Notes under the pieces: generated by a model
What the model saw: only the letters and a program-made list of their open reading frames with translations
What the model was told of the DNA's origin: nothing
Databases searched by the model: none
Part shown: positions 1 to 64,000 of the stretch, piece by piece
Layout: each line of letters begins with the position of its first letter
Numbering within the stretch: the stretch's first letter is position 1
NCBI RefSeq assembly: GCF_009914755.1
Contig: NC_060928.1
DNA from: the human T2T-CHM13v2.0 reference genome, Homo sapiens
Length of the DNA stretch: 64,000 nucleotides
Reading direction: 5' to 3' (one strand)
Program-made: the position numbers and the translations under genes

Positions 1-1390
1 CCAGGACAATCACCTTTTCCCTCATAAGCATGCCCCAAAAGACTAATGTAGCATAAAGAACATATGTAAAAGTGCCTATAATTTTGTTAGCACATAAATC
101 TTCAATAAATGTTAGTGATTAAAGTAAAGGTATTCATATTGATTCCATACAATGTAAAAACTACATTTGTTTCATAAAAATATGAAAAATCTATGACTTA
201 CGTAGCAATTAGTTGAGCATCACTAGTAGAGTGTTTGTAGCATTTAGAAGTCACTTTAAATCTCAACGTGGAAGTCTTGTTAATCTGATCTTGTCAGTGG
301 CATCTGAATCACATTACACATCTAAATAAACTGATCTACAGGGACCTTACTCAAAATGGCAGGCAATGCTGATTTAAATTAGGTTTGAAGCCCACCACAG
401 CAGCTTGAAACTTTTCCTGCTTACAGCTTAGTAAAGTGATATTCATTTCCAGAAAGGAAACTTCGACAGAAACATATAAGAAAAAGTAGTCTGTCATTTC
501 TGAAATGTTACTGAAAAACCTCACCAAGTTTATCCCTTCATCTCCAAATGCTTCAAAATGTAAAATCTCGATATTTTAACCATAAGTCAATAGTGATATA
601 GTAATAACCCTAATAGTTACTATTTGGTAAAGTAGAGAAATTGGAAATTCTCATCATAAATATACATTAAGGAAATAAAAACATATCCTAACATTTGCTA
701 AATTTCAAGTTGTTTAATCTTTTATTAGTAAGAAAGAATATTGTCTTACTACTTTTGTTTTGTCTGAGATCAGATTGATGAAAAGTAATAAAATTCTTCT
801 ACAGACACTGTATTGTTTCACGTCTTAGTCAAAACAGAAAGCAACTATATTTTTCAAGAAAGAATTCTTTTGATAAACACCTCTCTTTAGTGAAATAATA
901 AACATTATAACAAATGAGATAAATGTTAAATTATCAATATAACTATTTCAGAAACTGTATTTGTTTTCTATCTTATACTATATGTCTTAAACACTAAAAT
1001 ATCTGACCCAAAATTTCCGTTTCCAAAATCAACATGACCGTGATAGCTCTTGAAACATTGTCGTGTCTGTAAGTCAGAAAAGAATATGTTAGGTGGAAAG
1101 TAACAAAAAGCAACCAAACAATTTAAAGATAACCTTTTAAAGCAAATATTTATGACTCTATAGACATAGCATATTGGTTAAAACAAAGTGGTAATGTATA
1201 TGGTACATTATTTTAAATTTGCTTCAATGCTGATACATTTTGCTTCCATATATTAATTTTTCACACAAAAGTATTTTTCCCTAGTGAAAAGTACTCGTTA
1301 GCAAGAAATGAATATGGTGTAACAATTTCTTTGAAATCCTGCAGTCAACTCTTTGCATATAACTTTCTGATAAAAAAAAATCCCACATAC

Positions 1391-1400
1391 TTCATTTTCC
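1391..1400 (-). CDS. Candidate 10-nt microexon GGAAAATGAA
   Basis: Minus strand: atctcatgctgctctttAG|GGAAAATGAA|GTATGTgggatttttttttt. Two UGC upstream, purine-rich exon, U-run downstream. Confidence 0.35.
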
Positions 1401-2570
1401 CTAAAGAGCAGCATGAGATTTCCAATCCTTTGCTTGAACACATAAAATATTAAGAGCCAATTTTCAGCTGCACCTCTGTCACTTCCATTATCATTCTACA
1501 CGTCCAGAGGTGATAATGGACTCTGTAAATTGCAGTCTTTCTCCACCCCAGACCACGGAGGGTTTCACCAGGGGACAGTTCCACACAAAGGGTGGCCCAG
1601 ATGTATGTTAATGGCACTGAGAAGCGAACAGCAGACACTACCATACAAGATAATGTGACGTGTTATCCAGAGGAAAGATGAAATGAGCAGAAAACAATTT
1701 CCTTAGAAATTCTGTAAAATCAACAAGGACCCATTCTTCTCCACAAATCAAATAGGTAGCACTATCTTCACAGAACTTTGGAAACAAGATTAAAATACAT
1801 TCCTAATGCCTCATCTATGAAGGAATTGTTTGTTCAAGCCAACAGAGAATGAAGGCACATGAGCATTGAGGTTTAAAGAATTATAGGGGAGGCTTTTGTT
1901 TACCATTTGCTTTTTTCAGACATACAACACAGATCTACCAGCATTCATTATCTTCAAACATGAAGTGAAAGAAAGAGGGTAAGGTAAAAGAAAGTGCTTA
2001 TCTTATCCATTGCTGAAATGATACTCACTACTCTTTGTGGTGGGCAATCTGCCCATTAAAAGGAAGCTGTCTTATAGGAAATTGAATGTGGTTGACACTG
2101 GGTTTTCATATGATCATATTTCCTACTATTCCATGCAAAATAATCAGATTTTACGGAAAATATACAGGAAGGAAGGGATTTGAAACTAGTTTTTCTCCCT
2201 TTTCCATAGGCCGTCATCTAACTAGTTATCTCACCCTAACACTGGGTGAGTGTTCATTGACTGAACCTACCAGACTAAGCACCAATGCTTTGGGCAAGGT
2301 GCTGGGGGTGGGTTGAGAGACAAGTGTTGTGCAAGAGGAAAGAAAGCCTAGTGAAAGAAAACAGACAGATCAAAATCAGATTGCATTACCCAGATAATTA
2401 AACATAGCTCTTTACCAATTAGATAATAATACATGACACATAATCATTGCTTATATGCTAATAAAGCCAAATGTTGGATAAGACAAGGTAAGGTCAATTT
2501 TAATACAATAAGTATATTCTGGAGCCAATTCCATAGTCTTCAAACTAATTTCAGGAAAATCAGACATCGG

Positions 2571-2643
2571 GAGGAAAAGAAGAAGAAAAAGAAAAAAGAG
2601 AAAAGGAAGAAAAAAAAGAAAGAAAAAACAAAAAAGAAACAGA
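2571..2643 (+). repeat. A/G-rich low-complexity tract (GAAAA-like)
   Basis: gaggaaaagaagaagaaaaagaaaaaagagaaaagg...; explains the poly-Lys ORF 2433-2678. Confidence 0.85.
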
Positions 2644-3055
2644 ACCCAGTAAAATCATTTCTTCATTTATTCATCTAGGGTCAAAACATCACTAATGAGC
2701 TCCACCTCTTCTCTTCCTGTTCCCCTTCATTTCCTTCAGCAAACACCAAGGACTGAAGCATATAAAGGCATTGTGCTAAGCATTACAGTTTGAAAAAAAG
2801 CCCACCAGTGATTACTGTCTTGAAGAGAATACAGACAAATAAGCAGATCATTACAGTAGAGGGTGATACTTGTTCTGGGAGAGAGATCAGAAGGCTGCTT
2901 ATGGTGAGACTTTACCATCTTGTCAGAGTTTCCAGGAATTATTACTAGGATTTCACATCCTAGTCCTCCATGTCTCATTCCTCAAGAAAAATGAGGCATA
3001 CAATCAATGCATAAGCAGAATTTGTAATTTGTACATATTTAAAATTAAAACGATT

Positions 3056-3295
3056 GAAATCCAGAATAGGCAAATCCATAGAGACAGAAAGCACATTGGT
3101 GGTTGCCAGAAGAAGGGAAGAGGGAGAAGTATGGAGTTACTACTTAAAGGGTAGAGGATGTTCTGCGGGGTTAAAAAGTTTCAAAACTAGATGGGGTGGT
3201 AGTTGCACAATATTGTGAGTGCACAAAAAAACCACTCAATTTCACCCTTTAAAATGGTTATTATGTGTTATGCGAATTTCACCTCAATTAAAAGA
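3056..3295 (+). mobile_element. Old L1 3' end fragment (L1MB-like)
   Basis: tccagaataggcaaatccatagagacagaaag...ggttgccag...gttgcacaa...tttaaaatggtt...gaatttcacctcaattaaaa is a typical L1MB 3' terminus. Confidence 0.8.
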
Positions 3296-4500
3296 ACAAC
3301 TGACACTCTTCATTTGATACTTTGTGGCAGTTTGAAATAGGCATTCTGACATGTCGCAAAAATTTAGAGTCAATCAGACTCTTCACTCTGATTTTCTGTT
3401 TCTTATTCTCCATATGCAGAAAAAGGTGGAAGAATTTTCTGCATGGAGAATATGCAGAATATTTGAGAAAGAAAAATCAGCAAGAAACTTTTGATTTAAC
3501 TAGATACCTAGAGCAAGTTTAATGTCTTTGAGATAGTTTTTAAAGTTCAGAAGATTGTAATAGTATAGTAGCATAGCAGGAGGTACTGTGATTACATATG
3601 AGTATTCTCCAAAACGTTATTTTCTATGAATTTTTAATGATGCAAGCAATTTTTCAAGGTCACTGAGAGAGCAATCAGTCATTCAGACAGTAAATTTGTT
3701 CACAGTTTCTTGGCAGCTTTGCAAGAAAACAAGCAAGTGGGATTTGTGGAGGAGGGGAAATGATACACTGAGGAAGAGGTAGATTAGGAGTACTATAAAA
3801 TTAGCTACAGGTATACTTGATTCACTCTTTAACCTACCAGGTTCTTCACTAAGTGTTCTAGAAGGTAGAATGAGACTTTATGACTCAATGATTTTCTGGT
3901 TGTCATTGTGGTTAATAGCATAAACTGTTGACACCTATAAAACTCATTTTCTAATGATTTGATCATATCAGTATCCAAAGATCGCTGAACATTTCTAATT
4001 TAAATTTAAATTTAAAAATTAAGTTAGATTATAAAAATTAAGTGCATGGGAAAGACATTAAGAGGTATATATTTATCAATATTTACAGCCCAGAATGAGT
4101 TATTTCTCAAAAACTTGAAAATAATAAGAAATTATACTGCTCTCTTAATGTTACATTATAAGACTGAAACAGAATGGAACAAGAGAGAAATGTGAAAAAT
4201 GTATAGAGTACATGTATTAAAAATAGTGTCCCAATCCCTGGGAAGGCAGAAGAGTATTAATCATCCATGAGATCATATTGAAAGAGTCATCACAGAGGTC
4301 AATATTCAAAGTATCTTTCAAACATTGTAGAAAAGTATGAGGTTTGGGCAATAAACTTCAGGAATTCTTTCCCATTGGCAAAGTGATGTCTAAGCTGGAG
4401 ATAGAGGTAAGGGGTTATGTTGTTCCCTCCCCATTAACAAAACCTCGATTGCATTTGGTGTCCATCTGTAATGGCCCAAAACCATTAAGCATGCAATTTA

Positions 4501-4768
4501 GGCCAAGTGTGGTGGAACACACATAGAATCCCAACACTTTGGGAGGTTGAGGCAGGAGCATTGCTTGCATGAGTTTGAGACCAGCCTGGGCAAAGTAGCA
4601 AGACTCCATCTCTACAAAAAATTAAACCACTTGAGAGGTTAGGCTGGAGGATTGCTTGAGTCCAGGAGTTTGAGGTGGCTGCAGTGAGTTATAATTGCAC
4701 CACTGAACTCCAGCCTGGGAGACAGGGCAAGACTCTGTCTCAAATAAATAAATAAATATATAAATAAA
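4501..4768 (+). mobile_element. AluJ (diverged, start of right arm deleted), (TAAA)n tail
   Basis: ggccaagtgtggtgg...gaccagcctgggcaa...gcagtgag...gactctgtctc followed by an A-rich tail. Confidence 0.9.
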
Positions 4769-6879
4769 GTGGCTTATCTAATTATCCTTATTCTGATTCT
4801 GAGCAACCTTTATTACTTATTTTTCCATGTGCATCTGCATACAGAGAGAAAATGCTTTCATCATACAGACCTTGATATTCTTGTCCTTGAGATATTAGTT
4901 CAAGTTATTAATAACTTGACGTTCTACATAATTTGACTTCTCATGTATTTAGACTACATCCACCATGTCCATAGGAGTATTCCACTCAGGTAACAAGTAT
5001 GTTTTTCATTTTAAATTGCAATTTTGGTTTGATACATCAGTATTCCTATGAAATGAGATTAAATTTACCAGTGTCTGAAACCACAAGTTTGAAAGCCAGC
5101 TGGATAGATGGTAGTTGATATGCCAAAGAAATGACTGCTACCCGGTGAGGCCTGTGAGTGACATCTAGGGACTTTGTTCCATGTGAAAAACACACAGCTC
5201 ATTATATTGCTGAGTGGCTGCATGTAAAGGTACTCCCCTCAATTGTATCTTTCGTGTGTATAATGGTAATAATTATAAGGCAATGAAAGCCTTAATATGG
5301 AGGAACACACCACCGACTAAGAAAGTAAAATAAAAAAATGAAAAGAGAAAATGTGTTCAAGTAAAATAAAATTACAGTATAAGTTGATTTCATATTTAAA
5401 TCCTCTAGGTATAAGGAAAGTATACAAGTTGGCTATTAAGACTGCAGGAAAGTCAGTTGTGGGAATGGGGAATTCATTGAGTTAAAGGAACTTAATCATA
5501 GTGGTGATGGAAATAGACTAACTTGCTTTGGTAATCTCAACTGTAATAATTCTGTACATTTTCACTGACTGTGTCATTAGAACCTTCTTAATTCTGGAGT
5601 GCAAGAGATTAATTTGGTTCTAGTGTTCAATATAAATCCTGAAAATGAAGTGAATGGCTGCCTTTACACTTGATTTTCAGATAACAGATATTGTTTAATT
5701 TAAAAGAAGAAAATTCCTGAAGCCAGACATATTAAGGAAATAACAAAAATTCAAGGACGTAACCAAAATTTGGACATTGGAAATGTCTGGGAAGTTGAAG
5801 AAGGTGAAGTTATGTACCAATGTGTAAAAATGAAAGTTTTTCTTTTTAAAAATATAATTAGATATTCCATACTTCATGCATAGAACACATTCATTGATGA
5901 GACTTATACAAATACTATTAAAAGATTCAGTTCCCTATGCAAATATGAGGTTGAGATTTATTTGTTTAGAAAATTAAAAGCAAATTAGAACATTTTCTAT
6001 GACTACAATTATTTTCACTGAAGAAATGACTGACTTTTAATATTTTAAGTAACATGGGCAATAAGATGTTAATACTATGTTCATTTCTAAGTTCAATGTT
6101 CCCAGAAAATTCTGTGCATTTGCAGAACTTATTAGATACTCTTAAGTGAATCAACTGACATAATGTTTCAATGACCAAGTTAAAAGCTAATCAGAAATTT
6201 CCCACAATACCTTTACCTATATGTTTACACACATTAATATTTTATGTCAATATAATATGTTATTCAATGTTGTTTTCTGAATTCATTTCAATTTGAATTG
6301 AGAAACATTAGCAATATCCCTATTTCCTGTTATTTTCCTTTTTTCAAACCTGTTATATGTACTGATTGCAAACAAATATACTTTAAAAAATGAAGAAGGG
6401 AACCATTTTTCATATAGGGTACAGATTTGTCTAGGGTGTTTTACACTATATTAAAAGCATGTTTCTTGAAAAAAAGAAAACAAATATGAACATTAACCCC
6501 TTCCCTATCTTCTCTATCCATCTGCCAAATTTTGCTTTCAAAGAATTGTGGTAACAATATCAAATATTTCTACCACCTTTGTCACTTTTCATCTGTCTGG
6601 GAAAAGCACAAGAGATTCTACTCTCAGGAACCAACAAAACAAGAGCACACGGCTGAACGGCTTCTGGTCTACACTCACGTTTCCCATTTGCCCGCATTTA
6701 ATGCTGTTAATATTTCAGCAGCTGGAGTACCAGGGTCAAACTGAAGTTTTTAACTATTTAATTCTGAATCCTCAGTCACAGATCTTGGAGAGAGAGAAAG
6801 AGAGAGAGAGGGAGAAGTGACAGAGATTGAGATAAAGGTAGACACAGAAATAGAAAAAGAAATAGAAAGACTGATGGTC

Positions 6880-7090
6880 TTTTTAAGGACTTACAGCAAG
6901 AAAACAGCGAATTCTGCTTTACAACACAAGAAACTGAATTCTGTCTACAACCACAACGAAAGCATGTGGACAAGGATCTGAACGTCGGATGAGATGGCAG
7001 CCCCAGCTAACAACTTAATTTTAGCCTGAGGAGATTGGACAGAGAACTCTGCTAACCCATTCTGTTCTATAGAACTCTGAGAAATGTGAA
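6880..7090 (+). mobile_element. MLT1-type MaLR LTR fragment
   Basis: cacaagaaactgaattctg...gatgagatggcagccccagctaacaacttaattttagcctg...atagaactctgagaaat resembles the 3' half of MLT1. Confidence 0.5.
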
Positions 7091-7829
7091 CAGCTTTTTG
7101 TGTGGTGCTAACCTAGGAGAATCTATCCTTAGAAAAGAGTCCACAATTTCCAATCTAAGATCAGTTTGTGTAGTGTGTGTGTACATTTTCTCCGTCACTT
7201 AAATTTTTTATTACATAATTTCAATGCAAGTTTACAAGGAAATGAGGCTCCAAGCTGCTCATTATTAATATAGGGCCAGAATATTTTTAGGCGTTTAGAA
7301 GTTTCAGATGAACCAAAATGGAGCTCAGCATTGGAAAGAGTGAGTCTGTCCCATTGTAGTATGATATTTTTACTTCTGTTTTGACTAGAAAATAGGGGTA
7401 ACTGAGATAAAAACAGGGTTTGGAAGAGGTCTGTATCATATCTATTAATAGAATTTTGCTGAATATGATTGTTCTGTCAAGTAAAAAAATTGTTGAAAAA
7501 TACATACAGTAGAATTTTCTGCTTTTCCCGTTAGATATCTCTTTCTTTTTTCATGGAGCTGACAAATATGTAGTTTCAGTTTGTCTTTTCCATCTCTTTT
7601 TTCTTTCAAAAATTTTAAAATTTGTTTTTCATTTCTTTCCTTTGAACCACAAAAATTGATAGCCTTCCTTACCAGAGCTAATTGAAGAATGGAAAAGACT
7701 TCAGTGAGACCTCTTCTAAGGTCTTTCAAGATTAAAACTCATTTTCAGGGTAGTTTGATTATTAAAATATATTTTCTCTGTCACACAGGTAATAGGTACT
7801 TATGAAATTTTGGTGTAAAGGAATAAATG

Positions 7830-8030
7830 AATGATAATAATTATATTGTAATTGAGTACTTCCTACAGCTTTGCATATGCCTACTCTTTTAATCCCCATA
7901 ATGATCCAATGAGTAAGTGCTGTTATTACTATTATTTAATAGAATATTGAACTTCATAGTAATCCCATATTTTAAATGGTATGATGGGAATTTATATATA
8001 TCACTTTAACTTACCCCAAGCCTTATCCCT
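7830..8030 (-). mobile_element. MIR fragment
   Basis: aatccccataatgatccaatgagtaagtgctgttattact resembles the reverse MIR core. Confidence 0.45.
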
Positions 8031-9466
8031 TAACATATAAATAAATGAAGTATAGAATTATAATTTATTGGTGATTGCTCTAAAAAGATTTCTAGTTACT
8101 CTTATCTTGAAATTCTGAACTAGGTATATGTGGATATTACTAGTATCTTTTGATTTACACCCCTGTTATCCTTTTAGGAATTTTCCTGGGTTATTTGTCC
8201 ACTACATCTATTTTTAGAAAGAACATAAAGTTACAGGGAACTCTGAATCCCACTGTATATTTTCTTTGATTAGAGGCAAAAGTACTACAGTGGTTCCAAA
8301 TATAAGCAACTCTTAAATTTCTTTTCAAATTGCTCATCGCTTCCTATGTGGAGCATAGTCAAGTACATCTGGAATTCAAGTATTTTCATATGGCATTGTG
8401 ATTGTTACTCTTAATGTTCCTTCCTCTAAGAACTTTCTTTTGTACCTCAAGAGTTTAAAAAAATCAAAATATACAAAGTCATTCAGTAGACTGACTATTA
8501 TTCCAGTAGTCAGTGTATTAAAAGTCTCTAAAGGCCCATTAAGGTATCAGACTAGACTGGCTCCAGACCTGCCATTGTCTATTTTGGTTCAATAATGATT
8601 ATACACATGTAATTGACTGAGACTATATCAGACTCATAAGTCACATTGTAGATGGAAAAAATGCAATCAATGTATACAATAGACTATAATTACAAGCCAA
8701 TTCAATGCAGTGGATTTGATAAACTTTTTTGTAAGTTATAAATATTTGAACAATGGGGCAAAAGACTGTTTTATCAAGGACAACATAGTTAGAGGAAGAG
8801 CAGTTAGTATAGGTTCCAACTTCTTCAAAACAGGGAGACTTGAATGTCATTCTAAAGGTGGTTCACCACATGATCCCAGAATGGCCTAAAAGAATTTCCC
8901 TAAAAGGCTCTCATTATAGAATAGCACTCATTTATTATGATAATATCATTACCATAAGTTTGAAACAAGTATTCTTCATAATTTTATAAATATATAGCAT
9001 ATTTGTCACTCACTCATGGATTAAGAATGTGCATGAAATATAATTCCTATAACATTAAGCACTTATGCATTATTTTAAATGGCAACAGATTATTATTGAT
9101 AATAGCGAGAATCAAAATATACTGACAGGTACTTAATTCAGATTCCAGTTATTTCTTGTGGAAATAAATTTTTCTTTGAATCAAATAGAAGAAAACAGCA
9201 CTTTTAAAAAGGAGTAGGAGTCACAAGTTACCAGCAAGTACCTCCACTGGGATTGTCTGTGGGTAACTGCATTTTATGCTCTTGTTGGTGGATGGAACTG
9301 TCCATGTGGTGTTTTTTTTTTTTTTTTTGGTGTTTTTCGTATTTCTTTATAACTTGAATTTTCAAGAAGTCTATCCATGTATATGTATGAATTCATAATA
9401 CTAAATTTTAAATAGCCATTCTAATAATAACTTTTCTCTAAGCAATAACTTAAATAGTTAGCAACA

Positions 9467-10047
9467 TGCTTATCTTCCTTTTGTCCAACACAGTGATGTG
9501 GTTTGGCTGTGTCCACACCGAAAAGTCATCTTGAATTGTAGCTCCCATAATTCTTACATGCTGTGGGATGGACCTGCTGGGAGATAACTGAATACTGGGG
9601 GCGGTTTCCCCCATACTGTTCTCATGGTAGTGAATAAGTCCCACGAGATCTGACGGTTTTATCAGGGGAAACCCCTTTCACTTGGCTCTCATTCTCTCTT
9701 GCCTGCCACCATGTAAGTCATGCCTTTTGTCTTCTGCCACGATTGTGAGGCATCCCTAGCCATGTGGAACTGTAAGTCCATTAAACGTCTTTTTCTTCAT
9801 AAATTACCCAGTCTCAGGTATGTCTTTATCAGCAATGTGAAAACAGACTAATACACACAGTGTCAACTGTTTATGAACCTTAATTATGTCTACAAAATCC
9901 CTTTTGACAAACAATGTAACATAACCATGGGAGTGATACTTCATCACATTCCTGGGTCCACCCACTATTACTGGGATAGGATTACACAGAGTGTGTATAT
10001 CAGGAGGAAGCGATCATGTGGTCCATCCTAGAGTTCTAACTGCCACA
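9467..10047 (-). mobile_element. MLT1 LTR 5' fragment interrupted by the THE1 LTR
   Basis: Reverse strand tgtggcagttagaactctaggatggacc...gtgtaatcc...aattaaggt...cagttgac continues as ...aaaaggaagataa on the other side of the THE1. Confidence 0.65.
9494..9855 (+). mobile_element. THE1 (B/C-like) solo LTR with perfect 5-bp TSD
   Basis: Starts TGATGTGGTTTGGCTGTGTC and ends CAGACTAATACA; flanked by CACAG at 9489-9493 and 9856-9860. Confidence 0.95.
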
Positions 10048-11449
10048 TAGGTATATGAAAGATGCTTATTATTCACAAAAATTATAAATAGCATACTTTC
10101 TATGTAGGCACAATGGATGGTTTAAAATATTTTCTGATATTTTGGCATATTAAATTCTACAAACATTTTATTATTGTAGAACATGTTCATAAATCATAAT
10201 TTTAAATTATTGACAATGATAGTTATTCTGCTTAGTTAAGTACTCTGAAGATATAAATAGATCATTTACTTTTTCAGAAAGACTTGAAGGGAAGACTTCT
10301 TAATGCAAAGTATCTTTTTCCTCCAAGGATAGTGCAAGGCATGCAATGTATAATAATTCACTTAATGTTTGATTGATTCTTCCCATGAAGTTAAGATGTG
10401 ATACAGTCCTTTTCCAACATGAAGCACAAGGCAAGAGCAAGTTGAATAGATGACAAAGGAGAGAAATCAAAAAAAGAAGATGTTATGCTCTGTTACTAAA
10501 ATACTGTATTGTGAACATATTGTAATCAAATATAATTAGAAAAATATTCCCAAAGTAAAATTATAAATTATTGTTGGCTTGTCTAAAATACAATTACAAT
10601 CCAAACAAGAGAATCAAGTATTTACACTAATCTAAATACCATTTCAATTTTACCTTACAAATATCTCAAGCTGATTAATAGAATTAACTGTTAACAATGA
10701 CACATTTTCCTATATTTTCTGGCCATTTGAATTGTTTCTGTTACATTATCCTTAGTCTTTTTCTATGAAAATAACAACAATGACAACCCTGGGCTTGGGG
10801 CTTTAATTTGGCAAGCCCACCGGCAGCATGCTGTTGCACTGCTCAAACTCTGTGTTTTCTAATCCAGCACCAACCGAACCTGGTAGCAAGCAGGAAGTCA
10901 ATCAGAGGTGATGCGTGGCGATGATAGTGACCATGCTTGCAAAGCTGCTGGTAAAGTCAGATTGCTTTCCCTGCTAACCCAAGATATTCTTTCATATGTG
11001 GAAATTTACCCAAATAAAATGAAACATGTATTTGCCTGTTTTGATTTTCTTTTTTTATCTTGTGGTTATATGATTGGCAGTTGGAACTATTTATTGACTT
11101 TTTATCTTTTTAGTGATTCCCACAATCCTTTCCTCAATCAAGTTGATAGAGCCTTGGGTTTTTTTTTAGGTGAGTGAATAGAGAAAAGGCTATATGCTGA
11201 AATACCATAAAATATAACCGCATTCAAGAAAATCCATTGCTGTTTTTTAACCATTACCGCATGGGCAAAACATTTCCTCAATGCTCACTTTCCCCCCCTT
11301 TCTCTTTCTAAATATCTTCTGTTTGACATATGTATGTGTACACATATTATACCAAAGTAGATATACAGTAAATAGTTATAAATGTAGACAACAAAAAAAT
11401 GGGACATTCAAACTAGTCACAGGACAAGAGCACAATGTACATTAGGAAT

Positions 11450-11580
11450 TTATACTAACAAATTCAAGAAATACTTACTGAGTGGTAAACTTGTTTCAGG
11501 TGCTATATTAGATATTACGGGTAAAAATTATAAATAAGATCCATCCTCTGCTCATAAAGGACCTTATCAGCCTAAAATCA
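11450..11580 (-). mobile_element. L2 3' end fragment
   Basis: ttcaagaaatacttactgagtg...aggtgctatattag...ctcataaagg resembles the reverse L2 tail. Confidence 0.45.
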
Positions 11581-12849
11581 CTCTAGTGCAGAATATAGTC
11601 AAGTTAACCCTGACTATAAAAATGAAAATTTCAGGAGAAATGCCTAGTTCTAGGGTAACTTCTTGTAATATGGCAACATACAGGAGGTAATTCGGTTTTA
11701 AGGGAAAGTCAGATAAAGCTTTCTGAATGAAATAAGACTTAACTGCTGTAATGTTTTAGACATTTCCTAAAAATAAAATATAGAAACTACAACCATCACT
11801 AGCATGTGTCCTGGGTTTATGTAGCAAATTTAAAAACAACATATGCAGATTACTTTCTTCCAGTGTATTCAAATAACTAACAAATGGCCCTATTCTTGTT
11901 GATATTCAAGACAGAATACTAAGTGTACTAGTATTTGATTCTCTAGATCCTTTGATTAAGGTAGACAGGCAGATCACATAGTGCAAAGTCACCACAAACA
12001 GTGAACAGTTAGGGGTCATGAGGGGGTGATGGCCTTGAGGCTGCTCTGCTAGTCTTCAAATCTTTGAGGGTGACAGTGTCTTTGATCTGTCTGCCTTTTA
12101 AACAAGGAAACCTGGAAATATCTCAAATGACCATTTGATCTGTTTCTGGAGGGGAAGGTAGTCTTCCAGCTGCCGCCCTCAAACATGCTGTGCTCTCTCC
12201 ACTAACTAAACACCGGGCTTTCATGTTGGAGAAAAACCAGGCTTCTAGCCACATAGAGCACTAAAGAAAGGGCTGATGAATATGGCCAGTGATTGGAGTG
12301 TCAGCCAGGCTGCAGTGCCTAACTGTGACCTACACCCGCAGACGGGTGGCTGCGGGGACTGCAGAGCCGCTGAATATGTGGACACATCCCTAACAGGGAG
12401 AACAAGAAGGCTCTGCCGCTAAGAGGAAGGGCGTTCAGGAAGAAGTCGTGGTAAGAGCAGTCTCAGCTTAGGAAGATGCCAGGCTCTCCTGATTTAAAGG
12501 GTAAGAAGCCCAACCATGCCATGAATGGTGAACACTGAACGAAGCACAAGCAGAGACTGAGGCTCAGAGTCCAAACCATGAGGCAGAAAATGAACCCATC
12601 CTAATGGAAAGCAGAGCACAGAGCAGATGGCCAGAGGAGGAAACGTGGGGGTTTCAGGTCTGAAACATCTTCCTAGTAAAAATCTATGAGTAACCTGCTT
12701 TAGTTAACATGACTTGTGAGACAAAAGAGAAAAAAGAAGAAAAGAGAAGGTATCAAAATAGTAGGGTATTTTAATTTTCAGATTATTGTAAATGTAAATC
12801 TCAGAACACTGCAAATCTCAGCATATGACTTTTAGCAACATTTATATCC

Positions 12850-13000
12850 ATTTAACCATCAATTCATTTATTCAATAGAACTGTTGACTCCTTATTTTCA
12901 ACCTACTGTATTGGGTACTCCATATACAAAGATGAATAAGAAACAGGTCTTGCCCCCTAGGAACAGTCTAGAGAGGGCAAAAGATATGTGAACACAAAGA
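12850..13000 (-). mobile_element. L2 3' end fragment
   Basis: ttcatttattcaatag...ttgggtact...gatgaataagaaacaggtcttgccc. Confidence 0.5.
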
Positions 13001-15314
13001 GGTTTCTGTCCTTAGTATTTTTAAACTCTCCAACTATTATTAAGTCACCAGTATTCACCTTAAATAATGAAGCATTTTAATAAAATAACTGCGTATCTTT
13101 ACTGTAAACCAGTCTTCTCAGGAAGTGCAAAATGAAATACAACGGTATAAATACTTTTGCGTAAGCTGAAAGAATGACATAAGGAACAATATTATTCACA
13201 AGGTACCATTTCTATTACGTAACAGAAAGGTGCTGGATATGTAGATGGAGGGAAACATCTCATTTTCTTGATCCAATAAAATTGATTTGGAAACTATTGA
13301 TACTGAACCACACCACAAGACTCACTCAAAAGCTCTGTATTGTTTTACTTTTAAAGGAAAAATATTTGGTGAAGGCTAAGTTGGCATGCTGGGAGGAGTT
13401 GGAACAAGAGCATCATTGGCAGGCTGCATAATAATGAATTGGTTCCTACAGAAATGAAATTGCTACTGCTGTTTTTGCCATCTACAATTAAAAATGACAA
13501 GTATTGAGAACAGCGTCATTAAGAAGAGTCTGATTAGAGAAGTTTCCAAGCTTTAGGAGTTGTTATTGGATGGTATCCTGGTTGGTATACGAAAGGCTTT
13601 TTTTAAGTCAGAAAAGTAGGAGCATCTAAAATAGAGCTATTTTAAATTCCTTAACTTAAGAACATAATCACAGGGATTTATGCATTATCAACAAGAATGC
13701 ATAATTAAATAGAGGATAACATTTTACCGATGATAATTTCCGAACATCATAGATTGCTTAATTATAAATAATTTCATATCTATTTGTAACCAAAATGGCT
13801 TTTGAGAATTATTTGTATGATTTTTGTAAACAAATCACTGTCTTATTTTCTTATCATGAGCATGAAAAAAGTTTCTAATAGGCTTTTGTTTCAACCTGAG
13901 GGTGTATTCCCACCTATACCTCATGTAAGTTTTGAAACTTTATGAAAAATCATAATTCTTTCCCATTTTCAGAACTTAGAACATTTACTAGTTTTTAGAA
14001 CGGTATTAGGTGCTACATTTTCACTTTGGGCTAAATAAGTGAACCTGAAGATCAAATGTTCAAATAAAATACGACAAGTGGGTGTTAAATAATGAAAAAG
14101 ATATTCTTGTGGAGCTTTTCACAGAGAGATGATCCAGGCTGAACGTGTGTCCCCAGTGATGGTGAGAACCGTGGGACTGCTGCCTAACATCTGCAGGGTG
14201 TCATAAAAAGCCTCACTAAGGCGCATCGTTCCAAATGAATACCGTATGGGTCACTTGCAGGCTATGTTAAGTAAACAATAAAAAATTTAAAACAAACAGC
14301 CACAAAGACAGAGGAATGCTGAGGAAGGGAAGCAGATGAGTTATTTTGAAGAGACTCCTAACATGACTAATCCCTGCCAGGGGATAGCCTCTCAAGGTAT
14401 ATTGCAGCCAGTCCCTCCCATCTCTAAAGTAGGAACAAAAGAAGTGCAATCATCAAAACCATCGTGTTGACATACTTGAAGTGGAAAATTATCCAAATTA
14501 TCTAATGTTGTAAGGGGAGGTTAGAATATGTAGTCTCTAAAGTCACTTTGAACTTGACAAGTATTTGAATCATTGTGTTATGCTACAATATCGTGTAGGG
14601 TTCACAAAATGTCCTAGCTCCTCTGGAGGTGTTTCTTTTCTTCCATGTAGGAAGAAAGCCAAATAGTCTTTCTCCCAGTGCCATCCTTTCTGAACAGATT
14701 TGGTGGTTCTTTAAGGTAGATTTGCCCATCATTTTGGGTAACATATGGGGTGCGTAAAAATGAATAGAGAATATTCAGTAGCTTATTTTAGGATCTACAG
14801 CAATTTGTATCCTAGAAATTAGAAAAGCTAATGATGACAAAATACACAGATGGATCCAAAGCAGTCAGGTTAAAAAAAAGTTTGGATTTGCACATGCTAT
14901 TTCATTTCTAATTTCAGGACTGGTATTACAAACAAGCAATTTCCCCAGTGACCTTTCTTCTTTCTGCACTCCTGCCCGGGCCTTGGAACATGTTTTCTAT
15001 CTTCACCAATATTCAGAGCTTTTCTTTGCCATACTTTGACTGTAGAGATTTTCTGCCCATTATCTTACCCTATGCTTTCCAAGGTATATAGCGACAAGCT
15101 AGTCAAGTAAACCTGGTCATTCTGATGAGCCTGTATACTGGCAACAGCAATAAGTATGTGTTTCAATCATATGTTTTTAATGCTGAAGTCTTCAGCCCAG
15201 AGAAAAAGGAGAGGGATTTTGAAGATCTCCAAGTAAGTATGACAATGTATAATTGTCTAAGCAAAATCCCTGCAAATGACAAGGTTCTGACATCCTTAGC
15301 TTAGTGAAAATTTT

Positions 15315-15465
15315 AATTAATTCATTTAATAAACATTCATAGAGTACCTACTCATAGAGTCACACAATGTCATAGTTTGGGGATACTGCCTTACCCAAAA
15401 TAGGCAAAAATCCTGGCCGTTGCGGAGCTTAAAATCTAGTGAAGGTAACAGACAATAAACAAGAC
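15315..15465 (-). mobile_element. L2 3' end fragment
   Basis: ttcatttaataaacattcatagagtaccta...ggggatac...ggagcttaaaatctagtg...gacaataaacaa. Confidence 0.6.
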
Positions 15466-15912
15466 TTCTAAAAGCAGATAATCAACATATATGAAACTAC
15501 ATATAAACTTCACATACATTTGGACAGTAATTAAGAGATAAATTATGATGCTTGTAACTTTTTAAATCAATCTTTAATTAAAGGAATAAATACCCTCAAT
15601 TCCATTTTCCCCTGTTTAACATTATTAGAAGCAGAGCAAGAGGAGCAAATGTTGGTAGTAAAACTCCAAGTGTTTAGAAAACATATCCCAGCATTTGAAG
15701 ACATTAATTAATTAATTAATGCTATAGTTGTTCAGTACCAGCTACTATCTGCCAGGTTCTATGCTTGAGTTGAGCTATGGACATAGGGTGAATACGAGAA
15801 AAAAAAAATCCCAGGCCTCAAAGGAGATACTCATTGTTTTACTTTTAAAAGCCATTCATAAATCACATTATAGTGTTATTGAAGTGACCAGAGATATTTT
15901 CTTTCTTAAGAA

Positions 15913-16420
15913 AGATGGTGATTTTAAGGTGTGTCCATATTTCTTTGATACGACGTCATTTAGCCATTCAAGAGGTGGAGTCTAACTTCATTCCCATTGG
16001 GTGTGGCCTGGATCTAGTGACTCACTACTAATGGTGTGCAGCTTTAGAGAGTGGGTAATAAAGGGTACTGTGGCTTCCTGCTTGCACCTTGCTCTGTGTT
16101 AGATCATTTGCTCCATGGAAGCCAGCTGTCATGTAATGATGACACTCGAGCCATGATGAGAAACTGAGGCCTCCTGCCAACAGCCACAGGACTGACACAA
16201 CTTGGGAGCAGATCCTCCAGCCCTGGTCAAGCTTTCAGATGGCTCTGGCCCCTGCTGACAGGTTAACTGCTCTCTAATGAGAGATTCTGAGCTAGAGCCA
16301 ACTATCTAAGCTACTCCTAGATTCCCCACCCTCAGAACCAGTGTTGAAATGACCAATGTTTTTGTTTTAAGCTGCTAAATGTTGGGGTAATTTGTTACGC
16401 AGCAATAGATAATGAATGCA
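15913..16420 (+). mobile_element. MLT1 (F/G/H-like) solo LTR
   Basis: tcaagaggtggagtctaac...gaaactgaggcctcctgccaacagcc...gatcctccagccc...ttttaagctgctaaat...ttgttacgcagcaatagataatgaatgca. Confidence 0.85.
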
Positions 16421-16785
16421 ATCACTTTTTTTGGAAGATAGAGAAGGAATAGAACAACAGGAAATGCAATCAGTGTGTGTGTGCAGAGGGAGAGAGAGAA
16501 ACATATAAAGATCAACCCACAGATAAAAACAGAGAGAGAGAATGGGGCTGGGAGAAGCAGGCACAACCCTTGCAGCATGCATATATTTTCTTTTCACATT
16601 ATCACTGGAAGTTACAATCATCATTATGTGGCAACATTTTCTGTAGTTAATGAAAATTACTACATGGATTCCAAAGATAAGAAATAAGAGCGTGAAATTA
16701 TTTGAAAGGTAAATGATGCCCTGTGTCTGCATAGTCACTGCATAAAAGTATTGATTCCAGGAAAGTCTCTTAGGAAGGGTCAATA

Positions 16786-19470
16786 CAGTTAGCCCTTGAA
16801 CAATGCTGGGCTTAGGGGGCACCAACCCTTCACATAGCCAAAAATCTGAGAATAAATTTTCATTCTCCAAATCTTAACTACTAATAGCCTACTGGTGACT
16901 GGAAGCCTTACCAATAACATAAACAGTCAATTAACACATATATTGTATGTTATATATACTTTATACTGTATTTTTACAATAAGGAAAGCTAGAGAAAAGA
17001 AAATATTATTAAGAGCATCATAAGGAAGAGAAAATATATTTACTACTCATTAATAGGTAGTGGATCATCATAAAGGTCTTCATTCTCATTTTCTTCATGT
17101 GGCTGAGGAGCAGGAGGATGAGGAGGGGTTGGTCTTGTAGTCTCTCAAGGGTGGTGGCAGAGGTGGAGGAAGTGAAAGGGAGGCAGGAGAGGAAGGCATA
17201 CTTGGCGGACTTTACTGAAATACATCATAATATCTGTTTTTTGGGTTTTTTTTTTTTTGCTTTTTCATTTCTTTAAAACTTTTGTATAAAGTACCAATCT
17301 TCCTTCCACCATTTGCTTTAGTTTCATATCACATAAAGATCCATGTTGTAAAAGAAGTGAAAAGCAGCCTTGAATAATCAGAACCCTTCTGCTAGATTGT
17401 CTAATATCAACTTATTTTCTGGTACTGCTTCTTCTCTGTCTTTTTTTATTATCTGGCACTGGTTTGGAAGTGCTCATCTCCATCAAGTCCTCTTCTGTTA
17501 GTTTCTCTGGCATGGTGGCTATTAGCTATTGAATTTCTCCAAGATCTATATCTTGAAATGCTTTACCCTCCATCTTTTTTGCTATATCCATAATATCTTT
17601 CATCATTTCCTTGATTAGCTCTGTCATAAATTCCGTGAAGTCATGTACAACATCTGGGCACAGTTTTCTCCAGCAGGAATTTACTGTTTGAGGCTTGATG
17701 GCTCTCAGGATTTTTTCTATAACAATGATGGCATATTCAATGGTGTAATTCTTCCAAACCTTTATAATGTTCTCTCTATGGAGGTTCTCTTCCATATCAT
17801 TGACAATCTTTACCATAGAGGACTATGTTTAATGAGCCTTAAAGGTCTTAATGACACCTGATCTAGAGACTGAATTACAGATGTTGTGTTTGGGGGCAAG
17901 TTGACCACTTTGACACCTTCGGTGTTGAACTTATGGGGTTCTGGGTGGCCAGCAACATTGTTCAATAAAAAAAGAACTTTAAAAGGCAGTCCCTTTTTGG
18001 CAAGGTACTTCCTGACTTTAGGGACAAAGCATCAATGAAACCAATTCACAAAAGGGGTTCTCTTTGCTCAGGCATTATTGTTTACAAACAAAAGACTGTC
18101 AGCTGATGTTTTTCTTTTTCCTTCAAGGATCAGGGGTTAACTGCTTTATAGATAAGGGCAGTTCCAGTCATAACCCTGACTGCATTTGCGTGAAAAACTG
18201 GAGTTAGCCTATTCCTCCCTCCCTTAATTGCTGGAGCTCACTTCTCTTCCTTACCAGTAAATTTCCTTTGCGGCATTTCTTCGTTCCCAGACTAGGTCAC
18301 TTTTGTCTGCATTAAAAACTTGTTCAGGCAGATATTGTTTCTTCTCAATGATTTTCTTAATGGAGTCTGGACACTGTTGCCACCTGGTCAACTGAAGCTG
18401 CTTCTCCTGTTATCTTGACTTTTAAAATCTTTCTAAAATTATCGAACCATCCTTTGCTGGTATTAAATTCTTCAGCTTCAGATCTTTCACCTTCCTTTTG
18501 GTTTAGGTTGTCATACAATGTCTTCATTTTTTTCTCAAATCATATGTGAGTCAAAAGTATGCCTTTCTTATAATAACCCTGCACCCACATAAAGGCTGCA
18601 TTTTCAGTACAAGATAAAAATGTATTTTGCAAAAAGTACAAGGTTTTCATGCCTGCTAGCATAACTGCAGTGACGGTTTCACATATTTCCTTTCTTTTTT
18701 TTACAATCGTCCTTAAACTGTATTCATTTATCTTGAAATGATGGGAAATTGCAGCTGCAGGCCTCAAGCTATGGTATATATCATGCAAGTCAACTATCCC
18801 TTGTAATGTCATGACTTTTTTTCTGCTTCTTGGGAGCACTTTCAGCATTACTAGTGGCACTTCATGTAGGTCCCATGGTGTTAATCAAAGTTTACTGTAT
18901 TGCACTAAACAAGAAAATAAACATGTGGGAACCCAGAGACATCACTTTTACCGTGGTACACAATTTACTGGAGAGACAAATGGCTCATGCAGATATAAAT
19001 AGCATCAAAGAGTGTTTTTAGTGGATCTTTTAACACTGGAGCTCACTGCAATAGCAACAGGAGGTGGCTACACCATTATTACAGTATGTACTAAGGTGAA
19101 TTTTATGCAGCTATTATTTAATACTGCATCTTTATGTTCGTTTACATTTCTTTGGATTGCAAATAGTACTATGCACAGACTGTATTTGTGCACATAAGTT
19201 TTGATATATTTTATGTTTTTCGAATGGGTTTGTGTATATTTTATGATAGTAAATGATAAAATAGACTAGTATGTATGTATACTTTTTACATTCATTACAT
19301 ACCTAACTTTATCTTAATTTTTTCTACATTTCTAGGCTACTCGAGTTCACCTGCAATGTTTTCCAAATTGCTACAATCTCCAAAAATGTTTTTCCATATA
19401 TTTATTTTTTAAAAATCCAAGTATAAGTTAACCCACTTAGTTCAAACGCATGTTGTTCAAGGGTCAAATG
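16786..19470 (-). mobile_element. Full-length Tigger2 DNA transposon (TcMar-Tigger/pogo)
   Basis: TIRs CAGTTAGCCCTTGAACAA (16786) and TTGTTCAAGGGTCAAATG (ends 19470); TA at 16784-16785 and 19471-19472; about 2.7 kb; transposase remnants inside. Confidence 0.93.
17400..18860 (-). pseudogene. Decayed Tigger2 transposase
   Basis: ORF 18540-18860 (RKKVMTLQ...HHFKINEYSLRTIVKK, CENP-B/psq-like HTH) and ORF 17526-17816 (KVWKNYTIEYAI...NSCWRKLCPD, C-terminal part of the DDE region), broken by stops and frameshifts. Confidence 0.88.
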
Positions 19471-22229
19471 TATTTTAAAAAGAAGAATAAATGAACAAAT
19501 TAACATGGTTCTGTTGATCAGTTTACCTTGGGTTACCTGGTCGACAGAGAATGGACGGCACCATGAGTATACAACATCTGGGAAGGAGATAGGGACTGTG
19601 CCTGTGAATGAGATATAGCCTTGGAAGGGGCAGCCCACCTTGAGTAGCTCTAGTGTTGGGGGAGAGGGGCAGGTAGTGGACAATAAAGGGCAGAGTGAAG
19701 AGTCAGAAAAAAATAGCAGTATGTGATGGCAATAAACTTAAGCGTGAACAAAGTGCACACTCAAAAGGCTATTGCAAAATGCTTTTGAAATAAGTCAGAT
19801 GCACATCAAAGTTTATACTTAACAAGCATTTATAACTAGAGGAGGAAAAGAAGCAACATTTTGATTTGATAAATATTTTTAAACGATAAAGAAAAGCCAT
19901 TTCTCACGAGCCTGAATTACTCTCGTGGTCTATTTGCTTAGCTAAGCAGAAATTACTAATTATTCATTTTAATTTGTAAGGGTTTCCTTGATAAAAACAA
20001 AAAAGAAGTATGAAATATTTAATTTTTCAACAAGATTAATGGTACTGAAAAAGTTCTAGCCATCATGAGTGTCAGGATATACTTTTGAAGTTTTTTATCC
20101 TTATGAAAGAAAAAAAAATCCAAGGATGGAAATCACTATCCAAGTAAAATGAGCCTAAATTAGGAAATTTGGAAATATCCTTCATGCAACTTCTTAAATT
20201 TAAATATAGGAAGATTGGCTGGAACTTAAAATTCCTTATTTCTATGAGGGCGGGGTGGGGGTGGTAAGCCGTTACTGAGAAGGCTGGAATTAAAAGTAGA
20301 AAAAATGATTTTCCTTGGAAATGGTGATTTTTGTTTGAAATTGGATGAATAAAAATAACCTAAATATATTACGCTAAAAGCATAACAATGTGTGGATAAG
20401 TTTTCATGGATTATATACTTCATGTAAGTGTACCAACATGTAATTTACAAGACCTTTGAATGTACTAGGAATAGAAAGATGACACCACTCAAAAAGGTCA
20501 TTAGAAATTACGCAGTGTTTAAATAAAGGGATTTCCTGGGTAAAAGAATATCACAGCAGAGAAAATTAGCCACTGAACACAGCATTTCAGAGATAAACAA
20601 GAAAGCATTCCTGGGAACCTGCAGTTTACATGAGTACTTGGACCCCCCTGACATGCAGTTTACCACACCCTGACCCAAGACTCACTGCCTGTCAACATGG
20701 CCCTCAAATTCATTGATATCATGACATCTTATTGGAAGAGTAATTTTTTTCTTAACACAGTTTGCTTTTCTATATTTTTACGTCAAATTTCCTTTCATGC
20801 ATAGGCATATAGGCACATACATAACTTTAACAGTTTTGAGGGGATGCCCCTGTTAATTTCTTTATGAATCTTAACAGCACGTGATGTAAGGATGAGTTCC
20901 ATAAACGCACTGTCAAAAAACTTTACGCCTGTATGCATTTTGTCTTTTTTTTTTTAAGTCTGATTTCTTTTCTCTTTTTAAATTCCAAATAGCCTTAAAA
21001 CATAGAGTAAGACCAGCTAGGTTAGAGGTATTTTTGGCCTCAAGTGTCTCTGTTAAGTCTGAAAATAAGTCTAGCTGTGCAGAAAGAATCACATTAAGAG
21101 GATGTTTTCTGTTTATTTTGTAAGAATAAGGGCGTGAACTTTTATTTACAGGCTTATTCAAAATTTCCAATGCCCTTGAAATTCAAAAGGATAGATGTGT
21201 GTTAAAATACCCAGTGAAGAAATATCAAACAAGATATTAAAGAGACAAACTAGAAAATATTTCATAACTTCCATTTGATGGCTTTGCTGTATTAATCTGT
21301 ATTATTTTAAAAAATAAGTTTTCCATTTTAAAGTATTTTAATTAATTTGCAGAAGTGTAAATTAAATTCTTCTCATGAAGGAGAAGCCTTTCATTTCACA
21401 TTTCCATCATGAGTTTTAAATTAAAGTGTCCAAAATATTCTTATATGAGATAGATTCAAAGGTATTTAATTGATATGCCCTTTTTGCCACTATCTCCCAG
21501 GTATGAGGATCATGAGGGGGAGAGGAATACTCATCTTTCAACTACATAACTTTTAATTCATTAATGCAATGCAAAGTTGTGTTTTTTAAGTAATAGTTTT
21601 GTCTCATTCTTTTTCATGTATTTAAATATCATCTGTCTTTAAAGTGAGCACATGAAAACCGAGGTAAAAAATGAATGGTTCATTTTATCCTTTGCAGCCT
21701 CATTTCACTGAAGCCTGTTCCCTGTGCTGAGCCCCATGGTACACATATAAATTCACCTTTCAATCATTTGTGTGGGTTAATGACACTGAGTAATAGCACA
21801 TTAGCAAAGTGCCATTCCAGACACCAGCCAGGCATGCCAAACAGATAATCTGACAATCGTTTCAGATTCATTTTCCTCAAACAGAAACACTGTTCAGGCT
21901 TATTAACTGGCAAATTTGCATAAGGCACAATGTAGAGCACAGAGCCTCCATTAAAAGTAGCAATCTGTCTCATTAATGTAATTTACAAGGATATTTGGCC
22001 CGTTCTATTGTTGTAAAATCTAAAAAAAAAAAAAATGTGTTCCTGTTCAACAAAGCTGTCGTTTATTTGTAGCAAATTTTTATCATATCCCTTATGCTCC
22101 ACTGAAATAAAAAGATCACAAATTAGTTAATAATGAAACTGTTACTCAAATATCTTATACCTTGCTCCCAACAGTACAGGGCATTTGGAATTTAACTCCT
22201 AATGTGTTCCTCAAAATCTAACCTCATGA

Positions 22230-22720
22230 TACACTCACCCAAGGGTAATTCATGCCAACTCTTCTTTTGTGTTTTGACTTTCTACTCAAAAGTTTCGTTA
22301 CAACTTCCTCTTGGAATGTGTGATTAGGGACAATTATACTGAAAATATCTGCAACCTGATTTTAATCAATTGCTTAGATTTTGATTACAAAACCAAAGAT
22401 ACAATAGCTTAAGATTTCTGCCATATCTTCATCCATGGTAACCTGGGGTCCTGTTTTATTTTTACATCTGTGAATGGAAAGCTTAAGTTCCCACTTTGTA
22501 GTTAAGCAATCTGTTCTCTTTTTGTCTCTTGAGAGCTTGCTGCTTCTTTGTATTTTATGAACAATGTGTTGTATCCTTTTCTCTTTTTTGCTGAGAAATT
22601 TGCCTGCATTTATCTTTAGACTTTGTGATAAGAGCAAATTCCACTTAAAATTGATCTGTCCTTTACAATGGTTAAATTTTCTTTCATGTTGTCCTGATAC
22701 AGGTATAATCCATGGTAAAT
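22230..22720 (-). mobile_element. Probable ancient CR1/L3 LINE ORF2 fossil
   Basis: Minus-strand translation gives, in order, WNLLLSQSLKINAGKF, KNKTGPQVTMDEDMAEILSYCIFGFV and QEEVVTKLLSRKSKHK...YPWV, resembling CR1 ORF2 linker motifs (LELNLARDVKxNKKGF / GPLxVTxDxEKAExLNxFFxSVF / EExVxxxLxxLxxxKxxGPDxxxPxV). Confidence 0.45.
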
Positions 22721-23409
22721 TGAAGTGTGTTATTCTTAAGTATCTTATTTGCAAAAAGGCTATCATAAGATGAAGTTTTATTAGAGATGGTCACACACAG
22801 GCAGATTTTCAGTCAGTGACCTATGTGGAATTTAGTCAAGAAACATTAAGATCTCCACTCCTCTGTGCCATGTTCCAAGTCTAACACCACTTGCACTAAA
22901 AACTTCTACAGAGGGGAGATGGTAGCTATAAATGACTTAATTATGAGAGACCAGCACAGTTTCAGAAGGATGGAATTTTGGAAGAGAAGTGTTTGTTAGG
23001 ATAATAGTTTCCACCTGATTTCAAGGTCCAAATCCCTGAGATAGATCACAGGGCCTTCTAACATTGGTAAGCTATAATCACAAAACATGTTTTTCTTCAG
23101 CCTTCAATTTTCTCTGTGTGGAGACAGTGATATTTCATATAATCAAATTCCTTGCTTATATCACCTAAACTTTCAATGATAAATTCTTCCTTCAATGATT
23201 CTATACTTGATATTTTCCTTTCATTCAGAAAGCATTAGTATTATTTTTTCCCATTTTGTCTATATTGCACAAAAATGTGATTGCATTTCTCAGAGCCAAT
23301 TTGCCTTCTGTGACTGTCCCACTGCCACAAAGTTGAGATGGAATCAAACCAGGCTTGAGACATACACACACACGTGTGTGAGTTTTATTATACATTGTCA
23401 TACATGTAA

Positions 23410-23703
<294 letters not shown>

Positions 23704-23854
23704 TATGGTACATATAATTTTAAAAGACACTGACTAACTTGTTAAAAACTAATACCTTTGGGACCAGATAATGTGGAAACAGAAATACAATTATATGCAA
23801 ACAAAGAATAAAATAAACATAACGGAGAATAATAAAAACTTAGACATGCATGCA

Positions 23855-24030
23855 TTATAATGTAGAGCTCTTTGAATTTTACAAATTGTAACCATTATTC
23901 ATCCAGCACATAGATCAAGAAAGAGATTTTACCAGAATTCCAGAAGCCTGTCTTGTGCTGTCTTCCAGTCACTACTCACCACCCTATGCATAACCACTCT
24001 TCTGACTTCTAACACCACAGATGACTCTTT
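23855..24030 (-). mobile_element. Old L1 (L1ME-like) 3' fragment
   Basis: ccagcacatagatcaagaaa...ccagaagcctg...ttccagtcactac...taaccactcttctgacttctaacacc. Confidence 0.6.
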
Positions 24031-24384
24031 CCACAGTTTTAAGACTTTTTATGTTCACTTTACAGTGCCTTGGTATGAAATAAATATCAATTACCCTATA
24101 CCATCAAGCACGTTTATATTGATCTTCTCCCCTTGCTTGCACCACTTCATCCCAGAGAGCCCACTTGCCAGAGCCTGCTATGTAGTCTAACAAGCAGCTC
24201 CATCTATGAGTGGTCCTAGGGTTCTACCTCCTGCTTCATTCACTTTTAGCTTAGGTCAAATGCCTCAACTTTCCCAATGATGAAGGGATAATCTAGTCTT
24301 AAATTAAGGGGTGTCTTTATACTCTCTCCTCTTGACTAAGATGATGAAAACCACTGGGGACCCCATGAAAGATCCACATTATTG

Positions 24385-24580
24385 AAGGGAACATGTGAGA
24401 ACACGGAATCTGAATCCAAGACCCATTTTGGGTCTTACTTAATTCATTACTTGGGAAATTGGGAAATTGAAGTTGCTTCAATTTCCCAATTTACAAAGGG
24501 AGGGTAATAATAACACCCAATTTTTAAAGGGTTGCTGAGAGAATTCAATGATGGCGTATATTAAAAACAACCAGTGCTAA
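24385..24580 (+). mobile_element. MIR
   Basis: gcttcaatttcccaatttacaaagggagggtaataataacac...gggttgctgagagaattcaatga. Confidence 0.6.
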
Positions 24581-24632
24581 TGACTCTTCAGTTGATGGAT
24601 CCTCTCTCTTTGCTTCTGTCCTGTGACAGTCA

Positions 24633-24682
24633 GGAGAGAAAGACAGACAGATAGACAGACAGATGGATAGATAGATAGATAT
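24633..24682 (+). repeat. Compound (AGAC/AGAT)n tetranucleotide repeat
   Basis: agacagacagatagacagacagatggatagatagatagatat. Confidence 0.85.
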
Positions 24683-25894
24683 TTGAAATAGATATATATT
24701 CAAAATATAAAGTCAGAAGACATCCAGAATAAAAGATATTTTGCATGACCAGAACAATTAAGTCCATTGCCCCTTTAAACTCACAAAAAAGGGTTTTAAA
24801 AATAAGTTCTCCCATACTAAAACAAACAGCTACCCACCTGGGAAAACTTACTGCTAAACATCACATGTCAGCTTTTCCTATCTTTTAGCAAAATAATTTA
24901 AAAATAAATCTGTTTCTGGCATAAGCCTGAATAAAAACTATTACCAAATCATTCATTACCTAAATACACAAGCTGTCTAATGATAATCAGCAGGTCCTCG
25001 CTACATCTTATGACAATAAAGTGTTTTCAAAAGCTCACATAATTATGTCAGGCACACATTATGCTTACCTGCATTATTATAAAATATCAAGTACTGGTCA
25101 ACATTCCCAGTTAGATAAGTAAATATTTTGGAATGAAGACCATATGATGAACTGTAATAACTTAACGGGCCCATTTTGTTCACTATGATTAATATTCACT
25201 CAAGTCAGTTTGTTCAACTCCTTACTTCAAATATATCATTTGATCTAACTCCATTTCTTGGCCTTTCCTTTTAAACACATCCTTTCTAGAATGAGAGAAC
25301 TTCCCTCTGGGCTCATTGCAGATTGCTCCATTAATGAGCCCTATTTTCAGTGGTTAGTCATGCTCTCTCTCTTCAGATCTCTGATACATGGATTAGCTTC
25401 TCGGTAAATATTTCTGTTTGAAAGCAGTTGGCCTCCAGTCTTTGTAAAGTCTTAAAAAGCCTGGCATCTACCATCTCCACAGGGTACTTTGCAGTCATAA
25501 AAGGAATGTCACAGTTTGGGGATGACAGACTGAGCTATTTTTTTCTCCCCAGAAGGTGACAGTAGATTATAGATGAAATATTGCACAAATTACATAACCA
25601 AATAAAATATAACTTTTTAGAACTGGGGTGTCCTTTAGTTTTTTTCGGAGAAGACTTCCTTTGTCCCTATTACCTTTGCTAAATTTAAAAACACGAATTC
25701 ATATTTTGTGATAGTTTCCAAAATATTGTTCGTTCTGTTCTGACACAGAATTTCAAATATTTCTGAAAAAACAATGCTGCTTTGAAGAAAGGCATGCAAC
25801 TACTTCAAATAATAAAATTTATAGTTGTTTAGTATTAAATAATACATATTATTGCAGTAAGAATTTGTCCATTTTTTTTGCTTGTTTAAACTTC

Positions 25895-26035
25895 TTAACT
25901 CTATTAGGTGTATACTATTCTTACTCCCAGTTTACAGATAAGAAAACCAAGGCTAGCAGAGATTAAGTAATTCTTCAGTCACTCATGATTTTTAGCTCAG
26001 GTCTGAATGCCTCCAGGGTCTGTGCTCTTTTCCAC
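25895..26035 (-). mobile_element. MIR fragment
   Basis: cccagtttacagataagaaaaccaaggct...agattaagtaatt...aggtctgaatgcctccag. Confidence 0.65.
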
Positions 26036-26934
26036 AACCTTGTATGGGGAGAAAGAATCTCACACCAAATTCATTCATTTGGACATATCCAGAATCTGAA
26101 TTATGATTGTTTGTGACTATGTGCATGAGTGTGCACGTTTACACACAAAAGACACAAATATGCGACAGAGACAGCAAGAGAAATGGAATGTTCATTTTAA
26201 TGTAAATAAAAATGTCTAAAGATAACCATTAGGATGATTAAATTAGACTGCTTATATATATTGGGAAGGAGAAGATTTTGCCTACTGGCTATGACATATA
26301 TTAGGTTCCCTCTTGAGGTCCTGTTTAGCCAAGTGATTTTCTTATTCCTTTTGTATCATATATATATATAGGCAGGCCACATTTTTGGAAATAAGATTAC
26401 ACGGTGAGGGTTAAACTATATGAAATGATCACAAAATGGATCAGAGGAAAGAAATTGCAACACTGAAGAGATTTCTGATTTCCAGGCCAAAGGCTCAAGT
26501 AATAATAACATATCTAAGAAAAAATGTCAGCCTAATGGGAAATTAATGTGGACTGGAGAAAGGGCCAGCTCTGTGAAACTGAAGTTGGTGGAGCCATTCT
26601 AAGCACTGTCTAAAGGGGAGGGGCACCATTGCCTCCCAGACAGAATTTTTCCTACATGAGATGGAGAGACAAAGTTGTTAGAGCTCAGCAGCTCTGGAAC
26701 CTAAATTACTCTGATGTGCTCATCCCTGTCCATGTTCATTCACCCAGCAGCCTTATAAAAGGGTTGCCTAGTAGACAACATATTAGCCTTTGTTCAGCAA
26801 ACTCCTGTTACATTTAAACTTTCCTACATCCACAATAATGATGTGCGTGTAAAAAGCAGGATTTTCATGAAGAGCCATCTAGACACAGATGCCTTTAGTT
26901 GTTGTCATACTTCAGAGCACAAACTTAAGTATAA

Positions 26935-27175
26935 TAAGCACATACCTATACTTAAGAGGACAGGCTTTGGAGTTGGCTCACTTGGGTTGGAATTTCATCT
27001 CTAGTGTCACCCTAACCAAATGAGGTAGCCTGTCTCTGGGACCAATTAATAGTACCTACTTTACAGGTTGACATGCAAATTAAATAAGTTCATATATGTA
27101 AAGTGCTTCGAACAGTGCATGGTGCATAATAAGTACTCAACAAAATGTTATGAATATTGTTATTATCAATATTAT
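26935..27175 (+). mobile_element. MIR
   Basis: ggctttggagtt...tgggttggaatt...taatagtacctac...aagtgcttcgaacagtgcatggtgcataataagtactcaacaaaatgtta. Confidence 0.75.
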
Positions 27176-27852
27176 TACTAGGTTTTTTAGCTCACTCCTA
27201 CCACTCCCAAAACCCAATACCAAATTTGAACAAGTCTTTATTAGTCCTTACACCCACTCTTAATTGACAATCTCCTCTTCATTTTTATTTTTGCTTCTCA
27301 AGCTCCTACCACCACCCTATCCATTATGGATAGCATCAGTTTTTTTACTCTAGTAATCCTTGCCAGTAAAGGCTGAACCTTCTGTGTGCCTCGGTTGTCT
27401 CTAAGCTCCATGATTGACAGGACAAGAATAAGGACAAGGATTGGGGTTTTTCATTTTTCTTGTTTTCAGCTGCCACTTTCTCCAAGACTACTCAACAATC
27501 TCTCAATCTCTACCTGACATTTGCTTTGCATATCAGCTAATGAGATTCTAAACGTTCTTCCACCGATTTCGATGGTTCAGGGCTGCTTCAAATTCACCAT
27601 ATATCTCTCTTGTTATCTTTAGGAACAGTAGTATGATGTTGATGCCCCTTTCAATATCTGAGTGGTTATTTCTATTCCACACCCTTGTTGTAAATGACAC
27701 TGATGTGTATGTATCCCCACAAGCAATTCAGTTAGCCTAGAGTGACTCTTCTTTAATCAATCTGCATTTTATTATTTTGTTTTTTAACTCTGTCAATAGT
27801 AGATACAATTGACTCTAATGTCCAAAATCCAGGTTATAGTTTATTTGAACAC

Positions 27853-28256
27853 TGATATAGTTTGAATATCTATCCCTTTCAAATCTCATATGAAAATTTG
27901 ATCCCCAGTGTTGGAGGTGGGCCCTAGTGGCGGGTATATGGGTCATGGGAGTGGATCTCTCATCAATGGCTTGATGCCTTTATCATGGTAATCAGCAAGT
28001 TCTCGCTCCATTAGTTCGTGTGAGAACTGATTGTTAAAAGGAACCTGGCACCTTCCTGCTTTCTCTCCTATTCCCCCTCTCATCATGTGACACACTGGCT
28101 CTCCTCGCCTTCCGCTACTAGTAAAAGCTTCCTGAAGCCTCACCAGAAGCTGAGAAGATGTACGATCTCCAGAACCATGAGCCAAATAAATCTCTTTTCT
28201 TATAAATTACCCAGCCTCAGGTACTCCTTTATGGAAAAACAAAGCAGACTAACACA
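27853..28256 (+). mobile_element. MST (MSTB-like) solo LTR
   Basis: TGATATAGTTTGAATATCT...ccagtgttggaggtggg...gagccaaataaatc...ataaattacccagcctcagg...GACTAACACA. Confidence 0.9.
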
Positions 28257-28857
28257 AGCATCTACCTTTAGAAATTGCATGCCTACCTGCTCTATTCTTA
28301 TGTTGACTTGTATAAAGAGTTATATGAATTTTCATTGTCCAGATTTGTCTTGATTTCAAATATTATATTCCATTAACTTTATATGTACATTCTTCCTCAC
28401 TGTGTGTCTCTATTTTTGATTAAAAACTGTGATCACCGTTTCTATGTGGGCTTAGGTGATATGGAATTTTAGACCATTGGATAGATCCCTGGGCATGTGA
28501 TTAAAAATCATGCCAGAAGCAAGAGATATGTTTCCTTAGATGATACTGCTATGCACCCAGGATTGAGATCTTGTAGTATAAACCACAACAGTGGGTAGAA
28601 ATTGGGTTATTATTTGAGTAGACAGTTTATTCCTCTCAGTTAACTAAATGAATATCTGAAACATACAAAGGTTCTGAAACTGACAACTATAGTACCCAGT
28701 GGAAGATCCAAAAATGGCGAATGAACCATCTTTCGCAGAAAGAAAATCCTCATAATCATAAGGAATAGCTTAGTTTATAAGATACCCAAGATAGTGAACA
28801 TATATTTTTTAACCAGAAAACCAATCCCCATAAAAAAAGGAATTTATTTTTCATGAA

Positions 28858-29459
28858 TACAATAGTTAATTTTATGTGTCAACTTGACTGGACCATGGAG
28901 TGCCCAGATATTTCATTAAATGTTATTACTGACATATCTGTAAGGGTGTTCTGGATGAGATTGACATGTGAATCAATGGACTGAGTAAACTATATTGTCT
29001 TTTCCATAGAGAACGGGCCTCATCTAATCTGTTGAAGGACTGAATAGAACAAAAAGCCTGAGTAACAGAAAATTCTGTCTCTTTCCTGGAATGTCTTTGA
29101 GCTGGGACATTAGTTCTGCCACTGGATTCTGACATGGACTTAGACTGGAAATTACACCTCGGGCCTGTGTCTTGGAACCTAGACTGGAACTATGCCATCA
29201 GCACTTCCAGGTCTTCAACTTGCTTACTGGAAATTTTGGGACTTCTCAGTCTCTATAACTGTCTGAGCCAATTCCTTATAATAAATAAATAAATGTGTGT
29301 ATGTATGTACATATATATGTATACACAAGTATACATGTATATATACATTCATAATGTATATAATGCATATATATTTATAATCATATACATATATGTGTTT
29401 GTGTGTGTATATATAGATAGCCTATTGGCTCTGGTTCTCTGGAGAAAGATGACTAATAG
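28858..29459 (+). mobile_element. MLT2 (ERVL) solo LTR with internal TA/TG microsatellite
   Basis: gttaattttatgtgtcaacttgactgg...tgcccagat...gagccaattccttataataaat...cctattggctctggttctctggagaa...gactaata; microsatellite at about 29293-29418. Confidence 0.9.
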
Positions 29460-29732
29460 GGCTTTAGTTTATGACTTCTGCAATACTTAATAGTTTAGGA
29501 AAGAGTTGTCTAAAAATACTAGTTGTCATGTCCTCAGAAATGAGCAATAAATGCTACCATTTTCATGTATACATAATAGAATCTTGTGAAGAATTTTCTC
29601 AAAGACCACCCCATGTCATTTTCTACCATTATACACAGCCTACTTATTACACCTCAGATAAAAACAAAAAAGGAGCATATTAAGATGATCACAATGGAAT
29701 TCGCTGCAACAGAAGCAGCTCTCACAAGTTAG

Positions 29733-32180
<2,448 letters not shown>

Positions 32181-33036
32181 GTACCAGCCCATGACTACCT
32201 TGTTTTCAAGACCTTCTGCTAATCGTATATGCCTGGGTTTTGGCTCTGGTATATTAGACTGCCCACTGGCAAGGAACTCAAGTTCCATTCAGGCATAAAA
32301 ATCCTCAGTCTCACACCAGCAAATAATTCACCCAGACTCCCTTCTGTCTTTCCTTCTTTGACAGTTCACCTCCTGTCAAGTGAACTTAAAAGGGTATTAA
32401 TATTCTTCCTTTTGCGACTATTAAAGTCAGATCAGCACTTTTTATGTTATCTTTAACTCTTTCTCTTTATTTTGTAAATATTCACCCCTTTACTAATAGA
32501 AATGTGTACATATATAATAACGTGTATATATTTTCATCTGCTTTTCATGTTAATAATGAGTCTGCCCACTAGAAATCTTAAATGTACTACAATTTTTGTA
32601 TATAAAATGGCATTCTGATAAGCTTTTCTCACTTCAAAAATCAAATACAATCCCATCCTAAGAATGAATTTAGTAAGGCTGAGAAACAGACCCTTTTATG
32701 GTTCTATATTGTATTCTCATTAATTCAATTTGACGCAGAAGCCATCCTTACAATCACCCCAAATCAGGCCTCTGCTGACCTGAAGGGTTCCCTCTCCTTG
32801 ATAACATCTCTTAATAGAGTAGCTGTTCCCCAGGTTTGGCTGTAATCTCTTATTTTTACTGTTTTCAACCTGGATCCCATTAAGCAGGACAAGTCCCTCT
32901 ACGACTAATTTTTGTGATAGCCTCAAGAAACAAGGGAAAAAAGAAAGTAAGTTCCTCCAGTTCTTGAGGAATACGATAGGACAAACAAGTTAACTACACA
33001 GAGGAAATGGGATTCACAATACAGTTTTTAGGGCAT

Positions 33037-33995
33037 TTCATTCATTCATTCATATTCTAATATGTCAGGCACCATTCTAGGCATTAGGGTTTAAATGGTG
33101 AATTTAAGAGTCCTTGCACTTTTGAGGTCACATTCTAGTAGGAAGAGACAAACAATCAACAAAAATATTAAAAAAACCATATTGGTTAGAATATCAGAGT
33201 GGTGAGTGCTATGGAGAGAAATAAAATGGGTAATGAGGAAGGGCTTCTCTATTAAGCAGACCTACAGGAAGTCAGGGAATGAGCCACATGGGTGGGTGTA
33301 TATTTGACTTTGTGCTTCATAATAAGGACACTGGTTTTTCCTCTGAGTGAAAAATGCATCCATTCAAAGATTTTGAGCAAAGGAGTGATATGACCTAACA
33401 CATTAAAATGACCATTTTTGGCTGCCCCATTGAGACTTTCTTGTAGCAAGGAAGGAATTTGGATTTTCCAAACCAGTGTGAGAGATATTATGAATGCCCA
33501 GTAGTATCCTGTTCCCATTTCTGCCTGGGCTCACGAGCAGGTATGCTTCCCAACCACTGTGTAGATGGGGTTGAGGCAACATGACTGGTGTTGGGTGACA
33601 ACCTGTGGGCATTAGTGACATGTGTCTCTTCTATACTGAGGCTACAAGATTCTCCGGTCTCTTTCTTCCCTGCTGCTTCAACTGGTGACCTTATACATGG
33701 TTCAGCCTCTGTCAGACTGGATCCCTGAGTGACAATAAGAAGCTCCTCTAGTATCCTTACCCATGCAAACATAAAGTAGACATTTGTGAAGAAGATGCAT
33801 AATATTTTGGTGTTAAGCCACTGAGGTTTGGAGAGTTCAGAGTTAACTGCTGCTAAAGCCTAGCCTGTTCTGAAGAAATCAACTAAATGGGAAGCTAGTA
33901 CAGTAACTCAGTTCTGAGATGACAGTGGCTTGGACCAAGGTTAAAGTAGTGAAGGTGAGATTCTGGATAAGTTTTGAAGGTAAAGTCAAATCATT
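33037..33995 (-). mobile_element. L2 fragment split by an MLT1 LTR
   Basis: ttcattcattcattc...gtcaggcaccattctaggc...gatttgagcaaaggagtgatatg, resuming after the LTR as gatgacagtggcttggaccaagg...ttttgaaggtaaag. Confidence 0.75.
33441..33882 (+). mobile_element. Old MLT1 (J/K/L-like) LTR
   Basis: ctggatccctgagtgac...gttaagccactgaggtttgg...gttaactgctgctaaagcctagcctgttctga is an MLT1 3' end. Confidence 0.65.
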
Positions 33996-35512
33996 TGACC
34001 TATTCATGTTATTTTTATAGGAAATTATTTTTGAACGTGTAAACACTTCATAAATTTGTATCCTTGGTTAAAACAATGCTTAAAATGACAAATATAATCT
34101 ATCCAAGCATATATAAACTCTTTGGGCTTATGTAACATAATTACTATAAGTGGTCTCAAAAACAAATTCAGTGATGAATATCTGCCATTTATATTCTGCC
34201 TTTCTTTCTTTAGTAATGTAATATCTTTTGAAAAAATATAAATTTCCATATAGTGGAAATTGGTATCATATTCATTATGTGTTCTGGCAACAATTTCTAA
34301 TAAGAAGACATGTAATTTTTTAAACTCACTGAACTAAACTGCCTTGGGAATTACCAGATATCTTATGCTAAGACAGAATATGACAGTCTGTACTATTTTA
34401 ATGATACTAAATGAGTTGTGCTTCAAGTTGTCCCAAATGTTAAAGATGTGCCTAAATTGAAATACCACAAGCTATTTATTTAGGAAACGTGTAGTAAAGA
34501 GAAAATGATCTGTAAGAACTTGTTGTAGGCACTTGAATCATCATCAAAGGAAGAAATTCTTCATCTTTCTAAGGTCAAATCTTTATGTAAACCACTTTAT
34601 AGTGTTTTTAAGAGCATGATATGTAAGAACCTTCATGTGGCACCAAAGGAAACTAACATTAACACCACAAATTAGTCGAACACCTTATATTTGCTCTGTG
34701 CATTTAACAATATAAGCACTTGAAAACTGAATGATGATGATATGTCCCTGAATTAATACAGTCAGATATAAATTATATCTTGATATTAGTTATCATTCTT
34801 AAAGGTGAAAAGAGAAAGATAAGTTGTTTTGATCAAAGTTTGTCATTTTTTCCTATAATTTATTTGTCATTAGATCCAGCTATAGTTTTAAAATGGTCAA
34901 GCCTATCGGGTAGGGTTCTATAAACTACATTTATGCTCTACTCAGATCGTCACTTTTATGAGTATTAATAGTAACACAGTATCCACAGGTCCAACCACGC
35001 ATTTAATTATACAACTTTCCAATATCTTTTCCATTAAGAATTAAGAACCCTGCGATCATCAAAAAAAGTTGCATGACATAAAATGATTTTATAAATTTAT
35101 GTTGGAAATGAACCATAAAAATATTTTTCTGAAAAATATTAGGTTACTTAAGAGGCAACCTTTGGCTCAAATAATTTATATGATTTAATCAGCTTTGATT
35201 AAAAAACCAGGCTTATCTTTTTAGTTTCTGATTTGTTCAAGGTTAAAAGTCAAATATACATAAAATAAAACATATATTTTTAGAATTTATGACCATTACA
35301 GAAATTATTATTATATTAATCTTAAGGCACAAAACATTTCTGAAGTTACTGCATGTTCATCACTGAGAATATTGAAGTCATAATATCCCCTTTGACTAAG
35401 ACTTAGATTATATGTATGCATCACTTTCTGGGCTATTGTTTCCTAATGTATAAATATAGGCCTTCACCATCCACAATCCCTTCACTTTCTAAAATTCCTT
35501 GACTCCAAATCA

Positions 35513-35560
35513 TTGATACTCTGGCATCTCTTCTTGTTGATACTCTGGCATCTCTTCTTG
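35513..35560 (+). repeat. Perfect 24-bp tandem duplication
   Basis: ttgatactctggcatctcttcttg x2. Confidence 0.95.
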
Positions 35561-35594
35561 ACATTTCTACTGTCACTGACATAGTTCAGGTTCT

Positions 35595-35703
35595 CATTAT
35601 CCTACACTTGACACACTGGTTTCCCAAGTATATGGTGTCCATATTTATACTATCCATTATCCTACACTTAACACGCTGATCTCCCAAGAATGGGTGTCCA
35701 TAT
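35595..35703 (+). repeat. Imperfect 60-bp-period tandem duplication within L2
   Basis: cattatcctacactt(g/a)acac(a/g)ctg(g/a)t(t/c)tcccaag...ggtgtccatat at 35595 and 35655. Confidence 0.9.
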
Positions 35704-35947
35704 CTCCAGTCTGGCCTTATTCCCAACAGCCTCCAAACTGCTACCGGAGTTATTATTCCAAAATGCAAATCTGATGGCTTGAGTTACCCTCTGATGAAAA
35801 TGTTTTAAATGTATTTCTTCTTCCAGAAAAACATCCTGAATCCCATCATTTGATTTTGATGCTTCTCCACCAAGACCCTGGCACCCAGAGCATTTCTCTT
35901 TTATAGAACTTATCACAATGTACTATGAAAATTGATATACTGCTACA

Positions 35948-36298
35948 TGCTATGGTTTGAATGTGTCCCACCAAAAAACCATTTGCTGGAAACTTAATCT
36001 CCAATGCAATGGTTGGGAGGTGAAGCCTAATGGGAGGTATTTAGGTCATCAGGGCTCCATTCTCATGAATGGATCAAGGCCAATTATAAAAGGGCTTGAG
36101 ACCACACATTCATATCTTGCTCTTTCTCGCTCACTCTTTGGCCTTTTCCCATGGAATGATGCAGCAAGAAGGCCCTCATCAGATGCTGGCCCCTGGATCT
36201 TAGACTTCCCAACCTCCAGAACCATGAGGCAATAAATTCATGTTCACTATAAATTACCCATTCTGTGGTATTCTGTTATAGCAGCAGAGACTAAAACA
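35948..36298 (+). mobile_element. MST (MSTD/C-like) solo LTR
   Basis: TGCTATGGTTTGAATGTGTCCC...gcaagaaggccctc...gacttcccaacctccagaacc...caataaatt...GACTAAAACA. Confidence 0.9.
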
Positions 36299-38171
36299 CC
36301 ATCTTTCCCTCTAGTCTCCTTGAGGATAAATAGAACATTTGATTTGGGATCCTTGGTGTCTAGCACATTGCTTTGTAGCTCACAATGAACAGTACATGCT
36401 TGTTGAATAAACAAAGGAGTGCATAAATAGTTATCTCTAATACCTGAATGTGAGGTTTTATTAAAGGATGGAGGTAGCATATTCTCTAAGGCTCTATAAA
36501 TATTTATGCCCAGTTGAAAATATGCTCATAAATTTCTAGCACCTATTTTGCCACAAGAGATACAGAAGGGAAATAAACATTAACTCTACGGTATACTTTT
36601 TAATACTCATACTATAAAATCATCAATCAAAATAAAACTGCTTTTTTGCCTAATTCATTTTATTTAGACTGTTTTGATTTATGATCTGGTTAAATGTGCT
36701 GTGTATTGACTTACACTACTATAAATACTTATGTGCCACCAAAAAGTTTTTCATTTTGAGCAAGAAACTACAAATGTGAAGTTATTAGAGAACTCTCTCC
36801 TACCACATCCTAGTTATTATAAATAGAATCTAAATTTGGGGTCTAAATTAAGAAAATACACGTAAGTTTCATACAGCATAATTTAGAACAGGAAGTTACT
36901 CTGGTAACCATATAGGTAAGTTGGCAAGCAGCAAGTCAAACTATAGCCTTAGTTTCTTATAAGGAAATAGAAAGTATACTTTATGACCTTGCATTCCTTA
37001 TCGATTAACTCCTTCCTCCTGGGCTATAGTGTCAAAATTTTAGGCTCGTCTTTTTAATTTAAGTAGACTGTTTACAAGAAGGTTGAAGAGAATTTTAGTA
37101 AATCCCATCCCATTGTCTTCAAAACTTTTCGGATGTTTTGTATAGGACTAACGATAGTGATAACCTTTCACCTTTCTTTGGTTAACACACTGGTCCAATC
37201 AACAAAGCAATTTAGTCCCATTCAGTCAAACTACGGTAAGCCCAAATGACATTTTAAACAGTCTCTATCCTGGAAATATTCTGAAAATAACCATTGAGTC
37301 AATAGCAGGAATACTGATATTAAGGTTATTTATTTTATGTAAATTCTTTGAATATAAGTAGATACATAAAATCTGAAAGTGCTATGTACACAATATACTG
37401 ACAATATTATTCATAACAACAATTAAACAGAAATATTTTCTAAGAAGGATTTGCATGAATTTACTTGATATAAATGCAAAAGAAAAAAGAAAAACGAATT
37501 ACACTTTATATCCTCCTTGACAGCAATAGTCCAGCTCTCCGTAGCTTTTTAAAGCAGATTTTCAACTAAAATTTCCTTAAGATAAAACAAAGCAGTACTT
37601 CCATAGCTTCTGAGAACTGGTTCTTTAACAGGCACACTCAACATGTTTTAAGTATTTTAATATCAGTTCTTTGGTATCTGTAATTTCTTAAGAACCAATA
37701 CTCTATTATACATGATTTAAGGAGAAAAATGCACACTCAGGCAAATTCTACCATTAACAACAGGAACTCGTAATACAGATTAATGGTAGCACATGCCCCT
37801 TAGTGGTTAATATAACATTTCCAAAAGCTTTATGTTAACTGCCGTAATGTGCTGAAACTTTGGGACCATCTGAGAATAGTTCTATTTGCAGCCTCAGGAG
37901 GAGGCAAAAATTGTTAGCATAGAATATTTCAAATATTTAGATAACTTTAGATAAAAATAATGTTAGATAAAGTAGCAGCTCACTCTCACACAACTATGCG
38001 TGCTCTCTAGCTTTGGGCTGTATCCTCAGAAAACATAAGATCAGTTCAAAAAATAAGAATTTGACTAAACCATCCAATTTGGCATATATTTATTCTCTGC
38101 TATGTTAAATTGTGTTATGCACCAAGGGGATGAGGGTATCATGACTTAATAAAAATGAGTATATTCCAAAA

Positions 38172-38295
38172 GAAGACAGGAATAAAGGAAGGGAAGAGGG
38201 GAGGCAGGGAGAGAGGGAGGCAGGAAAGGGGGAGGGGGAGAGGAGGAGGGAGGGAGGAGGGAAGGAAGAAAGAAGGAAGGAAGGAAGGAAGGAAA
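38172..38295 (+). repeat. Polypurine (GGA/GGAA) low-complexity tract
   Basis: ggaagggaagaggggaggcaggga...(ggaa)n. Confidence 0.9.
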
Positions 38296-38349
38296 AATAA
38301 GAATATATGTTATAAGATTTCAGACATGATGATAGGGTGACACAAAACA

Positions 38350-39240
38350 AATGCCTGTAAGAAAGGACATGTTCAATTTCTGAGGTTGGGACACTGCAAA
38401 CAGGAACCAAAGGCCCTAAGTTGGAAAGCACATGGGGATTTTTAAGGAACAGAATTAAGGCCAGTGGAACTCAGTGATAGTGATTGCGGCAGAAGATGTG
38501 ACCTGGGAGGCAGAGAGAAGTGGGATGATACAAGGCATTGCAGGCCACGATGAAGAGTAATTTTTTAATTTTATTCTGAGGATAGAGATGAGGTATTAGA
38601 AGATCACATGGTAGAAAGTCACTGACCTACTATAGATGTTAAAAGCCCATCCTCACTGTCTGGGGCAGAATGTGTTTTGGATGGGCAAGAGTTGAAGCAA
38701 GAAACAGTTAGATTACTGCCATATTATAGATGTGAGAGTCCTGCCCTGGAAGGGAGCAGAGAGATGGAGAGATGTATGTGTGGGAGACTGTTAGTAGATG
38801 GATTCTACATATGCCGTGAAATCAGTCTCAGGACATGTTGATAACTGGAGTACACAGTGAGAAGCTGACGAATGGAATGGGATGCAGAGGAGGAATTTTG
38901 GGGTAACGGAAGAAGGGGGAGAAACAACTTTTGTTTTATGGATAGGTTGTATGTGAGGAGCCTGTTTCAAGTGGAGACATTAACTATGCAGATGAGTGTA
39001 TGATTCTGGATTTCAAGTGGAAAGTTAGGGCTGGAACTGTGAATTTAGGAGTCATTAGCATATAAGTCAAATTTCAGTCCATGGAACTTAATGAGATTAC
39101 CTAAGAAGGATAATCAGAACCATGGCACACAACTGGGGAAAATACATGTGTACACAGAGAAGAGAAGGGGACCCAGATGGAGTCCTGAGGCCTGGACACT
39201 TAACAGTTGTGGAGAAGAGGAAGAGCCAGGAAAGGAGAAA
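38350..39240 (-). mobile_element. L2 fragment
   Basis: ggaacagaattaaggccagtgg...gggctggaactgtgaatttaggagtcattagcat...gagtcctgaggcctggacac. Confidence 0.7.
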
Positions 39241-40059
39241 GAGACGGACAGATCTGAGAGGAAGAGAGGCAAAAGGGAAGCGGAACATGATTTCATGGCA
39301 ATCAAGAGATGCACTTCCAGAAGATGGAAGGGGTCACATTGGCCAAAATCAAATATAGCAAGTTATCACAAGTCCTTAGAGAAATCACTGAAAGAAAAAA
39401 AGGCATTAAAAAGTGACAACTCTAAAAAGTTTGAACTTTTCAAGACAGTTCTGCCAATAAACCTAAAGTTCATAGTAAAATAAGCATTCAATCACATTTT
39501 ATTGCTTAGCTGCTCCCATTGTGAACTTTTAATTAATATATAAAAAACCCCTATGTTAATTTATTCTAATCACTATAAAATAATTAACATCTTGACTATG
39601 TCTCAGATTCTGCATGTATATATCTATGAAATAAGGCATAAGTAACACACATAATAGATTCATCTGCATTTCAGTGAGTTACCTTATTGCTTCAGTAAAA
39701 TATTACTAAAAGATCAGCATAACCACAAATATAAATGGAAAAAAATTATCATTCAGTAGTTCTCTCTCAATAATCCTCCTGCTAAGAATAAAATTTTGTT
39801 TCTGAATACATTTAACTCTTTAGTCACATTGATTAAGGGAACATCTAAAGATAGGCCGTTAACTCTGAAGTTTTTCACTTGTGCTAAAGGACAAACAGTA
39901 AAGTACTTTAAAAGGTATAATATGCTGTAACAAATGATTTAAAAATTGAACAATTTATCAAATAATTTATCAAGTTATTATATAGCCAGGCAGGTCTCGT
40001 TTCATTGTACTAGGTCAAGTTTAGAATATAATTGATTTCTTTAATTCTATATAGTTCCT

Positions 40060-40170
40060 GTTTTCTGCTAGACAGAGAGAACTTCTGGTAGGGAATGTTT
40101 TTATCTAGTGTAATGCCTTGCACATGGAACAGAGTAGGCGCTTAATACATGTCTGTTGAATGAACAAATC
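40060..40170 (+). mobile_element. L2 3' end
   Basis: ctgctagacag...ggtagggaatgt...gagtaggcgcttaatacatgtctgttgaatgaacaaa. Confidence 0.6.
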
Positions 40171-43100
40171 AATGGGAAGGTGGTAGCAGAAAAGTAAGAT
40201 GAGGGGGATCACAAAATTGCCCCCTTCTAAAATAAAATATTTGCAAACAAAACTTTTTCAATGACGGGCCAAAAAAGTGGGTATATATGAGAACTTTGCA
40301 TGACACAAGTAAGAAAATGTGAACATAGTAAATTGTTTAACTAGAGGCTGACAAAATAATTACAGGCACAAATGGAAAATCGCCTCAATATAGTGCTGTA
40401 TTGCTATTTTAAAGATAGAAAAGAAACAATATTTTGTAAAAGTGATCATATTCACTTATTGATAGAAAGAAATGTAGAATTTAGGATAAGAAACATTTGG
40501 TGTTAGGCAAAGAGACTAAACAAAAGTTATTTTAATGAACATTTTAAAGACTTACATATGGAAAAACTGCCCATCTATATATAGACAAGTCAGTAAAATA
40601 GCCATTCAGTTTTCTTGGATAATTCATTCTGCTTACTGTGCAGTTAGTTGTTACTTGGAGAGGAATCCACTGGACAGTCACAAGGAACAGATATCCAAAT
40701 CCTGATTCCTTCACCCGCTAGTGAACCCACTTAGGGTTACAAATGCTAGTAATTACCACATCAGATAGTTCCAGAAATCAGATGAGACAATGTATTTGAA
40801 AATTATGAAGCAATAGTAAAATTATAACTATCAATTATAAAGCAATAGTAAAATATGTTGTGTTCCAAATAAAATGATGATTTTATTTCTGCATTGTGTT
40901 TATTTATTTTTTACTAAGGCATTCTTGAGTCATTTACTGATTTGTTCTATTCTCAAACAGAAAATTCCATTTAAATATCAATATGTGTCCAAACTCTATA
41001 ATGTCGCTGTCACTGACATTGTTTGGGAGCATCAAGGACAGCCAGACCATTTTGGCTTATATCAAAATGTATGTGTAATACATGGGAAATATACTGAAAT
41101 TCTTGAAGTGTGGTGTGTTAGTTATCTAATTACTATTTATTGTGCAAAATGTTACAAGAAAGCTTGCTTTGTCTGTGTGTGTGAGGGTGTGTGTGTAGTT
41201 GTGAGGAAAAGAAATAGGGAGATGGATGATAAAAATAAATCTCTAATATAAAATAGTCTATATTTCCTATGCTATTTAAATAGCAATGTATAGTTTGGGG
41301 AAGGAATTATAGGTTTATTTTATGAATAGCTACACTATCTTAATTAATTTATTGTTTTCTTGCCCCGAGTAGCCAAGATTATGATAGCTCATAACTCTTT
41401 ATATGTGTTTGCTTCTATCATGCTACTTCCGCCATTTATTGTTAATTTCTTTAAAAATTAGAATGTGCATAGCGTTTTGTCGTATCAATTTTTGAATATG
41501 TTTCTGCTTCCTGTTAAAATTAACATGGAATAATCTTAGCAGAAAGCATCCAGTTACTAAGCTGCTCTCTTGCAGCCTTAGAAGACTGAATTATTATCTG
41601 TCCTTTGTTTTTATGATAACCACGCATAAAATATATACTAGATAGCTTAAAGGTTTATCTTTATGTTACCTTATGCATTAATGCTTTTAGCTGTGTTTAA
41701 GATTTAAAAGTATATTTTATTCAAGGTCCAAAAGGAAAATGTAATAATTCCACACAAAAATTCACGTTATCACACACACAAAAATCTTGACTTCACCTTT
41801 AATGGAGATTAAGTTACTAATGGAGAGGCCTGCTGTGATGAACTTTACTCTTACTCTGAGAGAAATCCATTATCTAATGAGATCAGAAGAGCAAATTCTT
41901 TCAAATGCAGTGTTTAACTAAACAGAAAAAACTTTTGAAATAATTGTGATTTTTTGCTTTATTTGATGTCATTTTCACCTAGGTATTAATCAGAGGAGTT
42001 ATCCAAAGATTCCTATTTGTTAATATTTGGATAGCTAGGCATATATTGAGTAGTAAATAACATTTCTTTAAAATTTATAGACAATTCTGATTTTGACTGA
42101 TTCAGACTACCCTTTTAAACTACAGAAAAGCTAAAAAATATTTATTAAACACCGATTATATGTCGGGATTCATGTTGTAGAGCACTCAACATATGACATA
42201 TTTAGAGGCAGCTTTAACGGTAACCAACATTATTATAAATAATGTAAGCTTAATTCCAAATTAAAATAAAGATTATGAATGCAATAATAAATTCAAGTAA
42301 ATGTGAAATGACCATGGGCTGCAGCTATTAGGGATGAGATGTTCCGGGAGCTAGAATCTGAAGTCATAATGGAATGGAAAGGAGTTATAAGGAATTCCAG
42401 GCCAGAAATAAGGATATAGCTTTGAATTAGGAAGTCAAGAGACCTCTTTGGAAAACTGGGAGCACAACAATCCAATTACAATGCGGAATTCATGGTTGGA
42501 AAGATGGCAGGAAATATGGTCAGGAACAGACTTTTAAACACTGAATTGCGAACCGAAGTTTTATTGTGTACACTCTATTTTTAAAGAGAATTTTCTGAAT
42601 ATTTTTATCCAACAATACACTTTTTAGTCAGTGGATGGAAACACTAGATGGTGAGCTTTATTAAACTTTAACAATTTTTTTTAATCTGGGAAAAAATGGT
42701 ACTACAAAACACACACTAAGTTTTAAAAAAAATTTCTTTCAAATTTTCTTTCCTTCAAATTTAAGTGTGCTTAAGTACTCATTTCTAACTGTGTACTGTG
42801 GGGCAAAAGTTGTCTAGGTTTTTAATGGCATCCAGTAACTGGGCTAGGAATTTAAGAAATACTGACAAAAGCTGGCTGTATATTCCTGCTTGTTTCAGCA
42901 GGTTTTGCAAATCATTAAGTCAAAAGACAGCGGACTGATCAACAATATTCCAACCTAAAGGCCAATTCTGCTATATTAATAAACAATCTGAAGGCAAATG
43001 ATAGATAGGAAATCTCCACTACTATGTACAGTTAATATTCTCTATCAATTACAACGCCATTTTTTCGCTTTTAAAAATTGTATCTGCCAAAGATGCCAAC

Positions 43101-44639
43101 TATATGATACATTTCATGATTAAATTTAAACTATGATATCAAAATTCAATAAGGAGATATTAAAACTGCAGGAATCAGTTATTTCGGCTCACTCCAGGGT
43201 TCTTAAAAATGTTCCCCAGGTTGAAAAGGACAAGAAAGAAAAATCATTCAAATGATCAATGAGTAAAAAGGGAAAGATGTTCAGCTGATACTGCTTAACT
43301 CAGTGGAAAGGCTTGAAGAGTGGTGCTATTTGGCAAATGTGAAGTGTGAATCAAATGATATTTAAATCAGTTTACATTTTATAGGAAAGCAAGCCATTTA
43401 AAATACAATAACAATGTCCAGTGTGTTGGATATGTAAAGATATTCAACTGGCTTATTAGTAATGGCAACTTGTTATTCATTCAAAAGATTTCAGAACCTT
43501 TAAAAAAGTTAGTGCTGATGAAATTTTTCAGCTGTTGGAAAATTAGACCAAGAGGCCCCATAATTTGCACTGGAGATATTTTTCAGATCTTGTTGTCCTC
43601 CCCACCCCTTAAGTATAGCCAACAGAATTCAATGCTTTTATAGAAAGAAAGTGCACAAATGCCTCTCAAGGACATATCTTTGTTTAAAAGGCCTTCCCAT
43701 ATTAAACACAATTCTTAAAATTGGAGAAGTAAAGTTCACATAAGAAAAAGCAAATCTGGTCAATGGAGGACAGAGGTCTTCTGTTTCTAAGAGGCAATGC
43801 TAAGCTTAAAACTTATTAAACTAAATCTTAGCTAAAATTAAAACATTTAAATATACAATTTAAATGATGTTCATGTAACATATTTACATGCCTTTAAAGA
43901 GCAGAACTGATACAAATTTTTAAAGTTGCAACTTACTATGAAATTTTCACTATTGTAAGTAGCCAGAAGTAACTCACTATTGCCTTTAATTGAAAACATT
44001 AATTGGGGAAAAACTGATTTCATGATAAATTTTAATAACATTTAATATTTTATATGAATATATATGGCCACCATATATAGAGAATATTTGGAAGTAGGAT
44101 TTATTTCTCCAAATGTAACCAAAGTGATACAGTTATATACAGTTGTGCATGTGAATCAATATAGGCATTTCTAATTATTTTAATGAAGTCAGCTAGTATT
44201 TAAGTTGGAAAGAATTTTTATATGTTTCCCTAGTGCCTCATATCTACATTAATTTTTCTCATTTCAAAGGGCAAATTATTGTTCTCTATTTTTTTCTTTC
44301 TAAGTAATCACTTATTTTCTAAAACTAACTGAAAAGAAGATTCTAACACACTCCCCACTCCCTTCTCTTGGGAATGTTCTCAACAGCACTATATTCCTTT
44401 TATCACCTGTAACTCTGTCAGTTTTAGGACAAATTGTACCCAGTACAGAGGTCAGGATCTATTGGTCTATAAAAGCTGCCCCTGAAATTGATAAAACCAT
44501 TGCCTCTAACACCAGAGGGAAAGAGATTGTCAGTTTCAAAACAAAATTAAGCACAGTATCTTTCTGTGGCACTGATGAAACCCCTGAGGATAGCAGATGT
44601 TATTTGGAATTGAGTTGCACATATTATAATAAAAAGATA

Positions 44640-44875
44640 ATAATTGATATGTACTTAACATCATAAAGATCACATTAACTCCACATAGATGATTTCTCTG
44701 AATCTTCACAACAATCTCAGTGAATAAATTAGGACATGGGTTAAAATCCATATTTTATGGATAAGGAGCCAAGGCTTCAGCAAGTTAAATAACTGTCCAA
44801 GTTCAAATGGCTATTAAATGGCAGATCTAGGATTTAAAATCCCATGTTTTGACTCCAGAGCTCATCTTCTTTTAG
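44640..44875 (-). mobile_element. MIR
   Basis: tgaatcttcacaacaatctc...attttatggataaggagccaaggct...gtccaagttc...ggatttaaaatccc...gactccagagctc. Confidence 0.75.
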
Positions 44876-45803
44876 AGGCCAACTCTATCATCCTCATTTT
44901 AAAATTATGAAATTAGTGGAAAACTCTGTCGACTACAGAAGCAACAACAATCTGAAGGGCCAAAAAGGAGAAGAAAATTCAAAGATTTACTAAAGTTCAA
45001 ATGAGTAACAAAGTACCCAGATTTTAAGCAATATTCAATTCATATGGAGAAATAGAAATTATTCAGAGACATAAATTAATAGCAACACTTTTCATATGTA
45101 TAGCACTTTGCAATTTTAAGGTGTTTTACATACGTTATCCTATCTACATGGCACATAGAAACATATGTTTTGTTAATGTCAAAATGTCTACAACTAACTG
45201 AAACATCTGAGGACTAGAAGATTACACTACTCTGAAGAAAAACAGTATTATTGCATAAATCCTTACTCATTAACTTAGCAACAAGAAGAGTGGCATCCTG
45301 TTCTGACAGTGTATATAGTATTTACATATTTTAGCTCTTTTCTGACTTTCAAAAGAAACATTTACTGAGCCTCAGAAATTAGGATTTAACCAAAAATGTC
45401 TAATAACTTTTTTCTTTTAAACAAGTGAATGACCTAGATTGGTCAAGAAGACTATATTAGTATCTGATGGAAAATTAAAAGTACTGAGTATGTATTTCAA
45501 ATTACACTATCCCTAAATTTGTGGTGTATAATGTATTTTAAATATATAGAAGGGAAAACAATTATAGATTGTCATTTTAACTAGGAAATTATGAACTTCC
45601 CATCCTCAGTCATTTGTAAGCTTTAACCTTAAAATATTTTAGTATGTGCCACTAACAAAAGAATCACTTTTAGTTCATCCTAGGTTTTAAAACAGACATT
45701 CTTTGTATCCAAGAGAACCCTAATTTGATCAAGTAACATAAATATTGGGTACTAAATGACAGTAGCATTGAGGACAAATATAACAAGAAATAGATATTTG
45801 TAC

Positions 45804-46445
45804 TTTTTTAATTTTTATTTTTATTTCAATAGTTTTTGAGGTACAGGTGGTTCTTGGTTACATGGATAAGTTCTTTAATGATGATTTCTGAGATTTTGGT
45901 GCACCTACCACCCAAGAAATGTACACCATACCCAATATGTAGTTTTTATCCCTCACCCTCTCCCAATCTTCCCCTCCCACCCACCAAATCCCTGAAGTCC
46001 ATGCCTTTGCATCCTCATAGCTTAGCTCCCACTTAGAAGTGAGAAAATACAACATTTGGCTTTCCATTCCTGAGTTACTTCATTTAGAATAACAACCTCC
46101 AGCTCCATCCAAGTTGCTGCAAAAGACATTATTTCATTCCTTTTTATGGCTGAGTAGTATTCCATGGTATATACATACCACGTTTTCTTTATCCACTCGT
46201 TGGTTGATGAGCACTTAGGTTGGTTCCATATCTTTGCAATTGCGAATTGTGCTGCTATAAACATGCGTGTGCATGTGTCTATATAATGACTTATTTTTCT
46301 TTGGGTAGATACCCAATAGTGGGATTGCTGGATTGAATGGTAGTTCTACTTTAAGTTCTTTAAGGCATCTCCATAGTGTTTTCCATAGTGGTTGTACTAG
46401 TTTACATTCCCACCAGCAGTGTAAAAGTGTCTGCTTTTAACCACA
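45804..46445 (-). mobile_element. L1PB-like 3' fragment
   Basis: tttcaatagtttttgaggtacaggtggtt...; ORF 46022-46264 is the L1 ORF2 C-terminus (MFIAAQFAIAKIWNQPKC...). Confidence 0.9.
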
Positions 46446-47094
46446 GCTTGCACTTACTTTAAAATATAAATCCATATTGATATATGCTATATAAGCCATT
46501 TAAGAGCAGTTAAACTTATTAATTCTATTCTACACTTACTTCACAAACTCTTTATTATTAATAAGTTTTAAGAAAGATCCCTGTTTATTCAATGATCATT
46601 CACCTGGGATTTATTTAGCAGACACTATAGGGCAATCACTGTGCTGGTCTTCACGCTGTGTAGATAAGACATGGGCTATACTCATGTGGAAATCACTAAT
46701 GGTCTCTCAGTGGTGTAAACAAATAACAAGACTTAATGTAATGAATTTAATACACTACAAAATGCACACAGATAAAATAATAGTATTTTCCACATACTCA
46801 TTTACTACTTGACCATTTGATCCATTTATTATTTAAAAATAGATGTTTTTGAGCAATATAATTATAATGGTATTAGAGAAAGTTAAGAAATTGTAGCAAA
46901 GGTGAAAAGCATAATAAGAAAACCATTTTTATCTTGTGTTTTTCCCAGTCTTTTAAAAAATACGCATTTTATTGAGACCAAAATTGTCATTTATTCCTCC
47001 CAAGTATTTTCATATAATCCTACATCATTCTTTAATAAGCTTTTAAATAGCTACATGATATTCAACTTAGTGAGCAGATATATCATAGTCATGG

Positions 47095-47310
47095 CATAAT
47101 GCACAAGCTGCACAGCTTCCAAATCTCAGAGACTTGGGTTTAGAGTTAGGTAATTGCTCTACCACTTCACATTCTGTTTTCTTATCTGTAAAATGGGGAT
47201 AATAATAAGTAGCTTTAAGGCTTTTCAAGCATCAGAGACTATTATTTACCAAACATCTATCATGGACCCCGAAAGTCAGTAGAGAACAAGGAAATAGCAA
47301 CTACTGCTTA
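47095..47310 (+). mobile_element. MIR
   Basis: ctgttttcttatctgtaaaatggggataataataa core. Confidence 0.7.
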
Positions 47311-47629
47311 TAATTCCCTTAATGTTGCAGAATTAGGTAACAATATTTTGAATAATCATTCTTTTTGAGTTGTTTTATTCAGCCCCATGCACAACTTTGC
47401 TTACCAGTTGTAATGATCTTTGAGTTTCTTATTTTCTAGCCTCAAATCAGAATTATATAGTATTAATTATTTTAGCAAAAGGAAAGATCATTCAGTAAGC
47501 CATAAGCAAAGGAAAGCAAGAGTAGCTGTACTTAAAATTAAACATTTTCCTTTGACTAGTTGAAAAGTGTTACATAAAAAAGGAAAACATTCCATCTTTT
47601 CTAAAAACACTGAATGAGATACTCCTTAC

Positions 47630-47638
47630 CAAAGTACT
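47630..47638 (-). CDS. Candidate 9-nt microexon AGTACTTTG
   Basis: Minus strand: GCTAACatttgtatacactttttactttttAG|AGTACTTTG|GTAAGG. Consensus branch point about 27 nt upstream, U-rich tract, good donor, length 3n. Confidence 0.55.
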
Positions 47639-48716
47639 CTAAAAAGTAAAAAGTGTATACAAATGTTAGCTGATGCTAACATATAATGGTACGATTTTTT
47701 CTTCACTGATTTGTTGTATCCCAAACTTTAAGCCAATCTCTACATATTTATAAAATTTTAAAAACAGTGAAAAACCCCTTCTGTTTTATCGTTTTATTCC
47801 TTCCAAAAATGTTTTCAGATTGGAACATACAGTGTTTTTTTTTTCCTTAGGATCATATATCACTATAACTGAATTCAAATTTTGCCTTTAAAATTTTATT
47901 TTGGAGTTGATTTGTATGAAATGACATGTAAAACTTCATAAGGATTCTAAGTTTGGTCAAGACACATATAATCGCTATTTCAACTACTGATACTTTGCTA
48001 TCTTTTGCTGCAACAAATCTACTGTCTTATTAAAATAAAAATGTACTTCTCCAAACGTACTTGTGCTTAATTTTTTCCAGAGCAAGTTTAAAATATTCAC
48101 TATTAGAAGAGTCTTGATAATGAAACCTCTTTTTCCTCATGGACATGGAAGAAAACTAAAGCTTTACAGGAGACCTGATGAAATGCAGACTCAAGTAAGA
48201 AAAATATTTTAAGGTATAAAGTTTTAAAATATACTTCTTATTCTAGGACAGCTATCATTCATTATGTAACTTCCAACTTGAGAAAAGGTTGGAATCTGGT
48301 TATTCTTCAAGTCCAAGTTAGAAGGAATACTCTGGATATAATAGGTGGAGGTTTAAAAGTTGGCTTAACACCCTTAGGCAACTGCAGACCTGGTCACTGT
48401 CCCATCAGGAATGTTTTGAAGGCCAATAAACCACTCAGCCCCTGCCCTGTCTTTATAAATAATTCTCACCGGCTGTGGAGCAATGCTGGATGTGGCTTTC
48501 AGCTTCACCATGGTTACTTGAGAGCATTCTCAGGTATTGCTTCTATCCAAGCAGCCTTTGCCTCTGTGGGAAACCCCAGTGATATTCTGGGAGAAGTGGC
48601 AAGGGCAGGTAGCATGACCATTCTCTTCTCTGGAAATCTCACTCCCATGCACTTTTCATGCAATCAATCATGAAGAAAAGGTCAACAGACAGCTTTCAAA
48701 TAATGGATTTACTTAC

Positions 48717-48730
48717 CTACTGACACTGAT
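48717..48730 (-). CDS. Candidate 14-nt microexon ATCAGTGTCAGTAG (reading frame unknown)
   Basis: Minus strand: taattgac...ctcctccctttttctccccacaacttcacttctctcgccAG|ATCAGTGTCAGTAG|GTAAGT. Long AG-free pyrimidine tract, consensus donor, and two UGCAUG elements downstream (plus-strand CATGCA at 48646-48651 and 48657-48662). Confidence 0.65.
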
Positions 48731-49429
48731 CTGGCGAGAGAAGTGAAGTTGTGGGGAGAAAAAGGGAGGAGCACAGGAGTCAATTACAGGAAACCTAAAC
48801 CCCTTCAGTCTTCCAGGGAGACCAAACACACTCCAGTAAGCTCCCTCCCCTTGATCACAGGTATCTGCCAAAGCTATTAAGGTAAGTTTACATTGATGTC
48901 CGGTTAGAAGTTGGAGGTATGTATGTGCACATATATAAGATGGGAGCACTGGGGAGGAAAAGATAGATATTAAAGAACTGTCATTCACTGTGGAAATTAA
49001 CAAAAAAGGATAGGCTGTGTTTCAGGGAGGTTAACTGTCTATACATCCTAGGCCATTCAGTGCAGATTTAAATTTCAGGAAACAGTAGGCACATGAGGAT
49101 AAATCCCTCCATCCTTGGAAGACTTAATACACCTTTAGTGTCTGACTCAATAGTAGATGAACTAAAGGTAGTTTGACCAGTAAAACCAATTGACATGGAA
49201 ACTTAATATAAATGATAAAAACGTAGGAGTTTTGTTTTGGGATCAGCCAGTCCTATAACACCCAGTTCACAGAAGTGCTGCAGGATTTTCTTTTTAATAT
49301 TAATAGAACATAAATATTATTTCCATTTTGGTTTCATTCTTAGCACCTTATCATGCCACAACGAATAAATAGTTAGATGGTCTCCAGTTTTGAAGGAGTT
49401 TAAAGTCCTACAAACCTTATTCTACCCAT

Positions 49430-49575
49430 TTGGTTTCTTGCCAGACAATAAATTCCATGAGAACAGGGACTATAGAAGTGTTTTGCTCAATATGATGGCC
49501 CTTGTGCTTATACAACAATGTCTGGCCATATTAAGTTCTAAAAAAAACAAGCTAGTTATAAAAAATGGATGAGTT
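49430..49575 (+). mobile_element. L2 3' end
   Basis: ccagacaataaattccatgagaacagggac...caacaatgtctggccatattaagttc. Confidence 0.55.
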
Positions 49576-51400
49576 CCCAAAAAACTCTGCCTGCTAGAGC
49601 CACATTAATAAGTTTTTTCCTAACCTTTCTAAACATTGGTCATGTTTATATGGATTACTTTTGTTTTGGCATCGAAATAATAAAATCAGCACCCTTGATC
49701 CAAGGTTCCTCAGCTGCATAAACAACAACTTGCTCTTATTTTGATTAAGGAGAGCTATTATATGTTCTTCCTCAAGCTATTAGTCTACTAGGAACATGTT
49801 GTAATTTATAAGGCCTATCAAAACTTTCCTTTTACTAAAATGAATAGAAAATTAATGCAGCCAGGCAGAAAGCTCTGTTAGCTAATAGTTTTTAGCATTT
49901 TCTCCTTTGAGATGCTAGAGAGCAATTTTCATTTACTGGTTATTTAAGGAAGAAAAATTCAGTCCCACTGATATCACCTTGATTGGGTTTATGTACAAAT
50001 ACCGTATATTTTTTCCCTTGGGCATATCATGTGCTATTACATGGAAAAGAAATGTTACAACTTTCTAACATCAATAGCTATTTTAGATACTACTGCATGA
50101 TCATTAGTCGAAAAACTCTTAGAATAATACTACTCCCTGTGTGTTAATAAATATTTGTAGAATTTAGGTAATTTGGGGTGGAATTAAAACACCAAACTCA
50201 TAAGCACTGAAAGAGATGGAATTCTACTTCTGCATTAAAATACAGGTACAAATTAATGTTCTTACTTAAGTTCTTGGAAGGTGCTTTATAGACGCAATAA
50301 ATACATGATAGTACAATTAGGTTTTGCTTTTTAATGACATATAAGCAGCTAGCCCTCTGTTCAGTGTGGGCTTGTGTTCTTTAAAAGAACTAGCTAGAGG
50401 CATTTTTTTTATTGGCTCAGAATTCTGAAAACTAGACTATAATTTAGGGCTTTTTTGGTCAGCAACAAGTATCAATCATTCCACAAATACAGTATTTACA
50501 CATAATTTTGCTATTTAATTAAGAGAAGTTAAAAGAAGTTTGCTTTTTAAGGAGGCTAACAATGTCCATTTGCAACATATTTTTTGTTACTAATTAGCTT
50601 AACAAAACTTTTCATAGGGCAAAGGTCATTTTCAACCTAACAAATATGAATATTGTTACATGCTAATGAGTGCAGAAATCTCCATCACTATTGTTAAATT
50701 AATAAATTATTTGGCTCCTCTTATTACATGTGTATGGATTAGATGCTGAAATACAATAATTTTGAAGTAAAGTGGTTTTAAAAATAATAAACTATAGCTT
50801 GTGAAAGTATTATAAAGGCAAATCAGAGAATCCAGGAACACATATAAACCCAAGGATTCTTTTGTCTGTTATAGTTCTTTTTTCAGGATTCAGTTTTGAG
50901 GGAGTTTTGAATTTCACGTCTGATGCTACCTTTGAAAATATTCTTACAGTGATGAATGACCTCTTTCATGTAAAACAGTTTTTGAAAAATATATACATAT
51001 ATTTACCAAAGCTTCCTTCCTCTTATGTTGGAAATATTTATTTTTTGATTGGAAGCCTGTGGTGATTCAGCCACAGCAGAAGAAGAGAGGACTTTTCTTT
51101 TCCCTTAGTGTTATGTTGACAAATCAGCCTCTGAAGAAGTGACCACTGTTTTATTTCTTCTAAAAGTATGGCCCATTAGTTGAGGAATGTTTAAAATTCG
51201 TATCATGGTGCTGTGTTCTTACTTCATTACTAGTTTTGACAAAAGTAAAGGAGCATTTACAGTTGGTCTTTTAATGACGAACATGTTACTTCCAGTGTGA
51301 TTGGTTGCAACAATGGATTATGACTGGCCCCCAATCACCTTGTAAAAACTGGATTAGAAACTTTATTAGAAATGTAACAGAAAATAATTATCATATAAAC

Positions 51401-51688
51401 TTTTTTTTAAAGAGGCAGGGTCTTGCTCTGTTGCCCAGGCTGCCTGCAGTAGTGCAATCATAGCTCTCTGCCGCCTTGAACTCCTGGGTTCAATCGATCC
51501 TCCCCTTTCGGCCTCCCAAGCAGCTGGGACAACAGTTGCACACCACCATGCCCAGCTTATTTTTAAAATTCTTTTGGTAGAGATGTGGTCTTGCTTTGTT
51601 GCCCAGACTGGTCTTTAAACTCCTGGCTTCAAGCCGGCCTCCAGCCTCAGCCTCCCAAAGTGTTGAGATTATAGGGGTGTGCTCGGCC
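51401..51688 (-). mobile_element. AluJ element
   Basis: gcagggtcttgctctgttgcccaggc...atcatagctc...ttgaactcctggg...cctcccaaagtgttgagattatagg. Confidence 0.92.
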
Positions 51689-52169
51689 AACATTTTTTGA
51701 CTTATATGGACAAACATTTTGTGCTAGACTTACATTTAATCTGAGCAGTTACACGACAATGCATATAATGCTCAGCACAGGCTTGACACACACGTGGAAA
51801 GCACTCAGTACATGTCAGTTACCATTTTCATTATTACTAAAAATGAAAATAGACAGTTTTATTGTATGAAAATCTTAATAAAATTGTTCCCTGTAACTTC
51901 CTCTTAGGGAAAAGCACAGATTTAAGTTCAGGTTATATTGAATATTATAGTGGTATTAACTATTACCATAATCTTTAAAATTTCTCTCCCGCAAAGAATC
52001 GCACAGATATCACATCCAAGATTATTCAAATGATGTTATCCTGGACTCTGACTAACCTTACATTTGCTCTTTGTCCATTACAAAATTTACTCTTTTAACT
52101 TTTATTTATATTCACTAAGTGTATTCCATATCTTAACTTCCTATTCAGTGAAAAAGTTTGGTTCATATG

Positions 52170-52531
52170 TGCTATGGCTTGAATGTGTCTCCCAAAATTC
52201 ATGTGTTGGAAACTTGATCCCCTATATAACAGTATTGACAGGTGGTCTTTTAAGAGGTGATTAGATCATGTAGGCTCAGCCTTCATCAATGAATTATTGT
52301 TGTTACTCTAGAGTGGGTTTGTTACAAAAGAGAGGCCCCTTCTTGGTTTCTCTCTCATGTCCTTTCTCACCCTCTCCCCTTTCACCATGGAATAACACAG
52401 CAAGAAGGCCCTAGAAAGTTGCCGGTACCTTAATATTGAACTTCCCACCCTTCAGAACTGTGAACTTTTTTTCTTTTTAAATTGGCCAGTCTGTGGTATT
52501 CTGTTATAGCAACACAAAATGAACTAAGACA
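52170..52531 (+). mobile_element. MST (MSTC-like) solo LTR with perfect 5-bp TSD
   Basis: TGCTATGGCTTGAATGTGTC...GAACTAAGACA flanked by ATATG at 52165-52169 and 52532-52536. Confidence 0.92.
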
Positions 52532-53425
52532 ATATGTCACCCATTTTCTTCAAGTTTGTAATTATTGGACAATACATCTCTTCTTTTGTAACATTAATAA
52601 GTTGGCTTTTATTTTGATTTGTAATTGTAATTTATTGTCTATTAGAGAGTCATTTGACATAATTTTCTAATGCAACAAATTCAGTTCCTTTTTTCTAATA
52701 TCATCTGGCTGCCATCAGGACACAAACCTTCTGAAAGAATAGATGTCAAATAAAATAAACCCTTTAGCAACTTTATTAAAAGATGCTAAAATAATAGAAT
52801 AATCAACATGCTTTATGTACTTTTTATTATATTTCTGTCCTTTTACTTGAAGAATATTCAAAACCATTTAGCCAACTCTTTAAGAAAAGCATAAAATAGC
52901 ATGGCCCCTCATCACTCCTCCAAATTCCTCATTGTTGGCTGTCAGTTAAGACCGCTTCCTTCTGCTCCCCCACCATTTCACTTATATTCAGTGAAAATTT
53001 TTCACTTGTATCCTTGATATAACAAAACAAATTCTAGTTTCAGAATTCTATGGCATTTTCTTCTCTTTCACCACAGTCCCTAATTATCAGTTCACATCAG
53101 TCCAAGAGGAATTTCAAATTTATGTCATTAATCAATCACCACTATGTAATATCACTAAGAATCCTAAACACTTATTTCCTACAGTTTTGTAATGCATGAT
53201 TTTATCTTAACTCCACATATGTTAGCAGTAAAACATGACTCCTATTCTTGAAGTCCCACCGACATTTTCTATGAAATAATGAACATTCAGTGGATGGTAA
53301 TATAAGATGGCACTTCCTGGTCCTCCAGTTTTTGGCAAATGTATTTCATTTTTCTTTGTCTTTGAACACTTAGGGCTTCTGCCTCTTACTTACTGCAAAC
53401 AGCACTCCCCTCTGAACAAGCTTAC

Positions 53426-53438
53426 CCACCGCTCAGTT
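53426..53438 (-). CDS. Candidate 13-nt microexon AACTGAGCGGTGG (reading frame unknown)
   Basis: Minus strand: aatgctaaaagtgctgtttgcttttttgctgtatttAG|AACTGAGCGGTGG|GTAAGC. Several UGC motifs in the tract; retained CpG in the exon. Confidence 0.6.
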
Positions 53439-56400
53439 CTAAATACAGCAAAAAAGCAAACAGCACTTTTAGCATTTCTTTAACTTTCTGTCTTCAAATT
53501 CCTAGTTGTCCATTTGGGGCAACTATCATTTCCTCTTGACCCAAGTCTGTGGCAGATACATGTAAAGAACATATATATGTGTTATATGAATCACATCTTT
53601 GTAAACTAAACTTCTCAATAGCACTCTTGAAAAAGCTAGCATAAATTATAATCATGATCAAGGTACTGAATAATTCAGGGGGTATTTCATTACGGATTTT
53701 GTCTATTATTTAAAGGCAAGGAGAAAATTCTTTTAAATTGGAGAAAAACACACGTCACTTCAGGTCTACAAATATAGTAACAAAATTGAGCTGTGGTTTC
53801 AAAAAAATGCTGACACATTATAACAAGGCACGAAAAATTAACCTTTGTGCCAAAATCAAATTAACAGCTCTTTAAAAAGCTTTTGCAAAGATATTACATA
53901 TGCATATATGTGTGCATACCCTCATTAATATGAATCATCAACTAATGTCTTTGCCCTATGATGTCATTCATTGCAGTTTAAATTTGGGGGTGGTCTGTTT
54001 TATAGTTTTTATGATCTTATGATATTAATTTTTATTTTTTATACAATTGCTTTCATTAAAAAACTTCTATATTTTTAAGGTGTTCAAATGCAACCCATCT
54101 AAAATAAGAGACTTACGCTTATTTACCCAAGTATTCCAATAATCTCTTACTAAATAAAAATGACAACGCTATATATGACAGGGGCTCAAAGAGAAAAATC
54201 AACAAATATTCACTTCTTAATTTCAGAATTTTGCTCCCTGCTTTAACTGGTCCGTTATCAGAATTTGATTCTAATTATTCATTGGCAAGGAACAATTTAT
54301 TGATTAAGAACAGTAGCAAATGAACAACTTACGGCCTCCAAAGTGTAACCACCCTGGTACAGGTCAATAGAACTAGGCAAACAAGAGGCCAATTCAAAAG
54401 TTCCTGTCCAATTTCCTTCCACAGCCAGGTCTTTATGAGCGAGCAGTCATGGAAAAGATCCTAGAAAAATAAACTGTGGAAACATTTCAGCAACTTAATT
54501 GAGATTTTGCAAGGCTCTCAAAGCCTGCATTGTTATAACCCACTCTCATCAAAGACCATGATTCAGCTTTAGAAATGGAGCTATTCAAACCCTGCTGTAT
54601 TAGCCATATATCTTAGGAATTTACTTCCTAATTATGCAGTATGCCTTATAAACACTTTTTTTGGTTCTGTCATTGGGTGACATAATATTTTAAGCAACTA
54701 AAGCGAATTGGTCTGATCATTATTTTGAAAAGTTCTTCCTCAACACTTGTCAGATTTAGATTATGAAGCACATTGCATTTTTGTTCTAGAAACTTTCATG
54801 CTCTCCATAAGAATTTATCACTTGCTTCACTACTGGGGGAAAATATGTGTCAATATAGCCTTATATCTAACTGTAAAACTGCTGGGACTGTCAATTTTTA
54901 AATACAGGAGATGTTGAAAAGGCAAACACCATAGTTTCTGAAAGAAATGAGAATCTGTCTTCTAGAAAGAGTAGGAGTAAGGTCACAACTCTGATTTATC
55001 TTGTCTTTGAGGAAGACCAAGAGTAGATACAAAGAATACAAGACTGAACTCATTTCAAAGGTAAAGAGTAACTCTAAAGGGTTTTTTTTATTGAAAGTGC
55101 TACCAGAAGACTAGAAAATATGCTGACATGTGCCTTTTCTCTTAGTATCTGGAAAAAAGAAAAGGATGAGAAAACATGTTTTTTAAAATTTACATCATCC
55201 ATCTGATTTTTATTTTCATTATGAAATCTCAATTTTCATCTTAATCTTAACAGGTGGGGCCATTTATTTTTATTACTTTCTCAGGAAATGTAGATAAAAG
55301 TAGACAAGATTCTATATATCATATAAGAATAATCAAAAGTAAATTGGAAGTAAAATCACAAAGTTGTTGCAGAATATTCAACTCTGCGGCAACCAGTTCA
55401 GGGCAATAGTGCTATGACAGTATTTGTATTTAGGATGTTGCTTTCTTATCTGCCTCAGATGAGTAATTATCATAAATTACCACATTTGACTGATGCCCAA
55501 TAGCACAGCACATTCCAGTCAAAATATGTCACCAAACCACCAACACTGCATGATGGTTTTTGGCTCTAGGTGATAGTGATGTTAAGCATAATACTCGGTA
55601 GTAATTTATCCTGTCACTCACATATTTAAAAGTTGCTATTTTGAATGGTCTTTGATGTAATAATATATGACGTGTTACTTTACATTTTTAAAAAAGTCGT
55701 CATGTTGAGTAAGGCTAATTTTTACAGAGGCGGGGAAGAAAACCCTAGCAAAATGGCTATGTAGTCAGCCCAGACAGATGGTAAATCTGGGAAAAATTAA
55801 TCAGTAACAACCTTAGCAATCTGGGGTTGTTAAATAGCTGTACTGCATTAAGAAAACTAATAAATACTTTCATATATATACACACAATATGGTGATAATA
55901 ATATATATATTATATGCCAATGATAATATCCAGGATACATCTGATTTTCTTTCACTATTACTCTCTTCTAATGCCTTCACTTTTTGATGTTGAGGGTACA
56001 TTTGATTTTAAGGGTTATTTATATTAATAAATGTAAGTAAGATATTAATAAATATTATACATGCAAGGTATAATACAAATAACAAATAATAAATAGTATG
56101 TGCATATACACAGAAACACACATATACACTAAATGACTAGAAATTGCACTTAAATCACCTGAAAATCATTACAATTTTAGAAGCAGAGTAGGAAGTCAAC
56201 AAACGTCCAGGAATTTGATAAATGTGTTGCATTCTTCAGTTTTCCAAGTTTTTACTCTCATGAATTTGAAACTATCAAACATACTTTTTTAAATGATGGG
56301 AGAATAATCATTTTCAATTCTTCTTTAATATAATATCATACCAAGTAAATTAATCAGCAGATACAAAGGAAAGTGTTTATCTATTTAAACTGACCAGAAA

Positions 56401-56589
56401 AAATGAGCTAATGAGGCACCATTAGATAATTAGGATAGATAAACGACAGCTGCTAACTCTGGAATGACTCACTGAATTCTTTTTAACAACATCTAAACAG
56501 TCCAAACCAATGAGATGGTTTAACTGCCACCCCTCTTCCTGGTTCTCTTTTTTGTCCTTTTTTACAGTGTTGCATGTCATCATTTTAAG

Positions 56590-57810
56590 GATATTTATCT
56601 ACATGGCTCTGCAACATTACAATTTCCTTTTTAAAATATTAGTTTCCTCTCTGATTTTTCTTCCTCTACACACTTGTAGCACTTAGCGGATCCCAAGACC
56701 CATTCTCTAGCCTCAGCTCTTCCTGTCTCATCCTTGTCCTGAAAAAATTCGTAGCCTCCCCTGATCACAACCATCATGTTGGTGCTGAAGACTCCAAGTC
56801 TCTATGTATAGCCATTTATTCCTCTCGATATAGAGTCACATAATTCTAGTATGCTGACATCATTTCCAACTAAAGATCTTCAAAACTCAGACTCATCGTC
56901 TTCCCCTATGACTGTTTCTTCTGTATGAGTTCCTCAGTTTTGTCAGTGGTATCATAATTTCTCTATCATCTTGTTGTTAATGCTACCATCAGCTAAAACG
57001 CATACAGGGAACTCCACTTCCCTGGATCAATGTGAAGCCATGAATTAAGTCAAATGTTTAGTATCAATGTTACCTTCTTTGAATCTCTAAACCTCACCCT
57101 TTTCTTTCCATTCCTCTTGGCATCCCATTAAACACTTTAGGATCTCACACTTGGTTTATTGGAAAAGCCTCCTGACCAACCAATTTTTCTTCCAGTCTTC
57201 TGCTTCTTGGATCCATCCTTCATATGGTTCCAGATTAATCTCCCTATACAGGATACTCTTTATACCATAGAATAGGGTTTAAAGGCAACAATTCTGGAAT
57301 TACACTGCTTAGGGATCTACACATGCCAGCTCCAACATCCACTAGGCTATAGACCCTGGGAAAGTTAATTGACATTTTGTTCCGTTATTCTCTACCTACA
57401 CCAAAGGACTGTTGAGAGAAATAAATGAGTTAATACAGGGAAAGCACTTAGAAAAGCTTCTAAGACAAGTGCTTAATAAATGATGGACACTGTTATTATT
57501 ATCATTATCATCTATTTTATTAAAAACTTGTAATGGCTTCTTGTACATTATATGATAAAGCCTAAATCCCTTAACCTGGCAATTAGACTCTGTACAATCT
57601 GATCTTGTTATTGGCTCAAATTCAATAAACAGTATTTGTCAATATGAATTCTCTGCTCCAGACAGGCTGAACTAAAAAAAATGCCCTTTGAAATTATGTT
57701 TTTATTCATGCTGTGACTCATTATGTCCCTCTTTCTTTGATGTGTTTTCGTTTCTCTCCATTTTTACTGTTACTCATTTTTCAGTGACTTACTCAAGTCT
57801 AGTTTGTTCC
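56590..57810 (+). mobile_element. L2 fragment interrupted by a MIR
   Basis: gactccaagtctctatgtatagcc...actcatcgtcttcccc...atctcacacttgg...cctcctgacc..., resuming after 57510 with taatggcttc...taaagcctaaatcccttaacctggc. Confidence 0.65.
57265..57510 (+). mobile_element. MIR (near full length)
   Basis: gaccctgggaaagttaattgac...gttgagagaaataaatgagttaatacagggaaagcacttagaa...gtgcttaataaatg. Confidence 0.75.
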
Positions 57811-59470
57811 CAAAAAGGAAAAAACCAGATCAGCATTTGGTATTGGTCAAAGTTTCTAGAAAAAGGAATCCTCAAATAACTTGAGAATGAGCTGTATGTT
57901 ATAACCCATCTTGGAGATTAATATTACACATTAATTTTAATGGGCCTTGAGATGTCCTACAGTAAAGAATATTTTTAATATAGTATCCCAAATTTATTGG
58001 AGGAGTAAACATCTTCTTTCTTCCAGAAACTATTAGAAATCTAGACATGAATATTCTAGATTCAGGAAGAGAACTGAAAATCATTTTAATTTTGAAACTG
58101 GTGTTACAGTCACAATTTCCTATGGAAATGATATGTAGCATTCCTACATAATGCTGAATTTCAAAAATGAGTTTAAGTAAATCTGGGAGAATTGAGTGAA
58201 AAGCTTAATTTTCTAACAAGTAGGAATTTTGACATATATAAGTGGAATACCAAAAATAAAAAATATTTAATAACATCTGATTAAGTTTATTCTCGATTAT
58301 TATCACAATTAAAAACTTTGAAGCCCAGAGAAAATTTTTTTGTAGTTTTTTTCTAGTAACCATACATTTTTTTGCAGTCTGTACCTATACTTTTCAATAT
58401 AACTATTAATGTTATATCTGATGATAGTAAGTCAGAGTATAGTGCAATACAGACTAAAGTTTTGATTCCTCACAGAATCTTAGTCTATAATTCTATGCTC
58501 CTTTGCACATATTTCAGCCCTCAACTCCTAATTTCTAGGCCCTGAATTGTAGCTAGAAAAATTCCACCTTTATTTCTATTATATAAATCATAAACTAAAA
58601 TAAAGAAAGATGCTAAAATCAACAAATAAGATGAAGAAATTTAATAAAAAATCTGAAGCTTGACATCCATTCTTTTACATAACTGATTAAATGCCTGTTG
58701 CTTAAAATATTATTTAAAATGTGTGTACCCTGTTATTAATTCATTTAAAAATAACTGCAACTACCTAGACTGAACACAATTACTAGATAATTAGTGAATT
58801 CTTGAGAGAAAAATACATTTCGTGAAATGTGTTTATGTATGTTCATTTAATTGTATTCTCAGTATATTATTATATTTGATGTTAGAGTAGCAGGCCATTT
58901 TAATTCAAATAATTATTTGCATAATAGTAATCAAATATAAACAATATAAATAACATGAAAAGGTAAGTATTAATCAGCCACACTAGTATATAAATTGTCA
59001 GTAGTTTCCTAAGTAGCCATAATTAGAACATTCCAAAAGAAGAGTGCGTTTGCGTTTCACGTCGATAATTACAATATTGTTAGATAGATTCTGTTTTCCA
59101 TCTGTGAAACACTTGACATGTAATAGAAGACAGGAAAAACAATTTAAAGTCCTCTCCGTATTTTACGTAAGGCACAGAAATTGGAAGTATAACTAAAAAA
59201 CAATAATATATGGCTTAAAATATCAATGTCATATATTAAATATTTTCATTTTTCTAAAAGGTAAAGTCCTTTTATTTCTAGTTTTCCAAATTCTCTTTGA
59301 TGTTTCACCATAAAATTTTAAAATGGACAAAAGAAAGCTTTATTAGACATATGTTTATTAAAAATGAAAATTATTTTACCATCCATTTGTAAATATTTTA
59401 CTATAAATACTTTACTATTATCAAGTAAATATTTATCTTTCAAAGGCCAGGATTAAAGTTCGCTAAAACA

Positions 59471-59486
59471 GACCACTAGAGGGCAA
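59471..59486 (+). promoter_or_regulatory. Candidate CTCF site
   Basis: gaCCACTAGAGGGCAa closely matches the CTCF core CCASYAGRKGGCR in non-repeat, very AT-rich DNA. Confidence 0.6.
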
Positions 59487-60440
59487 GCCACACTCTGCTC
59501 TCAGTTATAAATACGTGAATGACTATAGCTGCCTTAAAAACACTAGCTATAGCTAATAATCATTCTTTTTTTCCTTAATTTTTTATTCAAAACTATTTTT
59601 TCAGTGCCCACTGTGTACCAGCCACTGAGAATACAGAATTAAAGCAAGTCATATACATATATCTCTGTACTAGTTCTCTCTTCATATACACATAGGCATA
59701 TAGATTTGAAAATGGTTTTAATACATTCCTTTAATGTTATTTAGTCCTTCAGAATTTATTATCTTTAAATTTTTACCTTAAGGGTAGTGTGCTGTAGAAA
59801 AATCAAATAACCAGACTTTCCCAGGCAAGTTGTCATACAGTAACTTGGACATCTCTGACACTGAAAATCAAGGAACATCTTTTGGTATAAAGTACATTAA
59901 TGAATGTTATATAATCTCCATAGAATGGGAGTTTAATAAAAGCCTGTGGAATATTCTTCAACACTGTCCGAAATTTGCCTCGGCATTTTCCTAACTTGGT
60001 TTGTCCCTTCTTTTACTGGGCAGAACAGGATCCACATATGAAGAAAAAAGTGGTTGAGTTGTTGTCAGAGACAATTAAAGTCTTCTTCAGGTCCCCATTA
60101 GCTAGTGCCCTGAGAAACGGGTGGAATGATTTCATAATTTCCGTTGAATATAAAAGGACACTGATACCCTGGGGATATTGATTCAGAAAGACAGAAAGAA
60201 TAGCTGGGAAGCTCTTTCAGTGATAGAGAAGTTAATGATTTTGTGATTCATCCAAGAGAAATGCCTTACAACCTTTGATAATGGCAAGGCAGATAGTGCC
60301 ACTGCTGACCTTGTCAAATTAGCAGAAGCTAATAATATCAGGGCAGAAGACAAACCTAAGCACCACAAAGGAGAGTTTAGCAACACTTGCATATTTTTAA
60401 TTGTATTTGTCGGGGGGTTCTTTAACAAAAGATTGCTTTT

Positions 60441-60495
60441 GTTAATATCAGGGTTAATATCAGGATCAAAGTGTTAATATCAGGATCAAAGTGTT
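60441..60495 (+). repeat. 20-bp tandem duplication plus partial copy
   Basis: gttaatatcagg, then gttaatatcaggatcaaagt x2 (60453-60492). Confidence 0.92.
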
Positions 60496-60724
60496 TTCTG
60501 ACGTCAACATTTTTATGGCAGGCTAGACATAATAGAAATGCTCTGCTGAATTATTAGGAAAAATGGAAGCTGCCTCTCCTCCACATGCCATTAGTATTAA
60601 AAGTGTTAAATGTCCAACATAATTAAATTACATGGAGGAAAACAATGAACACCAAGATACAGAAATTGATAGAGAAATGTTGAACCACCAGAACACAATC
60701 CACATCTCTTCACTTAGTAGGTAC

Positions 60725-61330
60725 ACTGATTCATTCCTTCAGCAGATACTTGCATAACCTCTATTTAGGTTTCATGGATACAACAGTAACCAGATCTGCT
60801 CTCAACGCAGCTTTCATTTTAGCTAGGTCCCCTGCTAGATGCATAGGAGATAAAGCTGATCAACACTCCCTTCCCTTGAAGGGTTTTCTCGTACATGTGG
60901 GAGAAAGATGTCGACATTCAGACCAATGCAATGGAAAAAAAAATCAATACAAATTTAAATATGTACCAATTACTGTGGAAATGAAGAGGTGGAAGTTTTC
61001 TTCTGAGGAAGTTGGGGAAGGGGCTACATTCTGGGTATTGTCTGGAAGAAGATTCAAGGGAAGAAGGTTGCTTTGTTCAGATCATCTTGTTTTGGCAGAA
61101 ACTTGAAGGGTATGTGACTACTTGTTAGATGCGAAGGAAGTAGCATATCAGACACTGGGCACCAAGTGCTGGGAGAACATGGCACTGTAAGTGGAATATG
61201 GAAATGAAAATGGGTCTGGAGAAGGAGGCAGGAGGCAGGAGCGAGAAGGTGGAGGACCTGGCATGCCCCATTCCTACAGGGAACTGTGATTTCCTTTAAG
61301 TTGGCGATAGGAAACATTTAAAGGTTCAAG
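60725..61330 (-). mobile_element. L2 fragment
   Basis: attcattccttcagcagatacttg...ggatacaacagtaacc...gcagaaacttgaaggg...ggaaacatttaaagg. Confidence 0.6.
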
Positions 61331-62246
61331 CTGGAACTTGATGAGGGAACACACGAAAATTGTGCAAAAATAAAGTAAAAAATCATTACTTTTGTATTTT
61401 ACATACATATTCATACACACAGGCACACCACTCTGATGAAGGTATGAGAAGTGGATTGGAGTAAGGCAATTATTCTTAGGCTTACAGATCATCGGGATTT
61501 TTACAAAGAAACTGGATGGACTATTTTCAACCAAACAATAAGAATTCCTCACTCACAGCTAATAATTGTTTAACCCTCTTCTCCCAGAACGATGTGTTAT
61601 GGGAAACCAGGCATGGTTCTGAAAAGAGAGTTCATGTATAAAATAAAGCAATGAGAGGCCTTCACCTTTCATTCTGCCAATCTTTGGGCATTCAAGTTAC
61701 CCCAGGGAGGAGAGTTTCATATGAATAACTAAATGACTTAAGTGCATTTAAATTGATATCAATTTTACATAACAAAATCTCCTAAAATTTACCATCTCTG
61801 ACATTTCAATGGGGTTCAAAGATTTATTATATGCAATTATATGTTTTGTTAATAGCTGTGATAAATTAGATTTTCAACATTTTTATGCCAGGTTTATGGA
61901 GACAAGTTTATATGTTTGTTACTACTAAGCAAAAGTAATTTTTTTATTTTTAAAAGTTTGTTTAATTGATAAGAAACTAAAACAAAAATTAATTTCCAGG
62001 TAATGAAAATTATTAATCAGAAGTATTAATCCAGTAATGTAGTAAATATTTTTAAGGACACAAAAATACTTGATAAATTAATTAATTTACATTACAGATG
62101 CTCTGCATCTATGTGCATTACCGCCTGCAAAGATGTCCTTCAACAACAACAACAAAAATTTTCTTGGTAGCAGTTAGCATCACAACCTCCACAAGTGGTT
62201 TGACAAATCTAGGTCTCGTCATGGTTGCTAAATATGTAAATCATAC

Positions 62247-62259
62247 TGAATGACCGAGG
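62247..62259 (-). CDS. Candidate 13-nt microexon CCTCGGTCATTCA
   Basis: Minus strand: caactgtcactttgcttttAG|CCTCGGTCATTCA|GTATGA. UGC in tract, retained CpG, repeat-free flanks; the donor is only moderate. Confidence 0.4.
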
Positions 62260-63559
62260 CTAAAAGCAAAGTGACAGTTGACTGTGACTGCCATTAACCA
62301 TGGATTACATCCCGGCATGTAATGCAATTATATGGCAGGAAACAACTAATGTGGGCTGCTCTGGTGGGAGAAGGGAGAAAATATTGAATTTTTCTTTGTA
62401 ATCTATTTACATCTTGCAATGGGAGCATTAGTCAGATTAAGGTTCAGAATGCCAGGCGCACACCAGCCCAGTGTGCTAAGTGGTGCCTTCATTCCTAATG
62501 TGATAAGAAGGTAATGGTTGGATAAACAAATACATTCTAATATACATTGCTTCCACTGATGTAGACTGAAATCTTTTAGAAACATAAAGATCTGTCAGCA
62601 TTATTAAGTATGACCTCTACTTTTCCTTTCCCCTCATTAATAGACAAATTTTGCTGAAATTTTCTTAGTAAATCATATTAATTTCCTCACAAAATTCAAG
62701 CTTAATATATATTATCAAGACACATGAAGACAACACATTAAAATGTAAATTTCAATTATTTTATTTGTATTGCTGAATATATAGACATACATAGATAGAT
62801 CACATCAAATTTAAGAGAGAAACAGGTGAAGGAGGGGCAGGCATTAACGCAACAGCTTTAGAGCAGGCTGGCAAAAGCCTTTTGAATATTCTGGGAGTTT
62901 GAAATATTCAAACTTCGATATATTTTTCTTGGACGCTCATGTATTGTCAACCATCATGACAAGTCTCTTAAATGTATGTCTAACTTATTTGGGAAATTCA
63001 TTTGTTTTGCGAATACATAGATTTTAATTTTAGAGCTCATAAATTGCTTAACCTAACTTTCTTTTAAACTTTAAAGCCCATCACTTGAATAATTTGGGGT
63101 TATATAAAATATGTGCTACCCCATGATCTGGGCAGATGGTATACTTCAGAATCAATATCAAATTCGCTAAATTAGCCATAAATAAACTCCCTGTTTCTCA
63201 AAGAAGCTTTCTGAGAATAACCAGTGTTGTCATTTCCACAGTAACATTTTCCTCATTTTTCCATCGTCTCATTCCACAGAACATGTTCATACAAGATAAT
63301 TGTTCAAAAATTGTCAATAGTAAATAACAACCCAGTATCAAATCTGTTATAGATAAGCTTGACTGGTTAAGGAATAGTAACAAAATTTGTATTTATATTT
63401 AAATGTCTATATTCAGTTTGTGCATATAAATTAAGGGAAGACCAGAAATAATCTAGGCTCCTTAATTAGGTATAAATATAAAGTAAGTTCAGATATTTCA
63501 GAGATGTGGGTGAACTTGGTATGCTTTGACCAATTTACAAAATTTTATAGTTCTATTGG

Positions 63560-64000
<441 letters not shown>

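What the first reader, a model, noticed from the sequence alone, without database searches (positions are those of the whole stretch)
48640..48790. 14-nt microexon with tandem RBFOX elements 55-70 nt downstream
Seen on the minus strand: about 45 nt of AG-free pyrimidine tract, CAG acceptor, TAG|GTAAGT donor, then ...ttcatgattgatTGCATGaaaagTGCATGgg, plus YCAY motifs (ccat, tcat). Known: downstream intronic UGCAUG is the position from which RBFOX proteins promote inclusion in neurons and muscle; YCAY clusters are NOVA sites. This co-occurrence is the best single argument that a real regulated exon is here.
Basis: partly seen in the sequence, partly recalled or inferred. Interest (0 to 1): 0.72.

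Follow-up and report, generated by a model that had tools for sequence, protein, structure and literature searches.

The report
Candidate poison microexon in UNC5C intron
A 14-base stretch in the first intron of the nerve-guidance receptor gene UNC5C has splice signals on both sides and two RBFOX binding motifs just downstream; if cells splice it in (untested), it would place a stop signal at codon 46 and likely switch the receptor off.

Summary
The anatomy is as described: a 62-nt AG-free, 79% pyrimidine tract, a CAG acceptor, 14 nt, a near-consensus donor and TGCATG at +55 and +66. It lies 49 kb into the 213-kb, phase-1 first intron of UNC5C. The full combination is rare: 2 sites genome-wide against about 0.12 expected, but the pattern was drawn around this site. 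The RBFOX motifs alone are not enriched over a reversed-hexamer control (9 vs 9; 10 vs 13). The YCAY motifs are at background, and there is no UGC near the acceptor. I found no transcript, protein or list evidence of use (0 of 122 proteins; supplements of six papers, some only in part), and conservation of the motifs could not be tested. The same donor also pairs with good acceptors 232 and 271 nt upstream. Verdict: a plausible, unproven RBFOX-enhanced poison exon (about 0.4); an unused pseudoexon is nearly as likely.

The parts
48717..48730 (-). candidate 14-nt cassette exon; its last three bases are a stop codon in frame with UNC5C exon 1 (codon 46)
48731..48733 (-). CAG acceptor, first AG after the tract
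48733..48794 (-). 62-nt AG-free zone, 79% pyrimidine (75% in the 20 nt before the acceptor)
48779..48783 (-). branch-point-like pentamer, A at 48780 (50 nt before the exon); use inferred
48711..48716 (-). donor GTAAGT, 8 of 9 consensus positions with the exon end; the real donors of exons 1 and 2 match 7 of 9
48657..48662 (-). TGCATG (RBFOX motif) at +55
48646..48651 (-). TGCATG (RBFOX motif) at +66
48717..48725 (-). inner acceptor giving a 9-nt in-frame form (three added residues); only 3 nt after the first AG
48717..48719 (-). inner acceptor giving a 3-nt in-frame form; the exon's final AG abuts the donor (recursive-site-like)
48717..48948 (-). alternative 232-nt exon from an upstream CAG acceptor (80% pyrimidine) to the same donor; frameshift, stop at codon 120 in exon 2
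48717..48987 (-). alternative 271-nt exon from an upstream CAG acceptor (80% pyrimidine) to the same donor; frameshift, stop at codon 133 in exon 2
48670..48706 (-). two isolated YCAY words (+11, +44); at background density, probably not a NOVA cluster

Best explanation
This is likely an unannotated 14-nt cassette exon in UNC5C intron 1 that is usually skipped, whose inclusion would be promoted by RBFOX proteins bound at the two downstream UGCAUG words, and which would end translation at codon 46 and so remove full-length receptor. Shown: the splice-signal anatomy, the motif positions, the phase-1 intron and the in-frame stop. Inferred: that the exon is used, that RBFOX binds there, that PTB-type proteins on the long CU-rich tract repress it elsewhere, and that the transcript is degraded by nonsense-mediated decay. 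The stop lies 222 nt before the next junction, so it meets the 50-nt rule. It is only 138 nt from the start codon, where decay can be weak (recalled). Even without decay the product would be little more than the N-terminal leader, and no in-frame Met follows residue 22 within the first 200 residues.
For: Anatomy. Phase and stop. Donor stronger than the gene's own flanking donors and one of 3 such on the sense strand of the window. The only one of 16 loose candidates with TGCATG downstream; 0 of 300 simulations gave the strict combination. Genome-wide, 747 donor-plus-one-TGCATG matches include 9 with a tandem pair and 10 loci with a microexon-type acceptor, so about 0.12 with both are expected; 2 were found, this site and one in EXOC4. 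TGCATG is over-represented downstream of alternatively spliced human microexons (PMC4317164, passages). A 20-nt neuronal poison microexon in Bak1 is a precedent (PMC10551640, passages).
Against: No evidence of use. 0 of 122 proteins carrying the end of exon 1 continue with this exon in any form; 87 join straight to exon 2, though poison products are seldom held in such databases. Not found in the mouse MicroExonator table of 2,988 rows, the supplements of Li 2015 or an AS-NMD survey whose only Unc5c row is a different, 57-nt in-frame exon. RBFOX motifs are not enriched over reversed-hexamer controls: 9 vs 9 matches for tandem and 10 vs 13 loci for single motif plus acceptor. The genome pattern was tuned on this site, so the independent count is 1 against 0.12, and that EXOC4 twin is not in the mouse table either. 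No UGC within 40 nt of the acceptor. Neuronal microexons are mostly in frame, and out-of-frame ones tend to be the excluded, poorly conserved class (PMC7821500, passages). Conservation of the motifs untested.
Confidence: 0.4

Rival explanations
1. An unused or barely used pseudoexon: a chance meeting of a good tract, a strong donor and two TGCATG words in a 213-kb intron, picked out by a genome-wide scan.
For: No transcript, protein or list evidence. Motif classes not enriched over controls. Loose microexon-like pairs are common, 16 on the sense strand and 7 on the other, and 3 of 300 simulated strands held one with two TGCATG, which over tens of thousands of windows means hundreds by chance. 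14 nt is short for unaided exon definition and there is no UGC enhancer near the acceptor.
Against: The strict combination arose in 0 of 300 simulations and about 0.12 are expected genome-wide. Negative lists are biased against exons that trigger decay.
Confidence: 0.33
2. The donor and the RBFOX sites are real, but the exon used is a 232- or 271-nt cryptic cassette that starts at an upstream acceptor. Both forms shift the frame and stop at the start of exon 2, so the outcome is again a poison exon, with a stop far enough from the start codon for efficient decay.
For: Acceptors at 48948 and 48987 have 80% pyrimidine and are richer in T than the 14-nt acceptor. Exons of this size need no microexon machinery (established knowledge).
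Against: The 14-nt acceptor has the longest AG-free zone among the good acceptors (62 vs 27 and 25) and a branch-point-like word. 0 of 122 proteins continue into these forms. In one unnamed relative (P0163) the homologous frame ends before the tract.
Confidence: 0.12
3. A recursive splice site: the tract, the AGs and the abutting GTAAGT serve stepwise removal of the 213-kb intron, and the 14 nt are a by-product that is rarely kept.
For: AG directly followed by GTAAGT after a pyrimidine tract, in the very long first intron of a neural gene; this is the vertebrate recursive-site layout as I recall it (paper not held).
Against: Three other AGs lie between the tract and the AG that abuts the donor, so the first AG should win. 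Downstream RBFOX motifs are not part of that layout as recalled. No paper holds both UNC5C and recursive splicing.
Confidence: 0.08
4. An in-frame neuronal microexon of 9 or 3 nt from an inner acceptor, adding three residues or one just after the N-terminal leader of UNC5C.
For: Both forms keep the frame open through exon 2. Most neuronal microexons are in frame.
Against: The inner AGs lie 3-4 nt after another AG. 0 of 87 exon 1-exon 2 joined vertebrate proteins carry such an insert; one has an unrelated extra Ala.
Confidence: 0.07

Closest known systems
Bak1 microexon 5 (20-nt neuronal poison microexon; Lin et al. 2020 as described in PMC10551640 and PMC13542418, passages only)
   Same: Out-of-frame microexon with a stop, long pyrimidine tract upstream, host gene with a pro-apoptotic role (UNC5 receptors are dependence receptors, PMC10147378 passages).
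   Different: Bak1 is shown, conserved and controlled by loss of PTBP1; here use and conservation are untested, the proposed activator is RBFOX, and the stop is very close to the start codon.
RBFOX-enhanced alternatively spliced microexons (Li et al. 2015, PMC4317164, passages and supplement search)
   Same: Length under 51 nt, canonical splice sites, TGCATG in the downstream intron, pyrimidine-rich upstream flank.
   Different: Defined by RNA-seq support and conserved flanks, neither shown here; UNC5C is absent from the supplementary lists searched.
NOVA-regulated cryptic NMD exons (Eom et al. 2013, PMC3552424, passages)
   Same: Unannotated intronic exons with premature stops that tune neuronal protein levels.
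   Different: Marked by YCAY clusters and CLIP peaks; YCAY here is at background.
SRRM4/SRRM3-dependent neural microexons (PMC10551640, passages)
   Same: Size range of 3-27 nt (range recalled).
   Different: No UGC within 40 nt of the acceptor; frame-shifting rather than frame-preserving.

Membership tests
RBFOX-enhanced microexon | Canonical AG and GT sites around 51 nt or fewer, with a pyrimidine tract | tested here: met
RBFOX-enhanced microexon | UGCAUG in the proximal downstream intron | tested here: met
   +55 and +66
RBFOX-enhanced microexon | Junction-read support for inclusion | tested here: inconclusive
   No RNA-seq tool; indirect searches negative but biased against decay targets and partly unread
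RBFOX-enhanced microexon | Splice sites and hexamers conserved across mammals | not testable with these tools
   No other vertebrate genome is held; the one homologous stretch found (P0163) covers only about 48970-48800
RBFOX-enhanced microexon | RBFOX CLIP peak or response to RBFOX loss | not testable with these tools
   Papers with the CLIP tables were not held
Poison (AS-NMD) exon | Inclusion gives a stop more than 50 nt before a downstream junction | tested here: met
   Stop at codon 46, 222 nt before the exon 2-3 junction; rule as stated in PMC13078869
Poison (AS-NMD) exon | Isoform rises when decay is blocked | not testable with these tools
   Needs inhibitor or knockdown RNA-seq; the stop is start-proximal, so decay may be partial (recalled)
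SRRM4/SRRM3-dependent microexon | UGC motif close upstream of the acceptor | tested here: not met
   None within 40 nt
SRRM4/SRRM3-dependent microexon | Mostly frame-preserving | tested here: not met
   14 nt from the first AG
NOVA-regulated exon | Cluster of YCAY elements | tested here: not met
   7 in 270 nt against about 4.5 expected, spaced more than 30 nt apart next to the donor
Vertebrate recursive splice site | Tract and first AG directly followed by a donor (recalled definition) | tested here: not met
   The abutting AG is the fourth after the tract
Vertebrate recursive splice site | Saw-tooth nascent-RNA coverage | not testable with these tools
   No read data

The most novel reading that the evidence does not exclude
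A conserved, RBFOX-activated poison microexon switches off the pro-apoptotic netrin receptor UNC5C as neurons mature, a Bak1-like survival switch on an axon-guidance and Alzheimer's-risk gene, with stacked acceptors (14, 9, 3 nt) that could flip the same donor between silencing and in-frame forms. It has been missed because it is tiny, buried in a 213-kb intron and destroyed once used.
Probability: 0.17. Interest if true: 0.72.

Novelty: new member of a known kind. Interest (0 to 1): 0.38.

Why it matters
UNC5 receptors repel axons and trigger cell death when unbound, and UNC5C is a nominated late-onset Alzheimer's risk gene (PMC10147378, passages). A poison exon would give a splicing-level dial on receptor dose and a possible site for splice-switching oligonucleotides or deep-intronic variants. 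The mechanism class is well known, so the value lies in the gene, and only if inclusion is shown.

Tried and rejected
NOVA regulation: YCAY at background. SRRM4-type microexon: no UGC near the acceptor. RNA structure: folding z-score 0.00. Copies or paralogous elements: the 251-nt region matches only itself in the genome. Protein evidence: three homologue searches (best 120 of 615, 4 of 4, 104 of 104 listed) gave 162 distinct proteins, 122 with the end of exon 1, none continuing into the candidate. Conservation through stray ORFs of relatives: one hit (P0163, 58% over 55 residues) covers only the upstream flank; a second (P0164) is a repeat-rich chance-like match. Literature: UNC5C with microexon gave 5 papers, each with one mention of each term, listings only; with poison exon 0; with recursive splicing 0; EXOC4 with microexon 0; other searches listed nothing on this exon. 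Supplements: PMC4317164 (4 of 5 files searched), PMC13078869 (8 files; one table too large), PMC7821500 (8 files; one too large), PMC12868881 (1 file), PMC7935315 (12 of 19 files; of 5 prefix hits in the exon table 2 were shown, both UNC5CL, 3 unseen), PMC5630039 (11 of 27 files). The loose pattern (601 matches) was too broad and not used. A wider background from the rest of intron 1 was not obtained, so the local chance estimate rests on the window and simulations.

Full report
Observation. The YCAY words exist but are at background (7 in 270 nt; 1.66 per 100 nt on this strand). There is no TGC within 40 nt of the acceptor, and no notable RNA fold (z = 0.00).

Context. I fetched the flanking UNC5C exons from the genome and found them by translation. 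Exon 1 ends after 124 coding bases, so intron 1 is phase 1 and about 213 kb long; the candidate lies 49.1 kb after exon 1 and 164 kb before exon 2. In that phase the 14-nt exon completes one codon, adds three more, and ends on a stop: codon 46, 222 nt before the next junction. Two inner AGs give 9-nt and 3-nt forms that stay in frame. Two upstream acceptors with 80% pyrimidine, at 48948 and 48987, give 232- and 271-nt exons with the same donor; both shift the frame and stop at the start of exon 2. The donor matches the consensus (recalled) at 8 of 9 positions, better than the real donors of exons 1 and 2 (7 of 9), and is one of 3 such donors on the sense strand of the window. MaxEntScan-type scores were not computed.

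Is it more than chance? Locally yes. Of 16 loose acceptor-donor pairs on the sense strand (7 on the other), only this one has TGCATG within 150 nt; in 300 simulated strands 3 loose candidates had two TGCATG, 5 passed the strict splice test and none passed both. Genome-wide the picture is mixed. Donor plus tandem TGCATG at this spacing gives 9 matches, and the reversed-hexamer control gives 9 matches at 8 loci. Acceptor, short exon, donor and one hexamer give 10 loci against 13 for the control (three loci appear in both sets and the control holds near-identical copies). So neither half is enriched. Their overlap is small: 747 donor-plus-one-hexamer matches, 1.2% tandem and 1.3% with the acceptor, predict about 0.12 with both; 2 are seen, this site and a 3-nt candidate in EXOC4, and these two have the longest AG-free zones of the 10. 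Because the pattern was drawn around this site, the independent count is 1 against 0.12, which is suggestive only. With a looser acceptor test, 3 of 9 tandem sites and 0 of 8 controls have a good acceptor within 30 nt, and 4 of 9 against 3 of 8 within 51 nt.

Is it used? I found no sign. Three protein searches with exon 1 or exon 2 gave 162 distinct proteins, the first search listing only the best 120 of 615; 122 hold the end of exon 1, 87 of them join exon 2 directly (one with an unrelated extra Ala), and 0 continue into any form of the candidate. This weighs against a common in-frame form, but little against a poison form. The mouse MicroExonator table (2,988 rows) has three entries under the coordinate prefix that covers Unc5c and none at the gene (gene position). 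The supplements of Li 2015 lack UNC5C, and the AS-NMD survey PMC13078869 lists only a different 57-nt in-frame exon. Other supplements were searched in part; unread files, bioRxiv supplements, VastDB, GENCODE and the three other RefSeq transcripts may bear on novelty. Searches for UNC5C with poison exon or recursive splicing returned 0 papers. Three key papers recalled from memory (a survey of new brain exons, the Rbfox CLIP map, the vertebrate recursive-splicing paper) were not held.

Is it conserved? Not testable: no other vertebrate genome is held. A search of 1.84 billion protein representatives with the open frame that spans the acceptor found one unnamed stray ORF, 58% identical over 55 residues, that covers only the flank at about 48970-48800 and ends before the tract. 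It shows the region has a homologue elsewhere and says nothing about the motifs.

Mechanism. The most likely working reading is a poison microexon. The long CU-rich tract and small size would keep it skipped by default (inferred), RBFOX bound downstream would promote it in neurons or muscle (positional rule from PMC10551640 and PMC4317164, passages), and inclusion would stop translation just after the N-terminal leader. The 50-nt rule is met. Decay may be partial because the stop is 138 nt from the start (recalled), but no in-frame Met follows residue 22 within the first 200 residues, so full-length receptor would be lost either way. I put this at 0.40, an unused pseudoexon at 0.33, the longer 232/271-nt poison exon at 0.12, a recursive site at 0.08 and an in-frame form at 0.07.

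Comparison and novelty. It would work like the Bak1 poison microexon and NOVA cryptic NMD exons, with RBFOX as the proposed activator. It fails the tested features of SRRM4-type microexons and NOVA targets. Membership among RBFOX-enhanced microexons is open, because inclusion, binding and conservation could not be tested. If real it is a new member of a known kind in a gene of medical interest. Interest 0.38; one junction look-up and one conservation track would settle most of the doubt.

Noticed in passing
L008 / L029, G000:C7 near 135140717-135140803 (+): A twin of the pattern in an EXOC4 intron (gene named from a nearby exon): 95-nt AG-free zone, TAG acceptor, 3-nt exon, GTAAGT donor, TGCATG at +70 and +77. 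Not found in the mouse MicroExonator table under the recalled Exoc4 position or in papers.
   Followed up: partly
L009, G000:C7 near 149993241-149993340 (-): In EZH2, about 75 nt after a SET-domain exon, a second strong donor is preceded by a TAG acceptor 14 nt upstream and followed by tandem TGCATG; it could be an alternative donor or a 14-nt exon behind a very short intron.
   Followed up: partly
L012, G000:C15 near 52708712-52708820 (-): Donor with tandem TGCATG and a moderate acceptor 33 nt upstream; gene not identified.
   Followed up: no
window 53438-53390 (-): One acceptor followed by three donor-like words 13, 45 and 49 nt on; no TGCATG nearby.
   Followed up: no
P0150 and P0121: P0150, a bat UNC5C model, joins exon 1 to later UNC5C-like sequence, skipping exon 2 in frame. 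P0121 joins exon 1 to a tail that has no clear match in the window or the human genome.
   Followed up: partly
L003, start of UNC5C exon 2 (G000:C4:98650686): Exon 2 opens with two ATG triplets in the frame of the candidate's stop, so a short out-of-frame ORF would start right behind the stop and end inside exon 2.
   Followed up: no
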